64,000 nt of DNA. Source: Podarcis pityusensis (lineage: Eukaryota). Position 1 is the stretch's first letter; every line of letters starts with the position of its first letter. The stretch lies in assembly GCA_964106645.2 (NCBI GenBank), contig OZ067050.1; one strand, written 5' to 3'. Positions 1 to 64,000 of the stretch are shown here, piece after piece. Below the pieces are notes generated by a model. It had not been told where the DNA came from. It did not search any database and worked only from the letters and a program-made list of their open reading frames with translations. The position numbers were made by a program, and so were the translations under genes.

Positions 1-850
1 GGGCGTAGGAGGAGAAGCAGGAGCATGCGCAGTGCGTCTCGGCGGGCCGAAGGGGTTGCAGCGCTCTTTTGTTTGGCGGAGGTGGAGCGAACGCGGGAGG
101 CCCGTTGTCCAACCGTCGCTCTGTTCTGCTTTGAAACGAGACCGGCTCGCTCCGTGCGCCGCTCGCCTCTCTCCCGCCCGTTTGTTTTTATTTCCCCTCG
201 TGCGTTGTTGGCGGGGCTGAAGAAGGTAAAACGGGCAGCGCGGGGTGGGGGCGCGCGCAGGGGGCCAACATCGCGCGCGCGGGCTGGACGGCCATATTGG
301 GGGGTGCTGAGGGAGGGGGGATATTCCTGGGTGAGCGGGGGCTCCTCTTGGGAAGAGAGGTGCAGTATTTAAAAATGGGGGGCGGGCTTTTCTGGGCAGA
401 AAGGAAATAGGCACAGTGCTTTCTGAGGAGGGAGGCGAAATACGTGAGTTGGGAGTGGAGACGGCTATGGCTCTTCCTAAGTGCGCCTGTGGGTGTGGGG
501 TCCGAAAAGTGGGGGGGGGGAAGGAAGCGCATAATGTGTGGGGGAGCTATTTCAAAAGGGGGAGACGTGGAGTGGACAGGGCAGAAGGAGGGGTGCAATG
601 GGAGGGGGGACCCGCGTACATAAGGTGCGGCATTTGCTGGGGAGCGTGGTTTCATGTGGGAACGGGGAAATCGTGAAGGCGTTGGTAGTAAATAACGGTC
701 GGGGGGGGGCCTTAATGAACGCGTACAGGAATGTGGAGAAAGGTTTCCTGAAAGAAGCTGTAGCGGTATCATAAATAGGGATGTCCAAATACAAGGGCCG
801 GAGGAGGGAGCCTGTGTGTGCGCGCCCGCGCATTTTTAATAGGTGTTCGA
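1..850 (+). promoter_or_regulatory. CpG island / CBX1 promoter and non-coding first-exon region
   Basis: Very CpG/GC-rich start of window about 6 kb upstream of the CBX1 ATG exon; GCATGCGC and GCCATATT (YY1-like) motifs; candidate donors AAG|GTAAAA (~225) and TGG|GTGAGC (~330). Exact exon 1 not determinable. Confidence 0.7.
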
Positions 851-2250
851 GGAAGGTGCTCCAAAGATGACGAAGGGGGTGATGTGTGGAAGAATGGATG
901 TAAAAAATACTAAGGGGGGGATGGTTGCAAGAAGAAGTGTGAGTGCAGTGGGTGGTGAGTGCAGTGGGTATAGGTCCGTCCGTCCTTCCCCGCCCCCGAA
1001 AGTGGGAGGAAATATGCAGAAAAGGGATAATAGGGGTGGGTTTACGTGGAGCTGAGATGGCTAGTTAAGAGGACTTTGTTAGACAGTTAATAAGGGGAGA
1101 TGAAAGTAAAGCTGTAGCGACTTTTTCCAAGGAAGGGGGATCATCTGCCCAAGGTGGTAGTGCTTGTGAAGTTGGTCACTCCTTTAGTGTAACAAGAATA
1201 TTGACTGGGGTGCTGGGATTGAGGCTGTTCCTGTGAAGGAGACAGAAGTGTTTCAGAGTCTGTATTGGAGTGTAGCTGGGCTAAAATGAGGGGGAAACAT
1301 AAATGGATTGTATACAGATTGTGTAATGACTAATGTGGGTAGGAAGGGTGAAATTAAAATTTTAAGGTAGGTAGGTGAGGGTTTTTATAAATTTGCACCT
1401 CCAAACCAGCATAATCATAGTGCAGTATTGGAGGAAGGGGACCATACAGCTAGGCAGTCTTGTATGTAGTGGTGATTAGATAGAAGAAGATAAGAGTAGT
1501 GAGTGGTGAGGGTGTTAATTGACTTGGAAAACAGCCAAAATGATCACTGTTGATTTGAAGAGTGCTAATAGATAACCAAGTCGTGTGGGTGAACAGGTTT
1601 AATATTTAAAAGATAAAAAGAACTGGGGTGTACTGCAGGGAAATAATTAGGAAACTTAAGATATGTGAATTTTAGTCGATGTGGATCTGTTTGTTAGAGT
1701 GAAAGGACTGCATAATGGGGTGCTATTTCGAATGTATCTAGGCAGTGGTATTGTATGATGGCTCACATTGGCAAATAGTGTTGCATTTGATGAGAGAGAT
1801 GTATCTATTTATTACATTTACGCCCCATGCTTCTTCCAAGGAGCTCAGGTTTTGCCCCATTTTTCCCCCTCCCTGTGGTAGGTTAGACTGAGAGGTAGTA
1901 ACTAGCTTAAGATCACATTGTGAGACTTATGACTGTAGAAATGAACTTAGATTTCCCTAATCCCATGTCCAGCATTTTATTCCCTATGCCACCCTGACGT
2001 ATGTTCAAGACACATAAGCATGTAGACCCAAAAATAAGGGCCCTGTGAGATCAGCCTAAAGCCTATCTAGCCCAGTTCCCTTTTCCCACAGTTAAGTAGC
2101 TTAATGCAATATATGTGGGAAGCCAAGAAACACAACATAAGTGCAATAGCCCTCTCCTGTTGCTGTTTGCCAGCAACTGGTATTAAGAGAGAAGCAGTAT
2201 ATAAAGCCTTGCTCAGTTCTTACTTATTTTGCAACTGCTGATAGTAAGTA

Positions 2251-2252
2251 CT

Positions 2253-2292
<40 letters not shown>

Positions 2293-2303
2293 TTTTTCTT
2301 TCT
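2251..2303. repeat. (CTTT)n microsatellite
   Basis: Direct inspection. Confidence 0.95.
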
Positions 2304-2422
2304 TATTCATATTCCTAAAGTGGCTTACAGTGAACTATAAAATATAAAACTAAAATACAAATATCACAACCTTATAAAACACTGTAACACAACCACAAAG
2401 TGGAGAATTAAAGGCTGTAGAT

Positions 2423-2714
2423 GAGGGTGGTCCAACTTTTCATACCAAGTGGGCCGCAAGAGTACTTCAACATAGAACCCTGGGCTGGGTAGGGAAGCAA
2501 GGCCCAAAATTGATGCCCCTGCCCCAGCCATCATGCTGCCTTCCCAAAGTCAGATAAGCGAGGCTCTGGCAGGGTCCAAGAGCCCTCATGCCTCCTTCCC
2601 AAAGCCCAGCACCTAGGTTTTGGGAAGGCAGCTCATGGGCTGCCGGGGGGGGGGGTTAAATGCTGCTGAGAGCCACCCAAAAAGGCCTCAAGGGCCATGT
2701 GTTGGACCGCCCTG
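2423..2714. mobile_element. Old hAT-type MITE
   Basis: Termini AGGGTGGTCCAAC / GTTGGACCGCCCTG; degenerate 8-bp flanks CTGTAGAT / CTCTAGAC. Confidence 0.6.
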
Positions 2715-5512
2715 CTCTAGACATTTCCCTTGATTGAAAAGTATAATTTTTGCTAGCCAGATATATCAGAATTTCCCTACTTTCCTTGCTTAAGGCAAAC
2801 ATGATCTCTTAAAACTAAGTGTCTGATCCTCTTATGCAAGGCTCCTTTTCTTTGTGATGAACAAACTAAATGAAGTTATTTTTCATTCATCATACATCAC
2901 AATAGTTCATTTATTTTACAGCTTGATACCACAGGTGTCATGCATTGGTCCATTGGGGTGTTTTACTATTAAATATCTAGTCACTACTTTATCCCAGTCA
3001 GACTAATTGTACTACCCCATCAAACAACATGGGAACAGCACATAGGAGGATGCATTGGGCTGTTTATAGCTACAATGCTAGAAAGGTGTTTTTAATGGAA
3101 AATACTGAAAAAGCCATTTTGAAGGTAGAAAAGTGATTAGTGTAGAAGCAGTGGGGCTATGCGTAGATGAGTTTCAAAAGTATATAAACTTCAGGCCTTC
3201 TAGGTTGCATTTTTCATTTGCTACTTGATTCATACTTCTCAAGTGTGTTTGCAAGGCTGACTGGAGGACAGAGAGGAGTATATGTAGGAACTAGTGTACT
3301 GTATAGGTAAAGGCAAACTTTGCATCAATAGTTCTGCCAACTTTTCCATCTGGCTTCACGCACCATTGGCATAAGGTCCCTGGAAGATTACCTGGAACGG
3401 AAGGCAGCCCTCCAGCTGAAAGATTAACAAGGCACACTGACGATAACGCCTATTCATGCAGAGGTAGCTTTCGTTTGGGATGTTAGGGGAGGGGTAGTAC
3501 CTATGGTGAATGACATGTCGTGCTCCTAGGGTACTTTGTCCAGCTTTGGGTCCCCACCTGCACTCAGCTCTCCACTGCAGCTCCTAGAAGCTCACAGTAT
3601 GAGACAGCGGCCGCAGCGACCCTCACCTGGTTTAACCAACCAGTCAAAGCCATTTACTGGGGTGTGGCCGCTGTCTCATGCTTTGGAGGTGTGTCAACCT
3701 GGGAAGTTAGCCCATCTAGGAAGACTCTGATCCTACACCTCCAGTGTCTTGTGGGACATCTTTGGGAGAAGAAAAGGCTAAGGAGTAATCCCTACACAAA
3801 TTCAGAGTGGAGTCCCTAAGACAGTTGAATGGCATCTTGTATGTCTCCTTTCGGCAACTTCTGCAGCCAACCTGGTGCCAAATGTATTGCTCTGCTTTCA
3901 TTTGGGACCACATCAGCGAGGCCATGGGGTGGGGTCTTGTCATCTTGGCAGCCCAGGATCTCCGTACACACTGTCTAGGCTTGTGCCGCCAATGCAGCAG
4001 TTTGACTTTGCTGGAGACACTCCTTTGCCTCTCAAGACAATCCACTTTGAGTTTGGCTCAAGGGGCCTATAAAAGGAGCTACACCACTTCTGATCAAAGG
4101 TGGTGGGAATTCTGAGGACTGAACTGAACGAAAATTTAAGGTCAATTGAAACCCTTTTCTCCTCATAATAAAGGAACCAAAGTTAAAGGTTCTGGAATCT
4201 GAATTGTGTTGTATTGGGTAGGGTTGCCAGACAGTGGGAAGCCAAGAAACACAATATTAAATGTCTGGGAAAATCCGGACGTATGGCAACCTGTGTTGGC
4301 TGATGAGTTTTTTGCGATTTACCTTAAAAATAGTTCCCAAATATTCCCCCCCCCCCAAAAAAAAACCCCTCAAACTTTGTGCATGTATGTAGGCATCAGT
4401 GTGGATAACAAAGCAGGTCAAAGTAATTGAAATGGAGCCTGATGAAATCTATATAGCCCACTTTCAATTTCTTAGTCATGGGGTATACAAGATGGAGTCT
4501 GTTTTATAGACCACAGGCACCTTTGAAACATTGTGTGAAACCCATAGAGATCTCACTGAAACGCTTGATAATTGTATTGAAGCCCATGAGGAATATGAAG
4601 TCCCAGTGCTTCCAGGTCATGCTGGTTAAGAATAAAATTCCTTGTACTTGAAGATGCCCAGCTACTCCCCTCCATACCTCAGAGTAAAAAAATGATGTTT
4701 CTTCCCAACTACTTTACTGTTCCTGAGATACACTTCCAAAAATTCTGAGCTTTGGTACTGTATAGGACTAACACCAAGCTGTGCAGATCGCATGTTATTT
4801 CCCTCCTGGTTGGAAGGAGGAAAATGTCTACACAATGTAAACTAGTTTTAATATGGTTTTCTTCCGTAAAAGAATTTTGGAAACAGTGACTTCATGAGTG
4901 TGCCAAGATCCCAGCATTTGTGAGGGAGACAGAACTAGTTTAAGCTTCGTGAAATTGTGTTCTCTAAAAATCTTCCTTCCTCCCCATTCCGCTGCTGTTT
5001 GTGGGTCTCTTTCCCTAGCCAGCCATCCTTCACTGCAAACGAGACCCATTTCCTCTAAAACCTAGCTGTGCTTGACGGCCCCTTTTGCCTATGTTTTATC
5101 AGACCCCGACTGAGACAAGTGCATCCTCCTGCTGAGAGATGCTTTGCCTGCAGAAGCCCAGCATAGCTTTCTTTTTCCGGTAGACTGTAACTTTTCATTT
5201 CCAGAAAAAGCAAGCTGTTTAATCTTCTATGCTTGCTGGGTGCCCTTGTGGTGCCTCCACCACTCATGGATGCCTTCTCTCCCCAGCACTGCCGTGCTTG
5301 CTGTATAGTCACAAACGTAGTCCTGTTGTTTCTGAAAGTGGTGGAGGGAGGATATGGTGGGAATTTTTCCTGCTGCAAGCAGAAAGGCCTGGCCTGAAGA
5401 ACTTCAAAGTTCTGCAGAGACAGAGTGATTCTGTCTCCTGCAGAGCCTGCTCCTTTTGGAAGAAAAATGTTAGTTTTACGGAGCTTCCTACAGTTGGTCC
5501 AAGTGTTCAGTA

Positions 5513-5933
5513 CAGTGGTGCCCCGCAAGACGAATGCCTCGCAAGACGGAAAACCCGCTAGACGAAAGGGTTTTCCGTTTTGGAGGTGCTTCGCAAAACG
5601 AATTTCCTATGGGCTTGCTTCGCAAGACGAAAATGTCTTGCAAGTTCCTGCGGGGTTTTTTTCCTTTTCCCCCCCTTTTTCCCAAGCCGCTAAGCCGCTT
5701 ATCAGCTGATCCGCTAAGCCGCTTATCAGCTGATCCGCTAAGCTGCTTATCAGCTGATCCGCTAAGCCGCTTAACAGCTGATCGCTAAGCCGCTTATCAG
5801 CTGATCCGCTAAGCCGCTAATGCTGTAGCGCTAAGCCGCTAAACCGCTAATGGGCTTGCTTCGCAAGACGAAAAAACCCGCAAGACAAAGAGACTCGCGG
5901 AACGGATTCTTTTCGTCTTGCGAGGCACCACTG
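5513..5933. mobile_element. Tc1/mariner-type MITE with internal 24-bp tandem repeat
   Basis: TIRs CAGTGGTGCCCCGCAAGACGAA / TTCGTCTTGCGAGGCACCACTG; TA target duplications. Confidence 0.92.
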
Positions 5934-6400
5934 TATAGGTTAACACTGTCATAAGTTGCTTGGGCAACAAACAAATCGTAGGTTTGGCAGATGGAACATG
6001 TTGAGCACATTTGTGATTCATATGCCATATTTTAAAGTACCTAGAGTTGGGAAAAGCATTAGTTTTTATGCAATTGCATGTTGAGGCAAGGGGAAAGTCT
6101 TAACATAAATTCCAGAAAAGGAGTCATGTATGTCCTGTTGCAGAAAAAGGCAGAACCTGATTAGCTGTCATAGGAAAGTGTTCACCATGAGGTGCTGCAT
6201 CTACTTTTTAATAATCAGTATATGTGGATAGATGTTGTACAGCAAGGTTTGGGTTTATGTGGGTCCCATTGATATTGATGGGCTTCAGCGTTTCACTGTG
6301 CTTTTGTGACTACATATTGTATCTCTTTTATTTGTGTCACTTTGCAGCTTCTGGAACATTTTTCCTACACTGTACATTTCCCTGTGTATTTTTAGATTAA

Positions 6401-6691
<291 letters not shown>

Positions 6692-7869
6692 TAAGGCTGC
6701 TTTCCCTTTATTTCAGCTTTGCAAACTAATCTTTAAAGGTTAGTAGCCCATAAAATCAGTAGCCTCTTGGTCCACATATACTTGTGGTTAATCTCTTTGC
6801 GCACTGGTGTTGAGAGAGGGGAACATCTCTTCCGGTTTTCAAAGCCTTGCTTGCCTTGTCACCCAGGAGCTGTTTAGAAGCCTTCTTTAGGCCTTTTTTA
6901 TCTTGCTCTAGGCTAGGGTGATGTGCCAGGGCTGCTGAATACCTGCGTCTTAAAAACCAGCCCAGTTTCCCCATCCCATTTCTGGTTAATTCATGGTCTT
7001 GAAATCTTCTTTTGGAATTCTTCCAGATATATGTGGGGATTAATTCTGTTCCTGCAGGAGGAAAAACATGTTTGAGAAACAGGTGTGGTTTTTTCCTTCC
7101 CAAAAGTACTTTCTACCTTGAAAATTCTGTTTGAGGCCCAGTTTGGCAGCAAATGAATGTTTTCACGTGTGTGGATGGCTTGTATGTGTTCAGAGTGCAG
7201 GTCAGCCTCAAACTGATTGTGTGCTTCTGGGCAAATAAGCAGTCCTCAGTTCTGCTGTAAGGGGATGCTTGAGGGGGAAAGTATCTAAGACTGCTAGTTA
7301 TGTGTAGGAGAAAGCAACCATGCCTAAAAGTATTTATCTGCCTGTTTAGTGTTGAAGCTGAAAATCTGATGTGCTTGTAGAGAAGTTGCAATTTCTGCAG
7401 AAGGCTTCCAGGTCTGCACTTACACTTTTTCCTTCTCCTAAATAATGCAAATCTGGGGTCCATCTCATTAAGTCAGCACCCAGTCAAGAATAACAGAGAG
7501 CTGAAAATCTGGTAGCTTTACTCTGCCCTTATCACTCCCTATTCTGCCTTACAGCAGTCCATCAGCTTTAAGTCACATTCTCAAGTTTACAACTTTAGGG
7601 TGTCTTTGCATTTCCAGAAAACCTTTCAGGAATCTCAACCCACCATGTCAGGATTCTAGCAGAAATTGCCTATCATTGCAAAAATCTGTAGATTTTAAGT
7701 CTTCCCCATTCCTATATAAGAGTCATTTTTATAGATTTTGTGCCAAGAATTTACAGGTCCCATAACGAGGGAGATAAATTTCTTAAAGGGGCTATTTTGC
7801 AAAAAACTGTAGTTACAAAATATGGTATTTTGCAGTCCTGTCCAGCTGATAATACTTATATGGTTTCAG

Positions 7870-8047
7870 CGAAGATAACACGTGGGAGCCAGAGGAGAAC
7901 CTCGACTGCCCTGACCTCATTGCGGAGTTCCTGCAATCCCAGAAAACTGCACATGAAAGTGACAAGTCAGAGGGAAGCAAGCGCAAGGCAGAATCTGATT
8001 CAGAGGATAGGGGGGAGGAAAGCAGACCAAAGAAAAAGAAAGAGGAG
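7870..8047 (+). CDS. CBX1: CBX1 coding exon 2 (chromodomain end and hinge)
   Basis: (D)[59 protein letters not shown]; tttcAG acceptor, GAG|GTAAGG donor; 178 nt. Confidence 0.98.
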
Positions 8048-9569
8048 GTAAGGCAGATTCTCTCCATCTGTGGCCCAATGAGGGTTGCTTTATGCTTTGC
8101 AGTTAAAGACAAAAAGGACTGATTGATGTTTCTGAAAGGGTAAAACACTAGCTAACAGCAGTGATCTTTATTGCCTTCTTAAAGTGAGCTACATAACTGT
8201 GTAGTGTAGTGCCTCAGCTGCAAGTGTCTTTGGGAATATGGTTGACATTCATTAGTCTGTGGTACTAGTGGTGTTTCTCACCAGAATCTCTGCCTCCAGC
8301 CCAGTTACCTCCCCATCAGAGAATGTGGCTATGTGTTCTTTCAATTTTGGGGATGCACCTGCTACAGTGGGAAGACTCCATTTGCTGTGTTAGTATGCTG
8401 GAAGCAAAGTGTCATGGTCCTGATTGCACTGGTGCATTTAAAAAGTTGGATCTGGTGACTTGGCTGGTGGTGGGCTTCTGTTTTCTCATGTATTTCTCTT
8501 TGTAGAGTCTGCCCTGTGTCTTGCCTTGCATTCTGTTGAATACAGCCTTTTTTCATTCTGCCTCTAAACTCTTTCTAGCCACATTATCCCTCCTTTTTTC
8601 TTTCAAGACAAGAGACTTCTGATAGTAGTTTTGTGTGGTTAAGTAAAAACAGCCAGACCATTCCAATATTTTTTATGTATGGGTTCTCAAAAGTTCAGTT
8701 CTCTTCCCCACTCCCCATTGTTTGCATTATTTACCCTCTGTCTGTCTGTCTGTCTGTCTGTTTGTTTGTTTGTCCTCCCTTTATTGGTTAATGCTTAGCA
8801 CTTCCATCCCTTTTATATTGTTGCATTTTCCTGTTAGCACACAATTCTTCCTCTTCATTTCTGAATTCTTTAAGTTTTTTCCTGTCTTTGCTTCACACCC
8901 TCCCATTTTCAGCTGTTCCTCTCCAGCTCTTTTCTCCACATCCTCCCTTGGAAACATAACATAATTAAGCTAGGGCTTACCAAAATGTAGCTCTGAAGTC
9001 TTTCAATGCCGGAGCTTTGTTCTGGAATATACTTCATGGTAGTATGAAGAAGTTTCTCAGCAAATTATTTCCAGGAATGGTTGAGCCCAACACCTCTCCT
9101 CAGCCGAGGAAGAAACCAGAATGCAACAAGAGCAGGTTCTCTGCCTCACTAGCATACTCCGATGTCTGTTTCTCCCTCCCTCCCTCCCTGCCAGCTAAGT
9201 TCTTGCTCTAGCAAGCAAGGCAATTGCTTCAGTAGTGCCACACAAATATTTTATGGTAGATTAAAAGTGGGAAAGATTCTGGAAGTTTATGGGTGTGGTC
9301 TTACTTTGTTTGGAATGAGCTGTTTAAAATTGCAGTGCCAAATAAGAAACCCTTTATGTCTTAAAACCTCCTTGTTTAATATGCACTGTAGAGCAGTGCC
9401 ATATTATAAAGAGCTTGAAACTGATTAAACTGGTAGCATGTACCAGAGAAGCTTGAATAATATTTTTGTGAGTATGCTAAGAATTCTTGCTGGAGATCTA
9501 ACACTTTCGCAGATGTAGAATTAATGGGATTCTTAGGAATTGCAGTAGCTCAAACAGCTTTAAAACTAG

Positions 9570-9875
<306 letters not shown>

Positions 9876-10486
9876 TAAGTCTGTTCCTTTGTCTTTTCTC
9901 CCTTGTGCATCCTCCATGAAAGATTAGAATCCAGATGTTGAATTTTTGGGAATACAGCTACTTAATGGTGTGAGTGTCTGTAATGAGATCAGGTGGCAAG
10001 ACCATTGGTTCTCTAACATTTTTAAAAGTTTAGGAGGGGGCTAATTAGCTGCAGAATGCTGTTACTATACAGCCTCATCACTTTGATGACCTCTTGCATT
10101 TTGATCTGCTGCTTTCTAGTTCCTTGCAAGTGATTTATATGAAACTTGGAATCTGCTTTCTCTGTTGTGTAAGGTTCAACTGTCTTTTACTTGCAAGCAT
10201 TCTGAGGTCATAACTGGAAATAACTAGCTTTTGCAACCCATTCCCACAATCCTTCCATGCCTTGAGGAAGGATTGTGTGGATCAGGCAGGTAGATGTATG
10301 CTTATAAATCGTATTTTGCATTATAGGCATCAGGATTTGTGGCCAATGATTCTATGAACTGGCAAGTGTTAAGGTACCTCAGATTTGTATTATCCTTCTG
10401 GACAATAATCTTCGGTGTGCTTATGCATCAGTAGCAAAGCCACGCATTAAATTCACAGTATTATCCAGAGCTTTAAGATCACATGA

Positions 10487-10744
<258 letters not shown>

Positions 10745-11955
10745 CCTGCCTCCCCTTCTGTCCCCATCCTTCCTCTGGCCGACTTTTGTATTAAATCATC
10801 AAACTGTGGGTTTGAACATGAGTGAGAAAGTGAAGAGGCGGCTGTGGAAGATGCTCTCTGTAGAAACCGGACAATTTCTATGCCCGTGACAACATGCTGT
10901 CCCCTTTCTTCCTTTCTCATCATATATACATGAGGAAAGAGGAAAGAATTGGTGAGTTCCCAGCTGTTCTTTGCTTTGGGGGCGGGGTGAAGCAAAAATA
11001 ACTAAAAATAATAGAGTTGGAACAGGCTGCCAAAAGGGATAGCAGGCAGAGGCTGTGTGTTCTTCAGAGACCATCTCTGTGATCTACAGCCTTACTCCCC
11101 AATAGTGTTAATTGCATTTTTACAGATTAGCATGCGTGTAGTTTTTCTTTCTTCCTTTTTGCTATTATCGGTGTATCGTTGGGGTGGGAAGGGAGGGTGC
11201 ATTCTGATTGATTTGGGGAGGGCCAGTTCATGGTATCTGTATCCAGAATTGCAATTCTTACAAAATACATGCCTCCTGCTGCAAGTGGAATTGATGACTC
11301 CTGCGAGGCTGGAGCTTTATGTGTCTAAGTGTTAAAAGTTACAATTTGATTGCAACCATGAATACAGTCACCTTCCAGAATTATTACTGCGGGAATTGGA
11401 AAGGAGGCAACTTCTTCATATTTTGCCCTCTAGTCATAGTGAGGACACTCTGCCCCCAAACCATGTGACAATTTTTTTTAGTATCTCTGCATCTTTTTTC
11501 TTCTAACCAACCAGAAACTGAGGGTTTTTAGCCTCTCTCCCCCCCCCTCTTGTATGTATGTGGCATTTTAGACATCCTTTTAATTAAGGGGAAGGAAAGT
11601 AGGGGTGAAATCTACCCCCTACAGCACAAGGTAGTAGTAGGTTTCAGAATATTCTGTAAACAACTATCTTCTGTTCAGACTTGGGCATTTATGATTGCTT
11701 CCCTTGCTCTAGTCCTACCCATTTCATTTTTAAGCTAACGATACTTTGTTCTTCCAAAGGACAATTTTACCTCTGACATTCAAACACCCCACAAGCCACT
11801 GACCCCCCCCCATTCATCCTTTGTGGGGGGGTATGTACGTAGAAGTGTACAAACCTTTTTTTAAAAAAACAAAGCATGTTTAGGTTTCTGTGAAAATGTT
11901 GTCTAAAACTCAAGTGTTTGGATTTTAACTTCATACTGAACTGTCTTTTTGTCTC

Positions 11956-11961
11956 AATAAA
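11956..11961 (+). terminator. Likely CBX1 polyadenylation signal AATAAA
   Basis: AATAAA about 1.2 kb after the stop, with U-rich sequence upstream and downstream. Confidence 0.65.
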
Positions 11962-12243
11962 ACTTTAGATTTATAGTCCTGCTCTTTTTCTTCTTCATCT
12001 GGTCAAGGCCTTCCTTGAAAATATTCTACAACTCGAAGTACTGACTTGCAACTAGAAAATATTGTAGGAATAAGTGATATGCTGAACTGAGAAGTATTGC
12101 AGGGGAAATGCAGTATGTTATATTCCCTCAGTCATTGTAGGGTCACCAAATTGAGCATTACCTTTTATCACAACACAGGGCTACCAACAAAAGTGCAGAA
12201 AATTAAAGACACCAAACAAATCCTCAAATAGTGAATAAGCCAT

Positions 12244-12249
12244 TTTATT
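12244..12249 (-). terminator. Likely NFE2L1 polyadenylation signal AATAAA
   Basis: TTTATT on + at the end of a ~1.9 kb 3' UTR; G/U-rich sequence follows on the - strand. Confidence 0.6.
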
Positions 12250-14150
12250 TTTGTCCTGTGCTCATACGCTCTCGCTCCTCTCCCCAACAGGTCATAGAAA
12301 CCATTCAAAATAAAACCTCTACAGAAAAAAATAAATTAACACATGCACACATCAGGGCTCTATCCTCCAGCAACCCAGCCACAGTTCCAACACATTTTGT
12401 GCTTCAAGTTTCATGCTGTCAAATCACAGAAGCCTGAGAGGTGGGAGAGACTCACTGATAGTTTACTTCCCCTCTCACCTTTTATATTTTCCTTGTAAAG
12501 AAATCATGGCCTTGAGAAAAACAAGATCATATAGAACATATGGCTGCAGAAGTTGCCTCTATTACATACAGTGCTTCATACCCCCACAGTTCTCTGGAGG
12601 ATGCCCATTTCAGTGCTACGTCCTCACACGCCATCACATACACAGGACTGACTGGGGAAAACCAAAGCCATTTAGCTCATCAGATGCTGGTAAAGTCAAT
12701 AATACTCCCAGCTGTGCTATACTGCAAATTAAACAGCTTCGAGGATTGCCTCGGAGCTTGAGGCCAGCTGTGTTCAAGGCACTACCCTCACCCTTTGCCT
12801 TATTTTTTTTAAGGAGGGGGAAAGGGGGAAGTTGGAATGACACCACCCAAGGACAGAAAAGAAACCAGCTGTGGAATCACAGTTTAACACACCGAGTCTT
12901 AATGGCAGAAATACCTTTCAGCAGCTTTGATGATCTGGGGGAAAACATCTCCCTTCTCTCCTTCCTGCATACCACAAATCCATTTTACAGCCCTTTGGGA
13001 ATGGGGAAACACAGGCGCACATAAGTCCTACAGAAATAAATTAAAACCAAAGTGCCCATTAAGAAAGGGGCTTGCTATAGATGGCTATTTGCTCTACACA
13101 ACATGCCCACTTTATGGGGGTAAAACCCATTGTGCTGTAGACCAAGTGGTGATCACACACCAGACCCCTCCACCTTGCAGCCTCCGCTAAATGAAAGTGC
13201 AGCCTTCACACCTGGCCCTCACACCCCCTTTTGTCCACAAAATGAATCTCTTCAAGCCAAATCAGTGAGAAATGTCAGCATTGTAGCATGCAGTTACCAT
13301 GCGCCATCTTGTAATGTACCTTGATGGTAGCCCAGTATAACACTGGATCCTCACTGTGGGCAGTGACATGCTTAGTGAGTTTTGAATGGAAGAGAGGGGC
13401 GGTGGAAAGATGCATCACCATAGTAATTCTATTAACCCTTTCCACTCTCACCATTCCAACCTTTATGGCAGATTAACTCAAAGTCCACCCAAAAGGCTGT
13501 ACTCGGTAACTCCTTGCGTGGAGATCTCTCCATTCCCCCGAGCTGAAAAGGGTTAAGAAAAATCACCCTTCTCCCCTAAACAAACACAACTTAATGTGTT
13601 CCACCTGCACTTACATATACATACAGATGTAGGAAAGGATGGCGGCTATGTCATGGGATTCAGTCATGTTGTCAAATCGCGCACAACTGATGCCAAAACT
13701 GGTTCGAAAAAAACAAAACCAGCTATCTGAAATATCGAAGTTTGAAGGCGGGAGGGACTTTAAGCCTGCTCAGTCTGTCCACTTAACCTTTTTTTCCTTA
13801 AAAAAAATATCCAGCTTTAACAATTCAGATTTTCTATCCTCTGCCAAGACTCACCCCCCTCCCCACACACATTATGCCAGCTTGTCCCCCCTCCCTCAAC
13901 GTTCAATAATGGGTTCCAGGCTGCTGGGGGCACAGGTCTTTCCCTACATGCTTTGCCATTCTGCCTCTCAAGACTTGTAGGCCCCCGCCCAGCAGTCTGT
14001 TCCTATACACTGACTGGCAGCTATCATGGTTTGAGAAGATATATTGGATAAGAAGGCGTGAAAGTTCCTTCAAATTCTTCGGGGCTCAGCCCTTTCTCCA
14101 GGATGCAGTTTCTGCAAGTTTTGCACTCTCCTGCCAACATTCATCACCTC

Positions 14151-15467
14151 TCACTTCCTCCTGTCTTTCTGTTTCCTCTCTTGACGTCTGCCCTGCTGGT
14201 CAGCCAAGGAGCGTGGTATTAGGATAACACTACCATTACTGGCGTACTGTAGGGCATACTGATTCGGGGAGTAGGGCTGGCCATTCTCATCACGCAGGCG
14301 GCCAAATACCTCCTGATAGAGGTTCTGCACCTTTTGCTTCATCTGGCGAATGGACCTGAGAAACTCCACCTTCTCCCTGAGCAGCTTTGACTTGTCTCTC
14401 TGCAAATCCTCTACATCCCGTTCCAAGTTGAGGATAGTGTCCAGCTTTCTCTTACGACAGTTCTGGGCAGCCATCTTATTCTTGCCCCGTCTCCGGATGT
14501 CCCGGATTAAGCTCAGCTGGGCCTCACTCAGTTGGTACTTGGACAGGAGTTCATTGAATTCTTCTACAGGCAAGTTGATGATCTTCTCGTTGGGGAAAGG
14601 GATCTTCATGGCTCGGGCCCGGTGCTCATCTCGGCTCATCTGCTTATCCAAGAAGTCTGCCTGTTTATCCTTGGCACTCTTCTTCCCCATGGTGGCTGGC
14701 TGGGGCTCATCAGTGTCTAAGGTCCTGGGGGCCATGTTGTAGGTGTGATTGTGACCTACATGCTCCAGATAAGGCAGATATTGCAGCTGAGAAGGGTTCT
14801 GGTAGCTCATACGACAAAACTTGCTGTACTCTGGCTGGTACCCAACTGCCCCTTCTGCATCTTCAACGTCCACATTTTCAGAGTCCGAGTTGTAGCCCAC
14901 AGCACCTTCCTCAGAAAAGGAGGAGGAAGCTGAAGATGATGATGACGATGCTTCTGAGCTGCTGAGAGAAGCAGGACTGTGGCTCGAGTCCAAGGAGAGC
15001 CCCGAGTCGGAATCAAATTCTTCCTCCAGGCGGGAAGCCTGCACTGGGTTGAAGCCTTCTTCGGTGGCCAAGTCCATCAAGCTAATCTCATCTAGCATGG
15101 CTTCATCAAGGAGTCCCCCAAGAGGATCTGGCAGCTCAGGCCCAGATGTTTCGTTTACAGTGCCATTTAACTGGGGAGGGAAGAAGATCCCACTCAGGTT
15201 GGTAGAGCCAAATGTGGTGTTGAAGCCAGTGGAGTTGTCAGGAGCCAGCTGCAACAAAGCTGAGCTGCCAGCTACTGAGAGGTTCTCCATCTCAGAGCTG
15301 AACAAGGAAGCAAAGTCTTGTGTACAGCTGCCCAGTGATGCCTGATGCAGGCTGACATTCTGGTTGATTGGGGTGGATGGAGCAAGGCTGTAGTTGGCAT
15401 TCAGAATGTCTCCACCTGTGCTATCGTACAGGGTCCCTGCAGCTGCTGTGCTGTTCACCTCCATACC
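14151..15467 (-). CDS. NFE2L1: NFE2L1/NRF1 last coding exon (NST glycodomain, AD2, serine repeat, CNC-bZIP)
   Basis: GMEVNST...DSGLS degron, HNHTY, RDEHRARAMKIPF, RDIRRRGKNKMAAQNCRKRK basic region and leucine zipper; tttcAG acceptor at 15469-15468. Confidence 0.98.
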   Translation of the reverse strand, partial: GMEVNSTAAAGTLYDSTGGDILNANYSLAPSTPINQNVSLHQASLGSCTQDFASLFSSEMENLSVAGSSALLQLAPDNSTGFNTTFGSTNLSGIFFPPQLNGTVNETSGPELPDPLGGLLDEAMLDEISLMDLATEEGFNPVQASRLEEEFDSDSGLSLDSSHSPASLSSSEASSSSSSASSSFSEEGAVGYNSDSENVDVEDAEGAVGYQPEYSKFCRMSYQNPSQLQYLPYLEHVGHNHTYNMAPRTLDTDEPQPATMGKKSAKDKQADFLDKQMSRDEHRARAMKIPFPNEKIINLPVEEFNELLSKYQLSEAQLSLIRDIRRRGKNKMAAQNCRKRKLDTILNLERDVEDLQRDKSKLLREKVEFLRSIRQMKQKVQNLYQEVFGRLRDENGQPYSPNQYALQYASNGSVILIPRSLADQQGRRQERKQKDRRK

Positions 15468-16561
15468 CTGAAAAGGGGAAAGATAAACTTTATAAGACTC
15501 TAGGTGTCTCTATTTTCCTCCTAGAACACAACTTGAATAAACGGGTACACAAAACAAGTCCTTCAAAGAGGACCCTGTGAGAGAGCAAAGAAAACCAAAG
15601 ACCCAATCATTCAGAAGTTTACGTTAGCATGAAGGGAACTCACTTCCCTTCCACTTGCATGTGTGGAGAACTGGGACACGGGTTTCTGTTTGCAACAAAT
15701 CAGGAACTTGCATAACAATGCAGCATGCTTGCTAGCAACTGTGCCCTATCTACCAAAGCCAGGTCTGCATCCTGCATTACTCAATACTCCTCTGTAGCTT
15801 GCTACCTAGTTATTGGGGTGGGTCCAGGAGGGGGGCGGAAATGGCTCCTATCTGAGACACGCCACTGATAAATCTTTTTGTCTAATATAGGAAGCAGACA
15901 GCAGACAAACATTCAGAAACTGATTGTTCTTAGACAAAATCAGGCCATCTGACCACCAATCTGGCAGCCCAGAGGTGAAAAAACCAGGGTCAGGAGCAGT
16001 GGCTGTGCAATTTGTGGAGGAATTTATTTATTTTTTAAAAAAATCAATACCTGGTATGCAGAGAGGCAAAACATTTCCCCAGCAAGGATAATGAATAGGC
16101 TGCATGCATCCTGTGACAGGGATGCTATATTGTTTTAAGGGTGGGAAAGAACTGTCCCCAAGTTGTAGTGGCTTATTACGACCCTGAAGAGAGAGGTGTC
16201 TTTTGTTTGGCCCTTCCCAGGGGACCGCTGCCCTGCTACGTTGCAGGCAATCACTTGGTACAGTGTGTGCACTGCTTTTGACGACTCTTGAACTAGATGG
16301 TCACCTAACTGCAGCTCTGGTTTCCCATTTGCTGCACATTCTTCTAGGCTCCTGCCTATTGTTATAGGAAAGATGGTTGCAGCAGCAGCAGAAAGATCAT
16401 TCTTCTACAGAAGGAGAAATTCACAAAACAGAGATATTAACAACCTTCACATTTGCCTGAAACCTAGCAAAACACTAAACAGTGGCATGGTAAACCCACC
16501 TGAAGAGAAAGCAGAGGAGGACCTAGAAAAATAAACAAGGGTAGAAGCCAGCCTTCCTCAC

Positions 16562-16723
16562 CTGCGTTTCCATTATAGACATGAGGTCCTGCCACTGCTG
16601 CTCCAGGTCGAAGGGCAACTCTGTCCCTGTTAGTAGGGGAGACAGAAGCCCGTCTGGCACAGTGGAAGGCCCGCTCTCACTCGGCAGAACTTCAGTTAGG
16701 CTGGGGGCATCTGCAGCTGGAAA
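16562..16723 (-). CDS. NFE2L1: NFE2L1 coding exon 4 (Neh5-like)
   Basis: FPAADAPSLTEV...LLSPLLTGTELPFDLEQQWQDLMSIMETQ; 162 nt, phase 0/0, AG/GT flanks. Confidence 0.97.
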
Positions 16724-17144
16724 CTGAAAGCAAAACACCTTTCAGTCATGGTAGGCATGTGGCAGTGAAGCGTCATGTCAGCAACAAATCATTACTCCCG
16801 CTTCCTCTCTGCATGAACTTCTGATACAGACTGTAACAGCCATCCCCCACTCCCAAGGTTCCCTGCAACCACAGTATTAGGGGCTTTAAAGCACTTGCAG
16901 GGGCGGGGAGGGGTGGCATTCTCGCCACTTCTTTCCTGCTAATCTACCTGGCCTTGTGCCTGGAACAAGAACAAGCTTTTCTCTTCATTTGGAAAAATTC
17001 ACAGCCTCACAAGGTTATGGCAAGGGCATGAGATAAAGATTGTCCAAGTCCATTTTTTACACTGAATGCGTCTATAGAAATGCCATATGCTGTTACTACT
17101 AAGCAGTTAAATCTTCCCTTTCCCAAGGGCCATCATTGACCCAC

Positions 17145-17234
17145 CTCCGAATTCTCCCCAAAGGGAAACGTGGCCTCCAGCAGCCTAAGGCACTCCTCCA
17201 AGGACAAGGCTGTCTGGTCCTCAACACCAGGCAC
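17145..17234 (-). CDS. NFE2L1: NFE2L1 coding exon 3, 90-nt cassette exon (Neh4-like; TCF11 versus NRF1-alpha)
   Basis: VPGVEDQTALSLEECLRLLEATFPFGENSE; ttccAG acceptor, GAG|GTGGGT donor; not in the ORF track. Confidence 0.95.
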
Positions 17235-19183
17235 CTGGAAGAGCAAATAATTCAAGTGTCATTTTACTGTAAGATCATCTATACCCGTGCCCTTCAACTT
17301 TTTCAGACCAACCTCCACCGGCAACATATGACTAACTTCTTTTAAAAAGCCTGTACATTCTCCTATTCTTTGTGTGCCTCTTTTAAGAGATATCTGGAGG
17401 GTGGCAATGAGAAAATAGCCCTTTTCTGTCATCCTTCCAGCACCAGGCAGACATTTTTATTCCCCTGGACGTTTCAGCAGCATTAATAGTGGCTGTGTTT
17501 GTGTGTGCTTGTTTGTATACATTTTTATGTGGATGGGGTGGTTATTTTATGTTGCTGCTGATGTTGTAGATGCACATTATAGTGCATCTGCATTGCTTTT
17601 AAAAGTATTGTATTTTGTGTGTTACTGTCTCTGTAATTAACACAGAGACTTCTTTTCTTTTGGCTGAGTAAAGCAATCTATTAGCTGAATAAACTAAACT
17701 AACATTTATCTTTCCTCCTCGCCCCACTCACTTTTATTCTTCTCTTGAACTTAGATAAATGTAATTAATGCTGAGGTGACACCCGTCTCAGACACGGACG
17801 AAACCCAGTGATGTAGTCCAATGCACAGCCTGGGACAGGGCTAAATGCTCAGAACCAGGTAGCCCTGACCAAGAGACACAGTTTCCTAAAAACTCACCTC
17901 AACAGCCAATAGCTACATGGTTGTCTATCTGGCACGGTTTCCAATACCACACCCAGTTCCCTGTCCCACAACCCCTCCACAACCACCCCATTACTTATTC
18001 CAATGACACCCCTGAGTCTCTTCTCAAACACCCTGCATTCTGACAAAATTTCAAATGCTGAAGTCAAGAAAGGGTTTATGTCACACAGTAAAATTTAATC
18101 AAATGCAAATTCTCTTGGTGCAGAATTAGATGCAGCCCCCAAGAAGGGAAGCCCTGCTTCCGGAGGATATTCTAACTGGGGTGAGCCATTCCAGAGGCTG
18201 TCACCTACCCTGCATTCCTGCAGTCTTATAAGTGGGGACTGACTGAACTGAATCTGGAGATCTGATGTGCCCAGTAACAACTGTTCTCAAAGCCATCCAG
18301 GGTCAAGAGTTTATTAACTGGCTTTGATAGGATATCACAGTACTACTCTGAAGACTCAGGATGGATTCACCAAATTAGAAAGAGATATAGACTAGAATGC
18401 CAAGCAAGAGCAACCCCAAGTAGTACTCCTGCCATGTTGGGGGGAAACTCATGGTGATTCTACCTATTCCCCCTGCTGTCCCCTTTGCCCCCACAAAATT
18501 GGTTCCAGAACAGTGTGTGAGGTGTTATAAAGAGAAATAAGGGGAAATGGCCTCCCCACAGCATCTGCTAGCAGGATTCTCTGATAAATCCTAGCCCCAT
18601 TTGGAAGGAGGCTGGCTAGGACCAAACTAATGAGATTTATAGAGAGAGATTTAAAAATTCTTACTAAATAACATACTCTTAACAGTTGCAACCAAAAATA
18701 AGACATGGGAGAAGGCCCAATTCTCACAGAACAGAGGTGAGAAGAAGCCAGGATGCTGGGAGAAGGATCAGAAGGTGGTGGTGTGAAGCCTAGCAAGAAG
18801 CAAGGGGTGTATGTTGAGGACTACCACAAAGCAACAAAGCACAGACCAAGGCCTTTAACCAAGCACGGAAAGGTAATGAATATCTATGCACTCAAACCCA
18901 ACGCAAACGGAGAAGCAGCCCTGCCTGCTTCCTGGGCAGAATCAGCAACACTGAACATCAGTGTTTCAGAACTAATTCCCTTTTAAGAGTTGTGTCTGAA
19001 CTTGAAAAGGGGAGGACATTTTCTAGCATCACAGCTATTTTCTTCCCAAGGCCTACCCAAGCATGCAGTGAGAGGGAGCAGCAGATTTTCCTCTACTGAA
19101 CAGCTACAAAGAACAATCCCAGGATGGTGGATAAGAAAACTGTCCTACCCAACTAGGGAGTTGACTTGTTGTTGTTTTTTTAC

Positions 19184-19399
19184 CTGCGCAGGAAAGCTTT
19201 CCCCTGTCTCGCCATCCACTAGCAAGGCCCTGTCAGCGACATCGCCCCCTCTGCTCCTCCAGCCATCCCCACACTCCTCCCCATTATTTGGTTCTTTGTC
19301 CACTTCGTTCTCCTTCTGGCGGTGGCTGTAGTCAAAAATCTCACGCCCAGCTCCAAGGTCGATATCCTGTCTCCACAGGATGTCAATTAAATCAATGTC
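19184..19399 (-). CDS. NFE2L1: NFE2L1 coding exon 2 (gene exon 3; Neh2-like with DIDLID/DLG and ETGE)
   Basis: DIDLIDILWRQDIDLGAGREIFDYSHRQKE...LVDGETGESFPAQ; 216 nt, phase 0/0; not in the ORF track. Confidence 0.97.
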
Positions 19400-19552
19400 C
19401 TAAAAACAAAAGAAAAACAAGGGGGGACTTAAAAAACTCGTAATAAGGCTTCTCCCTTCCTTGCCGCCCTCTTTTCCCTGGAGGATGCCCTCCCCTGCAA
19501 CTTCACCCTCCCTTGTGACGTACTGCATCCGCCACCATTTGACCCTACTCAC

Positions 19553-19666
19553 CTCCAAGTGCCGCCCTTCATTCTGAATATGGTGCAGCCCCACCTTTCC
19601 TGCTCCTTTTCTGGACCATCCCTGATGTCGTGGGGCTCCAGATACCTTCCCCCCACCTACAGCCAT
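19553..19666 (-). CDS. NFE2L1: Putative alternative first coding exon of NFE2L1 (38-aa N-terminus replacing the ER-anchoring NTD)
   Basis: Strong-Kozak agaATGg at 19666; 114 nt to a perfect GAG|GTGAGT donor, phase 0, 153 nt from the DIDLID exon acceptor. Confidence 0.45.
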
Positions 19667-19859
19667 TCTGCGCTGGGAGCTGGCCAAGAGCGGCTCTGCA
19701 ACGAGGCTGCTCCGGGGCACAGACCGGGAACTCCATGAACAGCAACAGAGCTGTCTCCTTGCCGCTGCCCATGCTACGCAGCAGTGCTCGCTCTGTCCAG
19801 GCAGCAGGGAGTCTGCAGCTTTAACTGCTCAGACGGCTGGCTGGCTGGCAGGCGGAGGG

Positions 19860-20010
19860 AGGGGAGGAAGGAGGGAGGGAAGGGAGGGCCAATTGTCATT
19901 CTGGATTGCTGCTCCATAGCGGGCTTGCATCAGCCTGTGGTGCCATTCTGGCTATTTGCATAAAGGGGTGGGGATTCTCTGCATTTTCAGCCACCTGATG
20001 CAACTCAAGA
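19860..20010 (-). promoter_or_regulatory. Putative internal NFE2L1 promoter with two C/EBP-ATF elements, octamer and CCAAT
   Basis: TTGCATCA 19925-19932, ATTTGCAT 19954-19961, TGATGCAAC 19996-20004, CCAAT 19889-19893, purine tract 19855-19888. Confidence 0.55.
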
Positions 20011-21917
20011 ACCCGGCTTTGCCATGCGTGCTCTGCCTGGCCAGCTCCCTCTGCTCCAGACAGCAGAGCTGCCTACCTTAACCAGCCCTTCAAACTGAAA
20101 GCAAATTGCCCTGCTGAACACATCCAAAACACACTGCCTTCTTCCAGCTACAAAGCAGTGATCAGCCCTCATCCAGACCAGACTCTAGACATGCTTCTCC
20201 TTTGGAATGCCATCTCCCTTCCCCCACAATATCCTGAAAATTCTTCCTCTGCAGGACAGGCCTCTCCCAAGGCTAAGCCACCCCCCACAGGCAGGCTATA
20301 TTTATTCATGCACTGCAGGAGTGTGTTCCTTTCATCCAGGCCCAGCCCTAGAATTGCCAAACACACAGAGGTACCTCCCCACCCTGTGGCACAGGCGGTT
20401 GTTCTTTTTTGTTACAAGGCATATGCAGTTTTTTAAGCGCCACTGTCAGCCAGCACTTCTGGCCCCACCCTCCACAAACCTATTTCTTAAGGAAAACAGA
20501 TACCCACCCACCCCAAACTACTATGCTACTATGTACAGAGGTTACATATGGATCCAGAATTCAGGCTGCCAGAGACACTAATTTTTAAGTTGCTGTTTCT
20601 TTCTTCCAGACAAGAACTCAGCAGAGTAAAGTGCCCTCTTTTTCAGAGCACTACCAAAAGAAAACAGAAAAGTGTCGTGATTTCCCCTTACCCTCCTACC
20701 CCCAATGTCAGAGTATAAGGTTGCTCTGTGTTGCAACACTATTCAGAATTTTCCTCCTGTCAATAATAGCTCTAACTTGAATATGCAAATTCTGGTATCA
20801 GCTTCAATCACTGGTCAAATATTTCAGGACCTCCTTACAAATCAGTCTCTTCTGTAACTGCCAATCCTGTTCTGCTATGGACTCTCACTATCCTCCCCCC
20901 AGCAGAATCAAATGCTCTTTCAGGGCCAAATTTGTCGGAGGCACTATTTGGATCACCTTTCCTCCCCCCCCCCCCACTTCTTGAATTCACCCCAAATTAA
21001 CTAAAACAAGTTTAGACAACCCTCTTCCCCATCTCACAAAATGGGTACCTTGACCAAACCCAACTTTGTTATTCTCCTGCAGTGTGCCCTTTAACACGAA
21101 AAACCCATTCAAATTAAATAATACAATCTGGATGGATGCCTTGTCCAGTTACACACAGAAGATTTCTCAGGTCTCGGGGCAATCTGATGGTGTGGGCAAA
21201 GAGATATGCCAGCAAGGTACCCATCTCTGCCCCCTCCACCTGCATCTTTCAGTAAACAGGCCAGGATACCCATATGGGCCAAAGGCGTCTTTGGTCTGCA
21301 CCCCGTCACCCTCATTTCGACCATCTCCTTCTTCCCAGATGTACCCCCCCCCCATTCCAAGACTCTGCTCACCCTCCCCCACTTCAGGACATTCATTTCT
21401 CACACAACCCATTTCCTCTTGTTCTCAGAGCCTCTCCCTCCTCAAGTCGATATAACACATCCTTTCCCCCCTACAGATTTATTAGCTCCAAGGTGCCTGG
21501 TGGGAAGAGATCTGGCCTGCTCTAGCCACAATCTAATAGCAGGCATGAAGGAGGGGCAAGAAAAGGGTTAAAAGGGATACCTTTCTCATGTCCCCAGCTG
21601 CCGCTCCCAGAGCTGTCCACCCAGATCATGGTCTATGTAGAGCGCAAATTCCGGGCAGGCAGAGCTGGGTGACCCAGGCAGGGTGCTGGACAGACATCTC
21701 TGGTTTCAGTTAACAGTTGCTCTTTTTTTCTTTTCTTTTTTGGCAGGCTTGCCAGCCGCCCCCGAGTTGTTTAGAAGCCCCCCTCCTTTGCCAGCATGTG
21801 ACCCACAGGTGCTGTGCTATCGCCAGCCCTCCTCCCTCCGCCCCAGCATGAGATCCAATCCTCAGCGCTCCTCCTCTTGTTGCTTAGAGGAGTTCCGGCG
21901 AATCCCCACCCCCTGCT

Positions 21918-22260
21918 CAATGCCCAGGCTGCAGATATGGAATCCCCACCCCATGTGCCGGGCTGAGGCTGCAGCGAGACTGAGACAACACCCCCCACCA
22001 CCACACACCCCGTTACCTAGGCTGCAGCCGGAGCCAATCCCCTCCCCCAGGTCACCGCGGAGGATGCAGAGGGAGCCAGGCTCCGCCCTGTGCTGGTTAC
22101 CTAGGCTGCAGAAAGAACCAATCCCAGGCCTCAGGTCCCTGCTGAGGATGCAGAGGAAAGGGCTCCTCCTCGCACTCGTCACCTAGAATGCGAAGAGGAG
22201 AGCCAATTGCTGCTCCTCTCTTCCACCCCGCCCAGGTCGCCCTGGGAGCTGCAGCAATGT
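21918..22260. repeat. Degenerate ~83-bp tandem repeat (3-4 units), GC-rich, in NFE2L1 intron
   Basis: Units start GTTACCTAGGCTGCAG (22012, 22096) or GTCACCTAG (22178), each followed by CCAAT and then an AGGATGCAG-like block. Confidence 0.75.
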
Positions 22261-22724
22261 TTGGGCCTCTGTCTCCTTGAGAAGCTCCCACGCCAAGATG
22301 CCCCACCCAAGCCAGGCAGTGATGCTCGCAGCGGTTCGGGGAACACCGAAAAGAATAAAATGCCAACAACATTCCTTCGCTCTTGCATATCACCTACCAA
22401 AATCAGTCCTGCTAGGCAGCACCCTTGCCTAGAACGTTTTCCCCAACCTGCCGGAGATTACCAAAAGTTCCCTCTTCCGTATCAGCACAGATTTCATCCC
22501 CACCCCCACACTTTTGTTTTATGGCAGCATGGAAGGGTATGGAAGCCCCTCAAGCGCCAGAAAAGCTCTGCTGAAGCCCACTCCGGCTGCTGAGATTTTG
22601 CTGCACTACACTTCAAACTACGCAAAGCCCTAGGAATGAGCATTTACAAATATGGTGAGGGGGGGTCTATGGGTTCTTACAGAACAGCGTTAACATACAC
22701 AGACAGAGTGCCAGGACAGAGGAG

Positions 22725-22861
22725 GGTCAGTGCGTCTTGCTGTTAACCAGAAGGCTGGTGGTTCGAGCCCACCTGGCTGTGGCCAGGATTCCTGCATTGC
22801 AGGGAGTTGGACTAGATGCCCCTCGGGGTCCCTTCCAACTCTACAATGATTCTATGATTCT
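22725..22861 (+). mobile_element. tRNA-headed SINE with CR1-type 3' tail
   Basis: B-box GGTTCGAGCCC followed by GGACTAGATG...CCCTTCCAACTCTACAATGATTCTATGATTCT, the same tail as the CR1 copy at 58.1 kb. Confidence 0.7.
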
Positions 22862-24925
22862 ACTACTACCACATCCACTCACACAGGCAATCAGCATTCT
22901 ACAAATAATAAAACACAAAATATTTATACAGCCCCTTTCCATAGCCACCTCACATATGTTCCCCAATGCTAAAGCATTTGAGACTTTTAAACCTGTGATT
23001 CTAATATGCACTCTTATCTCAGGAAAAGTCCCATCTTAATCAATTGTATTTACATGCATAGGATTTCACTGGCAGTTTAGAAAAGGAAGATCAAGGGACA
23101 TGACAGTAACTTTTTAAATTATTCAAATGTGGAGAAAGCAAAGAGGAAATATTTTCCTCTACTGGTGTAACAAATAACTCAATGAGTAGTTTTTTAAAAA
23201 TCACTTTATCGCAGAACACAATTTAAGGAATTCGCCGCAACAAGCGTGGCTGGGGCAACCCAGTCAGATGGAAGGGATATTTATATTTATATTTATTATG
23301 TGCTGGCTACTGCTTTAGAAAGCTTTAAAAAGGGATTGAATAGGTTAATAGAAGATGGCCATTAATAAACCCAATAACCATGACAGTAAAATGGAACCTC
23401 TACATACATAAGCAGCTGCTGAGGAAGAAACAGGGGAGACTTGTAGCCTCCCTGGAGGCTGCCATGGACCTTTACTGGTCTGATCCAACAGGGCTCCTTT
23501 TCTCTCAGAAATATTTATACCATCCATTTGGATCAGGACAGTTACCAGTGGCTTTTATGTCTGTTTCCCCCCCACAAACAGTCCAGTCTAACCTTACCTG
23601 CCATCCTATTACACATTTACATCCTATACAGTGAAATTAATAAGGTAGGATTCTGTCTACATTGTGTTCTGAAATGAGTTAAGACAGCAATGGGCTAAAG
23701 GTCAAAGATTCGGAGCAAGTACTTGGAACAGAGCAATGCCACAAAATATTATATATTATAGGCCATCCCAAGTTGCATGTTTCAATGCTCTCGTTGATTC
23801 TATCTTCTGTTAGCTGCGGAAGTTCTAACTGTTCAATCCAGCTGAACCTGGTGGTTTCAATTGCCTCCATTGTATTTTGCAGAATATAGTTCAAGTAGGA
23901 ATTGAAAAATCCCAGGTCCTTTGAACATATATGATTTTTTATTTTTTACTGGCACATGGGAACTTAAGTCTGTAATCCTACATTCACTTATTCACTACAT
24001 TCAGTGGGACTTACTTCTAAGTAGACATGTACAAAATTACACTGTAAATAGTTTATTACCCATCTCCTTCTTTAAGACAGAGGAGCTGACACTACAAACA
24101 CATGTTCCACTTCCCCCATTCTACATTATAAATGACAAGAGTGAAAGCATATACCAAAATTACTTACAAAAACCTCATGACAGCTCTAACTAAAAGTAGT
24201 CAACATAGAGGCCAGACAGTCAGTCAACAATGTGTGCTCAGCTCACTGTGTAGTCAGAGCCTAGAGCCACTATGTGGGAATTTTTAAAACCCTGACCTCA
24301 AAATATATTGCCACCCATTTCCACCTAGACTTTTCCCAAACAAGCTTGCAATCACCAACAAGGTGGTTTGATTTAAATCAAGCTGATTTAAAATCAATGA
24401 TTATTATTTCTTCATATAGTTCCTAAATAATGGTGCACATTTGATCATGAAACCATATTCATTTACAGTTTATGCTGCAATCCAAAGAGGAAGGGAACCA
24501 AAGGTGATTGAACTGCTTTAACTTGCACTCCCTCTGGAATTTTCTCTTTAAAAAAATACATAAAACTATTTCCCTGTCATTGGGAATAAAAGAAGGGGAT
24601 TTAGAAGGAGTGATTTATGAAACATCCTGAGCTAGTTGAAATCTCTCCCAGGTTGGGTGGCCAGGAAAGCTGGGAATTCTTCAAACCCAAACCTGATGTT
24701 GTGACAGGGGCTGGCTGGACACTGAGGAGTGGTGGTTGGATACTGAGGAGTGGGCACCACCGGGAGAAGGGGGGTTAGAGACTAACTTGGAAGAAGGGAA
24801 CAGTGATCTGGGGGAGCCGCTAACAGACAGGAGACGAGAATCAGGCAGGATAAGCTGCAGGATTAGAGAGTGAAGAACAGGTTGAGGAGGAGGAGGGAGA
24901 GGTCAGGCTGGTGGAGAGTCAAGGG

Positions 24926-25392
24926 CATGGGTAGGCAAACTAAGGTGTGTGGGCCGGATCAGGCCCAACTGCCTTCTGGATCCGGCCCACAGATGGTCTG
25001 GGAATCGCTGCATGGATTGCCAGCACATGCGTTCTTTCCCTCTCCCTCACACGGCAGCTCCGGCGCTGGCGCCTCCTCCCTCCCTCCCTCCTCCTGGCTT
25101 CTCCCTGCCCTGCCTAGAGGAGGAAGGGGGCTGGCCTTTGTTGGTGCCAGGGTCAGCAGTGCTTGAGCAGCCTTTTAAGCAGCCCCTCTCTGGAGCCCTT
25201 CCGTGTGCCACTCATCGTCCCTCCGCCGCCACCGCCAGCCCCTGCCGCTCGCAAGACAAAGGTAAGCAGCCACCAGGGCTCGTCCAGTACTGTGGAGAAG
25301 GGATGGGAGAGTCGGGGGGTTATAGTCTGGCCCCCCACAAGGTCTGAGAGACAGGGGACCGGCCCCCTGCTGAAAAAGTTTGCTGACTCCTG
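24926..25392. mobile_element. hAT-type MITE
   Basis: Termini CATGGGTAGGCAAACT / AGTTTGCTGACTCCTG; perfect 8-bp TSD GTCAAGGG; related copy at 46716. Confidence 0.92.
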
Positions 25393-27722
25393 GTCAAGGG
25401 CTTCCACACCTCTTCCTCTTGCCCCCACCTCTCCTGCTCCACTGTCTCCCAGGACCAAGCAAGAATTGAAGAGGGAGGAGCAGAAGCAGGTTACACGCAG
25501 ATGCAGTCTTCACATGCTGCTTACGCGCAACTCGGGTGGGGAAGATACATAAGCTGAGGTCAGGGGCCAGGCCTCTCTGTCACTGCAACTGCCTCATCGG
25601 GGGCACACCTTGGAGTAGCTGAGCAATGTAGGACTGATAGACATGCCTTTTCCCTACTTGTAAGTGTACTTTTGACAATAAAGAGTTACCTCCTCACTCT
25701 GGACATTCCTTGCCTGACAGCCCCCTGGCAGGGCCAGGACACTGGGTGTTTCTGCAGAGATGAGGCTCCAACGTATTCTATGGTTCCTGTCTAAATAGAG
25801 TATTGTTTATTCTGTTTTGATTCTTACAACCATGTCCTGCATCTTGCATTGTACACATTTTGTAGCAAGGTTTGTAGGTTTTTCTTTAGCTATATAGGGA
25901 ATGCCTTTAAAATATTCCCCTTTAGTGTTTGCTTACAACCAATAGCCCTGAGAGTTTGTGAGGTTACGCATAAAAATATAGGAATCTGACCACTGGGTAA
26001 ATTTGTTGTCTTATTTACAGCATTCCTCCTCTCTGCTTCGGCCCAACCTCAGCCTCACAAAAACAAAGTAACAAAGATGGAAGTAAGGTTTGCTAGTTAC
26101 TGGGTTATTTTCATTAGGTAAATAAATACCAAATACTTTGGTAGGCTGAATGCAAATATTCATACTTGATCAAATTGGCTCTTCAGACATAGATATAGAT
26201 ATAGGCAAGGCCCAATGCTAGCAGGTAAAAATTAAATCGGTAGAAAGGCATAATATAGTGCTAACATGCAGATCAACCTAGTTGTTCTTTAAGATAAACT
26301 TCTAGTCACTTTTTTAAAAAAATGATTATTTTTTTAAATCCACCCTGATCACCCTGGGAGCAGGGGGGAAGAGTTTATGGTTGAATGTGATGAGAAATAA
26401 ATGCAGGTCTTGGGGAAAGAAAGTGAGGGAATGGCATGCTGCTATGTATATATATAATTCAAAATGAACAGGGGAGGAAAGCAAGATGCAGAAAGAGTCA
26501 ATAGAGTATAGAACAGATATAGATATATAGATATATAACCATGAATAAAAAGTTGGCATTCAGTGGACTCCAAGGGGGCTGCATCCTAAGTCACCCCATT
26601 ACAAAACTGAGGTCAAAGCATGACATCAAAAACTGTATTGCATGCATTGCATCACAATTTCCGAAGAAAACTTTGGCAACTCTTTGATCTTCTACACCCC
26701 AGTTTGCCATCCATATATAAACATGTAATCACGATGAAGGTAAGCACAGGCGAACACTCAGTATGTGGGCAATAAACATGACAGCTTAAGAAAACTGACG
26801 ATGTTATAAGACCCGCCCCTTTTAAAAGTATGTTCTGTTGAAGCAGCATTTACTGCTTTAAAAGGTGCTTGAAGAAGAGCTCCAGGACTCTGGGGCCTAA
26901 TCTCCAACAAAAGTTAGCTTTTTGGTAGCCATGTCAAGGCAAACAAGATTGGCCAGGAAACAGGGTAGTGGTGAACGATGGGCGATAGCATTTATAGTCA
27001 GGCTATTTCCCAAGGGTTCAGGCCAAACTAATGTGTATGGATCTAGTCCCAGTGCATTCATGTTGTAATTCCGGGAAAGACAAGCTTACTAAAAACAACA
27101 GCAACATACTCTGCTACAGTTAAAAATAAACACAGCTCAAGCATTTTGTTCCTTTAACTTGACAGGGCGGAACCTCTTCAAACTCTCCTAATCCTAAAGG
27201 TTGCAAAGGGTCCTACTTTCACACAAGTGAGCCCAGGTTTAGGGGGCCCTGAGTACAAACAGAAGTGTGAGACTGGAGAACAACTGCAGCTCCTCAAGGA
27301 AAGGGAGAAGTTGTGCTGGATGCAATAAGAAGTGGGCATAAAAGTGTCAGAGTTTGTGGGCAAGTTGTGTTTTTCAACCAGCCAGTTTTCTACAAACAGT
27401 CCTTAATTTCTTTTCAAGAAAGTAGGATAGCTTGAGCCTCCTTGCTCCCCAGCTTTCTGAGACTAAATGCCCATACCCTAGTTATGTCTGCCCCTGGACC
27501 ATGTCTGTCCCACACCTCTCATCTCCTATTGCCAATTCCTCGAGGGGCCACTTCTGCAAACACATACTCAGGGGCCCTATTCCTGCTATCTTAACACGCA
27601 TGCATAAACATGTAACAAAATATCTGTGCACTTTAATCTTAAGTTATTGTGCAATACTTGACTTTCCTATACAGAGCTGGTATCGATATTTTTTTTTGAG
27701 AGAAACAGACTTGTGTGACATA

Positions 27723-28069
27723 CAGTGGTACCTCGCAAGACGAATGCCTCGCAAGATGAAAAACTCGCAAGACAAAAGAGTTTTTGGTTTTTTGAGTTGC
27801 TTCGCGAGACGAATTTCCCTATGGGCTTGCTTCGCAGGACGGAAACGTCTTGCAAGTTTGTTTCCTTTTTCTTAAAACCGTTACAGTAATACAGGGTGCA
27901 TTGCTTGAAGAGGTGCAGTTGCGACTTGACTTCGAGGAGCAACTCATAGCACGCAGTGTGGTAGCCTTTTTTGAGGTTTTTGAAGACTTTTTTGAAAAAA
28001 TGGAAACGGTGCTTCGCAAGACGAAAAAACTCGCAGAACGAATTAATTTCGTCTTGCGAGGCACCACTG
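27723..28069. mobile_element. Tc1/mariner-type MITE (same TIR family as 5513-5933)
   Basis: CAGTGGTACCTCGCAAGACGAA / TTCGTCTTGCGAGGCACCACTG; TA TSD. Confidence 0.92.
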
Positions 28070-28566
28070 TACCTGCAAATATTTTAGGCCAGAGGTAGCT
28101 AAACTTTCTTGGTCCAAGACCCACATTCACCCTTGGTGAGATCTCCAAGGTCTGCACACCAGTGGTAACACCACACTTTTCACCACAACCTACACACAGG
28201 GCAAACCCATGTACAAGACACAGTGCTCTGCCCTTCAGCTGAGCCATGAAGATCTAACTACCCCCTCCCAGCTCAAGTGGCCAGTTGGATGATTGGGAAG
28301 GGGACAATTTGCATCCCCATCAAGGTGTCCACTCCAATATCGACAGTATTTTTGTTTCTGCCACTGCCAACATTATGGGGAGGTGGTCTAGGAGGCAGGG
28401 GAGAAACATTTCCCTGGAGAGCTGGATCTTACAGATTTGAGATTTGTATGTGAATACTATAGTTCACCTTAAGCCTCTGGCTCAGACTAAGTAATAAATC
28501 ACTTTTTGAGGGGTGGGGGTGGGAAAGAGGCTTATAGCAGTATTAAAGATAGAACTTGAACTAAAA

Positions 28567-28702
28567 CAGGCATAGGCAAACTCGGCCCTCCGGATGTTTT
28601 GGGATTACAACTCCCATCATCCCTGACCACTGGTCCTGTTAGCTAGGGATGATGGGAGTTGTGCTCCCAAAACATCTGGAGGGCTGAGTTTGCCTATGCC
28701 TG
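28567..28702. mobile_element. Fold-back hAT-type MITE (136 bp near-perfect palindrome)
   Basis: CAGGCATAGGCAAACTC...GAGTTTGCCTATGCCTG; perfect 8-bp TSD AACTAAAA. Confidence 0.93.
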
Positions 28703-30195
28703 AACTAAAAGTACAGAGAATGAAAGGCTCAGATGGATCAGAGATGCAGACCAAGGTAACATGAATCAAGCCCAAATCCTAACACTTTGAATAGCAAGAA
28801 AAGACATTTGGGGCAGGCTCCAGCCTTTGAGGGACTATTGATAGCAAACCATTTGGTGAGACGACCCTGCTCACCCACCCTGCCTCCACGTGGTAAGTCA
28901 CCATAATGGACAGTGGCTTCTTCTTCCTCCCCCCTCCACGTGCCATCCAGTGAGTAGGCAGTGCAGCAGTGGTCACTGCTTGCTGCTGCCATCGTAAGTG
29001 GGAGAAGGCAGGCAAGTAAGCAGTGGCAGCTGCTGTTCCTATCAGGCATCACTGCCTGCTTGCTTGGTGGCAAGCAAATCATAGCAGAAAATGCTCCCAC
29101 TATTGGTGGTGCATGCTAAAGGGTGGATGCACCCAATTAGTGTTTAATTACATTTTAATTATTGTCTTTTCTATGTTTTTAGCTTGTTCTATTTTATCTG
29201 TGTAAGCGCCGCTTTGAGTCCCAGGCTGTAGAAATAGTGAGACAGAAATTATTATAATTGTATGATAATTATAATATCACAGTGAGCCAGAAACAGGGAG
29301 AGGTGGCACTGTGGGCAAGTTAGGAGTTAATAAGTAAGCCTCTCGTTAAGCACCTTGGGGCACAGTAGCTGCCCAATGAAGATAACCTAAAACCAGCCTG
29401 GAAAAGCAGCAAGGGCAATGCTAAAATATGCAATGAAGCACAGAGACAAGGCTAAAGGGTGCTGAGCTGCATTCTTACTAGCAGACAGCAGCCATTTTCA
29501 GAAGCAATGTATAATCTTACAGGAGTCTGCTGTGTCCTAATAAGAATGCTGCTCAGCAGCTTTGAAGTCCTGTGCCTGTTTTGCAGTGCCTACTTTATGC
29601 AAGTCTGCTCTGAACAGTCCAGTCTTGTTCTAGAGTGCCCAGGTTCAGAAGACCAGCAGTCTAGTCTCACAATGAAAAATGTCTGTGCACATACTAGAAT
29701 AGTTCCTGTAAACTCCATTAGCCCTCATGTCTGGAAAGGGGAGGGGGGAACCCTTCCTTTCACCTCTTAAGGTTTGAGGAAAACAGTATGTTCTCAACTG
29801 GCCCATGTTTACAGGAATTGTAACTCCCCCAGCATTCAGGGGGAGGGGGGAGACAGAGCAAAGGGTAAGGAGATCCTCTCCATATGTTGCCAGAGTAGAG
29901 ACAGGCTTGGGGTGGGAGTGGGTCACGATGGAATAATACTAACTCTCTCAGCTCTCATCACATGTTGCCTGAGCTGGGCATTTATTTTTATACCCTTGTT
30001 GTGGAAATATAATACAAGGGCACCATAATCCAGAGAACAAGTCCTTCTAGAAGATCAAGCTGCCTACACAACTCAAGCCTATAGAATCATAAAGTAGGAA
30101 AAATACTAGAGAAATTAACAGCAAACTCTGTCACTTTACAAGCACTGTTCTTGAATCCTTGCACAGCAGGCATCAAAACTCTGGACTCCTAAATA

Positions 30196-30383
30196 CAGTG
30201 GTACCTCTGGTTGCAGACAGGATCCGTTCCAGAAGTCCGGTCGGATCCCAAGGTTTTCGCAACTGGAGGTGCCTGTTCTGCGCATGCGCGCACGGTGAAA
30301 CCTGCAAAAATACTTCTGGGTTTGCCGCATACATAACCTGAAGGATACATATCCAGAGGTGCACGCAACTAGAGGTACCATTG
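30196..30383. mobile_element. Short Tc1/mariner-type MITE
   Basis: CAGTGGTACCTCTGGTTGC / GCAACTAGAGGTACCATTG; TA TSD. Confidence 0.88.
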
Positions 30384-30654
30384 TACAAGCATCCCTCACT
30401 CTCACCCAATTCCAAAACCTTGCCAGAGACGAGGGAAATCACAGCTGCCCAACTCTCTTATAGTCACTCAATGTTGCATTTATAGGAAATGACTGAACAA
30501 GACTAGCCAGGGCATGAACAGGAGCAATCTTGAAGGATCATGTCTGATGAAATCAGGTGCAAGGATACCAGACCAGGCAAGAGGGCAGATAACTGAGGAG
30601 GCAGCAAGCTTAATGGAAAGTTTCAGGCAGGCAGAATGCAAGTATTTGGGGAGG

Positions 30655-30831
30655 GGTCATAGACTCTGCTTTGCATGCCGAAGGTCTCAGGTAAATTCCC
30701 TGGCATTTCCACATAGAATGGGAAGAGACCCCTGCTTGAAACCCCAGAGAGCCACTGCCAGTCAGTGTAGTCAATACTGAGCTAGATGGACCAAGGGCCT
30801 AATTCAGTAAGGCCGTTTCCTATGTTCCTAT
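30655..30831 (+). mobile_element. Diverged tRNA-derived SINE (second copy at 40232-40390)
   Basis: Two dispersed copies share TGCTTTGCA...GAGAGCCACTGCCAGTCAGTG...ATACTGAGCTAGATGG; TTCCTATG-type tail. Confidence 0.65.
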
Positions 30832-32129
30832 AGTCCCCTACAGGCAAATTTCAATGAAGTTTTTTGTCTATAATCTACAACATCCACAGCTAATGAGCTG
30901 GGGCAACCAAAGCACCCCATTCTAGGACAAAGTTGAAAAACAAGCACTGACAGCCAAGGCCAATAATACAAGACAGCCGTAAGAACTCTATATGGCCTTG
31001 CAGGGATGAAAGAACAAGTTTGGTATGAAAGCTGTTACAGCTGAAGAGCCACCCCACTCAACCATCTAAAGCACAAGGCTTGGCACTCTGATCCACTGGA
31101 ACAATGCTGGAGCTCAGATGACAAGGTGGATGATGTTCCAAAAAGCATATAAATGTAATCTACACAATCTCTTTTATCCATAGCTTATGACTCACTTGGG
31201 AGTGTGGATTTCCCAAACACATTTGCTTAAAAAAATTATTTCAAGATACTTGAAATTAATACGGAATCAAAATACTACATGACTTAGACTAACAAGGATG
31301 CTCCAGGATACCAGGTATTTCTACAAAAGCGTTTCTCAGCATACTGATCTGGTGTGACATAATATTAAGAACACAAAGAGTGAGTTGGAAGTCCCCAGTT
31401 CATTTTCTATACTATGAACCCTCTAAGCAGCTTCACACAAGTCACTTTCTTTTCAGTCTCAGCAACCAGCTTGTGATATGCCAAATGTTATTATTCTGAC
31501 ATCTTGATATAAGGATTACTGAGACATTATTGTACACAAAGAACTTGGAAAGATACTTCATACTTTTACAATTCCCCCCCCCCCTTTAACCTTTCGCTCC
31601 AGTCATGGGCAGCATTCAGTAAGAAACGAGTTCTTACCTTGAGGCAAGGCTCAGCATGGAGTATCTATAAACTGCTTCTGAGCATGTGCAGAGTACCTTT
31701 ATTTCACTATTTCATAATCAACCCCAAACCAAAACACAGCAAGGAAGAGAGGAAGAACTTTCCAGAGCAGACAAGTTTTAGGCAAGCTTTAATCCCAGTA
31801 CTCACATTTTTAGAGCCACTTCTAGCTAACAGCAACAGGCTGTGTGTTTCCACAAAGGTGGGAAGTGAAGACTAAGATAAAGTCATTCATGTAGCAGCTG
31901 CTAAAATAAGAAACTAGGCAGAATCTAAAGACAATATCCCATGTAAAACAACACAAACCTTGGACACCAAGGAGAAGTAGGGGAAAGCTCTATTAAAGAG
32001 TAACAAGAAAAATCCATACTTTGATTACAAATCAGAAGACAGACACAAACATTCTTATTTAGTAAATCTGCCCCAGTTTTAAACAAACAGTGGCTATAAT
32101 ACATAAATGAATCCATGTCATTTTTAACC

Positions 32130-32890
32130 CGCTATTCATCAAACAAGTGATCCCAAGGCAGGGTATATCAAACTAACAACACAACAATTCTAGTAAAAAC
32201 AACTACACATTATATGGCCTATCAGTACAAAAAAAGTCAGTTGCCTAATACATCAAGAATCCACTTTTTAAAAAGATAAGTTTTTAACTAGTGCCAAACA
32301 CCTACCAATGTTGGTGCCAACCAGATTTCAAGAGGGAGGGAATTCCAAAGCCAGGGAGCCACCGCTGAAAAGGGTGTCTTTTGCTGCCGCAGTACCCTGC
32401 AGACCACCTGATTCACCCAGCAGCAAAAAATTTTTTTAACTTTACTTATTTTTGCTGCCAGGCAAATTGGGTAGTCTGCAGGGTAGCACGGCACCAAAAG
32501 ACACCAATTTTGCTGCCGCGGTACCCAGCAGACCAGCTGACTGCAGCCAAGCAGGTGGAGATGCTAGGAGTCAAGAGGTGGCACCTGGATATCTCCATCC
32601 AGTTGCAAAAAGCTGGTTGCTAGTTGCAAAATGAGACTGGCGCCTGGCTAATTTCAAATGCTGGCTGCAGCTCCCAAACCACCTCATATAGAGCACATTA
32701 TAGAATTCAAATCTACAGGTTACCAGAGCATGGATCACTGTGGTCAGGCTCTCTTTCCAGGAACAAGCTAGCAAAAAAGGTGCTTCCGGTGATGGAGATG
32801 AATCCGAGAGCATCCCACACCATGCACCCAACTCCATCAGAGGAAGCACAACCCTGTCCAGAACAGGCCATCTTCCCAATTCCCAGATAT
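32130..32890 (-). mobile_element. Decayed L2-clade LINE 3' fragment
   Basis: Minus-strand peptides LTTVIHALVTCRFEFYNVLY and FSAVAPWLWNSLPLEI typical of the L2 ORF2 C-terminus. Confidence 0.7.
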
Positions 32891-35800
32891 GGAAATAACT
32901 TATCCACAGAATTAATCTCCAAGCATTAGAGTGTCTATTCTACCCACTCAATAAACTTTGAAAATCAAATTGCTGTGGCTGGATAGAAAAGCTCCTAGGA
33001 GCATGTCTTGTGCCTGTGATACTTTTAAAATGCCACAGTGTTTCTACGTAGATGGCAGAAGATGGAAAAAAAATCCCACTAATGCAACACTACTCAAAGG
33101 CAGACAGCATGCCTTCTACATTACCTCTATTAACACAAAAAGCCCCTTAACATCTCAAAATCCCCTGCAAGTGCTTCAGGTCACTCAGCAAAGAAAAACA
33201 AAGTCAAAATATTGCTCTGAAGTTAAGATTACACATCACATCACAAGCAAGCAGTTTTGGGTAAGTGCATGAATATGCATACAGGTGGGGGGGGGTTCTT
33301 AGGAGACTCATTATTGCAGTCATGGAAGCTAGACATTGGTCTGGTGGATAAGGTAAGCAACTTTTTATCTCAGTGATAAATACACAACTCAGTGACAGAG
33401 CAAAGCAGAAGCATCCACTGTACTGACTAGGCCCAAGGAGAAATTATATCTTCCTCAACCCATCTAGTGAGAAGTGCTAGATTGGTACAGACACCTGCTT
33501 TCAAAGGATCACTCACTACTTTTGAATGAATAGTCATTGGAAAAGGAAATATTCTTCTGGTCAGCAGGGAGTGGATCAGACAGCAAAGGGCTAAATTCCC
33601 ATCGGAAGAGTTAGCCTTTTGTTGTGTGATTCATTATCCTGTGGAACAAGAACAGAAGAGCTGCAGGACATGTAGTCCTCATCTCACAAGCTGTCCCATA
33701 TTATAATTTATAAAAAAGAAGTGACTGAAGATCGCACATATAAGAAAGGTATGCATTTTATATTGGTTGGACATATTTTAAAATTTTATACTGCTTTTAT
33801 TGATTGGTCCTAATGTTTTCTTATGTTCTGAGCCATGTTGAGAGTTTGTATGTTTTTAACAGAATACAAATAAAACAATTCCTTTGGTAATCAGATAGGG
33901 CCTGACTGGTGGTTATCACATGGTGAAATGAAGAGTCAGAAGCTCTTTATTACCAGTTCATATGTTCCATGCTGAATCTTAGCAAACCCAGCTCTCACAT
34001 CACCTCTAGACAAACAGTTAAAAAAATACATAATGTATCAGCTCAGGGGATACTACATTTGCTTGTCTGGGCAGGGAGTGGCTGTACAGCTGCTGCAGGA
34101 AAAGGTATAGCCCCATAGCAAGCAGTTTGTGGCATTTGCATGCGTGGGGATGAGGAAGGTAAAGTGTTTTGAGGGTTGCAGCAATGCTTACCTCCCACAC
34201 AAGCTGGTATTTGGATTAGCCCAAATTCTTCCCGGCAGTGGATCCAGTCTAAGCCAGCTAGGGTTCCTAGCAGACTCATTGCATCCAGTGAGCAAAGAAC
34301 ATATGCTGAGAAATGGGGCTTAAAATAAAAAACAAATTCAGCAACGCATTAGGGAGTTGCATGATATTTTATGATGCAAAAAAGGAAAGCCCTAGACAAC
34401 ACAAAAGTGGTCTCATGCTACTCACACCTGGCCCTTATTTTCATACGCAAAGCATTTATAACCATTTCTGCAGATACAATAGGATAAACCAAAGTCCTAC
34501 ACAGCTCACCTACACATAAAAAACCTTCACGTTGCTGAAGCCTCTCCTTTCTCAACAAACTCACAAGTCACTGCTACTTCTGCTGTTCCTTCCTTTTCTA
34601 TAGGGAGTGAGAGACTCCAAAACTCATACCAATTGCTTTGTATTCCCGATAATATTCACTCTCATAGCCACCCTGTGAGACAGGCAACTATTCCCATTTT
34701 ATTTGTAGAAAAGAGCAAGATATGCCCAATGATGTACAGTAAATCCATGGTCCAAGTTGCGGTTTCTTCCAGAAACAAGTCTCTAATCACAGGGCTGAGG
34801 GCCATAATAGCTGAACCTCATTGCTACCCTGATCACAAGATATATTGCCTTTCTCCCAAAGAGCTCTGACAAACATTTTAGCTTCTCAAAAATCAGTGGG
34901 CAGGCTAAGAGATGGTGACCTGCATAAGCCACCCAATGAGCTTTAGAGCTGCGTGATCAGTTGAACATGGTTTCCCATACCTATTGCTCACAACTTTGGA
35001 CAATGCACAAAACTGCTCATGGCAGCCCTTTCTTCTGTTCGTCATCCTCCATGGCATTCACAATTGACCTTGCAATAATCACTACTGCTATAACACTTCA
35101 GTGTTTTAGGCATTTGGCCAGAAACTGATCGTTTAGGAAGGCCTTCAGCTGAAAAACTTATTTCCTTGTTATAAATATGTTAAGGTTGTTTTTGTTAAGC
35201 AGTCACAACTGCTTAACACTATAGCAAACAGCTCAGAAAATTCTATCCACGTTGCATCTAGCAAGTGCTTAAACACAAACCAGAGCCAAACCTCCCTTCA
35301 CAATGCCTTTCCTGAAGCATATTATCTTCACTTGAGCTGCTCCTCTACGGACATAACACCTGTCCACCTATATCCAATAAACCCTGTATTGTCCATCCAA
35401 AGCAAACCCTAAGCCTGCTTCTAATCTGTGCATCACCCAGTGAACCACTAGCACTAAAACCGTATGTCATAACGAGAAAATATGTAGCCTTTATATGGCA
35501 GTTTGAGCACTCTACCGTAAGAGTTCATTTAGTGGGATTGTGCATATATACAACTCTACACGTCTACCAAACCCTTCCTTTTTGTCCTCCTTTTGTGTTC
35601 AGGGACTTCCCATTTAGGAGGGGACAAGTGCCGCTGGGGACCATCAAAGCTTGTATCATCTCTCTCATATCCAGACTGTATTGTAGCCTGTGTCTGAATT
35701 TAAGTTCTCTGCCCAACTAAAAAAAGGAGAGTGACTCACTACCTCATTACAAGCAAAGTGACTATGTCCCTATCCCCACCACGACCCTGAAGTTTTGTGC

Positions 35801-36193
35801 ATGATCCGTATCTGCACATCAGTAGTGAAAGCACATAATTGGTCTAACATTGTGATTAACAAAGTGAGCCATGAATGGGAAAGCACCCAATTCAAATATA
35901 GTCTCAGCTATCAATTCACTAAGGCAAATCAGACTTTACTCAGTCCACAACTGACAATATGGAATCGGAAAATGGCTTGGTGCCTTGCATTGCTGTAGCA
36001 TTATGAACAAGAAGTGCTCCAAGTACTTAAGTGCAGTATGAAATATTATATACTTCTAATGAACCCATGGCAAGTCCATTCCAGCCCCGGATCACACATG
36101 ACCAGCACAAAAAGATAGGAAGCAAAATGAATTAACCCTAAAGGCTGCTCCAGAATAGGAGCTTCTCTGTATTGCACAATTTCTATCCCTGTC

Positions 36194-36195
<2 letters not shown>

Positions 36196-36227
<32 letters not shown>
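36196..36227. repeat. (CA)n microsatellite
   Basis: Direct inspection. Confidence 0.97.
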
Positions 36228-36229
<2 letters not shown>

Positions 36230-37723
36230 TGATCAAAGTCAGAATCAGCCACGCCTCAGTAACTCCCACTTTTGCATTGCCATGAGACCAACACAAAACT
36301 TGTTCACCCTTTGGGGGCCTCATGGGTTTATAAGGGTGAACAAGTGAACAAGTATTGTGTTGGTCTTCAGATTCATGGTTGAAGAGTCTACTGATTGTCC
36401 TTGTCCACAAAAGCCCCTAGTCTTATATTTGTATTTTTTACATTGTAACCCTAGCAATAGAAAGTACACATGTGCATACACACACAAAGGAAAGTACCAG
36501 CAACCCGCACACTTCCCTTACAAATTGCTTTGCACATCTCAGCAAGTCACTATTTATAGAACTTTTTAAATATACCAAAAAATGCTATTCAAATTTTCAA
36601 CACAGTATTTTAATTTTTAAAATTACAATAATGGGTAGTTAAAATGTATATTTTAAAGGTAGCAGTCTTAAAATATGAGAAATTCTAGTACAACCATCTT
36701 CTTCCTCATTCCTGTAACAATAATCCAGAACACAAAAGATGTATTTAAGGATGCAAACAAGACTCCTCCCTAGTATCCCCTGCTTTACCAGAACAAAACA
36801 AAAAACCTTCAATTCTTTAGCTTCAATCTCCTGTTCCAAGCACCCCACAGGCACATGCACACCCTCACACACACTCCTATCTTAGTGGGTCATTCTCCAT
36901 TTCTCAGTTATCTACTTCTGTAGGGGAAACCCCGCAAACTGAGATATTTCACTTTTAGTTTCCAAGGATAAGATCTCAGAAACCTTCAGCCTATTTTTGC
37001 CAATTGTAGGGATGAGAAAATATGACAAGAGCGGAAGGCAGCCACAGCAGCTGTTTCAGCAACTCCCAGCCTGGCCACTAGCTCTAGTAATACTGTCCAT
37101 TTTCAACACAAAGTATCAGGGATTAAGGGTGGTCTGGAAGAGATTCTCCATGACCATTCCACCCTGTGTTTGGGAGAGGGATTTGAGCATCCAAGTAAAC
37201 AAGCCAGCTAATTCAAATCATCACTAAGCAAGACACAATACAAACAGGTCAAACCAGAACAGGCTTTCATAAGGAAAACCTTATGAGACAGTAAGGGGTG
37301 GGAAAAGGAAGGCACTAGGCAGTCATTGTACACTGGAATTAGAAACTAGGACGGAGCAGGAGACCTGCTTTACCCATTGCTCCCTTGAAAACCAAGTAGA
37401 AAAATCTCCTGGAAGTACTCCAGAGCTGAGTAAATCACTATCCATTTGATACGTGCATTGAGATTACCTAATGCTGCAAAATAAGCAGGTGGTGTTATTG
37501 AGATGCTTCCTGAAAGCTGCAACAAAAGAACTGTTCTAATTTCAGACCAACAAACATCTTACCAAAAAGAGAAATTTCCCAGTATCCTACCCAAATCACT
37601 GAAATATTAAGCTATTGACAATAAGTAGCATTTTTATAGCTGCAAGTCACAAATAAATACTCAAATAGTTCTCTTTTCCCCACCACACCAGTCCACAGAT
37701 TGTGCCCGAGAGTAACAACCTAC

Positions 37724-38233
37724 CTCTTTGGTTAGATCACCATTCATTGGAGGAGCCACGGCACCTAGGTCTTCCAATTCTTCACCAAATCCTTGTTCTG
37801 CTCCATTTTCCCTCACTTCATTGTCTGGAACAGTTCCATCTTGCAAACCACTGCCATTCTCAAGGGCAATGCCTGTATTGGGTTGGGCACCAGAGACAGA
37901 ACCTTCAGAATCTCGGTGTACCAACCAGGCACTGACTTCTGTGGTGGGCACCCGGAACCTGTCCAGGGCCCTCACCTGGTTAAGAAGCCGTCGAGCTGTG
38001 AAATAATAGTCCAGATCTACACTTTTTGGATGGATGACATAGCCATCTAAAGTGTTCCGCAGGTTGTGGAACTGTGTCTGGGTGTAAGCAGAACTCTGGC
38101 CCAAAAAGATCTCTCGCAGAGGGGGAAGATGCGAGTTCAGATAAGTATCTACATCCACCCTCACACCTATTAAGCTGAGGAGAATGGTGAACTGGATGAG
38201 TCCTTCAGTGAAATATTTCTTCAGAGAAAGCAT
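37724..38233 (-). CDS. NFE2L1: NFE2L1 first coding exon (NTD: NHB1/TM1, NHB2 with DDI2 site W103|L104)
   Basis: MLSLKKYFTEGLIQFTILLSLIGVRVDVDTYL...EVSAWLVH...GDLTKE; 510 nt; GAG|GTAGGT donor; total CDS 764 aa. Confidence 0.98.
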
Positions 38234-38725
38234 TTCTGGAAAAGGAAAAGCAAATGCATGTAGCAGAAAATGTACTAAAACTCACGCTATCAAGCTAACT
38301 CTCCACAGTTATTTAAAGAATGAAAAAAAGTAATTAAAAATGTTCAAACCCCATTTAAAAAATAAAACCTAAAAGCAATCATTACCACCAAGAGAGTCGT
38401 TAAAGTTCTAAAGATCTCTCGAAGAGAGAAAGCTGTCTCCCAGCAGGAGGACTCCTATTTCTGCTGCTCTCTGCCTATCCAGAGACAAAAACTTTTGTAA
38501 CTAAGCCAAGGTAGTTGCATATAAACCCACGTGACTTACTGTCTCAAAGAGTCCACATGCAGCAACTTCCTTGAGTCTTAATTTCCCACACGGACTACAA
38601 GATGGGACAAGTCCTCTGGAACAGCTGCAACTTCACTCTTCCCTCCTCCTTCCTCTAGTCCAAGATTCCAGAGCAGGAAAATGTTCAAAGACTCTTCTGC
38701 TGCTTGCTTTGGGTTTCGTCAGAAA
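38234..38725 (-). other. NFE2L1: NFE2L1 5' UTR portion of exon 2 (long form)
   Basis: Polypyrimidine tract and tttcAG acceptor at 38727-38726; five upstream ATGs; internal donor and acceptor (see findings). Confidence 0.6.
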
Positions 38726-39202
38726 CTGAAACACAGCCAAAAAAAATGAAGGTGATAAAACACTAGAGACACCACCCTTTGGACACTTGGACTGAAACAC
38801 TTTGTTACCTATGGGCCACAAAGAAAAAAGTGTGCACAGAGTCTACATAATTCACCAACAAGTATATCTTGACACACACCAAGTTATATTTAGGTCAGTA
38901 CTGCCTGGTTTGCTTATCTTCCTCCATTTTATAGCAACATCATCTTTCACTTCTCTCCACTCCCCTTTGACTCCTCAGCAAGACACAACAAAGAACCAAC
39001 TGATAATAACAACCTTGCAAATAAAACTAGTGCCCTACTCGCTTTTCAACCACCCTTTATCCTCTATCCCAGCTGCTTACAGCCAATGATTTTGAAGTAT
39101 GCTGATTATGCTTTTATTCAGTATGAGTTTCTGGTCAATTTACATTAAGTACAAGTGTGAAGCCTGGCTTTCAGGTTTTAGAAGGGTGTTATTCATCAAC
39201 GT

Positions 39203-39560
39203 GGGGATGTGGGTGGCACTGTGATCTAAACCACAGAGCCTAGGGCTTGCCGATCGGAAGGTCGGCGGTTCGAATCCCCGCAACAGGGTGAGTTCCCATT
39301 GCTCGGTCCCTGTTCCTGCCCACCTAGCAGTTCAAAAGCACGTCAAAGTGCTAGTAGATAAATAGGTACTGCTCTGGCGGGAAGGTAAATGGCGTATCTG
39401 TGCGCTGCTCTGGTTTGCCAGAAGCAGCTTAGTCATGCTGGCCACATGACCCAGAAGCTGTCTGTGGACAAACGCCAGCTCCCTCAGCCTATAGAGCAAG
39501 GTGAGCGCACAACCCCAGAGTCGTCCGTGACTGGACCTAACTGTCAGGGGTACCTTTACC
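39203..39560 (+). mobile_element. Sauria SINE, full length
   Basis: tRNA-like head with GGTTCGAATCCC B-box, AGTAGATAAATAGGTAC core, ACCTTTACC tail, TSD TATTCATCAAC. Confidence 0.93.
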
Positions 39561-40421
39561 TATTCATCAACATACATCTCTGCAGCTACTTCTCCTACTT
39601 CACACACAGAGCTTGCTGGACTTTAGAACAAAACCCACATTTATCCAACAAATGCAGGACCAAAAATACTATTAAACTCCTGCTTAACATGTTCACTTCC
39701 CCCTACTTTTGTCCCTGCTACAGAAACTGCCAAATCCTCTGATTTCCATTCCAGTCACAGATACCTACCATGTATATTTGTGATACTGTGGGAAAGCCAA
39801 ATGACCTCACCAGCCAAATGACCTCCACCCCCACCAGCTTCTTCCACTTCTTTTCCATGGTGCCTTGCCCCACTTTGGAATGTTCATATTTCCTCAATTA
39901 TTAGCTACAGAACTCTGAATTACTGTATATACACATCAGTTTGAAAGAATCCTCCAACATTTCCCCACAAAGTTGCACCTACCACGTTTACAGCATCGTA
40001 ATGCTTACAGAATACACATGCATTGTGTTTCAAAGGGGCAGGGAGTGTTTAACTATTAGGGGTCATTTAACATCCTGAGCTTATGTATGAAAAATCTGAC
40101 CACTCCCTGTTATCCTTAATCTACCTTGCAGCCCCTCTGGCGATTATAAGGAACCATGGAAACTGTACAGAGAAGGATGGACAGGAAGTAATGAGCCAAA
40201 GTTCCTAAGAGTTTAATTCAAAGGGGAAAGGCTAGAGCACATGCTTTGCACACAAAAAGTCTAGGTTCAAATCCTGGTGTCTCGTGATAGGGCTGGGAAA
40301 GTACCTGTCTAAAACCTGGAGAGCTGCTGCCATCAGTGTTGATAATACTGAGCTAAATGGGCTATTGGTTTGACTTAGTGTAACGCAGCAGCCCCTGAAG
40401 CACACACACTCACACTCAAAC

Positions 40422-40556
40422 CATGGGCATAACCGGGGGGGTGTGCAGGTAAATAAACATACTTTAATAATATGAGTTGCAGATAGCTCAGTTCTGCCCC
40501 CCCCCAAAAAAACCAAAGGTCCTGCCCCCCCAACATAAATCCTGGCTACGCCCATG
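40422..40556. mobile_element. Short hAT-type MITE
   Basis: TIRs CATGGGCATAACC / GGCTACGCCCATG; flanks ACTCAAAC / ACTCACAT. Confidence 0.7.
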
Positions 40557-41535
40557 ACTCACATGCAAGTTCTTAGTTAGCAAACTCCCAAGGACATGAG
40601 GTTGCATGTACAGCATTAAATTACTATTAAGAACCCACTTTTGACAGTTGCAATTAAGCCACATGAAAATAGGGAAGGCTTAGCATGCCCATCACAAAAT
40701 TGCTGGAGAGAGAAAATGTATGTGCACATCATAACATATCCACAACAAATCCTTGTTTTTTTTAAAAATAAGAATTATATATGAGCCTTAAGTAGAAAGA
40801 TGATAGCTTGCAAGCCTTCCTGTAGCATTTCAACACAACTTTTGCCTCATTTAACCTGTAACATTTGTTGTAACCCACTCTTAATCTTTGTTCAATCAGT
40901 TGTCACCACCAGCAATAAGGGGGGGGGGGGGGGACAAGAAAATTCAAAATCCATACCTTGGATTTGCTAAGTGCAATCGTGTACTCATCCTAACCCAATC
41001 TCTGTTCTGACCTACTATCACATTTCAGTCTCCCTCTCTTTTCCTTTCCATCAGAGACATGTGATTTCAAAGTTGTTGTTGTTGTTTTTAAAGATCTAGG
41101 AGAGCCAGAATCCCCCAACACATGTTCTCCGGCATGCTTCCCCCTCTTTAATCCTAACCTCTGTCACTATGACTTTCTGGGCTCACATTTCAGTCTCATT
41201 TTAAACCTTCTCAGAATGCATCCAGATAACATGGGAGACAGCCTGGAGAATTCCCCCTAGGCCAGTCACTACCATAAAATCCTTTTTCAGACCACCAGAG
41301 AGCCTGTACTTATTTATACAGCCCCATAAGGATGCACATCTCTAACAGTTCTGAGCTTTCAAAAATTTTTAATTCCATTATGAAATCCACAGCCCCAACC
41401 AACCCCATCCCCAACCCTCAACTCTTTTCTCAACTGAGAATGTCATCTTCTCCTCACGTTATAGTAGAACAATTCCCTCTAGTTTTTCTATTTAGACTTA
41501 GTTGCAAGTTTTTGAAATATTTCCTACTTGCAAGG

Positions 41536-41537
<2 letters not shown>

Positions 41538-41581
<44 letters not shown>
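41538..41581. repeat. (TA)n microsatellite
   Basis: Direct inspection. Confidence 0.97.
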
Positions 41582-41584
<3 letters not shown>

Positions 41585-44299
41585 TATATTTAAAAATATT
41601 GTTTAAACTGCAAATAATTAGGTTAATATTAAGAAATCTTAATAAAGGCAGGTTAGTCCTCCAGCTACCCACAGAATTAGTGTCATATACATTGAGTTAA
41701 ATGAGGCTTCTGTACATAAAAAGCCAATTTGACAATTTCTCAAGTATGAGTATTTACACTATCTGCCAAACATATACATGCATTTTCACCTGAATAAAAT
41801 AGATCTATTCTAGTCTGCCTACAAACTATGAAGCCTTGTTATGACATATCATTCATGTGTATTTTATTTTTGCTTGTATTTGTGAGGGTGGGATGGACAA
41901 AGGCAGGGTGAAGGAGAGAAGAACATTGGGAAGAAGAGAAGACAAACTGTCCAGTCTGCATGTTCCAATATTCTCATGCTAAGGTTCTAATTCTATACTC
42001 TCTTTCTAGGAGTAAGCCTCACTGAGCTCCATGGGACTTACTTCTGAGAAGAAATGCTTATTAACCTCCTAACAATCATGCATCCTGATTATGACAGGCC
42101 CCATACGGGAATATTTTAAAGACATTTGTTGTATTGGTAAGAAAGGAGAGCATACAAAATGTATATACAACATGACAAAGAGATGTAAAGCCTGGTTGAA
42201 AGAATTGAACAGTGTAAATAACATAGTTTATTGGTGTCTTACACCATAGTTTTAGAAATAACTTGTAGAATCAATGGGAAACAATTTAAGATCAGTATTT
42301 TAAATTTGTCTTTTATTCTTCCTGATTTAAATCAATCTACCCTGCTTGGTGTTCACAAACTCTTAGCCACACATAAAACAGTTCCTTGCCATTAATTTCC
42401 CTGCTACCTCCTCCTCCTAGAAAATTTTACTTTCTTGTTCCAGTTACCTAATATCCCACTCAAAAGTTGCACCCCCTGGATCACATAGTAGCCATCTGAA
42501 GGCTGAGGGTTCAGGGGAGTTTTTAATGTGTGACATTTTAATGTATTTTTAATCTTTGTTGGAAGCCACCCGGAGTGGCTGGGGAATTATTATTATTATT
42601 ATTATTATTCATTATCACAATTTAGAGCACAATCCAATCAATGTCTACTTAAGGATGAGTCTCACTACATTCAATGAGGCTTTCTCCCAGGTAAATATGC
42701 ACAAGACTTCAGCCTCCAGAATTCATCTGCAGTCAAAATCAAAACAGTTAAAACATGGTGTACAAAACCTAAAAGACCTTATTTGAAATGGGGATTTCAA
42801 TTCATTTTCTGAAGATTGCAAACATGGGATCAGAAAGCAATAACTTTTCATAATTAATCCTTTTTAAGAGGGTCTAGTTTGAGGTTGGTTTGTTTACAAT
42901 CAAGCAGTGTATAAATTTTATGAAATAAAGTTGTATACTATCCAAAGTTTCTCTAATTGCCTCTTTTCCCCACTCAATAATCTGCTAGTCTCCAAACTAC
43001 CCATTATGCTCTTGGCTATCTTGACCATAACTATCCCACACCCACTACCATCTTCCTCCAGGCTCCTAGCACTCTACTGAGAAACAGAACTATACTCAAT
43101 AGATAGTGAAGTACACTGATGCTTACAGCCCCTTCTACATTTCACCATGCATCCATTTAAGAATACAAGAGCTCAGCTGAATCAGATGAAAGGCCAGTCA
43201 AGTCCCACATCCTGTTCTCACTGCAGACAACCAGGTGCCTATGGGAAGCCTGTAAATGGATACTACTTAGCTTTCCTACAGTGCTCTTTCTGGGTGCCCA
43301 CATCAATCAGTTCCAGACAACATGGTCAGTGATCAGGGAAGATGGGAGCTGCAGTCAAAAACATATGGAGGGGACCAAATTGGGGAATGCTGACATACTT
43401 TATCACAGTAGCAATGTTAGAAACTGAGATATGAAAGTTAGAAGCTAAATGGCACTTTGAGCCTAGGTTATGGGCGCAACAATGGGATGTCTAGGCACAA
43501 TTTTTTAATAATAAGAATACAAAGCTGAAAATGAATGAACTGCAGCTAAAGTATTATGTTCACTTTTCACACGGTCTAGTCCTTCTCCTGCCCACCCCCC
43601 AATATTAAGAGGGTCTCTTCTCCAGTCTTCAGAGTAGCTGGAAGTGGGGAGGCAGAAAAAGATCTTCCTTTCCTCCCACTCTGCAGTTTAATCGAAAATC
43701 TTAGGCACAGTACTGCACCCAGAGCTCAGAAACTGCTCGCACTAATGAAATTCCCCGTTGCAAAATGCTCCTAGAACAATGGGAGTTTCGAACACCACAC
43801 AGCAGTTCTTACAACAACCTTGTAAGGTAGGGCAATATTTCCCCCAAATCACTGTTGCATAATAAAGCATACCTATACTTTTCTTCAGAACAACACCAAA
43901 CAACCCTTATAATTCACAGGCTCTTTCGATTTTTAAAATTTGCATACCACCTCTAGCCTACTGTACCGAATGTGGTTTACAACCCAAACCTACAACGAAA
44001 GTCGCGCTCCACTCCAAGAATCCTTCATCCAATCCGACCCTCCGCTCCCGAACTACCCCCCCAATTGTGGAGTAACCCCTCCCACATCCACCTGCACCAT
44101 CCTTTCCGAAGTCCCTGCTTCAGGTTGCTTCGTTTCCCAACAACACCGGGGAAACCAGAAAAGGGAGTTTCCCCCGCCCTCACTTCTCCAGGCCAACTTT
44201 TAACGTTTAACCCCCCCCCCCACACACACACAGCCCAAGCCCACGAACCCCTTTCCTTTCCTCCTCTAGCCCACGTGCTGTCCTTTAGCTCTCGAGTCC

Positions 44300-45460
44300 C
44301 CCGATACACCCTACTCAAACCTCCCCCCCCCCACGCCACAGCTTCCAGGCCCTTCCCCCACACTTCCCTCAGCCCACCAGCCGCCGCTTGCGAGGGGCTG
44401 GCCTCACTTTGCCCCCTACCCTTCCGCAGCCTCCAGCGCACCACACGCGGCTCCTTTCTCCTCAGCTTTCTGCTCCTCTCGGTCTTCCCCGCCGCCTTCT
44501 CGTGCTCTCGCCGCTGCTCGCCCAGCCCACGTTTCTCCTACCCGCTTCCCTCCCACCTGGCCTATTCGAGGCCACCGTTTCTTTAGCCCCCCCCCCTCCC
44601 CTAAATTCGCTCTCCACCAGCGGCCCAGTTAGAGGTCCCTCTTCTCTACCGCGGACCCCATTGCTCTCTCAGTTTCTCCTCGCCCCCCCCACCTCCGCTT
44701 TATGCTTTCCTCCCCCCCCCTTTTAGTCTTCCCCCTGCTTTGTTTAACTCCACCCCCTTCCCCTCATATATAGCCCTATCCTCCTCCCCACCCCACTTCG
44801 TTTCATACCTTCTCTCCCCCAGCTCCCGTTGTTTCAGCACCCGCCGCTGCCTTCAGGCGGGCCTTGCCCCGGAGCCGGTCCCGAGCCCCAAACAGCAGCG
44901 CCCGTCTACCACCACTCTTCTCCCCGCCCGCCGCGCTGCCTCGTCCAATCCTCCTCTAAGACGGGGGCGAGCGACAGCTCGATTGCCCAATCAGAGGACA
45001 AGCAGACTTCACAGCTCCAAACCTCCCAGCGAGTGACATCATAACGGCCAATCAGAGCGCGCTCAGGGGGGGGGGAAACGGTAGACGAGGATGGCATTAA
45101 AAAAAAAGAAAAGACTCTGATAAGGGGAAAGTCCCAATTGCTATAGTAGTGGGCCGGCCAGACTGAGCGCCGACTGACATCACAAATTCGCCAATCCGTT
45201 AAACGCTCGCGAGGCTCCCCGCGCTATGTGGTTTGAGCGACGGAGGTAGCAACCAACCGCCGATCGAATAGTTACTACGGTCGTTCCCATTGTCTTTGGA
45301 CGGTGTTGCCATCCGCAACGGGTCCTTAGCCCTTCCCCCTCCCACCCCAATACGTAATCTCCGTACATTCATAGCGGCCTGCGTCTCACCTTATGAGGGA
45401 GCGACATCTTAGGTGGGTTGCTACGGGCAACCAAGGACGAAACCTCAGAGGCCGGGGAGG
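44300..45460 (-). promoter_or_regulatory. NFE2L1 main CpG-island promoter and non-coding exon 1 region
   Basis: CpG-rich; CCAAT at 44945, 44987, 45048, 45191; TGACATCA at 45034 and 45175; candidate - strand donors AAG|GTATGA (44809) and CAG|GTGGGA (44557). Confidence 0.8.
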
Positions 45461-45645
45461 GGAAGGAACCTGTGCGAATGGCAGCTGCCAAACTTTAAAT
45501 TCTCACTTCGCCAGTATTGAACTCAAATCTGAAAGGAGCTTTTGGATTTTAAAAAAGGAAAGATGAAAAATCTTTTCTCCAAAAATATTTATACAATTTA
45601 TGTAGCAATCAGTTTGTGAATTTCAGATTTGTAATTTACAGTTTA

Positions 45646-46007
45646 AAGGTAAAGGTACCCCTGCCCGTACGGGCCAGTCGTGTCCGACTCTAGGGTTGTG
45701 CGCTCATCTCACTCTAGAGGCCAGGAGCCAGCGCTGTCCGCAGACACTTCCGGGTCACGTGGCCAGCATGACGAAGCTGCTCCGGCGAACCAGCACCAGA
45801 GCAGCACACGGAAACACCGTTTACCTTCCCGCTATAAAGCGGTACCTATTTATCTACTTGCACCCGGGGGTGCTTTCGAACTGCTAGGTGGGCAGGAGCT
45901 GGGACCGAACGACGGGAGCTCACCCCGCCGCGGGGATTCGAACCGCCGACCATGCGATCGGCAAGTCCTAGGCGCTGAGGTTTTACCCACAGCGCCACCC
46001 GCGTCCC
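45646..46007 (-). mobile_element. Sauria SINE, full length, young
   Basis: Reverse-complement of the 39.2 kb family; intact CpGs; perfect 14-bp TSD TAATTTACAGTTTA. Confidence 0.95.
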
Positions 46008-46715
46008 TAATTTACAGTTTAGAGAAGGATAAAATAGAGGGATTTGGGAAACGCATTTGACAATGTACACGGTTTCCTCGTACCCAATAAAACTTTAAAT
46101 TCACTCAATAATTTAAACTTGCAGGTATTCCAAACACAACATGGTATGAAACTGAAAATGACATCAAGTAACAGAAAGGCTTTAGAGCCAAAATATGAGA
46201 ATTTGTGTAAGTATACTGCACTCTGTTTCAAAACGCCTATTTTCAAAATGTCACAATTTTGGATTTTACTTACCAGAACCTGGAAGTTTCAAAAGCCAAA
46301 TAGTTAAATCAGAAACTTAGGGTTTTGAGTTATGTCACAATTATTTACCTATCTTTCATTAAAACAATACTCAAAAACACAAATTTGTTTATTGATCATG
46401 AACAGCCTCTCAAACACCTTGGAATCTCAAAACAGGATCACACGATGCTTACATGTTGCTTTAAAACTATTATAATCTGCGCCCTCCCCCCTCTGCACAA
46501 GCAAATTCTTCTGTTAAAATGTTGTTGTTCACCCAACCAAGGATGAAATTACCACTAAAGACACATTTTAAACTGCAATCCTATACATAGCGATTCTGAA
46601 GTCTCATTAAGTTCAGCTGGGCTTACTCCTAGGTGAGTATAGGATTGCAGCCAAGCAAAACAGTCCTCTACTCACACCATGCTACAGATATGCCAGTGGA
46701 AGGCATATCCTATGC

Positions 46716-46957
46716 CATAGGTAGGCAAACTAAGGCCCGGGGGCCGGATCTGGCCCAATTGCCTTCTAAATCCGGCCCACGGACGGTCCGGGAATCAGCA
46801 TGCTTTTACATGAGTAGAATGTGTCCTAAAATGCATCTCTGGGTTATTTGTGGGGCATGGGAATTCGTTCATTCCCCCCCAAAAATATAGTCCGGCTCCC
46901 CACAAGGTCTGAGGGACAGTGGACTGGCCCCCTGCTGAAAAAGTTTGCTGACTCCTG
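46716..46957. mobile_element. hAT-type MITE (shorter relative of 24926-25392)
   Basis: Same termini CATAGGTAGGCAAACTAAGG / GGCCCCCTGCTGAAAAAGTTTGCTGACTCCTG. Confidence 0.88.
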
Positions 46958-47799
46958 TATGCTCTTATCATTCTGAGGTGGGTGGGGAAGGAGGTGGGAG
47001 GGCTGCTATTATTTTTATGTAATTCCCTCCTCCCTGCTAGCTTCTATGGGAGGCAAAATTACTTGCACCAACCTCAGACCTGGCACAATGTTCCACTGTC
47101 AAATGGGCATGTCTTGGAAATGAAGAGGTGTAACTCATCAATCTTTATTACGGTCCAGAGACCCAACAAATCATTACAAAGCAATACACAATTCATACAG
47201 CCTACCTCCAGGTTAAACAAGCATTTTGTTTAGAATATAGGGATCATATGTTCTTGCAACCACCGATAAGAGGTGTAACTATGCCCTGCTCAGGGCACAC
47301 CCATGATTCCATCCCATTCTGCTTTTCCCACCGCACCTGTCCTATTTACCAGTGTCACTTTGCCAGCACAGTATCTCTGCCAACATACCAGCAGAGTTCC
47401 ATCAGCTTAAGTGTCATCCTGGAGGTGTAATTCCATCTGGACTGGCAAAGCAGCGCTAACAGCACTTAGCCACTTCCTAAGACCATTCAGCCAGCATAAC
47501 TCAACTATAGTGCCCTTGTTTTCTTATTTAGCTAGATGGCAAATATGTCACAACAGTTTAGAAACACTATAGTCAATCTGAATAGCAGCAATTGATATAC
47601 AATACAGGTAAAGTGTATTTTACTTGTCGAGCTAGTCCCAAAGCAGTCCAAAATACCTGTCAAGAATTTTATTGAGGGGTACGATATGCATCGCTCAAAT
47701 AAGGAAAATAAAAGTTTAAGATTAAGTATGTTATCTCACCTTTCATCATTCTATATATTAGTTGGCATCACTGCCCACGTATGAATACTGAAGGTCAGA

Positions 47800-49075
47800 T
47801 GAGCTGGGGTGAGGGGTTACGCAGTTTGGGAAAGATAACCTACTTTTGGAAAAAAAATGTGAGGGAGAGCTCTTGCCTTGCACAACTCAAAACCTGTGCA
47901 TATGGGCCATATGTGATAGTATATGTTCAAGGTTTTTGGGAAGTGATATTTACAAAATCCCAGACATTAAAGGGCAATCAATCCCATCTGACCTGGCCCT
48001 GGCCCTACTGGCAATAGTGCAGCCAGATGACACCAATATAAGGTCACCAAGACCTAATAATTCTTTTGCTCACAGTTGTTCATTTGGAGTTAGCTAGTCA
48101 CTGGAAAATTTGTAAAGCAGGTGGTTGAGAAGAATTGGAAATCTGGGGAAGGAGGAAGTATAATGGAATGGCATACCAATAGGTTGTGCAATGAAAGTAG
48201 CTAGCAAAACAAGCACAAGCATTAAGACATGACTTTGCAAGCGATTGGTTTTTGTAATGGCTTTTGCATTGTGTTAATTTGTGGGTGAACATATCAGACA
48301 AAACAGCAATTCTTCAAACAGCTCTTGTTTATTCACAGGCCAGAACAGAACTGAACTGAAGGGTTCAGCCAGCCTGCTTATATAGAGCTCCACTACAACG
48401 CAACAGTAACCACTTTCTGTAACTATCCAATCACTGAACGTCACTTTCAATCCCTTATTTGCATATGTGGACCTGAGTGAAAACTATCTACAGTATCCCC
48501 TGCTGGCCCAGGGTGAGAACTTCAGTACATAACACATTGGGCATAAAATCCTATAAAAATATCACTTGTTCTGGACACCCCTGATGGAGAAACCTATTAG
48601 GATAAGATGGCTATGAACTATTGGATGAGGGATATTGCCAATTACTCTCTATTTTTAGGTATATTATCTTTCTATTATTCTATTTTTGTAGTTGAAACAA
48701 TACAAACATATCCTTACAAAAACTGGTAAAGGGCTGACTGGATAATGTTTGGGAAATGGCATTACTTGAATGTTTAACATAAATTGGGAGCTGATTAAGT
48801 ATGGTAAAAATGACCACTTAGAGGCTGTTTGGATATCATTCTTAACTTCTCAAAATTGGAATAGAGAGCAAGTGCAGGCCAGATTGTCCCAGATTAATTT
48901 GTGGAGGAGCTATGCATTTGGGTGTGGCCTGAATATTCCCTGCAGTTTATTACAATAGACACATGAAGACATGCAATGATGAGTGAATAATTCTTTTGTT
49001 GTTGTTGTTCAGATATTTGACAATATGTACTCTACCGATTCTGTGTTACAGTCTGAAAAATCTTTAATAAAATTA
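47800..49075 (+). mobile_element. Decayed L1/Tx1-like LINE ORF2 3' fragment, interrupted by a solo LTR
   Basis: Broken peptides YVQGFWEVIF...IPSDLALALLAI...LIILLLTVVHLELASHWK resembling the L1-clade ORF2 C-terminus; AATAAA near 49066. Confidence 0.5.
48272..48534 (-). mobile_element. Solo LTR (263 bp)
   Basis: TGTTA...TAACA termini; perfect 5-bp TSD CATTG; on - strand octamer, CCAAT box, TATATAA and AATAAA in U3-R order. Confidence 0.9.
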
Positions 49076-50434
49076 TTGTTTTCAGAAACCTGGGGCTTTA
49101 ACTTGGATGAAGGCAGGATGAAAAATAAAATAAGTAAATAAAAGTTTGCTCAATGTAATCTCCTCCCAAATAAGAGTGCAAGAGACTGCAGCCTTAACAG
49201 TCATGGGCAAGTATGCAATTTTTGTTGATTTATGGAGTATAAACTGCGCTAAGTTTAGCTTATGAAATGAGAGGAGCCTCTAACCTGTCTGGAAGTCAGA
49301 CCCTCTTTTCTGGTAACATGTTTTCCTAATGCTAAATGTGTAGGGATTTGTAGTCAGGATTCTGGCATGCTCAGAGCATAATTCTTTGAGTTCTGCTGAG
49401 CCCCTCTCAAATCAAGCCCTGAATTTGACCATTAAAGGAGAGGTGCCTTGTACAACGCTCCCTAAGGATCTGTCCGAATCATAAAGCCAGAGAGAGAGAG
49501 AGTCGGACGGAAAGATGTTCTATTTCAGCTTGCTTGTCTACCATGCATGAATGGCTTCACAGTTCTCTTGTGGAGGGTGGAGATGCCAACTCTGGGGCGG
49601 ATTTTCAAGGCCTCACAGTACCAAGGTGTGTCAGCCAGAGCTAGGCCAGAGGAGAACGGGTACAAAGTTCACAATCATCTGAGCGATGATAAATAGTAAT
49701 TAAGATTACACCATTCCGTGTTTCAAAAGGACAGAGATGTTAGATAATGCTTGGCAGGCTGACAGGTCAGAGACAGTACATGAGTAATGAAGAGGCTCAC
49801 AAAACAAAGCCAAGCAGGAACCAATGAAAGCTGATATTAGTCACATGAAAACAGGTGCACTGTGAGAATGCAGCCTGGTCAATGCATGTTGTATAATTAG
49901 AGTGCAGTGTACTACCTCAGGCTGCAAGGGTGCAGAATTTTAATGCACCCACCCCAATAAAATACCGCCTGCAAGTTAAAAAAAAACCCCAGTAACTGCA
50001 GGGAGAAAGGTTCTAGTCTAGCCTACTCCCTCCCATGCTTCACCGTAGTGGAGTAGGAGCAAGTGTAGGATTGCCAGCTCTCAAGCAGCTCATATTCTGG
50101 GAACTAAACAGGGTAGTTCTGGTAGACCAGAGGGCAAAGCCTTGCAGCACTTGAAACATCCAGAGCATGGTCCCCAGTGCAGGGTTACTGGCTTCTATCT
50201 GATGAGTTGTGAACAGGTATATTAGTGAACATCCCCATCTGAAGTCAACTCTCTTGCAGGGACTGAAGGAATGGGGAGAAACTCAGATGGGACAACTTGT
50301 TGAGATACAGCTTGCCCCCTTTGCTTCTACCTCCTCACAGATTTAATAGCTTCCACTGGAAACCTTGAGGAGCCATCCTGAATTATTATTTTCCCCACAT
50401 CAACAATGTAGGGTTGAATGCTTTACCCAGAGAC

Positions 50435-52298
50435 TTGAGTTCAGAATATGACTTTATTAAAAAGACAAGGTATTTGAGAAACCAGAACCATTATTTCAAT
50501 GTACAAATCCAAATACCTGTACAAGGTTTTGCATTTTAGTTTAAATCCTAAAAATAAAACAGGTAATAAAAGCAACGGGTGGTGGGAGATCAGGAGCAGC
50601 CATTAAAACCATGTATTTATGCTGAATTAAAACAAAATATAAACCAGGACATTTTTTTTTACATCTTGGCAATGTGCTCACTAGCAGGGCTTTGGACAGT
50701 ACCATCATGCACACCAAATACAACTTTGCTGGAATTTTTAAATAGCTTATTCAAAAAAACAACCTCCCCAAAGTCAACCCCTTGAATGAAAGAAGATCCG
50801 ACTAGTTATGATGTTTTGCTGTTTAGATTTATTTCTTTAAAGGGAAAATGCAGTGTCCCTATTTAAAAAAAGAACTGAACTAAAAATAAATAAATCACAA
50901 GTATTACAAAACAGCTAGGTAGGTGTTCAGAGACATTTCAAAAGCTGGCAAGTCAGGTAGGGTAGGGATAAGAGGAGAGAGAGAGAAAGAGATTGAAAGA
51001 TGCATCCCTACTGACCATATACAACACATTTAGATAATTAAAAAATATAAAAGGCAAGAGGCAGCATTTCAGCAGCAAAATGCTAAAAAGGTACGTCACA
51101 AAAGGGTATGGGACGGCAAAGCCACATCTCAGAGGAAATACGGTGTGGTTGTTCTTGAGGGAAGCACACGTTCTGGGTCTGGAACTGCACAGAAGAGCTT
51201 TGGTTCCCTTGTATTTGCACCTTCAAATGCCATGATTGAGGCAATATTTCCACAGCGATAGCTGTGACCAACTTCTCACCAAACATGAATTTATAACCTT
51301 CATGCACCAGCTGGTGGGCTCAGCAGATGCAGATGAGCTTTAAGTTGTTGATATAGACAAACTCATTTGTGACTTTTGCCTCAAACAGCCAGCCTGCTCC
51401 TCGGGGACTTATGGCCCAGGTGTCCACATCTTCTGGATCAGACCAAACAAGGTCACAAAAAGCTCCTTTGTGTGGGATCTCTTGGTTGTGCTCAGTGGTC
51501 TGAATCTGGTCCAGTGTTTTTATGCCTGGAGATAGGGCCCCATGTATACAGAAGATTTGCTCATCTAGTAACACTTCCACCGTGAGCATGTCAAAAACTT
51601 TGATGTAATATCTCCAGGCATTAGTGTTGCCATATTTGGTTTGGCATTTGTCATAAAACCCATACACTTGAGTTACCTGTCTGCTCTCATGATTCCCACG
51701 TAAAAGTGTGATACAATCAGGCCATTTTGCTTTCAGGGCAAGAAGATAGGCAAACGTCTCAAGGCTATAATAGCCTCTGTCTACAAAGTCACCCATAAAT
51801 ATATATAGTTTGTGTCAGGAACCTGACCTCCAGTTCTGAACAATTCACATAAATCATAAAACTGTCCATGTATGTCACCACAGACTGTAACTGGTGTAGA
51901 AACTGGCTGCACATTAGATTCTTCTACAACAGAGATGTCCAACAGGTCGATCACGATCTACTAGTCGATCCCTGCGAGGTTTTGGTCGATCGCTGGCCCC
52001 CTTCCCGCCCCCTCACCGTGCCCTCCATTGTTGGAGAACGGAAGACAGAGTTTACAAACCGAGGCTGTATTTACCCCAGTGATCCTTCAGTGAGTTGCTG
52101 TTCCTCTCTGGCCGCAAAACAATGTAAAAATGCCAGGCCACCCCCCTCAAAAAAGCTCAACAACTTTGACCTGAACCCCTAAAAAAAGGGGGTAGATCAC
52201 TGCCAGTTTTTAATTCTGTGAGTAGATCACAGTCTCTTGGAATTTGCCCACCCCTGTTCTAGAAGAAGATCACAGACGTAGTCACACAAGCGCTTGAG
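50435..52298 (-). pseudogene. PPP6C: Processed pseudogene of PPP6C (protein phosphatase 6 catalytic subunit) with 3' UTR
   Basis: Intronless LKRLCDYVCDLLLE...GDIHGQ...[13 protein letters not shown]...RGNHE...TTTPYFL* (stop 51131-51129); 5'-truncated; TA-slippage frameshift ~51800, premature TGA 51322-51320, deletion of VWSAPNY, MITE insertion; AATAAA at 50458-50453. Confidence 0.95.
51930..52256. mobile_element. hAT-type MITE inserted in the PPP6C retrocopy
   Basis: Termini CAGAGATGTCCAA / TTGCCCACCCCTG; 8-bp TSD TTCTACAA / TTCTAGAA duplicating PPP6C codons. Confidence 0.9.
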
Positions 52299-52461
52299 TG
52301 TTCCGGTTTGCGAACGTTTTACAGAAGCCGAACGCCCGACGTGACTTCCGTGGCTTCTGATTGAGTGCAGGAAGCTCTTGCAGCCAATCGGAAGCCACGC
52401 CTTGGTTTTTAAACCATTTTGGGAGTCAAACAGATTAAATTCGAGAACCAAGGTACCACTG
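52299..52461. mobile_element. Truncated Tc1/mariner-type MITE (one TIR only)
   Basis: Ends CCAAGGTACCACTG-TA; the other end is fused directly to the 5' end of the PPP6C retrocopy. Confidence 0.8.
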
Positions 52462-52550
52462 TAACTTAAACAGGACAATTCTGTGAAGATCAGTTAATGC
52501 TGGTCAGCTCCACTAAAGGTTTTGAAAACTGGTGGTGATGGCGGTTGACA

Positions 52551-52582
<32 letters not shown>

Positions 52583-53404
52583 GTCTCTCGCTCCCCCTCC
52601 CTCTGCCAACTACCTTGCCCCAAAAGAGCAACTGGCCCAGGGTCACTCAGTGAACATAAGGACTGAGTGGAGATTTAAACCATGGTCTCCAAGATCCTAG
52701 TCTGTTCTGCAAAAAATTGCTGCTGGTGTCAAGGCTACTCAGCACTTGGTTTTGGAACAGGCTGTTTATCAGACATGCGGTGATGTTTCAAAAGGCTGCC
52801 ACACACCCAACTTGTTTGTTCCTCCCAATTTGTTTCTGGAGACGCAAGTGTAGTCACCAGAAAGCCTTGGGAACTCTGAAGTTCCAGAGAAGGCTCTTCT
52901 GGAACTTCAATCCAGATTTCATTTTTCTGTATGTACAAATACTGAAGACATATCAAGAGAAGAGTGAGAGAGACATCCTAAAATAGCCACTAAAAGCACA
53001 TTAAATGATAGCTAGCTTGCGATAAGTCATCTCACGCAGGCACCCCCAATTAATGACCTGGTAGCAGGAGATAGAATGACCAGCTCTTGCCACATTCCAT
53101 ATGCAGCGCTTGCAGAATTCATTTGGAAGCTGTTGCATCACGAGATCTATTTATCAGGGTAATTTGACGCTGGGTTTTAGAAAGAGAGAGAGAGGGAGAG
53201 GAAGCCAGTTGCCTGAACAGGTGTGTTGGATAAAACAGTCCCTGCATAAACATGGGCGTGACCTGCTCAATAAAGCTGCTAACTGGATTACAGTGGCACA
53301 GAATACACTGCTTAAAAAGAAGAAACATGAAACTCAGGAGGGGGGTGGATCTTAATGGAGTGCAACAAATGGCTCCATGCCTGCCCCATATCCTGTTTGC
53401 TCTA

Positions 53405-53673
53405 TAGGGTTGCCATACATCTGGAATTTCCCAGACTTATCCAGGATTTTGCCCTCGTAAACAACATCCGGGTGGAAAACACCGGGCGTATGGCAACCCA
53501 TGTTGCAAGTGTATATTTTGGCGAATTCTCTTAAAAATAGCTCAAAACTTATTTCTTTTCTTAGATCAACAACTTTGGCCAAAAATTTAAAAAGCTCAAC
53601 AACACCCCCCCCCAAAAAAACCCCAAACAACTTTTATGTTCAGGTTTTCACTTTTTGAAATATGGCAACCCTA
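53405..53673. mobile_element. hAT-type MITE with TAGGGTTGCCA termini
   Basis: TAGGGTTGCCATA / TATGGCAACCCTA; related fragment at ~4219-4291. Confidence 0.75.
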
Positions 53674-54191
53674 CTGCTTTCTCCCATCAGGTAGGTATCT
53701 AATGTTGAGCTAAGCAAAAAACTCAAATCAAATAACAGCTTCATGCTTCAAGGTTCTGCATATCTTCTGCAGCTTCCTTACTCACCATTCCTGTCTCAAG
53801 CACTGCCTCCAACAGCCTGCCGTAGTCCTTAACCCTCCTCTCCAGCCACTCCTCAAAACACCTGGATCCTCACTCAACTCTAAAGCAGGTCATTCATTAC
53901 AAAACAGAAAGAAAAGTGCCAAAGATCAAACTTGCGTTGAAGCTACACCCTCAGATTCAAAGTTCATCTCCCAGATTCCGGATGCAGTCACTGAGCGCTG
54001 AGAATCAAGGAAGGGGTTTTTGCACATGCTCAGAAGCACCGAAATTATTATTGCTTCCAAGACTGAATTGTAGTTATAATAAATAGATTCAAAATGAGCA
54101 GCTGTGTTGTAGTAGCTCAAAGTGTGGACTGGAATGTTCCTGATTCAAGTGTCACAAACTGATTGACTGACTTTCAGCAAGCAACAGTAAT

Positions 54192-54657
54192 CGGGGCCGT
54201 CTTAAGTATATCCAGCACCATGGTGCAAAGATCCTTCCAGCAACCCCCCCCCCCCAGGTTCCCAGAGTTGCCAACCTTTTTATGGCACTGCCAGCAGCTT
54301 TGAGGGGGTGGAGGAGGCGGGCAGCAGCAGCAGCTGGAGGGCAGCTCCTCCGGCGGGAAAGAGGCGGAGGCTCCGGGCGTGGCGCTGCCTCAGCGAGGCA
54401 GTTGAGGGTGGTGAGCTGATGCCAAGAGGCGCTGCGCCCAACCTCTGCCTCTTCCCTGGTGCCCATACCGCAGTGGCCACGGCAGACAGAGGCTCCGGGC
54501 GTGGTGCTGCTTTGGCATGGCATGGCAGAGGCGGGCAAGGGCAGCAAGCTGATGCCGGGAGGTGCCACTTCCAGCCTCTGTCTCTTCCCTGGTGCCCTCC
54601 AGAACTTGGCGCCCCGGCGCCCCGCACCACTTGCCCCTATAGGGCAAGACGCCCCTG
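54192..54657. mobile_element. GC-rich hAT-type MITE with internal ~120-bp duplication
   Basis: Termini CGGGGCCGTCTT / AAGACGCCCCTG; perfect 8-bp TSD ACAGTAAT. Confidence 0.88.
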
Positions 54658-57600
54658 ACAGTAATACTGGCCAACCTTACAGGTTTGTTGTAAGCATTAC
54701 TGAGATAATGTATCAGTGTCTTTTGAACACTTGAAACAGACTGTGGAAATGTATGGAGCACAATCCATCAGGAAGTTCTCCTGCACAAGCCCCACTGAAA
54801 AGAATAGGAACCACACAAGAATTAAGCTACTTCTCTAGGAGATGAGAAGTTCAAGGTGATGTGTTGGCAGATCTTGTTTTCCTTGGGGGGGAAAAAAACA
54901 GCAGGGGATACTTCAGGTATCCATTAATTGCTTTATATACAAATATTGTATAAGGTAAATGGGCATAAACAGGCACTCCCACAAGGCGGAAGATTCATCA
55001 GAAAGCAACTCAGGTACTCCCAGTCCACATATCAGGTCGTGTGTCATGTAAAACCACATACACTATCAGGAGGAGGCATTTCATAACCATTAACACCAAT
55101 TGATGAAAGAATAACCAACCATTCCGGGTAATTAACGAGCTATCTTCCTAACAAAGGAAAAATCAGCCAGCAGCTGCAACAGTATTATCACACAAGGACT
55201 GAGCCCTAGACCAGGAAACATCCCCTTGGTACTATCTGCTATAACTATTGTTATTGTTTTTATTTATTGCCAGTTTCTAAACCAAATGGTGCCGAGGTCC
55301 AGACTGTCTGGAACTGTTTCTGAACTCAGATTCAAACTGACTCTTAGTTTAAATGAATTTGGGACCAAAACAAAAACAAAAGCTTCCACTCGCATTCTCA
55401 AGTTTTGTAAAGGTGCACATAGCCATAAGAATAGCCCTTAATACTTGCAAAACCTGAATTTGGAATTTGATCTTCAAGCTTGAAGTGGCCGTTGAGTAGA
55501 AGGGGGAGAAGAGCTCCTGAAGAGCTCAAATTGCAGCAGTTGTTAGATCATGAAGAACTGATACCTTGGAAGCTTCTTGGCTCTCTCAAATCAGATTAAA
55601 ATCAAATACAGTTGTGGGTAACTGAGGAAGCATGTAGGCCATTTAGTTGGGCCCAATGACAAACCTTTAATAATACATATCCCCGCCCGTAGCCTGTATA
55701 AGACTTGAGAACAGACTTCTCTGGGAGCCAATGGGAGACTTTATTCAAATAAACGGCCACAGCACATAGAGAAAATTAACCCTTCCTCCTCCTCCTCTTA
55801 TCCACCCTCACCCGTGTAACAGTCTTACACCCGCAATATGGTAATTACGCTTGGAAACAGCTAGGAGCCTTTTTCCTTGCCTAATTGCAGTGCGGGGAGG
55901 GCATCCGGTGAGTCCAGAACGAAATCTAAAAATAAGCTGCATCCAGCAATCCTGGCTGTGGCTTGGCAAGAACTGGATTGATCTGAAATATGTTCTGTAC
56001 TATGAATAAATATATAGGATGATGAAAGAATTTCTTTGTTGGGTCTTCTGTAAACACTAGCAGAGCCATTGCTTTGTTGATTCAAAAGCAGAGTGTTACA
56101 AGAGGGCCAAAGAAGTCTTCTTTGGATCAAAAGTTTAAAAAGAGGGCTAGGTTAATATATTTTGGTGCTTGAGATGAAAAATCCAAATGGCATATTCCCC
56201 ACCTACTATTTAACATGGTCACAATCTATGAGGAATTTCTCCTGCAGAACACCCACTGAAATGCGTAGTGTAGTTCTTGCGTAGTTCCTATTATTTTCAT
56301 CAGCGCTTGTGCAGGAGAACTTCTTGACGGATTGTGGGTCGTACATCAAATCTTTTCTCTCTTCTACTGTGCGGCCCCCCCCTTTTTTGCACATGTTTAC
56401 TTCATTACATTTATAACCTGCCTTTCTTCCAAGGAGCTCAATGCAACACAGATAATTCTCTTCTCCCACTTACCTTCACAACAACCCTGTGAGGTAGACT
56501 GGCCCAAGGTCACCTGGTGAATTTCAGGGCTGAGCATTTCCCTCAACCTACCTGACGCATAGTCCACCAGGAATTTGTCTTAGAGTAGGCCCACTGAAAT
56601 GTATGTGAGCTCTTATGTAGTTCCTGTTTCCTTTCAGAGGAGCTTGTGCAGTAGAACCTCCTAACAGATTGCAGCGCATAGATCTAACCTGTATAACACA
56701 GCCTGTTTCCTTGCTTTATGCTACTTCTAGTTTTAAAAACGTGTTAAGAAACACAAGTTAGCCTTAAGGCCAGTCCTATGCTTTTCCAACTTCCATTCAT
56801 TAATGACAAGCTCTGCCCACATGTAGAGCTTACAACAGGAATGCCCAAAGTCCATTTCGGGGGGCCTATTTCCTGGGATAAAATCCTAAAAATAGCTCAA
56901 CAACCTCACAACCCTTCACTTCATCAAATCTGGCCCTCTTTGAAAAAAGTTTGGACACCACTGGCTTACAACATTTAGGCCACATTCACACCACACCTTT
57001 AAAACACTATGATACCACTTTAAACAGTCATCACTTCTCCCAAAGAATTATGGGAACTGTAGTTGAGGTGAAAAGCTACCCCTCTCCAATTGTAGCAGAG
57101 CTACAATTCCCAGAGTAGTTGAACCATTAACCCTTCTTCCCAGGGAACTCTGGGAATTGTAGCTCTGGGAGGGGAAAGAACAGATAGAAAAACACTGACC
57201 ACCAGCAAATAAAAATCGAATATCCAACAGATCTATCTATCAATTGTTATAAACCAAACTATCCTATTATTCAAAGGCTCTCTCTGTGCAATGTGACTTG
57301 ACCACTAACAATGCATGCTAACTCCTAGACAACTGGTGCATGAGGTCACTTTCCCTGTTTGACCAGGCAGTGCACACTCATTTGCAGAATAAGAAAGTGG
57401 CTGGGAAACTGGTTTGCCCAGTCTTAGCATGAGAATGTGTACCAAAAGACCTGAAAACAGAAACAGGTTAAATCTGGGTGCAAACTAAGAGATTACTGGT
57501 AAGTTTTTGCTTAGAGGCATTTGGAAGTTAAAGATGCTGGTATTACTTTAGGTCAGGTGTGCTTTTCTGCTTCCTCTGCCAGGGTAGGGTGTGCCATCCC

Positions 57601-57863
57601 AGGCAAACTCAGCAACCTCTATCTATTGCTCACCTCCCCTTAAAAGTACATGCTGAAAGTACAGATGAAACAGTTCACTAAGCCCTTAAGGTATTTACAC
57701 ATCTCTGTTTCTTCAGAGCACTTTCCTAAATGTGGCCTCATTTCTTGATAATGAAAGAAAGGGAGCACAGAGAGACTTAAGATGTGCTCTGTTTAATCTA
57801 TGCCACTTGTTCCAGGACCGGGCCCCAGTTGTAATGAGCACTGTGTTGTAAGATCTTTCATCT

Positions 57864-58232
57864 TCACATAGAAGATGGAGCAAGCTTGTTTTCTCCTGCT
57901 CCAGAGGGTAGGACCTGAACCAATGGATTCAAGTTACAAGAAAGGAGATTCTGACTAAACACCAGGAAGAACTTGCCAACAGCAAGAGCTGTTCCACAGT
58001 GGAATGGACTCCCTCGGAAGGTGGTGGACTCTCCTTCATTGGAGGTTTTTAACCAGAGGTTGGATGGCCACCTGCCATGGATGCTTTAGTTGTGATTCCT
58101 GCATTGCAAGGGGTTGGGCTAGATGACCCTCAAGATATCCCTTCCAACTCCACAATTCTATGATTCTATGAATCTAAGGGGGGGTGGACTGCATGTTCTC
58201 CAGGGATCCCTTCCAACTCAGTGGTTCTATGA
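57864..58232 (+). mobile_element. CR1 LINE 3' end with duplicated terminal segment
   Basis: ORF2 C-terminus-like sequence (CAGTGGAATGGACTCCCTCGGAAGGTGGTGG) and (ATTCTATG)n tail. Confidence 0.88.
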
Positions 58233-58474
58233 ATCTAAGAGTGAAATCTGGACAGAAAATTATCTGAATAGGCCTGACTAGACCTGGCAAGTACAGTATC
58301 TCATTTTTGTTAGGTAAAATAGACATGATATGCTGCCATGGGAACCAAATCGTTGGCTGACTGCTCTCAATAGCTGGCCTTCTGAATGACTAACAAATAA
58401 CCAAAAGGGCGAGATATCCAGCTGATGTAATATATGACGTAAACCCAGCCAGATTGGTGGGGTATAAGTAATAA

Positions 58475-58513
<39 letters not shown>
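58475..58513. repeat. (ATT)n microsatellite
   Basis: Direct inspection. Confidence 0.95.
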
Positions 58514-60469
58514 GTTAGGCATGTAAACTGACAGCATTTGAGGGTGCTGACTGGCTCTATGGAGATTTAGTGTGGGAGCAATAGCTTTTTGGACTATCTG
58601 TTGGAATGTTTAAACTGAATTTCCATGTATGCTCAATCTGTAAATTTGTAAATGAATAGATATTTCAAAATGTGATATGCCTCTTGCCTTCCAAAAGCAT
58701 CACACCCCCAAAATTCTCACTGCTCACAAAACCAGGGTGCACCTAACACTTGGTTTAAACTAAGTTTTAAATTGACGCTGTCTCTTCAGCCAATTAGTAT
58801 TTTACTAGTCCTGCCAATAAAACTGTGTGTAGTTAGATATTCAGGATTGTCAGTAAATCCCAGATCTGTGTTGCTAGGTTCTGTCAAGACTGTACTTAAA
58901 ACATGGCAACTTCTGCCTTGGGCCCTGTATTTCTTAAGGTTCTGTCTTTGACTCACTGGATTGCTTCAAACTCTGTTCTAACTTGCTGGTTCTGTAACTA
59001 GGGAGCCAGAGTTTTTCAGCCCACAAAGATGGCAACCTTACTGCCATTAGAAATCAAGAGTGGGACACTAGATGCAGCTGTTTAGGTATGCAAAGCCTGT
59101 GTGAGTCCGCCATTGTTTTCTCATAACTATTCTTTTGCCAAACTACAATCAAAATTCAGCAAAGAATCCAACTTAATTAACTGCCCCCTCCCCTCATACA
59201 CTAATTAAAACCTTTCCGCCAGTCTGCTTATCCTTTCAAGACTGGAGATCCTCGACATTTAGAACACTTCTGGTGGGCGTTTAGTATTCCCCTCCACAGA
59301 AGCAATTAGTAGTGAAACATCTGGACCCTCTTCAGATGAACTAGGCATCATTAACATGTTATTAAGACGTCCAGACGATGGAGGGGGGTGATGTGCTCCT
59401 TGCTTGACTGGAACTGTTCCAAAGATGCAGGGACTGTAGATGGATTGAGAACACAGCTTTAACCTGCTGACCCAAATGCTGGAACTAGAATTACAATCTG
59501 GTGTTGTGTGTGCAAAGGTATCAGAACTGGATGCAATAAAGCTGCGTCCACACAATTGGTAAATGCAGATCAACACTTGTTCTCTTTGTGTTTGCAACAT
59601 GTGCTCCAGCATTTGCGGTGGGAGCATCATAAAATGGTAGAAGGGAAGATATATGCCTGTAAATAAGCAGTGGGAATTTTGCCAGAAAGCCACAATCAGT
59701 TATGGATCGTGATTGTGTAGTCAAAGGTTTGGAATACCACGCCTCCAAGTTTCACAAGAAAACAACTGCCATATGGCATCCAAATTTGTACACATTTCAG
59801 ATTTTAAAAGCCTTGGCACATTGAAACTTCCAAGCTAACCTGAAAATGATTGTGCTGGACATAAGTGAGGCTTATAAGAGAAGTTATCTCTGCCTTGAAC
59901 TCAGAGCGTGATTTCAAACAAGTCATTTTATCTCAGCCTCCTCCAATGCAGGGGTAACAGACTGGCCTACCTTACAAGGCTGTTGTACAGATTACTAAAA
60001 TATCCCATGCAAAGCTCTTTGAAAGCTTGGGAAACATTATGCAAATACAAAGCCGCCTCCTTTGCATTCAAATCTATTTCCAGGATTTACAACTTGAGTC
60101 CTAAGTGGGCTCAAATTTAGCCCTGATAATAAATATCCACTCTACCAAATAAGGGGAGGAGAGTGGTCTGATGATAATAAACCTGCCAGACCGGTACTTA
60201 TCGAGAGCCAACAGCCCTGCGCAGTTGCTCTTCTCAAAGCGTTTTACTCAAAAACTTCCAGGAGGATCATGCATTAAGTTTGCACATCAAATCAGGAGAG
60301 AGCAGCGCAATACATAATTTTAAAGTATTGTAAGACACTGCGTGGGTTAAAAATGACGGAGAAGCATTTTTACGCTTTCCAAAATTGGTACATCTCTTTT
60401 CTTTCGAGTGAAAGCTGGTTTTCCTATTCTCATGCAAGAATTATTTTGCAGAGAAAGCCCTCGTTACAA

Positions 60470-61300
60470 ATTGTCACAACTTTGTTGCCGTCGTCGTCGT
60501 CGTCCCCCTCATGCGCGGCGCACACATTTGCGGAAAGATCTTTATATGTATTATATTTACTGGGAGCGGTCTGGGGAGGGAGGATGCGGCAGCCCACCCA
60601 GTGCCTGAGCGGGGCGGAGCAGCCCAGCTCGGCCGAAGCTCATCTCTGCCGTGGAGACATCCGAGATGCAAAAGGCAGAGGCCCGGCCACGTCAGCACGA
60701 CCACTTCGGGGGCGCCGCAAGGGGACGAGGCGGGGAGCGCGCCGCCGGAGTGCCGCTCGGACCCATGGAAATCCCCGCCGGGCTGATGCTGGTACGAGGG
60801 CGGGGAAGCAGCGGCGAGGGAAAAGGGGCGAAAGCCGGCCCTTGGGTTAGGCAGCCGCCTCAAGCAGAGGATTTTGGCCATCGCGAAAGGGCAGGCGTTC
60901 AATTCATTTGGACGCGTTTGCTCTCCAGCATCTGTGGAACTGTCTGCCTCAGGTGCCCAAAGGCGCGATGCACCTTCATTTGAGTGGGGCGGAGGGGGAG
61001 ACGCCGCTAGATGTCGGCGCCTGAGGCTGCAGAAATGTCTAGGGCGGGCCCGCCGGAGGGGCGGGGGGAAATCCGCCACCGAAGCAAATGCCTGCGCGTT
61101 CAGAAACGGCTCTCCAAACTGCGTTGTACAGTTCATTTTCTGAACTTTACGCACCTCGGTTCCCAAGGGCCGTGCGCACGCCCGAGGAGAAGGCGACGCG
61201 CGTGTTTGCAAGGCGCGTTAAGAACAAACGTCGTCCTGAGAAGGACGGGCACAGGACAAAGCGTCCTCGGCAGGGGCCTAGCTCTTGCTGAAGTGGTAAA
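60470..61300 (+). promoter_or_regulatory. COPZ2 CpG-island promoter
   Basis: CpG-rich with GC boxes (GGGGCGGAG), overlapping COPZ2 exon 1. Confidence 0.8.
60666..60791 (+). CDS. COPZ2: Coatomer subunit zeta-2, exon 1
   Basis: MQKAEARPRQHDHFGGAARGRGGERAAGVPLGPMEIPAGLML resembles the mammalian COPZ2 N-terminal extension (MQRPEAWPRPH...PSGLRL, from memory); CTG|GTACGA donor, phase 0; syntenic position. Confidence 0.8.
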
Positions 61301-62046
61301 CATGTGTCTCAGCTGCACCACGTTGGACTTCAAGGGGGGGGTCACATGACTGAAGGGTTTACCTATGCGAAACAAAACTCCCCTGCGCATAGAAAACTAA
61401 AGCTAAGGGAGAAGGGTTGGAACACAGCCTAGCCTTCTTCCTGATAGGCTCCTTTTCTGTGTGGGTAGGTGAATCTATTTTTCTTGTGGGCGTCCCCACA
61501 TTCCATTATACCAGCTTCCACTTGCAGTCAAAAATAGTCTAGTCTGGACACCAGTTTACCCCTACCAGTGTTGAAGTAATGTCCAAAGTGAGGCTAGAAT
61601 TGTAAACAAAACAAAGAAGAGAATAATTGACCTAAGGGGGAGGCTAATAAATGTATTGCCATAATATGAAATTTTTCTTATAGGCCAAAATGGCTTACAT
61701 TTATTTTTTGTTTGGCCCAGGTATGTGTTTCAGGAGGTCTTAGATCAATGATGAGGAAGCTGAGGCTCTGCAGATGTTGTTGGACTACAACTCCCAGCAT
61801 CTATGACTGGGGGCTGTTCTGCCTGCGGCTAGCGAGAGTCCAACAACATTAGGAGTGCCTCTGGTTCCTCATCCCAGTCTTCAACCGTAAAGTCTTAAGT
61901 GGACAGCACATCAAGGAGCACCTCAGAAAAGACATTGCGAATCAGGAAACCCTGGGGAAATGGGGGAGAATTCTAGGTTTCTGGGGTCAACAGAGCTAGA
62001 GAGATACTATTTATTGTGGAAATAAAAATAATAAAAATAAAAAATT

Positions 62047-62122
62047 GTCCAGTAGCACCTTATAGACCAGCTAAGTTTATTCTGGTATAAGCTCTCATGT
62101 GCATGCACACTTCTTCAGATAC
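62047..62122. mobile_element. Short Penelope-like terminal fragment
   Basis: GTCCAGTAGCACCTT...GTGCATGCACACTTCTTCAGATAC, recalled as a squamate Penelope terminus. Confidence 0.5.
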
Positions 62123-63085
62123 CGATGGACTTCCATTTCATTTGTTGTGGGACACAGTCCTTCGAGATCAGTTCTGTCCCCAGGAAGAACTGACACAGTG
62201 TCATCAGCCATACAAAGTTAAAAGAGATGGCACTCAGAATTAGTGGGGTCTCAAAGAAACAGTATTGTGAAAGGGGAAGGGACAGACCCCAGGGAGAGGG
62301 AAGCTGGTTCAGTATTCCACATCCAGGGACAGATAAGAGAATCCTTACTAAACGAAGATGGGGAGACTCATACAGGATGGGTTTTAGGCAGAGTGGGACC
62401 CAAAGGCATGGAAGGAGGCACCTCAGGGGAGTCTGCCATGTAGAATGTGAGGGACCCAAGAACTCACTACCATGAAATAGTAGTAGCAAGTGGTCCTTAG
62501 TAAACAAGCTATGGAAACAACTTATCTTGAACAAGTTCTGTAGAGGAAACCCAGAGAGACAGGAAGTACCATTTCCTGTTTGGGGAGTGCAGAAAGAGTT
62601 GTGAAGCGTTTGGTAGTGGGCTTTGTTGTTTTTGTGTGGGTGTAGACCTACTTTGCAGAAACACCAGTGAGGTCGGAGATGCACGGAAATTAGTTAGCTA
62701 GAAATATGAATGAAAGAGGTGCAGTGCCAGTCCAGAGAGCGAAAAGATTGAGTGCAGTTGGGGAAATCAAAACAATTTTGAACTGTAAGCTTATAGGGGG
62801 CAGGGTCCTTTTTTGTATATATTTTTGTGCTAAGTTCCATATATATTAATGGTGCCATACAAATATTTATTTTTTATTTTTGTAAAACAACTACCCTGCT
62901 CTTCAACCAAAAATGCCCATTGATTTAGATATTTAGATATGTTAGCTACATGGTATATGGTACTTGTATTTGTGGTAGTACAAGCTAAATGGGACAGTTC
63001 ATAGATCTCACTTAATATTTTCTGGCTTTTTAAAAGTACATTCTTATCCCTTCATCTAAGTAAAATCAATTCATTTTGATCCTAG

Positions 63086-63154
63086 GAACCGTCCCTTTAC
63101 ACTGTCAAGGCAATTTTCATCTTGGACAGCTTTGGGCAGCGACTTTTGGCCAAG
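63086..63154 (+). CDS. COPZ2: Coatomer subunit zeta-2, exon 2 (69 nt)
   Basis: cctAG|EPSLYTVKAIFILDSFGQRLLAK matches the zeta-COP longin N-terminus; ends AAG|GCAGGT (GC donor); remainder of gene outside window. Confidence 0.92.
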
Positions 63155-64000
63155 GCAGGTACCTCCACCAATTTTTTTAAAGGCTCAGTTCCACTCTGGT
63201 AAGACATCAGGTAGAATTATGAACACCATTTTTCAGGTTGGGAATAGAAGATCTCTGCTGGGGTGCATTCAGTAGTGGAGGTCAAACACATGAAACAAGG
63301 AATCCTACTACTTGTCCTTTGAGAAGGCCAGAGCAGCTTATCTGAGACTTGCAGTCAATCTCACACCCAGAGAATTGAGACCTGCTTAATTTGAACAGTG
63401 CACCCGCAGCATGTGTCCTCAGACCATTCATTCGGGTGGGCTTGTTGACTCCATCCCAGAAATTAAGAATTGCTATGCTGGATCACTGCTTAACAGCAAC
63501 CAACCAAGTTCAGGGGGGTGGAGATTGCATAAGGAGGGCAATATCTGCCTTCTGCTGTTATTTCCTGCATGAGGTCGGCAAGAGATCCTTATTACCTTGG
63601 CTAATTGCCCCAGCTGTACTGGTGCCCCATGTAGCCATCCAGTCCCTTTGAAAAGCTACTTTTGCTACTTGGGACCAAACACTCTTTGTGTTCATTGAAT
63701 TCCATCAGTTGAGTCTTCGTATCACGGGAATAACTTCCTGTTCTCGTAAATGTGTCCCCATCAATTTCAGCCACTGATTCCACCTTTATGCATTCTGACA
63801 GGTAATCGTTTTTCACTCTCTGTTCATCACTGATGTGAGGGATGAAGGGCCTGTGGACCTCCAGATGTCGCTGAACACAGCTCCTATCATCCCTGATTAT
63901 TAGCCACACTGAGGGCCACATGTTCCCCATGCCTAATGTATACGTTACTCATTCTTGAGAGAGAAACCATAGAGTGCAGGAGCGAGAGCGTGAAAGACTG

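Follow-up and report, generated by a model that had tools for sequence, protein, structure and literature searches.

A squamate-wide alternative first exon of NFE2L1, predicted to give an anchor-less product, beside a putative promoter core conserved across amniotes

Results and discussion

The NFE2L1 locus and the exon at the end of its long intron

The window, meaning the whole stretch of 64,000 nucleotides of Podarcis pityusensis that was analysed, encodes NFE2L1 (NRF1) on the minus strand. The last NFE2L1 exon shows 100% identity with NFE2L1 from both Podarcis and Lacerta, and the DNA of the locus is about 98% identical to that of Podarcis muralis. An alternative first exon occupies the 3' end of the intron of about 18 kb behind the ER-anchor exon, 153 nt 5' of the canonical DIDLID exon. 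On the plus strand, a CBX1-like C-terminal chromoshadow exon (about 10538-10744, from the translation of an open reading frame) lies tail to tail with NFE2L1. The features of the gene and of the alternative exon are as follows.

about 38233-37750, minus strand: ER-anchor exon, preceding the intron of about 18 kb
19569-19772, minus strand: overlapping out-of-frame upstream open reading frame (uORF) of 67 codons with three in-frame ATGs; stop codon at 19571-19569
19553-19666, minus strand: the 38 codons of the alternative first exon that join the NFE2L1 frame, starting at an ATG with A at -3 and G at +4
19547-19552, minus strand: splice donor GTGAGT, directly after GAG
19400-19552, minus strand: intron of 153 nt
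19184-19399, minus strand: canonical DIDLID exon, 72 codons, which takes the alternative exon in phase 0
near 16.6 kb, minus strand: further NFE2L1 exon
ending at 14151, minus strand: last NFE2L1 exon

All features listed in the first-pass annotation of this stretch were found on the minus strand, a single coordinate that was off by one base being its sole slip. The 67-codon ORF running from the ATG at 19772 through three ATGs to the stop at 19569 could be read directly in the sequence, as could the ATG at 19666 with its 38 codons, the GAG/GTGAGT donor, the 153-nt intron and the in-phase junction with DIDLID. The acceptor, TTTTTAG/GAC at 19399, leads into the DIDLID exon, donor and acceptor are both in phase 0, and retention of the intron would end the frame at the acceptor's own TAG. 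Compared with the other squamates, the window and P. muralis lack about 50 nt of this intron (19400-19552), a lacertid deletion.

As read from the sequence, the 38 private residues are glycine-rich and basic and contain no hydrophobic run. The predicted product lacks the exon that bears the membrane anchor and the NAWLVH segment, which we take to be the DDI2 cleavage site. The uORF ends within the first exon, 5' of every exon junction. A uORF stop placed 5' of all exon junctions could expose an mRNA to nonsense-mediated decay, and on such general grounds the mRNA carrying the alternative exon is perhaps exposed to it. The length of the DIDLID exon, 72 codons, fits the 72-aa gap between the 764-aa and 692-aa RefSeq isoforms; lacertid RefSeq isoforms of 692 and 662 aa retain the ER anchor and skip this 72-codon exon (19184-19399, minus strand).

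Presence of the exon in database gene models

The 38-codon exon is not new; it is an ordinary entry already present in databases. In 20 squamate species covering all major lineages, its N-terminus heads predicted RefSeq/GenBank isoforms of NFE2L1 that are about 632 aa long. An identical 38-aa N-terminus is present in the RefSeq models of Zootoca vivipara (X5), Podarcis raffonei (X3), P. muralis (X4) and Lacerta agilis (X4), and a diverged form occurs in 16 more species among geckos, a skink, a cordylid, an anguid, iguanians and snakes. These include the geckos Paroedura, Heteronotia and Sphaerodactylus, the other lizards Tiliqua, Hemicordylus, Elgaria, Pogona, Phrynosoma and two Anolis species, and the snakes Python, Candoia, Pituophis and Protobothrops. 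Most models carrying the N-terminus measure 631-636 aa, in agreement with the product of about 630 aa proposed by the first-pass annotation, and the proposal of an internal NFE2L1 unit that drops the ER-anchor exon is borne out by the same N-terminus in these predicted isoforms. The RefSeq isoform models are themselves predictions, and the inference of expression rests on models from related species; among the proteins called on assembled RNA-run contigs, the isoform with the 38-aa N-terminus was not found.

A second alternative first exon, at 21581-21589 (minus strand), contributes just three residues, Met-Arg-Lys, ahead of its GT donor (ATGAGAAAG/GTAT); conserved sequence extends 5' of it to about 21650. 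It matches the RefSeq 'MRK-DIDLID' isoforms of 596-601 aa in Zootoca, Podarcis, Lacerta, Anolis, Hemicordylus and Elgaria, and its counterpart in alligator reads MKK. A blastn comparison of the squamate MRK exon region with two mammalian loci, the Nrf1b exon included, gave no match.

Conservation of frame and length among squamates

The orthologous loci of seven other squamates were used, and the 1 kb 5' of the DIDLID exon was aligned; the squamate alignment comprised 7 sequences, to which a gecko was added afterwards, giving 8 species. A block of high conservation spans about 20070-19540, where 35-46 of 50 columns are invariant in most bins, against 3-18 of 50 in the flanks and the short intron. 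Measured between upstream ATG and donor, the exon has a constant length of exactly 220 nt in 8/8 squamates, and every one of the eight leaves the uORF and main frames open and the third closed. The main ATG, its frame, its length and the donor are likewise kept in 8/8 genomes, with GAG/GTGAG invariant throughout. The first uORF ATG (19772) carries G at -3 and G at +4 in each of the eight species, and the uORF comprises 67 codons in seven squamates and 72 in the gecko. Conservation of ATG phase, uORF and donor in related lizards had been proposed as a check in the first-pass annotation, and within squamates it was answered positively in 8/8 genomes.

When the 98 substitutions observed are placed at random, 4.6 breaks of the uORF are predicted, and its retention has a probability of zero breaks, P(0), of 0.005; for the main ORF the corresponding values are 3.9 breaks and P(0) = 0.017, the test being a crude one in both cases. 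The substitutions among squamates are spread evenly over the codon positions in both frames, showing no codon periodicity, and neither frame displays a synonymous excess. The retention of frames and length, together with the lack of synonymous excess and periodicity, indicates that selection appears to act on openness and length, holding the frames open and the length fixed, and not on the peptide sequences.

These observations bear on the possibility that the 67-codon ORF itself encodes a functional small protein and is the selected product in place of an NFE2L1 isoform. In 8/8 squamates this ORF stays open at a near-constant length, and it begins with a strong first ATG, as would be expected for such a protein. 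However, the part of the uORF that does not overlap the main frame shows 11 synonymous changes against 11.4 expected, the matching ATG in alligator opens an ORF of only 25 codons, and searches found no such protein. We therefore regard a selected small protein as highly improbable. A conserved RNA structure of the leader was rejected as well, with a covariation term of +0.63 and a single-sequence z-score of -0.68; the nucleotide conservation of the exon is thus present without conserved RNA structure as its explanation.

A conserved module upstream of the exon

The most useful new result of this analysis concerns the putative promoter core, which is an amniote-wide conserved element with two ATF4-type sites. 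The 11-species alignment on which its description is based comprises 8 squamates, alligator, the naked mole-rat and a Myotis bat. The elements of the module and of the sequence between it and the uORF are listed below.

19880-20015, minus strand: core of the conserved block, a promoter-proximal regulatory module and amniote-wide conserved non-coding element in the 11-species alignment
19996-20003, plus strand: first C/EBP-ATF composite-type site, the 8-mer TGATGCAA (TTGCATCA on the minus strand)
19992-19997, minus strand: E-box CAGGTG, abutting the first site; invariant in 11/11 species
19965-19973, minus strand: CACCC-type box (CCCCACCCC); CCACCC core invariant in 11/11 species
19954-19961, minus strand: octamer ATGCAAAT; invariant in 11/11 species
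19925-19932, minus strand: second C/EBP-ATF composite-type site (TGATGCAA); kept in 10/11 species, with TGATACAA in Pituophis
19889-19893, minus strand: inverted CCAAT box (ATTGG within GACAATTGGCC); invariant in 8 squamates and alligator
about 19888-19835, minus strand: pyrimidine/CCAGCC tract
19811-19834, minus strand: 24-nt inverted repeat GTCTGAGCAG TTAAAG CTGCAGAC with a TATA-like centre; invariant in squamates and partly kept in alligator

The paired sites had been reported at 19925-19932 and 19996-20004 in opposite orientations. The former position and the opposite orientation hold, but the latter interval is one base too long, since the 8-mer ends at 20003. The octamer at 19954-19961, the CCAAT box (in inverted form) and the pyrimidine tract are all present in the sequence as had been described.

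The first site reads TGATGCAA in 6/6 lizards (the gecko included), alligator and mole-rat, TGATGTAA in snakes and TGATGAAA in the bat. It varies only at the degenerate N of TGATGNAA, which is C in lizards, alligator and mole-rat, T in snakes and A in the bat, and TGATG-AA is kept in 11/11 species. The flanks of both bZIP sites are invariant in the 11-species alignment. By number, the TGATGCAA 8-mer is not enriched in the window, with 6 occurrences found against 4.2 expected and 30 of 100 shuffles reaching 6. The occurrence of the motif alone proves nothing, and it is conservation that lifts these sites above chance; in a control that reached as far as alligator, neither of the two further TGATGCAA sites of this intron has flanks conserved there.

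Searched with an nhmmer profile built on the squamate block, each outgroup gave one strong match, with E = 1.8e-58 in alligator, 5e-22 in the naked mole-rat and 3.3e-23 in the Myotis bat. In both mammals the block forms the conservation peak of the intron, about 350-550 bp 5' of the DIDLID exon, and no conserved exon adjoins it in the intron of either species. The inverted CCAAT box is not kept in the naked mole-rat or the Myotis bat within the 11-species alignment. The putative promoter core of about 130 bp with its two TGATGNAA sites, newly recognised here, would accordingly be older than the mammal-reptile split. The inverted repeat with TTAAAG is likely a putative core promoter or start region, and the E-box, CACCC box and octamer beside the bZIP sites suggest combinatorial or tissue-specific control. 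Inside the block, 15 nt that separate the AAATGCAG motif from the CACCC box in alligator and both mammals (columns 43-57 of the 11-species alignment, near 19974 in the window) are missing from 8/8 squamates, a squamate-specific deletion.

The coding part has a different history outside squamates. In alligator the CCAAT box, TTAAAG element and upstream-ATG region are still present, as is the ATG matching the squamate main start (locus sequence 8370-8410). The alligator main frame, with 18 nt deleted after that ATG, meets a stop after 10 codons, and this truncation agrees with the lack of such an isoform in the alligator annotation. Conservation beyond squamates, also suggested in advance as a check, therefore holds for both sites in alligator and mammals but not for the coding exon, which is truncated in the former and has no adjoining counterpart in the latter. 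The broken frame in alligator and the lack of an adjoining exon in the two mammals indicate that the block can persist without the coding exon.

This persistence raises the question of whether the block is chiefly an intronic enhancer, serving the main NFE2L1 promoter or a neighbouring gene, with the exon as a low-level by-product that yields little protein. The block standing alone in the intron of the two mammals, and the alligator frame broken despite a retained block and start region, are what an enhancer would predict; 38 codons without selection at the amino-acid level, and a strong overlapping uORF that should limit protein output, point the same way. However, an enhancer with an incidental exon leaves unexplained the fixed 220-nt length, the ATG with its context, the open frame and the donor in 8/8 squamates spanning the whole order. 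Predicted gene models contain the exon in 20 squamate species, and the CCAAT box and the TTAAAG element are spaced as in promoters. On balance, a block that is chiefly an enhancer is considered unlikely.

Proposed mechanism and the case for stress gating

The evidence is best explained by a squamate-wide alternative promoter and first exon of NFE2L1 giving an anchor-less product, equipped with a brake uORF and an older bZIP module; we assign this explanation a probability of roughly 70%. Transcription would start near 19830-19790, 3' of the inverted CCAAT box and the TTAAAG element, driven by the module of about 130 bp through factors on the two C/EBP-ATF-type bZIP sites, the E-box, the CACCC box and the octamer. 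Scanning ribosomes would reach the strong ATG at 19772 first, and most would translate the 67-codon uORF, with the ATG at 19666 reached by leaky scanning only. The uORF would mainly serve to keep the level of the anchor-less protein low. This protein would probably be constitutively nuclear and never glycosylated. Stress-responsive bZIP factors may boost its transcription, ATF4-C/EBP dimers being the leading candidates.

The first-pass annotation had gone further and proposed that the integrated stress response (ISR) controls the unit twice, with ATF4 on the two composite sites transcribing it and eIF2-alpha phosphorylation letting ribosomes bypass the uORF. For the transcriptional half, the two TGATGNAA sites are shared by lizards and mammals. 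In mouse fibroblasts, ATF4 ChIP-seq identified Nfe2l1 as a GCN2-dependent target (PMC9436309, data set GSE166590; reviews PMC10404558, PMC9941348), a published binding that fits the conserved TGATGNAA sites. However, the text of the mouse paper (PMC9436309) does not state the position of the ATF4 peak within the Nfe2l1 locus, and several other bZIP dimers recognise the same 8-mer. The transcription arm of stress gating thus finds some comparative support and is still to be treated as hypothetical.

For the translational half, an overlapping out-of-frame uORF is present in 8/8 squamates, as the model would have it. However, the ATF4/ATF5 mechanism needs a short uORF permissive for reinitiation, and no ATG occurs in the 62 nt (19834-19773) ahead of the upstream ATG, taking the predicted start of the leader; ATGs at 19917 and 19899 sit 5' of the CCAAT box. 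Bypass of the CHOP/GADD34 type needs a weak upstream ATG, whereas the one here, with G at -3 and G at +4 in 8/8 species, has a strong context. A literature search found no link between uORFs and NFE2L1 isoforms. The ATF4/ATF5-type layout that had been claimed for the uORF is consequently not seen, and the architecture speaks against the translation arm of stress gating. Because no short uORF lies upstream and the context of the upstream ATG is strong, the uORF looks like a constitutive brake and not an ATF4-type switch, which is also the simpler reading. Taken as a whole, ISR control at both levels appears distinctly improbable.

The broadest form of this idea holds that the two-CARE module is the ATF4-bound element of NFE2L1 in all amniotes and, in squamates, the promoter of an ISR-driven, translationally eased anchor-less NRF1; this, too, we consider rather doubtful. 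If it were true, ERAD, NGLY1 editing and DDI2 cleavage would all be bypassed by the NRF1 that the ISR produces. The amniote block of about 130 bp with its two ATF4-type sites offers a precise candidate for the action of ATF4 on mammalian NFE2L1. Overall, the earlier interpretation is partly supported: its observations are confirmed and its structural half appears to hold, while stress gating has the standing of a hypothesis.

Comparison with known systems

C/EBP-ATF response elements (CARE/AARE) occur in ATF4 targets such as DDIT3, ASNS and TRIB3. The squamate module resembles them in its two TGATGNAA cores, which are deeply conserved and show variation, at the first site, at the degenerate position. 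It differs in that the sites, here candidate ATF4 elements, are interspersed with other motifs (E-box, CACCC box, octamer).

The uORF resembles uORF2 of ATF4 and ATF5, being out of frame, starting 5' and ending 3' of the main ATG. In contrast to both, no short uORF1 precedes it in the likely leader, so that delayed reinitiation has nothing to act on. With its strong upstream ATG it also differs from the weak-ATG bypass of the CHOP/GADD34 type.

The closest published counterparts of the squamate exon are mouse Nrf1b and human NFE2L1-616. Mouse Nrf1b arises from an intronic promoter and gives an anchor-less, nuclear and active NFE2L1 (Kwong et al. 2012, PMC3483171). Human NFE2L1-616 likewise starts from an intronic promoter and is anchor-less; in human cells it resides constitutively in the nucleus and activates ARE reporters (Ho et al. 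2023, PMC10646089). The first-pass annotation had rightly cited Nrf1b as a precedent but missed both the closer NFE2L1-616 (PMC10646089) and the existing annotation of the exon. The squamate exon shares the features of this class, being a private exon between the anchor and DIDLID exons, with an in-frame junction and no hydrophobic anchor. Its likeness to NFE2L1-616 extends to the location of the promoter, putative in squamates, which both times lies in the intron separating the ER-anchor exon from the DIDLID exon, and to a private first exon that joins DIDLID in frame and contributes 44 aa in human and 38 aa in squamates.

The differences were examined in the two mammals compared, the naked mole-rat and the Myotis bat. 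The exon of the 616 type (MTRLDRSS...) lies about 600-650 nt 5' of the conserved block in mole-rat and bat, whereas the squamate exon lies directly 3' of it, and the 616 peptide is without sequence similarity to the squamate 38-aa peptide. Nrf1b has a private N-terminus of 12 aa (MGWES...), and its exon lies about 1 kb 5' of the block in mole-rat and bat. Neither mammalian locus showed a match to the 38-codon exon. That the squamate exon is orthologous to Nrf1b or 616 was rejected on account of the opposite side of the block and the lack of a sequence match. The location of the squamate exon on the other side of the block, together with its lack of similarity, points to a third, non-orthologous solution built on an older module. 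Anchor-less NRF1 would thus come from at least three non-orthologous intronic first exons, those of Nrf1b, NFE2L1-616 and the squamate isoform, which argues that a form of NRF1 free of ER processing has been repeatedly useful.
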